Shown in pieces: positions 1 through 64,000 of a stretch of 64,000 bases of DNA. The position numbers and the translations under genes were made by a program. Positions within the stretch are counted from its first letter, which is position 1. The number at the start of each line of letters is the position of its first letter. Under the pieces are notes generated by a model that was not told the DNA's origin, did no database searches, and was given only the letters and a program-made list of their open reading frames with translations. The DNA is from Octopus bimaculoides. Taxonomy: Eukaryota. The stretch spans positions 1,904,167 to 1,968,166 of the forward strand of contig NC_068997.1 of the NCBI RefSeq assembly GCF_001194135.2, written 5' to 3'.

Positions 1-26826: not shown

Positions 26827-28324
26827 CCATGTGCTTGTATGCATGCGCGTGTGCGTATGTGCTCGTGTGAATATATGTGTGCGAGATGTGCAAAGAGAAT
26901 ACACTGAAATTTTTACCATTAGGCTATGATAAATTTTTTACAATAGAAAATGTTAGCTTTAGGTGCAAAATTCACACTAATCTTGTGGGAACGTATTCTG
27001 TCTTGGTTATGTTATAATGCAGTTTGCATCTCCTCTTATTGCTGTAAATTTCCCTTGTAAGTTATACAGACATGCCAATATTTGATACTTCTGTTGCTAC
27101 CAGATCGCAAATTGTGATCTTATATGAAAATAGGTAGAGTTCCTATCATCTCACATTGAGAGGTTGTGTTCAGAGATGAATATTCGCTTAAATTATATGG
27201 CGGTTCTCTGGACACCAGGACGGTGTCTCTAGAGGAGTAGACCAAGGCATTTACAGAGAGCTAAAGAAAATTTCGTATGTGCGTTGGATCGTCATACATA
27301 TATACATACATATAGATTGAAGTAAAAAGGAAAAGACAAAACGCTTGGCATCACTTGAAAGAAACATACACAGTCTCTTACAGCTGTTTCTAGAATAGCC
27401 AAGCTTGTGCGGCATCATATTGAGTAAGGATTCCATCTGAGTAAGAGAGATGTAAAATGAGGGAATATCACCAATCGATGATGGTATATTCCAATTTGTC
27501 AAAAATCAGGGGAAAATCAGAGTAAAGGAGGTATGAGTTATGTAGTATACCGATCGGATAAATAATAGAGTTATAGGTGAAATCCATTTGCAGTTTCAAA
27601 TGAGAATGCTCAATGGTAATGCATGGCAAGGAATAATGGAAGCTCTGGGAAAGTGAGATTACTCATATCTACATCAAAACACGCATCCCAAAATAGACGC
27701 AGGTATTCCTATATATCAGCGTAAAAGGTTAAGGAAAGAAAGAAAAGGTGAAGTGGGAGAGAAAGGGAGTATGGAGAAAAGAGAAAAACGCGATACAGGG
27801 ATTTAGGTGAATAGCAAGGTAAATAGAAAGGAGATATGAGGTTGTGGGTACTCAGGCTCAAACAGGCAGTGTTAGGGCTGACAGGTAAATGATTTTTAAG
27901 TAATTACTGTGTTTTGATGGATCTGATAAACACGCTGTCACATGTTGAGTTAATGATAGCAAAGTGTTCTAGACCCTCAAAATTTTGATGATGTCAAATT
28001 TACGGCTGAATCTAGATGCAATGAAGGCAAACATACTGTAAATCCCCTATGGTCGGCCATTAGGTAACGAACTCCTCGTGGAGATCGTAATCAATGGCGT
28101 GAGTATGAATAATGGGCCTTCATTTCATACTAACATACCAACAGTGTACTCCATACGAGACGATAGGCAAGGGGAATTCTGAGATGATACTGAACCAAAC
28201 AACAAGAGCTTATGTTAGTCTTGTGGAAGACATTTTGTTGCAAGATGTTTATCTCAACTATGGCCGCCACCTGCTGTTAAATTAACTACGAAACACACAG
28301 CAATTAACAGTGTGACACCAACTA

Positions 28325-29015
28325 CTAGGTTCAGCTGAAAAGTTCATTGGTCGACCAAGATGCTCTCCAAGAATCTGAACAATCTGTTTCTTTTTAACAC
28401 AATCCTCCGTTTGGTCCACATATTTCTTCCACCGGTGCTGCAATGCTTGGATCCCATTCGTGAATAAGCTATCATCCTGTTGGTAAAAAATCCTGATGAA
28501 AACAAGACCCGTTTCGTCTGCTTTCCTGGGCACCTTTTCCTGATAAACTTTCGTAACTGCCTCAGGAAGTCGACATAGTATACACCATTGAATGTGTAGC
28601 CCTTTTGCATTCCAAACCTGAGACCATCAACTCCCCTGTAGATGAAACGAACTTGACCTTTGGAGCAGATAACGAAGATTGTCAAGTTCATGCTGCAGAA
28701 TATTTTACACGGCCTCACGAGCTATGCTAACAACATTAGCTATTTGATTTATAGTCAATCGCCTATCATCCATCACCATGTGTTGAACATGATCCATGTT
28801 TTCCTCGGTGGTGTGAGTTGCAGGACGTCCAGATGTGGGGTGATCTTTAAGACTCCCTTGCCCACCTAAATTCAGCTGTCCTTGTGGCTAAGCCCTTTTG
28901 CTGCATGTACTTGATAATACCACAATGCCAAATTTTGTCAATTTCCAAAAGAAGTTTCTCCTAGTTACATCTGAAGTCTTTCTTGAACATTCAGATGTCA
29001 TTTTATCTGGAAGGA
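28325..29015 (-). mobile_element. Mariner transposon with multiple internal deletions
   Basis: DKIWHCGIIKYMQQKGL, SGRPATHTTEENMDHVQHMVMDDRRLTINQIANVV, QKGYTFNGVYYVDFLRQLRK, FTNGIQALQHRWKKYVD; a TIR-like end after TA at 28325. Confidence 0.88.
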
Positions 29016-29802
29016 TACAATGCATTTATTAAAAAGAAGGGCTGATATTAATACCTGCAAGATTTCCCAGCTCCAGAATCATTCCTTCATAGTCTGCCTC
29101 CGAAGTTTTCAGCACATTTCCTTAGGTTGCTTCAAGGTAAAAGAGCCAACGAGAGAGTCTAAAAGGGGCTAATAGTTTTCTATTTCCTGAGGGAAGACGG
29201 GAATAATAAGAAATGACGCACACACAAACACACACATACGTACAACACGCACAGAGTGAAAGGGGGAGGAGGGAGAGGGAGAGGCAGCGATAGAGAGAGA
29301 TGGGGGAAGAAGGAATGAGAGACAGAGATAGAGAGACGGACGAAGGAAGAAGAGGGGGACGAAGGACATGAAAAAGAGAGACACAAGGATAGAGAGAAAA
29401 CAGTCGAAGAAATAATAAGCGATTTTCTCAGAAACGATTTTGTCATCAATGAAATGATATACTCTTCAGAGTATATTGCATTGGTTCTTTCTTTTACACA
29501 CACGCATACACACACATACACACACGCTCGCTTTGTCGCGCACATACACGCCCGGCCGCATAAGTTCATAACCGTTTTTCCTTTTATCATCTCATTGTTC
29601 ATATATATGTATACATATATATATGTACATACATACATAAAAACACATATACATACATACATAAAAATACATATACATATAGATATACATGCATACATAT
29701 ATATATTTCGCTTTGGCATATATATATANNNNNNNNNNNNNNNNNNNNNNNNNNNNNNNNNNNNNNNNNNNNNNNNNNNNNNNNNNNNNNNNNNNNNNAT
29801 AC

Positions 29803-29839
<37 letters not shown>

Positions 29840-29996
29840 GTGTGTGTGTGTATATATAAGTGTGTGTGTGTGTGTGTGGTGTGTGTATACACATACACAC
29901 ATAGAGAGAGAGGCAGACAGACAGACAGGCATTCAGACAGACGTAGTAATGAGAGAAATATGCAGATATTGGTAAATGATAGATAGATAGATAGAG

Positions 29997-30054
<58 letters not shown>

Positions 30055-30389
30055 CATTTGTTTACGCTTTCTGATTTTCCTCTGATATACACAGGTAGAA
30101 CACAATGTATTGTGTGATTCTTCAATAATTTAGAATTTAATTAATTTTTCCGCAACTTTATGCCGTTCAGGTATGAGAATGAATAAGTGCAATCGAATGC
30201 ATCTGTTTAAGTATTTATCGATTTTTGTACGCAGTTACCTAGCAACCACCCATAACTATTGTCATCAATGATTAAAGCATTTTTGCCATCCAGTCAAAAA
30301 TTCCACCATGTAAATTAAGACAGGTTTCGTTGAAATATTTTTTTCTTCGTCTTACATTTAATATTATATCCGGAATTGCATCGGAATAT

Positions 30390-31030
30390 CCGTATAAGAG
30401 TTTCTTCTTCTCTTTCCACCTCCCCTTCTCTCTCCACTTCCTCCTTTTCTCCTCCCCCTCCCCTCGCCATTCTTCTTCTTCTTCTTCTTCTTCTTCTTCT
30501 TCTTCTTCTTCTTCTTCTTCTTCTTCTTCTTCACATTTTCCTCTCCTCTCATCCTTCATCTTTTCCTCCTGTCTTCGCCTTAGTACGCCTCCTCCTCCTT
30601 CTTTTCTTTCATATTCTGCTCCTCCTCCCACTTCTTCTCCTTCTCCCCTTCATCCCTTCCTCTTCATCTCCTCCTCTTCATCCCCTTCTCTTCATCCCTT
30701 CCTCTTCATCCCCTTCTCTTCATCTCCTCCTCTTCATCTCCGCCACTTCATCCCCTCTACGCCATCCCATCCTCTGCATCCCCTCCCCTTCACCCACTCC
30801 ATTTCATCCCCTCTACATCGTCCCTTTCTCCTCATCCCCTCTTCTTAAATCCGTCCACTTCACTCCTCCTCTTCATTCTCCACTTCTTTCTTTTATCGTC
30901 ATCCTCCTCTTTTTCTATGCTTTATCTTTTCCTTCTTGGTTTCCTTGTTTTCTTGTCCTTATTGATTCCCTTTTTTTCTACGTCTTCTTTTTCCTCTTTT
31001 TCTCCTTCCTTTTTTTCCACCTTCACAATG
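30390..31030. repeat. Polypyrimidine tract: (CTT)n plus degenerate CTTCATC(C)n repeats
   Basis: About 640 bp with almost no G on the plus strand; (CTT)n at ~30470-30532. Confidence 0.9.
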
Positions 31031-31176
31031 CTCCACTTTATCTTTCAAGCTTCTATCACAAAAGGAATCATGATTTGGAGCTGATAATATTCATTATGCT
31101 ACCCACCACCTCCACATATATAGTCTTCTGCTTAACTGACAAGTCAACATTATCATCATCCTTATTATCATCATCC

Positions 31177-31246
<70 letters not shown>

Positions 31247-31254
31247 AAAAGTGA

Positions 31255-31446
31255 TGAGCTGGCAGAATTGTTAGCACGCCGGGCGGACGTCTGCCGCAAC
31301 GTTCTGAATACGAATTCTGCCGAGGTCAACATTGCCTTTCATCCTTTCGGGGTCGACTAAAGAAGTACCAGTTACGCACTGGTGTCGATGTAATCGACTT
31401 AATTCCTTACCCCAAATTTGAAGCCTTGTGCTTCCAGTAGAAACGA
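31255..31446 (+). mobile_element. SINE family A
   Basis: GAGCTGGCAGAATTGTTAGCACGCCGGG head to the GAAACGATTATT tail. Confidence 0.88.
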
Positions 31447-31493
31447 TTATTATTATTATTATTATTATTACTATTATTATTATTATTATTATT

Positions 31494-31927
31494 GATGATG
31501 ACACTTGTTTACTGGTTATGCTTCAAGAACCCTGCGAAGAATTCTTGCAGTTCCAAGCAATGCTGATTTTTGTAGGTGTTCGACCTTCACACTTGCACCG
31601 ATCTCTTTCCGTCATGTTGGTAGCTGAGTGCCGATACTTCCAAGTGCAGCAATTACTATTGGTATCACGTTTATCTTCTTCATTGACCACAATCTTCGTA
31701 TTTCCCACTTTAAATCGTCGTAGTTGCTTACTTTATTTCTCTCACATTGATCCTGTTGTCACTGGGGCATGCTATGTCGATAATCATACATGTTGTTTAT
31801 TTTTTATTCACCACAACAATGTCCGGTTTCCGATGTCTGGTCTGGTGATCGGACTGGATCAATGCATCCAACAGGATTTTGCAGTTCTCATTTTCGGTGA
31901 CTTCCTCAAGGGTTTGTCCATATCACC

Positions 31928-31928
<1 letters not shown>
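31494..31928 (-). mobile_element. R4/Dong-clade LINE: C-terminal restriction-like endonuclease and 3' end (subfamily 2)
   Basis: VTENENCKILLDALIQSDHQTRHRKPDIVVVNKK (the PD of PD-(D/E)xK); (AAT)n on both sides. Confidence 0.85.
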
Positions 31929-31990
<62 letters not shown>

Positions 31991-32030
31991 CATCATCATC
32001 ATCATCATCATTATTATTTCTTTTCAAACA

Positions 32031-32243
32031 GGCGGCGAGCTGGTAGAATCGTTAGCACACCGGCTCAATGCTTAGCGGTATTTAGTCTGTCTTCCTGTTC
32101 TGGGTTCAAAAGACGCCGGGGTTGAATTTGCTTTTCCTCCTTTCGGGGTCGATAAATAAAGTATCAGTTACACACTGTGGTCAATGTAATCGACTGATGA
32201 CCCCTCCCACAAAACTTCAGGCCTTATGCCTATAGTAAAAAAG
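32031..32243 (+). mobile_element. SINE family A (A1 tail)
   Basis: GGCGGCGAGCTGGTAGAATCGTTAGCAC...CAGGCCTTATGCCTATAGTA. Confidence 0.88.
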
Positions 32244-32245
32244 GT

Positions 32246-32890
32246 TGTCCGTACATTAGAGAGATGTGGGATTGTGTGGAGCAGTTGTTGTCGCGTGTAA
32301 GACGAATTCAGCTGTCGACCGAGTGTACAGTGAAGATCGACGCACCACCTTCCCTTAACAGAGAAGGAAGGCAGATCTTACTCTGCTCAGTAGCTGTGGC
32401 AAAAGAGGCTGTGTGATGGTCCCGTCTGAAAAGTTTGAAGAGAAGCACATTCTTATCAGCTCGAGCCCTCATCAATTTCTTCAAATATCATTTGAAGAGG
32501 AAGCTAAGGGTAGAGAGGGAGGTGCTGCTTTCTAGTGTGTTTATCAAAAGATGGTCGACAGTGGCAAAATTGATGAGACTGAACGGATCTGCTCTGAATA
32601 TGCTTTTCTAAGCAGGATGAAAGAAACTGGAAGAGAGCACTTTGCCATGGCTTGGAGATGGCAGAAAAGTCCAGGATTATTATGTGGACTGCCCCGCTAT
32701 TGAGGATTTTATTCATTTATTTGTTTATTATTTACTTATCTTCTTTTATAATATATACTCTGTTATATCGTTTAACGTGACAGTATCTCCCTTTGGTTGA
32801 TGCTAACCTCATATGTTTTTGTGTAATGTTTTGTTTTGTGAAGTAACCCGTCCTTCGATATGATCCTCCATGTCTTGGGCCAAGAAATCA
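32246..32890 (+). mobile_element. Tx1/L1-like LINE, ORF2 C-terminus plus 3' UTR
   Basis: CPYIREMWDCVEQLLSRV...VAVAKEAV*WSRLK...HLKRKLRVERE...KRW, stop at 32609-32611. The CP..W after the zinc knuckle and the AK...W / R.E...RW pattern are Tx1-like. Confidence 0.65.
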
Positions 32891-32896
32891 TCATCA

Positions 32897-32927
<31 letters not shown>

Positions 32928-32928
<1 letters not shown>

Positions 32929-33204
32929 TTATGTTTGACTTTTGTTTTGCATTTGTACAAGTTGGATCCAAGTCTCACCCAGAGACCTCAAGAGACAACA
33001 AGTTAGAAGTTCATGTAGGTGTTATGCCTAGGGTACCATATATTTGGATTTGTACAGTTTTGTTCAAGTGAATGTTTAAGAAACCATAAGAAAATTATGT
33101 TTGCTTTAAAATTTGAGATCACATAGACAGTATTTTACGTAGGATATGGGCAGTTCCCATGAGCACTATCTTTTGGACTTCAGCCATTTTGGGGTTTCCT
33201 GGTT
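32928..33204 (-). mobile_element. R4/Dong-clade LINE extreme C-terminus, 3' UTR and (AAT)n tail (subfamily 1)
   Basis: PGNPKMAEVQKIVLMGTAHILRKILSM*, then a UTR ending GTCAAACAT(AAT)n; cut by the N-gap at 33205. Confidence 0.85.
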
Positions 33205-33466
33205 NNNNNNNNNNNNNNNNNNNNNNNNNNNNNNNNNNNNNNNNNNNNNNNNNNNNNNNNNNNNNNNNNNNNNNNNNNNNNNNNNNNNNNNNNNNNNNNN
33301 NNNNNNNNNNNNNNNNNNNNNNNNNNNNNNNNNNNNNNNNNNNNNNNNNNNNNNNNNNNNNNNNNNNNNNNNNNNNNNNNNNNNNNNNNNNNNNNNNNNN
33401 NNNNNNNNNNNNNNNNNNNNNNNNNNNNNNNNNNNNNNNNNNNNNNNNNNNNNNNNNNNNNNNNNN

Positions 33467-33503
<37 letters not shown>

Positions 33504-33507
33504 CATT

Positions 33508-33593
<86 letters not shown>

Positions 33594-33684
33594 CATTATC
33601 ATCATCATCATCATCATCATCATTATTATTATTATTATTATTGTTATTATTATTATTGTTGTTGTTGTTGTTGTTGTTATTATT

Positions 33685-33854
33685 GAGTGAGAGAGCAGTG
33701 CATGCCATCAAAGTGACACTGGGGTAAAATATACGAAACCCATCATACCCATCATTACTACCCGTCTGACAATGGTTACACCAGGCACATGCATCACAAC
33801 CATATGTGTGCGACATGGTGATCTCATATCAAGATAAACAGCGCATGACCTCGC
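33685..33854 (-). mobile_element. Element D, 3' 170 bp
   Basis: Homologous to 50225-50410 and 39400-39580; ends CTCTCTCACTCAATAATAACAAC on the minus strand. Confidence 0.8.
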
Positions 33855-34250
33855 TTTGGTCGTTTCAGGTCAATAAGTTCTGATCTTGAGTAACTAAGAT
33901 AAAGCCTTCGCTCTCTGCTTTTAGCCCCGAGCTCCGTAGCTACTGATGGATGTGCTTCTGGCCTATATCAGCTTGCTTACTACGGGCCACATATTTACCA
34001 TGCAGAGGTTTTTGTTCCCACCTTTGCCATTGATTTCACCTTCTTTGCAACAACAATTGTCGCATTTCCATTATATCGTTCAACCTGGGTATTATGCAGG
34101 AACTCATTAAAAATTTGTTTGCCCTCCATCATAACAGAATGAAGCTTCTTACGTCTCTCGTCGTTTTCAACGGGTTTTAACATTCAATCGTTAGATGTTT
34201 CAAGATATTTGGTCAGTCCAATTGTGGTGTATTTTTAAGAAATTTCAAAT
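33855..34250 (-). mobile_element. R4/Dong-clade LINE, post-RT region
   Basis: GLTKYLETSND*MLKPV...KKLHSV...AKKVKSMAK and WEQKPLHGKYVARSKQADIGQKHIHQ*LRSSGLKAESEGFILVTQDQNL. Confidence 0.8.
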
Positions 34251-34310
34251 TGGATCAAGCCTCGACCTCCCTGGGCACTGAGAAGGTAAAGACAATCTAG
34301 GTGGTGCATC

Positions 34311-34539
34311 TTATTTCTTTATTGCCCACAAGGGGCTAAACATAGAGGGGACAAACAAGAACAGACAAAGGGATTAAGTCGATTACATCGACCCCTGTGC
34401 GTAACTGGTACTTAATTTATCGACCCCGAAAGGATGAAAGTAAAGTCGACCTCGGCGGAATTTGAATTCAGAACGTAACGGCAGACGAAATACCGCTAAG
34501 CATTTCGCCCGGCGTGCTAACGTTTCTGCCAGCTCACCT
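34311..34539 (-). mobile_element. SINE family A with alternative tail A2, young copy
   Basis: Clean head and core; tail TTTGTCCCCTCTATGTTTAGCCCCTTGTGGGCAATAAAGAAATAAG. Confidence 0.9.
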
Positions 34540-34619
34540 GAGCATGGTCAGCACCGTTTTTGTTCAGTGGGGAAAATATCGTTCTGTTCCATAAAGGCGT
34601 ATGTTTTCTCCATGATTAC

Positions 34620-34620
<1 letters not shown>
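34539..34620 (-). repeat. Exact 82-bp duplicate of 35479-35560 (R4 RT piece)
   Basis: Identical base for base, including the in-frame TGA in EQKRC*PCS; both copies abut (ATT)n. Confidence 0.9.
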
Positions 34621-34674
<54 letters not shown>

Positions 34675-34677
34675 GTA

Positions 34678-35559
34678 TGACAAGTTAGCAGCTTATGGAT
34701 TTTCCTGATAGACATCCTTATTTCCTTGATAATCCAGTTCAACACATTGAAATCATAAACAATAACTGGACCTGCTAAGGAATTCACAACACCTTGTTAT
34801 GTGCATTTAACTCAGATTTTACGACTACTCGAACTCTCCTGTAACACTCTTTCCTCATCTTCCTTTTCATGCTTGCATGCTGAATGCCAGAGATCTAATT
34901 TATTCTGAGATATTTGTACGTTTATTCTTGCTCAAGTTCTTTTATAACTGTGTCAACATCTAAAACTACTGAATGTAAGGTCTTTAATTTCATTTTCTGG
35001 AAAGTCACTTTGGCACATTTATCAAGACCAAATTCCAGCTCGATGCTATCACTGAATACTTTCACAGTACGTAATGGTCCTTCAGGCTCATTATCATCTT
35101 TGCCATAGGTTTTTTTTTATATCATCCATGTAAAATAGATGGTTTATTTTGTTGTCGTCAATTTTGCACCCATATCCTGTTCTCTTAAGTTCACTTGTAG
35201 GGGGTATTAGGGCTATGCAAAAAATTAATGGTGAAAGTGAGTCATCTTGGAAAATGCCGCAGTTGATATTAATATTGTTTGTAGTAAGTACTCCATTAGA
35301 GTGATAGAATTGGATATTCGTATTCCACACTAACTTGTGCTTCAGGATGTTTGAAATTACAGGAGTAATTTTGAAGATATCCAGTGATTTGAAGATACAT
35401 AAATGCGGTATGCTGTCAAAGGCGTTTTTATAATCAATCCATAGGGAACTGAGATTTCAGTTGATCTTTGCATCCATATGAGCATGGTCAGCACCGTTTT
35501 TGTTCAGTGGGGAAAATATCGTTCTGTTCCATAAAGGCGTATGTTTTCTCCATGATTAC

Positions 35560-35560
<1 letters not shown>
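34678..35560 (-). mobile_element. R4/Dong-clade LINE RT domain, 5'-truncated (subfamily 1)
   Basis: IMEKTYAFMEQNDIFPTEQK...GCKDQL, WIDYKNAFDSIPH, GIFQDDSLSPLIFCIALIP, HLFYMDD, NSLAGPVIVYDF. Confidence 0.9.
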
Positions 35561-35632
<72 letters not shown>

Positions 35633-35653
35633 GCTGATGTTGTTGTTATTTAA

Positions 35654-35858
35654 GGTGGCGAGCTGGCAGAACCGTTGGCAGCCTGGTCAAGATGCTTAGC
35701 AGTATTTCGACCGTCGCTACATTCTGAATTCAAATTCCTCCGAGGTAAAGTTTGCTTTCATCCTTTCGGTGTCGATAAAATGAGTACCAGGTACGCAGTA
35801 GGGTCGGTGTAATCGATTAGCCCCCTAATTTCAGGCCTTGTCCCTGTAATAGAAAGGA
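35654..35858 (+). mobile_element. SINE family A (A1 tail) ending in (CTT)n
   Basis: GGTGGCGAGCTGGCAGAACCG...CAGGCCTTGTCCCTGTAATAGAAAGGATT. Confidence 0.85.
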
Positions 35859-35890
35859 TTCTTCTTCTTCTTCTTCTTCTTCTTCTTCTT

Positions 35891-35921
<31 letters not shown>

Positions 35922-37584
35922 TTCTTATTATTATTATTATTCAGTGAGATAGCTGAGCATGCCATCAATTATAGTTGCGTGTGGCTAAAATGATAAAAAA
36001 AAATTGGCAGTTTCCGTTCTTTAAACGTTCGTGTTTCTCAAATCAGCAACACCAAACTTCACTTAAATGTAAGAAACTAATAGCTTTTTGATATCTAGAT
36101 TCTAAGAAATACCTGAAGATTTCTGTTCTGATATGCAGCCTAAAATGACGCCACATTCGCCCTCATTCAATTCCATCTTCATTCACACAACCAATAATTG
36201 AATGAGTTTATTTTCAAAGTCCACATTTCTTTTAAACGCAGTTCAGGATCTTTTATGCTCGACTCTATAAAATAAATAACTCAGTTGTTATTCTTAGTAT
36301 GCCAGGGACGAAACTAAAATAATCGACATCGATTTTGTAAAATCAAAGCCGGCCATCAGATGTGGTGTGCAACTATAGGAATTTGAAAGAAGCCATTAAA
36401 TTAGGTAAACTACTTTGTGAACCCTCACTAAACTTTCGAATAACTCAATCAGAGAATCCTAAATAAGGTATTATTCAATATGATAATGACCAGTAGAGCG
36501 AAGAACGCACACAGTGAAAACACTTTGAATAGAATATCGATTGTTTGATTTTTAGGTACTTATGTCAATATTAGTGGAGACATTTTCAACCTCAATCTGG
36601 TGCCAAATAATAGAAAAGGATTAAATAGTTCGATATTCGATGTTATATGCTCGTTATTGTCACCTTTCCCTATTATTATGTACTTAGCTTAGGTCAGCTT
36701 GCTAGAATGTGGCAGCTTATTCAATAGCTGCATCAAGTTGTTTTCCCATTAAATATGCTAAGTATTAGTGGTGTGTTACATTTGAACAAGGCAACATGAC
36801 AGACCTTTAGTGCAAGAAATTACAGAAGATGGTTACTTGAAATGCGTGGACTCTGGGATCTATCATCATTTGAAATCAAGTGGTAACAGTTTCTATTCTC
36901 TGCGCAGTTGTAGCATAAACTTCCTGTATCTTTTTTTTTTTTTTTGCGGAAAATGACACTGATTGACAGCGAAAGGAAGTAAATGTACACGAATAGCACC
37001 ATGAAGCACCGAGTAAGAGGAGGAACGGCCTCACTGGCATAGAATCCTCAGTGATGAAACCGCTCAGCTACCTGTACTAATTAAGTATGGAAACTCACTC
37101 AGCTCTCACCTTAATGTCTTCACAAAGGAAGACAGAAGAAAGAGAGGAAGCATTGAAGAGAAGATAAGGAACGAAAGTGAGGCAAATGTTAGAAGGGATA
37201 AGAAAATAGATTCGAAATACAAAAATGCCACAGAGGAGAGTGGAAAGAAAACCTCCCTCACCAATAGACGTACAATGACACAAACGTGAACGCACAGACT
37301 CACACGCATACATACACATATATACATACACATATACATACACATATACATACACATATACATACACATATACATACACATATATACATACACACGCATA
37401 CATACACATATGCAAATCATGTGATAAGTGGTGACGTTGTGTATGGCGTAATAATACAATGTGGAATTTTTACTCCTGTGTTGTAGTGTCTTGAAGGTGA
37501 ATGATACAGAATTCGCAAACATAAAATCTGAGAAAGAATCATGTGCCAATGAAAGACACCTACATATGTGTATATTCGACCACA

Positions 37585-37638
<54 letters not shown>

Positions 37639-38790
37639 GGGATCACTGAATCATCGAAAGTAAACTAAAATAACTCATGCGCGTAATAAGTAAATCTATT
37701 TTAGTCAATTTATTTATTTTTAACTAGTTTAAATTATTCATTTATATTTGTTTACATCAATTTTTCATCGTGTGGTTCAATAGTAGAACTAACAAAATGG
37801 CTGACGAGTTCATCTACTGTTAAGGACGAAAAATATCTAGTGATTTAATCAATGATTCATTCCCGTATGAGCCAGAGTAACTAAACTGTTGACAGTAAAC
37901 TCCATTCCTTGCTGTGTTCCTGGAGTATAACGAACTTTTAATATATGTGAAAATCACATTCATTTATCACGGCCAATCCTTCTAAGTATGTTCAAAAAAA
38001 AATTTCATTGTTCTCAAAATACAATCTAATATAAGTATTACGGTATATATATATATATATATATATATACCGTACTTTTGATGGCATGGGTATACTAGTA
38101 CATAGTCGTCATTTTTACACTTCCGTTTACTTTTTTATTTATAATTTCAAACGTTGGAATGCGGCCATTCTAGAGCACCGACTCGATATATGAAGTCTGG
38201 TATTCATTTAATCGAGTAATGTAGAGTGATTGGCTGAATCCCGCGGTGTTACATCCCGCTGAAAACATGCTCACACGCGGCGAAACAACGTGAAATACAA
38301 TTTAGAGAGCAAATTAAATCAATCAGTGAGTCCTTCTATTATTTTAAAGAGGAGAAAGGCAGCNNNNNNNNNNNNNNNNNNNNNNNNNNNNNNNNNNNNN
38401 NNNNNNNNNNNNNNNNNNNNNNNNNNNNNNNNNNNNNNNNNNNNNNNNNNNNNNNNNNNNNNNNNNNNNNNNNNNNNNNNNNNNNNNNNNNNNNNNNNNN
38501 NNNNNNNNNNNNNNNNNNNNNNNNNNNNNNNNNNNNNNNNNNNNNNNNNNNNNNNNNNNNNNNNNNNNNNNNNNNNNNNNNNNNNNNNNNNNNNNNNNNN
38601 NNNNNNNNNNNNNNNNNNNNNNNNNNNNNNNNNNNNNNNNNNNNNNNNNNNNNNNNNNNNNNNNNNNNNNNNNNNNNNNNNNNNNNNNNNNNNNNNNNNN
38701 NNNNNNNNNNNNNNNNNNNNNNNNNNNNNNNNNNNNNNNNNNNNNNNNNNNNNNNNNNNNNNNNNNNNNNNNNNNNNNNNNNNNNNNNNN

Positions 38791-38841
<51 letters not shown>

Positions 38842-39399
38842 CGTGCGTGTGTGTGGAGTAGGGAAGTTTTGTTTAGAGTGCGTATCTGTGTGTATAAATT
38901 TGTGTCAGAAAGGTCACTTTCCTGAGTGTAGCACAAATATATTCCACTAAAACTACTGCCTGTTTTTGAATGAAAATAGTTCACTGAATTTTGTATAAAT
39001 CCTGTATAAACTTGAGCCATGAATGTTTTGGATTGAAAGTTCATTACTACGACTAGTCAAAAATTCTACAACAAATGAGCTAACCCAAACAATGGATTAT
39101 TCAAAGAATGTGCTATTATAAAATGCAAGAATAAGGTCTTGCAGAGAGAGCTTCCCAAATCGCTTCTTTTAAAATTGCTGTGTCGCTTATAAAATAATAA
39201 ACCTCCTTTCAACAGGATACAGTAGTGTACGTTATTACTTCGTTGGAATTAGTTTGAGCTTACACATAGATAGACACATACAAACACACATGTCCGCAAT
39301 AAATAATGCGCAAGTTGAATGCAAATATTTCGTGAAAGAATGTAAAACTATGAAATAAAACAGAAAAGTATCTCTAAAATATTTCGTCTGTAATTGTCA

Positions 39400-39948
39400 G
39401 TTGAAAGTGCATGACCATCACAGTCGTGCTGAGGTACAAATCCAATATAACCGTCATGACTACCTGTCTAATAAAGGTACATAAGACACATACACCACAA
39501 CTATATAAGCAAGACATGGTGATTTCGTATCAAGGTAACCAGCGCGTAACCTTGCATGTGGAAACCAGTTACAATTTCCATCAGTTCGACTAGCCCATCC
39601 CGTTTAAAAGATCCTTGAATAAGGATTGTTTAAGGATGATGAACGAAACATCCATGTTTCCCGACGTGAATTATTCAAATATCAAATAATTCCTCTCAAC
39701 ACATGGCTTTGATGCTCAACCGCTATTCCTGCTCCTGATCAGAGATGTACATATCGTCAGCCACCAAGGGACATGTTCAACTGGTTAACGTCAAGCAACT
39801 GACAAGCAAATCTGTATTGTATTGAGCAGAATATTTGCTGTAGCTTATCTTTGACATCAAGACAAAACAATGAACATGATAAAACTTCCAAACAGTCAAG
39901 ATCAGAAACCATGAGAGCCACTAACTGGTACTGCATCAGGATATTTAT
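39400..39948 (-). mobile_element. Element D, ~550 bp, diverged copy
   Basis: Colinear with 50225-50775 over its length; the 5' end abuts (AAT)n. Confidence 0.8.
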
Positions 39949-39969
39949 TATTATTATTATTATTATTAT

Positions 39970-40010
<41 letters not shown>

Positions 40011-40038
40011 CTAGTAGTAGTAGTAGTAGTAGTAGTAC

Positions 40039-40070
<32 letters not shown>

Positions 40071-40082
40071 TCATTATTATTA

Positions 40083-40114
<32 letters not shown>

Positions 40115-40574
40115 GTTATTATTATTATTATTATTATTACCATTATCCCATTACACATAAACCTCTAACATTCCTAATAAGTGTTTTACAAACAATCTCC
40201 CACCATCACCGCAACCAACACCATCACTCCCACTATCACTTCTACCACCACAATCGACAACATTGCCGTGGCCACTGCCGTCGCCGTCACCACAGCCACT
40301 ATTATATATATAGATTCTGTCTAATGTGTATCTTGTCTCATTTTTAGATGGAAACCATTGATGCGTTGATAGCAATATGAAATAATTAACCCAACTCTAC
40401 ATAAATGGACTCCAGACTTAGTTGACAGTCAATTTATAGGATATACATTGATAAATACATACATACGTACATACATAAATGCATACATACATATATACAA
40501 AAATGCACCCAGCACAAACACACACACATAAATGTGTATATATATACATATATATGTATATATAGATGTATATG

Positions 40575-40607
<33 letters not shown>

Positions 40608-40625
40608 AGATATATGTGTTATACA

Positions 40626-40709
<84 letters not shown>

Positions 40710-40722
40710 GTGTCATACATAC

Positions 40723-40763
<41 letters not shown>

Positions 40764-41550
40764 CTACTGTAGATTATTTCTTTCATATTTCTGTCGCCTG
40801 ACTTGCTGCAACTGATAGAGAATGTCTCTCAAATCACTGTAAACAACTGCCCCACTCACTGAACCTCAATGCATATACGAATTACGAATTAGTCAACTGG
40901 TTGGTAAATAATATGCAGGCATACGTAAGTACGCACATATATATGTAGATATAAATATACATATATATATATATATTTATTACAGGTATGTATACGTGTG
41001 CGTGCGTGCGTACGTCCGTGTGTGTGTGTGTGTGTGTGTGTGTTTGTGAGTGTATGTGCGTGTGTTTCTATGTTTCTCTCTTTGACGACATGTATGACTG
41101 TATATGCCTATGTGAAGATATATATGTATATATATGTGTGCGTATGTGTGTGTGTGTTTGTGTGTGTGTATGTATGTATATTTGTCTGATTAATATTAAC
41201 ATGTGTACTATTTATTATTTATCAGTCATATACTCATTCTGGTGCATATTATCAATGACGTCATATATGAATTGGTTAGTTTTCTTCATATCCTCCATCT
41301 TTTCTCTGTTATTTCTTCTATTGTTATTATTATTTTCATAAGTAGTTACTACATGAAGCGTAATCGCGTATTCTCGCTCGTTACTAAACTCCCCGTCTAG
41401 TTCTTCTTTCTCTCCCTCTGTGTGTGTGTGTGTGTGTGTGTATGTATATATATGTATGTATAATTTTCGTATGAATATGCATGTGCCTGTGTATATATGT
41501 TGTGTCTGAGCGTACGTGTATGCATACATTTAGATATACACATATGTATG

Positions 41551-41584
<34 letters not shown>

Positions 41585-42325
41585 TGTATGTATATATGTA
41601 TGCATATATTGTGCAATTACTTCCAAATTCATGACCGGAAGTAGTCCGATTATAAACATGCTAACCGTGTCCTATATTTCAAGACGGAAGCTTTCTGGAA
41701 ATACTTTACTGCCCAGTGCCTATCCTCTGAGACAGATGAGTTGTAAACCAGAATACCATAGTGATACGACGGCAATTGACGTTATAAGGGGTGTCCCCCA
41801 CCTCTACCAGCTTTTTATACCCACAACAGATCTATTTAGAAACAAGCTTAGGTATGTGTATTTCCTTTCGCTTCTATCATCACAGCCAACACCAACACCA
41901 CCACAGCCACCAGAACCACCACTAAAGATACAGAAGATCGGATGGATGAATGAATGGATGGATGGATGGATGGATAGATGGATGGATGGATGGATCTATA
42001 AATTTCGACGATGACCAGTCAATGAATTGAATTACACGGTCGATAAGCTTACAAGTAAATGGCTGAGTATTCTGAAAATACGTTTGCCTTCTACAGCCAA
42101 AGCAACGTTACACATGACACTACAAAAATTTGAAAATCAGGCACAGTTCATTTTCGTTCGCTAAGTGTTTTGGACGATTCTAGGTTACGCGATACAAGAC
42201 AGCTGATAGATATACCCCACCTAGAATCGAAACTGGAATCACTTGATTTCCTATCGAACACCCATTATTCTTGGTCATACCTTCGACCTCACAGTATGGC
42301 ATGTATGTATGTATGTATGTATATG

Positions 42326-42366
<41 letters not shown>

Positions 42367-42911
42367 NNNNNNNNNNNNNNNNNNNNNNNNNNNNNNNNNN
42401 NNNNNNNNNNNNNNNNNNNNNNNNNNNNNNNNNNNNNNNNNNNNNNNNNNNNNNNNNNNNNNNNNNNNNNNNNNNNNNNNNNNNNNNNNNNNNNNNNNNN
42501 NNNNNNNNNNNNNNNNNNNNNNNNNNNNNNNNNNNNNNNNNNNNNNNNNNNNNNNNNNNNNNNNNNNNNNNNNNNNNNNNNNNNNNNNNNNNNNNNNNNN
42601 NNNNNNNNNNNNNNNNNNNNNNNNNNNNNNNNNNNNNNNNNNNNNNNNNNNNNNNNNNNNNNNNNNNNNNNNNNNNNNNNNNNNNNNNNNNNNNNNNNNN
42701 NNNNNNNNNNNNNNNNNNNNNNNNNNNNNNNNNNNNNNNNNNNNNNNNNNNNNNNNNNNNNNNNNNNNNNNNNNNNNNNNNNNNNNNNNNNNNNNNNNNN
42801 NNNNNNNNNNNNNNNNNNNNNNNNNNNNNNNNNNNNNNNNNNNNNNNNNNNNNNNNNNNNNNNNNNNNNNNNNNNNNNNNNNNNNNNNNNTATATATATA
42901 TATATATATAT

Positions 42912-43055
42912 ATTGTTGTGTCTGGGGAGAGTCAATTTTCTTTTAGTGCCTTATAATTTAACACTCACCGGTAAAATTTCCACTCAGTTACTTCGTTATT
43001 TTTCTAAAATTTTCCTGTTGCGTCTTGCAACCTTTTCAATGGTTGTTGACTGTGT
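42912..43055 (+). repeat. Unclassified repeat 'I', copy 2
   Basis: GTTGTGTCTGGGGAGAGTC...CACTCACCGGTAAAATTTCCACTC matches 2465-2580. Confidence 0.7.
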
Positions 43056-44255
43056 CCGGTATTCAAGCTGCGTTCTATTTGTTTGTTTGTGCGCATGTGT
43101 GGGCAGTGCGTGTGCGCACACACATGTATGTATGTATGTATGTATGCATGTATGTATGCATGCATGTAAGTGTGTGTGCATGTATGTATGTGTATGTGCG
43201 TATAGACATATGTATGTACGTGTGTACGTTTGTGTGTATGAATTTTGTGTGTTTGTGTTTGTGTGTTTTTATGTGTGTGTGTGTGCTTCTGTCTCCTTGT
43301 GCGTGCATGTCCGTGTGTGTGTGTGTGTATGGGTTTTTACGACTATGTACTGTGTCGATATGTATGGATGTGTATCTCTATATGTATAGATGTGTGTCTC
43401 CATACGTGTCCTTGTGTGAAGTAAAGTGTGTGTGTATATGGTCATGTGTTTCAGTCTTCCTTTGCGTATGTGTGTATGTGTGATTGTCTGTTCATCTTAC
43501 CTATGTACCTATCCGTCTGTATGTCTATCTGTTTATTTTCATATCCATTTGGCTACATACATGTGCATATAAATACACATACACACACACACATACATAC
43601 ATCTTCATAACAGCCCACTAACTATTCTACCTGTGTATAAATATAAACTTTGGGTATGGGGGGGTATGATTAAGTACTACGTATATTTCCTATTTAGTAC
43701 TGGGGATGTTTCCTTTATGAGGACGTACTACTGTTATTTGTCTGTATTTGGGTCCTTCGGGTACTTGGATAAAATGCGGTTGTCAAGTTTACCCAGGTTG
43801 CCTCCCTGTTGGTCATTGGCATGTTGGTAGAGTATTGTTGTTGTTGTTGGCATCTTTTGTCTAGGGAGACAATGGAGTTGTGCATAAACTATTCCAGTCT
43901 GGTTTTTACATTTCATGTCCTCTCCAGTTTTGCACAGGCCTGGAATAGATGTAAGAAAATCCTCGGTAGCCCAATCGTCAGGATCCCTCTCTCGACATTG
44001 CTAACGTAGTCCAAAGGTGTGCAGAGCATTACGTTTGGCACCAGCACCAGCTAGGTTGCAGGAGCTGCCTGAAGCGTGTCGAGTCAAACACTAAACCGCA
44101 TACGAGGCCCCACTCCGGATTTCTTCGAAGGTTGTCTCCTTTCCGTAACCATGGAAAAGGGCCCATACTGGATACTGTCAGCCGCACCCAGCTGAGCCCG
44201 GAACTCGTGTCAGGCAGGGTCGTCACTCCCTAAAGTAGTGACGAAAATCGCTACC

Positions 44256-45478
44256 CACTACCTAGAGTATGGAGGACTATATTTTGTCGTCATATTGTCT
44301 CAAAAGTTCATTTAGACTTTCCACTATACTCTAAGATGTCTCACCTATGTATGTCATGTTCATATTTTTACAAGCACCTTCTATGCATCTTATGCTGTAG
44401 ACTACATTTCTGGTTCTACAGTTAATGCCATGGCTAATCCTACATACAATGCAGTTATCATTGGTGCATATGGTATTCTCAAAGGGGTACGTCCTACATA
44501 GTTGTGATCTGATGGAGTTCCTTGGCTTTTCAACAGTCTTGATGTTGAGTTTGATCTTCTTCATAGCTTTCCTAAATCTACGGGCTAGTTCTCCATGGGC
44601 TGTGGCCTCTACAAACATCACTCCTTGATATGTGTCGGTTTTATACCACGTATTCACCCTGTTTGCTTTGTTACAAGCTCTTTGTATCCTATTCCAATCT
44701 TTGGTTTCATTACATATGTAATCTAACTTCTTTATAGCACTCCTGTATACTCGAACCCTATCTTTCTGATCATATCCAGAGAATTGCATGCAGTGCATGA
44801 AGTTCTGTACAAGTTTCTTCGTTTAATAGGGTTTGTATAGTGGGGACACGTTATTCAGTATCCTAAGTAAGTCTGCTATCAGTATGTTTATTTTCACGTT
44901 GTGTGACAAAGCAGAGTTCTTGTGATCAACATATTTCGAAGCTATGGATTTCATGTAGTAGGAGTAGAGGAGCTGCACTCTGTTCACGGTCTCTAACCAA
45001 AGTTCAGTAGCAATGAGGAGGAGGAGTCTATGGTATTCTCAAAGGGGTACGTCCTACATAGTTGCGAGGTGTCTAGTGGGGTAATCTACAGTTACCTTGA
45101 TACTTTGGTGGATGGAGTTAGCTACTTGCTGGATGCTCTCCATTATGCTCCTTTTAGTTTCTGCATTACCGTTACTAGGATATTAATATCAGCTACATAC
45201 CTACTGTAAAGTAGAAGAGTTGCGAACTGTTCTGCTAAGGATTGCTTAAGATTTCTGTCCCACCAGGTCATGAAGAGGCCGGCCACATCTCCAGTTACAC
45301 CGATACCAATGGCTGCAGCTTGAACCTGCATGTATAGTTAGTTTCTTGTTAAACTTTACTATGTGGTTCTTCAAGGTGGTTCTTATGCTAGCCCCTATTG
45401 CATGTGCAATCATTCCTTTCCCCTGATTGTTGTTCTCAGTCTCTTGGGTGAGGACACTATGCAATGTGGCCAGCGCTT
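44256..45478 (-). mobile_element. Penelope-like element (Neptune-like): RT C-half, Cys-rich linker, start of GIY-YIG
   Basis: KNHIVKFN, AIGIGVTGDVAGLFMTWWD, LYSRYVADINI (YVDD-like), VTVDYP, YMKSIAS, MQFSGY, CTNDNCIVC...NCRTRNVVYSIRC...C...YIGETS. Confidence 0.88.
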
Positions 45479-45479
45479 T

Positions 45480-45575
45480 GCGGTACGAAAGAGAATGACT
45501 CTCCCCAGACACAACAAAATATGCTTCAACACACGAACTCACACAAAGAATCTTGCAGACCAAATCCCCAAAGGA
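45480..45575 (-). repeat. Unclassified repeat 'I', copy 3
   Basis: Reverse complement TGCAAGATTCTTTGTGTGAGTTCGTGTGTTGAAGCATATTTTGTTGTGTCTGGGGAGAGTC. Confidence 0.7.
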
Positions 45576-45599
45576 AATATATATATATATATATATATA

Positions 45600-45800
45600 T
45601 TACTCTTTTACTTGTTTCAGTCATTTGACTGCGGCCATGCTGGAGCAACGCTTTTAGTCGAGCAAATCGACCCCAGGAATTATTGTTTGTAAGCCTAGTA
45701 CTTATTCTATGGGTCTCTAGGGCCGAACCGCTAAGTTACGGGTACGTAAACACACCAGCATCGGTTGTCAAGCGATGCTGGAGGGACAAACACAGACACA
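45600..45800 (-). mobile_element. SINE family B, 3' part, young
   Basis: TACTCTTTTACTTGTTTCAGTCATTTGACTGCGGCCATGCTGGAGC...; continues into (CA)n/(TA)n. Confidence 0.88.
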
Positions 45801-45837
45801 CAAACACACACACACACACACACACACACGCGCACAT

Positions 45838-45869
<32 letters not shown>

Positions 45870-46720
45870 GTGTGTGTGTGTGTCTGTATATGTATATATA
45901 TGTATGTATACATTTATCTAAATATATATATATATATCTAAGGAGAGAAAATGAGTGAATGAGAGAGTGATAAGTATATGTGTGTGTGTGTGTGTGTGTG
46001 AGTGTGCGCGCGCGCGTGCGTGCGTGCTCGTGCGTGTGAACATCTGAGGCGTGAAGTGATTGAGCTGACACCACCCCTTACCCTATCTGTAAGCACACTA
46101 CGTGTTATTTCAATTTTTCTTACGAAGTTCGTTGTTGTAATTCACTTGCCCTTTAGTAGGAAGTTTTCTCAATGATTATTATTTAAATGGGTTTGTGTTG
46201 TTGAATAAATATTATTTCATTGTCTACTTGTTTTCGATTTACTCTGTACAATCGATAATGAACATGCTCAAAATTACAGATCAAGTTAATACATATGTTA
46301 AAAACAAATCGATATCGTAATAACATACCGTCTCTGTTGATATTTCATTTTGTAACAATTGATTTATATGAATTGCTTGTTGTTACTGCTTCTCTGATAT
46401 AATTGATCAATGTCGTACCTGATACGATTTCCCGCTCTTTCATTCAGACCTGTTATATCAAGTTCTGTAAAAGTCAGATGTTGAAAACAGCAGTGTTGAG
46501 ATTGTTTGAAAATTGGTGTAAAATCGAAGAGAATTTCAATGTTAAATTCCTTACTTAAGTCATATATCACTTGAGCCTTGCGCACATCTTATATAAGCTC
46601 TCTGGAGAAGGGCACATTTCATTATGACTCCTTAAACATCTAAACGTCAAACAATGAGATACTAGGTATTTAACTCCGTAATCAGCTTATATAGTTACAA
46701 TGTTTATATTTGCACAATAA

Positions 46721-46930
46721 GGCAGCGTGCTGGCAGAATCTGTTGTACGCCCGGCAAAATGCTTGGCATTTCGTCCGTCTTTTCGATCTGAGTTTGAATA
46801 CGAGTGAGGTCGACTTTGCCTTTCATCCCTTCGGGTTCGATTAAGTAAGTAGCAGTTGGGCACCGAGGGTCGATGAAATCGACCCATCCCCTCCTCGAAT
46901 TGGTTGGTTTTATTCCAAGATTTGAAACCA
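46721..46930 (+). mobile_element. SINE family A
   Basis: GGCAGCGTGCTGGCAGAATC...GAGGTCGACTTTGCCTTTCATCC. Confidence 0.8.
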
Positions 46931-47264
46931 ATATTTATATACGCACTACGGTTTTAGCTTCTCAAGATTTGACGTCTGTCATTTCAAAAGTATACGTTTT
47001 CAATTTTTTTTTTATATATTCATTATATTTCGTCTAGTTTCTTTTTCCGTCGTCTGCAGGTATCCTGTTTCTGGATTGAGATATTATCAGAGATTGGAAA
47101 TGAACTAGAAAGCATCATTTCTAAAATACATTTAGCAATACTTCTATGCCCTGAAATAGGATAAGGACCCGAGATTAAGCTTAGAGCAACGTCACGTTAC
47201 CGTGAATATCAGAAGTATACACTCAAAGGGTGAGGTTAACATTATCATAATGCGTGTATCTTTT

Positions 47265-47651
47265 ATCTTTTACTAGTTTCAGTCATTAAGCTGCGGCCAT
47301 ATTGGGGCACCGCCTCGAAGAAAATTTGTAGTTGAATTAATCGAGCCCACTACGTTTTTTTTTTCATTTTCTTAATCCTGGTATTTATTTTAACGGCCTC
47401 TTTTGCTGAACCGCTAGATGCGGGAACATAAATACACCAACACCGGTTGTCACGTGGTAGTGGTGTACAAACACAGAAACACATAAATACGACAAGGTTC
47501 TTTCTATTTCCGTCTGCTAGCTCCATTCACGAGGCTTTGGTCGACCGGAGGCAATAGTAAAAGACACGTGCCCAAGGTGCCACTCAGTGGGACTGAACAT
47601 AGAAACATGTGGCTGGTAAGCAAAGTTTTTACCTCACGCTCACGCCTGCAC
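47265..47651 (-). mobile_element. SINE family B, full length
   Basis: Colinear with 794-1187. Confidence 0.88.
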
Positions 47652-47704
47652 CGCCGGATTTGCTTTCAATTATATTTATCTAAAACAAAAAGATCCTATA
47701 TGCG

Positions 47705-47990
47705 CATAGGCGTATAGGCGTATAAGAAGCTTGCTTCTCAACCACATGGTTCCAGGTTCAGTCTCACTACGCGGAAACTTGGGCCGACCAAAGCATTGTG
47801 AGTGGATTTGGTAGGCGGAAACTGGAAGAAAACTGTTGTTAATGTATGTATATTTATGTGTATGTGTCTGTTGTCACTTGACAGCAGATGTTGGTGTGTT
47901 TATGTCCCCGTAACTACGGCAAATGAGACCCATAGAATAAGTACTAGGATTACAGAGAATAACGACTGAAAGATGTAAAAGAATAAAAGA
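47705..47990 (+). mobile_element. SINE family B, head-to-head with the preceding copy
   Basis: AAGCTTGCTTCTCAACCACATGGTTCCAGGTTCAGTC...GAGTGGATTTGGTAGGCGGAAACTG...AGAATAAGTACTAGG. Confidence 0.85.
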
Positions 47991-48029
47991 ATAAGTATAA
48001 ACGCGGAAATGTATGTGTGGGTACGAGGG

Positions 48030-48625
48030 AAGTGGATTACATCGATACATCGATTTTAGTATTTCCCTAGTACTTTATTTTATCGATCTCGGGAGGATGA
48101 AAGGCAAGTTGACCCAGCAGAATTTTAACTTTAGAAAGCAAAGGATAACAATTAAATATCACAATGTATTTTAATCTGACACATCTGCGATACTTATAAT
48201 CCACCATCGTTATCCGATATGAAATTTGTTACAAAAATTGCAACTTGCAACAGATTAGTAGAATCGGTGGAAAGTCGAACAATATACAAGGGTTTCTACA
48301 TTTTACGTTCTGAGTTCAAATCTAGCCGATGTCAACTTCTTTTTCATCACTCAGGGATCAATAACATAAAGTTCCAGTCAGGGACGATGTTGTCAATTAA
48401 TCTCCTTCACCTGAAATTTACTGGTCATGTACCTAAAATCAGGAGCAATTATCTTCACTGAATCATTAGTTCCGCCTTTTTTAGGTTCTGAGTTCAAACT
48501 CTGCCGACGTTAAATCCGACTTTCATTTATTTTTGATCAAATAAAGTACCAGTTAAATATCGGGGCCTACTTAATCGAGTGACTCCTTATTGAGAAAATG
48601 GTGACCTCATACTTAGGCTAATAAC
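48030..48625. mobile_element. Three diverged SINE A copies: ~48030-48200 (-), 48235-48445 (+), 48480-48625 (+)
   Basis: TTCTGAGTTCAAA B-box and the TTTCATC core, or their reverse complements. Confidence 0.7.
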
Positions 48626-49445
48626 AATTTTTTTATTTGGACTGGTGGATATGAGTTTGTGGCTTGGAACGTTAGATGCCTTGTACATTTATTTATACAC
48701 CAAGCAAAGAGGCTCCTTGCAGAGTGAAGAAATTCCCCTCTCTATCCATCATCTTCAACTGCCACTTAAACTTCTTGCAACTACCCTGCAATTTGGAAAA
48801 TAACAATTCTGTGATAATTCCAAATTGCTTGATCCTACACATTTACGTTCAATTTCTCTGTAGCGTTCTTCTAAAATTCCCTTCTGTAGTAATTGGAAAG
48901 ATAACATATTACAATACCAACATTCAGCTAACATGTCGTCTGCTTTCAAAAGCATTTCGTCAATATCTGCAACATAATTCGTATGACTCTGTACCTTTAC
49001 TCACTCGTTTGTCTACCTCTTTCTTGTCGAAATTACATCTGTCAACATCTGCTTGTAAGTGTAAGACTCGGCCGATTTTCGCCAATTTCCTTGTTATTCT
49101 AACTACCATCTCAAGACTTTCTTTTGTCCGTTAGATTATTTCCGTACTTTACCTAACGATAAAGACGTTCTTGAATTATTTATATCATTCAGTTGGATTT
49201 TAATATTCTTTTTACCCTTCAGAAGTATTCTCTCTTGATGTTGGCTTTCGTTAGCCCACCCTTTATATCATCAGCTTCCAGAACTTTCAGATATATCTTC
49301 ATCATCGTCCTCCTTATCATCATTGTCATTTTCATCGTCATCGACGTCGTCGTTATCATCATCAGCATCACCATCATCAACCACAAATACGTTCTGAGAT
49401 CAAATTCAGCTTCAATCTTATTCTGTCCGTTTAATTTCGAATTAA

Positions 49446-50110
49446 GGATCAGTCTCTTTTATCTGCTTCATGACCTCTCCTAACGGTATCGATAGCCCGT
49501 CCATACATTTGATTTTGCTTCTCTCCAAGACTAACACACCACACTTTCTCAGTCCGAACTCCATTCCGATAACAGCACTGAAAGTATCAACGAGGAAATT
49601 GACTTGGGATTCATCTTTACCATAAAGTTTCAGGTCATCCATGAATAACAAATGTTTGAATTTTTGTTGGCGGCTTTTGCTTTCCTCAGAATCAGTTTTA
49701 GTGGTATCAAGCACAGTACAAATATCAGTGGGGACAGGCAGTTCCCCTTGAAGATGCCCCTCCTGATTTCTATTGTCCCTAAACTTCTTCCGTATGCTGT
49801 CAAGTCCGTCCTCCAATTCGCTATACTTTTTCCAAGCAATCGTTCAACATTCGATGCAATACCAAATAGGTTCATACATTCCATAATCTAAGAGTTGGGA
49901 TCGTATCGTACGCCTTACGATAGTCGATCCATGTCACGGCTAAGTCACTTTCCCTCCTCTTGCAGTCACTAAGTACAGTTTTATCTATCAAGAGTTGATC
50001 CTTGGTGCCTCTGCACTTACGCTTGCAACCTTTCTGTTCATGTGGCAGGACTCCATTTTTTCCAAATGTTCGTACATTGACTCTGCGAGTATTCCAGTCA
50101 ATAATTTCCA

Positions 50111-50113
<3 letters not shown>
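49446..50113 (-). mobile_element. R4/Dong-clade LINE RT domain, 5'-truncated (subfamily 2)
   Basis: [92 protein letters not shown]. Confidence 0.92.
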
Positions 50114-50173
<60 letters not shown>

Positions 50174-50224
50174 CATTATTATTATTATCATTATTATTAT
50201 TATTATTATTATTATCTTCATCAT

Positions 50225-50775
50225 TATAATGCATGCTGTCATTGTGACACTGGGGTAAAGTATATGAAGCCCAATATCCACATCATGATGACACGTCTGA
50301 TAAGGGTACACCACGCACATGCATCACAACCACATGTGCGCAACATGGTGGTCTCATATCAAGATAAACAGCGCACGGCCTGGCAAGTGGGGCCCAGTTA
50401 AAATTTCTTTTTCAGATGAAGTAGGCCAACTAGTTCAAAATGTCCCTGAATAATAGTTGTTTAAGGATGTTGAACGAAGCACTCATGATTCCAGAGGTGA
50501 ATTGCCCAAACCCCAAAAGAATTCCTTTCAACACAGGACTATAATGCTCCTCCACTACTTCTGCTCATGATCAGAGATGATACATTTATCGTCAGACACT
50601 AAGGGACCCACTCAACTGGTTCAGATCAAACAAATGACAAACAAATCTCTGGTATTGAGCAGAATATTTGTTGTATTTGTTTAAACCAAGACTAAACACT
50701 ATACATGATAACACTTCCAATCAGTTAAGATTAGAAGCTATGAGAGCCACGGCATGTTACTGTAGCACTGCATTT
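50225..50775 (-). mobile_element. Element D, ~550 bp, between two AAT tracts
   Basis: Homologous to 39400-39948 and 33685-33854; no long ORF and no tRNA A/B boxes seen. Confidence 0.82.
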
Positions 50776-50789
50776 ATTATTGTTATATG

Positions 50790-50900
50790 ATTCAATTTTG
50801 CTTTGTATATGTACAAGTTGAATCCAAGTCTCACTCAGAGACCTCAAAAGACAAGAAATTCAAGTTGGTGTTATGCATAGGGTACCATATATTTGGTTTT
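50790..50900 (-). mobile_element. R4/Dong subfamily 1 3' UTR
   Basis: GTACAAGTTGAATCCAAGTCTCACTCAGAGACCTCAA...AGGGTACCATATATTTGG matches 32940-33050. Confidence 0.82.
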
Positions 50901-50929
50901 GCATCATCATCATCATTATGATTGTTATT

Positions 50930-51105
50930 TCTCTACTTCTATTATACATCCCCTTTTATAACCTTTAATGTGGCAGTATCTCCCCTTGATTGACGTTAAC
51001 CCCACATGTTTTTGTTTTTGTAATTTTTTTTTATTGTACTGTAACTCGTCCTTCGATATTGTCCTTCATATCTTGGGCCCTTGTGGCGAATGAAAGAAAT
51101 CAGTA
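50930..51105 (+). mobile_element. Tx1-like LINE 3' UTR and tail
   Basis: CAGTATCTCCC...GTCCTTCGATAT...TCTTGGGCC matches 32760-32885; extends to CCCTTGTGGCGAATGAAAGAAATCAG, then (TAT)n. Confidence 0.7.
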
Positions 51106-51124
51106 TTATTATTATTATTATTAC

Positions 51125-51164
<40 letters not shown>

Positions 51165-64000: not shown

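What the first reader, a model, noticed from the sequence alone, without database searches (positions are those of the whole stretch)
50225..50775. Element D: ~550-bp non-coding, non-tRNA retroposon that seems to share the (AAT)n target of Dong/R4
Seen: four copies, at 50225-50775 and 39400-39948 (full) and 33685-33854 and ~35942-35970 (3' pieces). All are on the minus strand. Three end in an AAT-type tail, both full copies start at AAT, and all match the orientation of every R4/Dong fragment in the window. There is no ORF and no Pol III A/B box, unlike SINE A and B. Known: Dong (R4 clade) inserts into TAA repeats, and R2 has short non-autonomous derivatives (SIDEs). Inference: D is a non-autonomous, site-specific passenger of Dong/R4 machinery, possibly an undescribed SIDE/SINE-like class.
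Basis: partly seen in the sequence, partly recalled or inferred. Interest (0 to 1): 0.78.

Follow-up and report, generated by a model that had tools for sequence, protein, structure and literature searches.

The report
Short non-coding retroposon with AAT tail
Element D is a real, old, roughly 550-base non-coding repeat that looks like a retroposon needing another element's enzymes, sits among Dong/R4-like LINE pieces in AAT microsatellites, and cannot be shown from this window to be their site-specific passenger.

Summary
There are two near-full copies: D1 at 50771..50225 and D2 at 39942..39396, 74.5% identical. D3 (33856..33685) is a 3' fragment of about 170 nt and D4 (35968..35942) one of 27 nt. 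All are on the minus strand. D1, D3 and D4 run into (AAT)n; D2 does not. D has no ORF, tRNA, Rfam family, Pol III A/B box, HDV-like fold or terminal inverted repeats.

The neighbouring LINE pieces have an R2-like reverse transcriptase and a C-terminal restriction-like endonuclease region. All are on the minus strand. Every visible 5' junction, and both 3' ends not obscured by D1, abut (AAT)n. This fits Dong/R4, but the clade was not placed by phylogeny.

The best reading is a retroposon with an AAU-repeat tail, copied by a LINE, probably by these LINEs.

- D shares nothing but the tail with the two LINE 3' ends present, so it is not SIDE-like by that test.
- The two truncated copies have no AAT upstream, and D3 abuts the LINE ORF directly.
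- The four copies make only three independent loci.

No genome-wide copies could be reached, so target specificity and LINE partnership stay untested. This is an ordinary-to-moderately interesting repeat family.

The parts
50225..50771 (-). D1, near-full copy of element D (body)
   Evidence: It is 74.5% identical to D2 over 522 nt, and the nhmmer E-value is 3e-186. The 3' end lacks the CTGCTCTCTCACTC stretch seen in D3 and D4.
50772..50781 (-). AATAATAAAT directly upstream of D1, best read as the short tail of the truncated LINE 3' UTR (Y')
   Evidence: The other Y' copy ends in (AAT)10.
50112..50224 (-). D1 tail and microsatellite: ATTATAATGATGAAGAT, then (AAT)8 GAT (AAT)4 GAT (AAT)20. It runs straight into a 5'-truncated LINE.
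39396..39942 (-). D2, near-full and older copy of D. It carries 7 extra bases at the 5' end relative to D1 and has no AAT tract at its 3' end.
39943..40138 (-). Compound microsatellite upstream of D2: (AAT)n, then (ACT)n, then (AAT)8 AAAT
33685..33856 (-). D3, the 3' 170 nt of D. It is joined at about 33857 to LINE coding sequence in the same orientation.
   Evidence: It is 83% identical to D1. LINE protein homology ends at 33868.
33467..33684 (-). D3 tail: AATAATAA, then (CAA)n, then blocks of (AAT)n and (GAT)n, ending in an assembly gap
35942..35968 (-). D4, a 27-nt 3'-terminal piece of D
35872..35941 (-). D4 tail, (AAT)5 AAG AAT (AAG)n. It is continuous with the 3' microsatellite of a plus-strand tRNA-like SINE (35648-35870).
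48966..50110 (-). RLE-type (Dong/R4-like) LINE fragment, aa 484-826 of reference P0254. It starts right after D1's (AAT)n.
33868..35559 (-). Second LINE copy, aa 490-917. It starts right after (AAT)11. It is interrupted by (AAT)18, an 84-nt restart and a SINE (34674..~34345), and it ends at D3.
32929..33204 (-). LINE ORF end (..VLMGTAHILRKILSM*) plus a 3' UTR of about 190 nt (Y'), followed by (AAT)10 at 32928..32899
50782..50901 (-). Y', a 5'-truncated copy of the same LINE 3' UTR, immediately upstream of D1
   Evidence: (83% over 135 nt).
31494..31922 (-). LINE 3' end of another subfamily, aa 986-1119, then a stop codon and a 22-nt UTR. It is flanked by (AAT)20 upstream (31988..31929) and (AAT)n downstream (31493..31446).

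Best explanation
D is an old family of short (about 550 bp), non-coding non-LTR retroposons that need another element's enzymes.

Proposed mechanism. A D transcript ending in AAU repeats is copied into the genome by target-primed reverse transcription, using the enzyme of a LINE. The most likely partner is the Dong/R4-like LINE whose fragments surround D. That LINE also ends in (AAT)n and sits in (AAT)n. A nick in a TAA/ATT microsatellite leaves a 3' end that can pair with the AAU tail and prime cDNA synthesis. Incomplete copying gives 5'-truncated pieces such as D3 and D4. Tails of resident elements then become targets for the next insertion, which builds same-strand nests such as Y'-D1-LINE.

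What is shown:
- D is a discrete repeat with a fixed 3' end.
- It has a tail and truncated copies.
- It has no coding capacity.
- It lies together with (AAT)n-flanked RLE-type LINEs and on the same strand.

What is inferred: the RNA intermediate, the identity of the partner LINE, priming on the microsatellite, and any target preference. How D is transcribed is unknown, since no promoter was recognised.
For: - Discrete unit with unrelated flanks: homology between D1 and D2 stops at the element ends.
- Shared 3' end and nested 5' truncations: full, full, 170 nt and 27 nt.
- (AAT)n-type tail on 3 of 4 copies.
- No ORF and no match to full-length LINE proteins (best E 0.27 or worse).
- No terminal inverted repeats.
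- Even divergence of 66-78% along almost the whole length, falling to 50-57% over the last ~60 alignment columns; 78 transitions against 62 transversions. This looks like neutral decay.
- Both full copies lie directly after AAT repeats. AAT-phase tracts make up only about 1.5% of the window. For D1 the repeats are the tail of a LINE 3' UTR.
- LINE fragments are on the same strand, with (AAT)n at every visible 5' junction and at two of three 3' ends; the third (Y' before D1) has only the short AATAATAAAT.
- The LINE is RLE-type.
- Dong elements are reported to target TAA repeats, including in a mollusc (PMC3812793). Dong-R4 LINEs are abundant and recently active in octopus genomes (PMC13282606, PMC9115989). 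That this window is from an octopus is my inference from the look of its SINEs, not a tool result.
Against: - There are only four copies at three loci.
- D shares no sequence with the two LINE 3' ends present, apart from the tail.
- The 5' flanks of D3 and D4 are not AAT, and D2 lacks a tail.
- No target-site duplications could be read.
- No promoter or 5' processing signal was found.
- A proposed 20-pair 3' hairpin keeps 95% of its pairs, with 5 double changes across 3 copies. It has no thermodynamic support: z is between 0.1 and 1.4.
- No copies from elsewhere in the genome could be obtained.
Confidence: 0.5

Rival explanations
1. D is not an independent element. It is the long 3' module (3' UTR or transduced downstream sequence) of one LINE subfamily, and all copies here are 5'-truncated. 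Under this reading the shared 5' border arises because cDNA reaching an internal AAUAAUAAAU pairs with the AAT target, so truncation recurs at that point.
For: - LINE subfamilies in the window already differ greatly in 3' UTR length: 22 nt against about 190 nt.
- D1 directly follows a LINE 3' UTR plus AATAATAAAT.
- D3 is fused to a LINE ORF in the same orientation.
- Two unrelated LINE copies are themselves truncated within about 7 codons of each other, next to (AAT)n. Recurrent junctions at AAT repeats therefore do happen here.
Against: - None of the three LINE 3' ends in the window contains D sequence.
- Upstream of D2 lies a compound microsatellite and non-LINE DNA.
- The LINE-D3 junction is at aa ~917 of ~1122, not at the ORF end.
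Confidence: 0.2
2. D is a non-coding retroposon that cannot move itself, but its partner is a different LINE clade that also makes TAA-type tails. Its closeness to Dong/R4 fragments would then be secondary, because any AAT tail is a landing pad for a TAA-specific LINE.
For: - There is no sequence link between D and the Dong-like 3' ends.
- The 5' flanks of D3 and D4 are not microsatellite, as expected for untargeted insertion.
- Other LINE types with trinucleotide tails are present, such as X with an (ATC)n(ATT)n tail.
- By my own recollection, untested here, I-clade LINEs end in TAA repeats.
Against: - The only LINE 3' ends with AAT-phase tails seen in the window are the RLE-type ones.
- Both full-length D copies sit in AAT repeats.
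Confidence: 0.2
3. D is not a retroposon. It is either a MITE-like DNA transposon that prefers TAA/TTA sites, or a piece of segmentally duplicated DNA.
For: A short complementarity exists between the 5' end (GCAGTGC..ATGCC) and the 3' region (GGCATGCACTGC in D3), read directly. AT-rich trinucleotide targets are typical of some DNA transposons; this is from my own knowledge.
Against: - No terminal inverted repeat was found by the tool.
- The shared 3' sequence runs 10-11 nt past the complementary stretch.
- The fragments all keep the same end, which is the pattern of 5' truncation.
- Flanks of the copies are unrelated.
Confidence: 0.05

Closest known systems
R2 SIDEs (short internally deleted elements of R2; PMC3414825)
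   Same: They are a few hundred bases long and non-coding. They depend on an RLE-type LINE and are found where the LINE inserts.
   Different: SIDEs keep the LINE's 5' ribozyme and its 3' UTR. D shows no HDV-like fold and no similarity to the LINE 3' ends available. The LINE 5' end is not in the window.
SINEs with LINE-type simple-repeat tails (tRNA-, 5S- or snRNA-headed; PMC4494074, PMC5786205)
   Same: Similar size, non-coding, a repeat tail, 5'-truncated copies, and presumed copying by a LINE enzyme.
   Different: D has no Pol III head: no A or B boxes, no tRNA, 5S, 7SL or snRNA match. It also has no LINE-derived 3' segment.
Dong / R4-clade LINEs specific for (TAA)n (PMC3812793, PMC3774820)
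   Same: D has the same tail and target repeat, the same strand relative to the microsatellite, and is physically nested with such LINE fragments.
   Different: Dong is autonomous and coding, and has a 5' HDV-like ribozyme. D is non-coding and unrelated in sequence.
Microsatellite-associated repeat families made by RTE LINEs in Lepidoptera (PMC2887409)
   Same: These are repeat families defined by a conserved sequence next to a microsatellite. They build clusters of nested insertions at simple repeats.
   Different: Those families are LINE 3' ends themselves. D does not match any LINE sequence seen here.

Membership tests
Non-LTR retroposon copy (made by target-primed reverse transcription) | Simple-repeat or A-rich 3' tail at a fixed 3' end | tested here: met
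   D1, D3 and D4 end in (AAT)n-type tracts at the same element end. D2 does not.
Non-LTR retroposon copy (made by target-primed reverse transcription) | 5'-truncated copies that keep the 3' end | tested here: met
   The copies are about 547, 547, 172 and 27 nt long, and all share the 3' end.
Non-LTR retroposon copy (made by target-primed reverse transcription) | Target-site duplications of variable length | tested here: inconclusive
   The flanks are microsatellite, nested elements or an assembly gap, so no duplication can be read.
SINE | Head derived from a small RNA, with an internal Pol III promoter | tested here: not met
   No tRNA. No Rfam hit at the gathering threshold or at E up to 10 apart from noise. 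No A or B box in any copy.
SINE | 3' region shared with the partner LINE | tested here: not met
   Scores against both LINE 3' ends in the window equal the shuffle means, while the control scores 145. Only the (AAT)n is shared. Other LINE subfamilies of the genome were not available.
SIDE-like internally deleted LINE | 5' end equal to the LINE 5' end, with an HDV-like self-cleaving ribozyme | tested here: inconclusive
   No ribozyme family in Rfam at E up to 10. My own loose descriptor finds nothing at the 5' border in D1 and nothing at all in D2. No LINE 5' end is in the window for comparison.
SIDE-like internally deleted LINE | 3' end equal to the LINE 3' UTR | tested here: not met
   There is also no protein-level trace of LINE sequence in D.
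Site-specific (TAA)n inserter | Target repeat on both sides of the insertion, including truncated copies | tested here: inconclusive
   AAT repeats lie upstream of D1 and D2 but not upstream of D3 (LINE ORF) or D4 (unique DNA). They lie downstream of D1, D3 and D4 but not D2. There are four copies only.
Dong/R4-clade LINE (for the neighbouring fragments) | Single ORF with a reverse transcriptase followed by a Cys-His motif and a C-terminal restriction-like endonuclease, and no N-terminal APE domain | tested here: met
   The window fragments map to aa 484-1120 of full-length relatives. Those relatives carry CRxC..H..C and RRPD..D..K motifs C-terminal to RVT_1. They have no APE domain. Their best PDB matches are R2 proteins.
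Dong/R4-clade LINE (for the neighbouring fragments) | Insertion in (TAA)n | tested here: met
   (AAT)n lies at all four visible 5' junctions and after two of three 3' ends; the third (Y' before D1) is followed only by AATAATAAAT.
Dong/R4-clade LINE (for the neighbouring fragments) | Phylogenetic placement of the reverse transcriptase inside the R4 clade | not tested
MITE / DNA transposon | Terminal inverted repeats and fixed target-site duplications | tested here: not met
   No terminal inverted repeat was found. The shared sequence extends beyond the short complementary stretch.

The most novel reading that the evidence does not exclude
D is a true parasite of Dong/R4-type LINEs. It would be recognised through little more than its (UAA)n 3' repeat and inserted preferentially into TAA/ATT microsatellites. 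That would make it the first non-coding dependent partner described for the R4 clade, and a short retroposon class with neither a Pol III head nor LINE-derived ends. Together with its LINE it would colonise the trinucleotide tails of other retroposons and build the same-strand nests seen at 31-36 kb and 50-51 kb.
Probability: 0.2. Interest if true: 0.55.

Novelty: new member of a known kind. Interest (0 to 1): 0.3.

Why it matters
If D really rides on Dong/R4 enzymes, it would show that an RLE-type, microsatellite-specific LINE can copy an unrelated RNA that shares only the repeat tail. That bears on how such LINEs recognise their template. It also bears on how microsatellites in repeat-rich genomes (probably a cephalopod) grow into clusters of nested retroposons. 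As it stands, D is one more unclassified short repeat family. Its practical value is for repeat annotation: D, and the LINE 3' UTR here called Y', should be masked as retroposon sequence and not treated as unique DNA.

Tried and rejected
Attempts to find more copies outside the window all failed:
- A three-row alignment of D-derived peptides, searched against the 5.8-billion protein set to fish for ORFs called through D tails, found no candidate.
- Exact-pattern DNA scans with a degenerate D motif found nothing in metagenome contigs or viral contigs.
- A SINE-head motif, used to detect any host DNA among the metagenome contigs, also found nothing.
- A full-text search for D and SINE strings in papers found none.

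Attempts to identify the source organism failed:
- Exact look-up of a window ORF: not on record.
- Homologue search with the same intact 155-aa ORF: nothing.
- The octopus assignment therefore rests on my recollection of the SINE type and on the repeat mix. It is not a tool result.

Considered and rejected:
- D's 3' 170 nt as the Cys-His coding part of the LINE. This was suggested by the in-frame reading across the LINE-D3 junction. Full-length LINE proteins align only up to 33868, and D1 and D2 give E of 0.27 or worse.
- D as part of a larger duplicated segment. The flanks are unrelated.
- An HDV-like ribozyme at the 5' end.
- A Pol III head.
- Terminal inverted repeats.

Left as weak: a conserved 3' hairpin, which has covariation counts in its favour but no thermodynamic support.

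Dropped: my idea that plus-strand SINEs here generally carry (ATT)n tails. Only 2 of the roughly 10 SINE copies show this.

Full report
**What is there**

The window is a draft eukaryotic assembly. It has 12 N gaps, dense microsatellites and several tRNA-like SINE copies. On the minus strand, D1 (50771..50225) and D2 (39942..39396) align over their whole length at 74.5% identity (E 3e-90), and homology stops at both ends. D3 (33856..33685) matches the last ~170 nt of D at 83% to D1 and 76% to D2.

D4 (35968..35942) is only the last 27 nt. It matches D3 at 23 of 26 bases, with a score of 37 against a shuffle maximum of 22. The 35-nt end motif is found at D3 and D4 only, and in none of 100 shuffles. 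A profile of D finds nothing else in the window.

D1, D3 and D4 run into AAT-type tracts; D2 does not. Both long copies are preceded by AATAATAAAT. Their first bases differ by about 7 nt.

**What D is not**

- All six frames are closed.
- Divergence between D1 and D2 is even along almost the whole length (66-78% per 50 columns), falling to 50-57% over the last ~60 alignment columns. There are 78 transitions and 62 transversions, the look of neutral decay.
- No tRNA, no Rfam family at the gathering threshold, and only snoRNA-like noise at E up to 10 on either long copy.
- No A or B box inside any copy.
- My own loose descriptor for the HDV-like fold finds nothing at the 5' border of D1 and nothing in D2.
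- No terminal inverted repeats.
- Eight full-length LINE proteins give no meaningful tblastn hit on D1 or D2 (best E 0.27).

**The neighbours**

A reverse-transcriptase fragment next to D1 has hundreds of relatives. A C-terminal fragment at 31.9 kb retrieved full-length proteins of about 1100 aa. These have RVT_1, then a CRxC..H..C motif and an RRPD..D..K region, and they end in ..LLGTA.ILRKVL. They have no APE domain. Their best solved relatives are R2 proteins (E 1e-29), ahead of L1 ORF2p (7e-19).

Mapped on one such reference, P0254, the window holds these pieces, all on the minus strand:

| Window coordinates | Reference residues | Notes |
|---|---|---|
| 50110..48966 | aa 484-826 | Starts after D1's (AAT)n |
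| 35559..34683 | aa 490-793 | Followed by an insertion |
| 34300..33868 | aa 804-917 | Continues the copy above; ends at D3 |
| 33204..33122 | last 18 aa | Followed by a ~190-nt 3' UTR (Y') |
| 31922..31522 | aa 986-1119 | Followed by a stop codon and a 22-nt UTR |

A second, truncated Y' copy lies at 50901..50782, 83% identical to the first. Every visible LINE 5' junction is (AAT)n, at 50213-50112, 35593-35561, 34674-34621 and 31988-31929. Two of the three LINE 3' ends are followed by (AAT)n; the third, Y' before D1, is followed only by AATAATAAAT.

This is the behaviour reported for Dong, which targets TAA repeats in insects and in a snail (PMC3812793) and has TAA repeats at its 5' junction (PMC3774820). 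Dong-R4 LINEs are abundant, and some are recently active, in octopus genomes (PMC13282606, PMC9115989, PMC8967140). Clade membership was not tested by phylogeny. The organism could not be identified with the tools.

**How D sits among them**

Locus A reads on the minus strand in this order:
1. (AAT)n
2. X, the reversed 3' end of a plus-strand LINE
3. (GAT)n
4. Y', a truncated LINE 3' UTR
5. AATAATAAAT
6. D1
7. (AAT)n with GAT interruptions
8. a 5'-truncated LINE

So D1's 'start at AAT' is the tail of another retroposon, and D1's own tail is the 5' flank of the next LINE.

D2 follows a compound (AAT)n-(ACT)n-(AAT)8 tract.

D4's tail merges with the microsatellite at the 3' end of a plus-strand SINE, and its 5' flank is unique DNA.

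D3 is fused at about 33857 to LINE coding sequence (aa ~917) in the same orientation. Its tail runs into an assembly gap, after which the last 18 codons of a LINE and Y' appear. Three readings of D3 remain open: a plain insertion into a LINE whose remainder is hidden in the gap, an insertion with a target deletion, or a template-switch chimera.

**Weighing**

Four features together point to a retroposon that cannot move itself: a discrete unit, a fixed 3' end, nested 5' truncations and a trinucleotide tail. AAT-phase tracts cover only about 1.5% of the window. Two of two full-length copies abutting such tracts is unlikely by chance, and the only LINE 3' ends with that tail phase here are the RLE-type ones. 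This makes the Dong/R4-like LINE the most likely partner.

The link is circumstantial, for these reasons:
- D shares no sequence with either LINE 3' end. Smith-Waterman scores equal the shuffle means, while the Y'-Y' control scores 145.
- The truncated copies lack upstream AAT, and D2 lacks a tail.
- 'All on the minus strand' amounts to three independent loci.
- (TAA)n tails also occur in other LINE clades (my own knowledge).

RNAalifold proposed a 20-pair hairpin 50-115 nt from the tail. It keeps 95% of its pairs in three copies with five double changes, against 22-60% in slid controls. Single-sequence folds do not favour it and give z between 0.1 and 1.4. I count it as weak.

**Verdict**

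D is best filed as a new, unclassified member of the short non-coding non-LTR retroposons. The probable partner is a Dong/R4-like LINE, but this is unproven. D is not SIDE-like by the tests possible here, and target specificity is undecided. Curated octopus libraries already list hundreds of unclassified SINE families (PMC13282606), so D may well be present there under a number.

Noticed in passing
window 50110 and 35559 (minus strand): Two LINE copies have no nucleotide similarity to each other, yet both are 5'-truncated within about 7 codons (aa 484 and 490 of the reference), each directly after (AAT)n. This suggests a recurrent junction point, possibly microhomology with AAT repeats or a processing site, and not random truncation.
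   Followed up: partly
window 34537-34676 and 35479-35616: A 138-nt stretch, made of (AAT)n plus the first 84 nt of the LINE fragment, occurs twice at 95% identity, 940 nt apart. The second copy sits between aa 793 and aa 804 of the same LINE and is followed by a SINE (34536..~34345). This is a rearrangement, a nested insertion or an assembly error.
   Followed up: partly
window 33857 (junction), 33205-33466 (gap): The LINE ORF (aa ~917) is joined directly to the last 170 nt of D in the same orientation. About 200 codons of the LINE are missing, unless they lie in the assembly gap after D3's tail. This could be a template-switch chimera or an insertion with a deletion.
   Followed up: partly
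window 32929-33120 and 50782-50901: Y' is the ~190-nt 3' UTR of one Dong/R4-like LINE subfamily, with a conserved GGTCTC..GAGACT hairpin. Another subfamily at 31494-31522 has only a 22-nt UTR before (AAT)n.
   Followed up: yes
window 32500-32898 and 50925-51104 (plus strand): X is the 3' end of a different LINE, unclassified, with an ORF tail resembling RTE- or CR1-type ends by eye. It has an (ATC)n(ATT)n tail. At 32899-32928 it lies tail-to-tail with the minus-strand Y', so the two elements share one microsatellite on opposite strands.
   Followed up: partly
window 31179-31493, 31929-32240, 35561-35941: Three plus-strand tRNA-like SINE copies each have an ATT-type microsatellite directly before their head, and two also have one after their 3' end. 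The 31-36 kb region looks like one microsatellite locus blown up by nested insertions. 19 of 21 perfect (AAT)5+ tracts in the window read AAT on the minus strand.
   Followed up: partly
window 44331-44798 (minus strand): An intact 155-aa ORF ends in ..TYIGETS, which resembles a GIY-YIG motif. It has no homologue at E <= 1e-5 in the 5.8-billion protein set, no Pfam hit, and is not on record by exact look-up.
   Followed up: partly
window 59522-60069 (plus) and 28344-28718 (minus): ORF pieces that look like mariner-type transposase by eye. They have no Pfam hit at E <= 0.01.
   Followed up: no
window 15927-16213: A ~290-nt stretch matches its own reverse complement at 78%, so it is palindromic. 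It was not examined.
   Followed up: no
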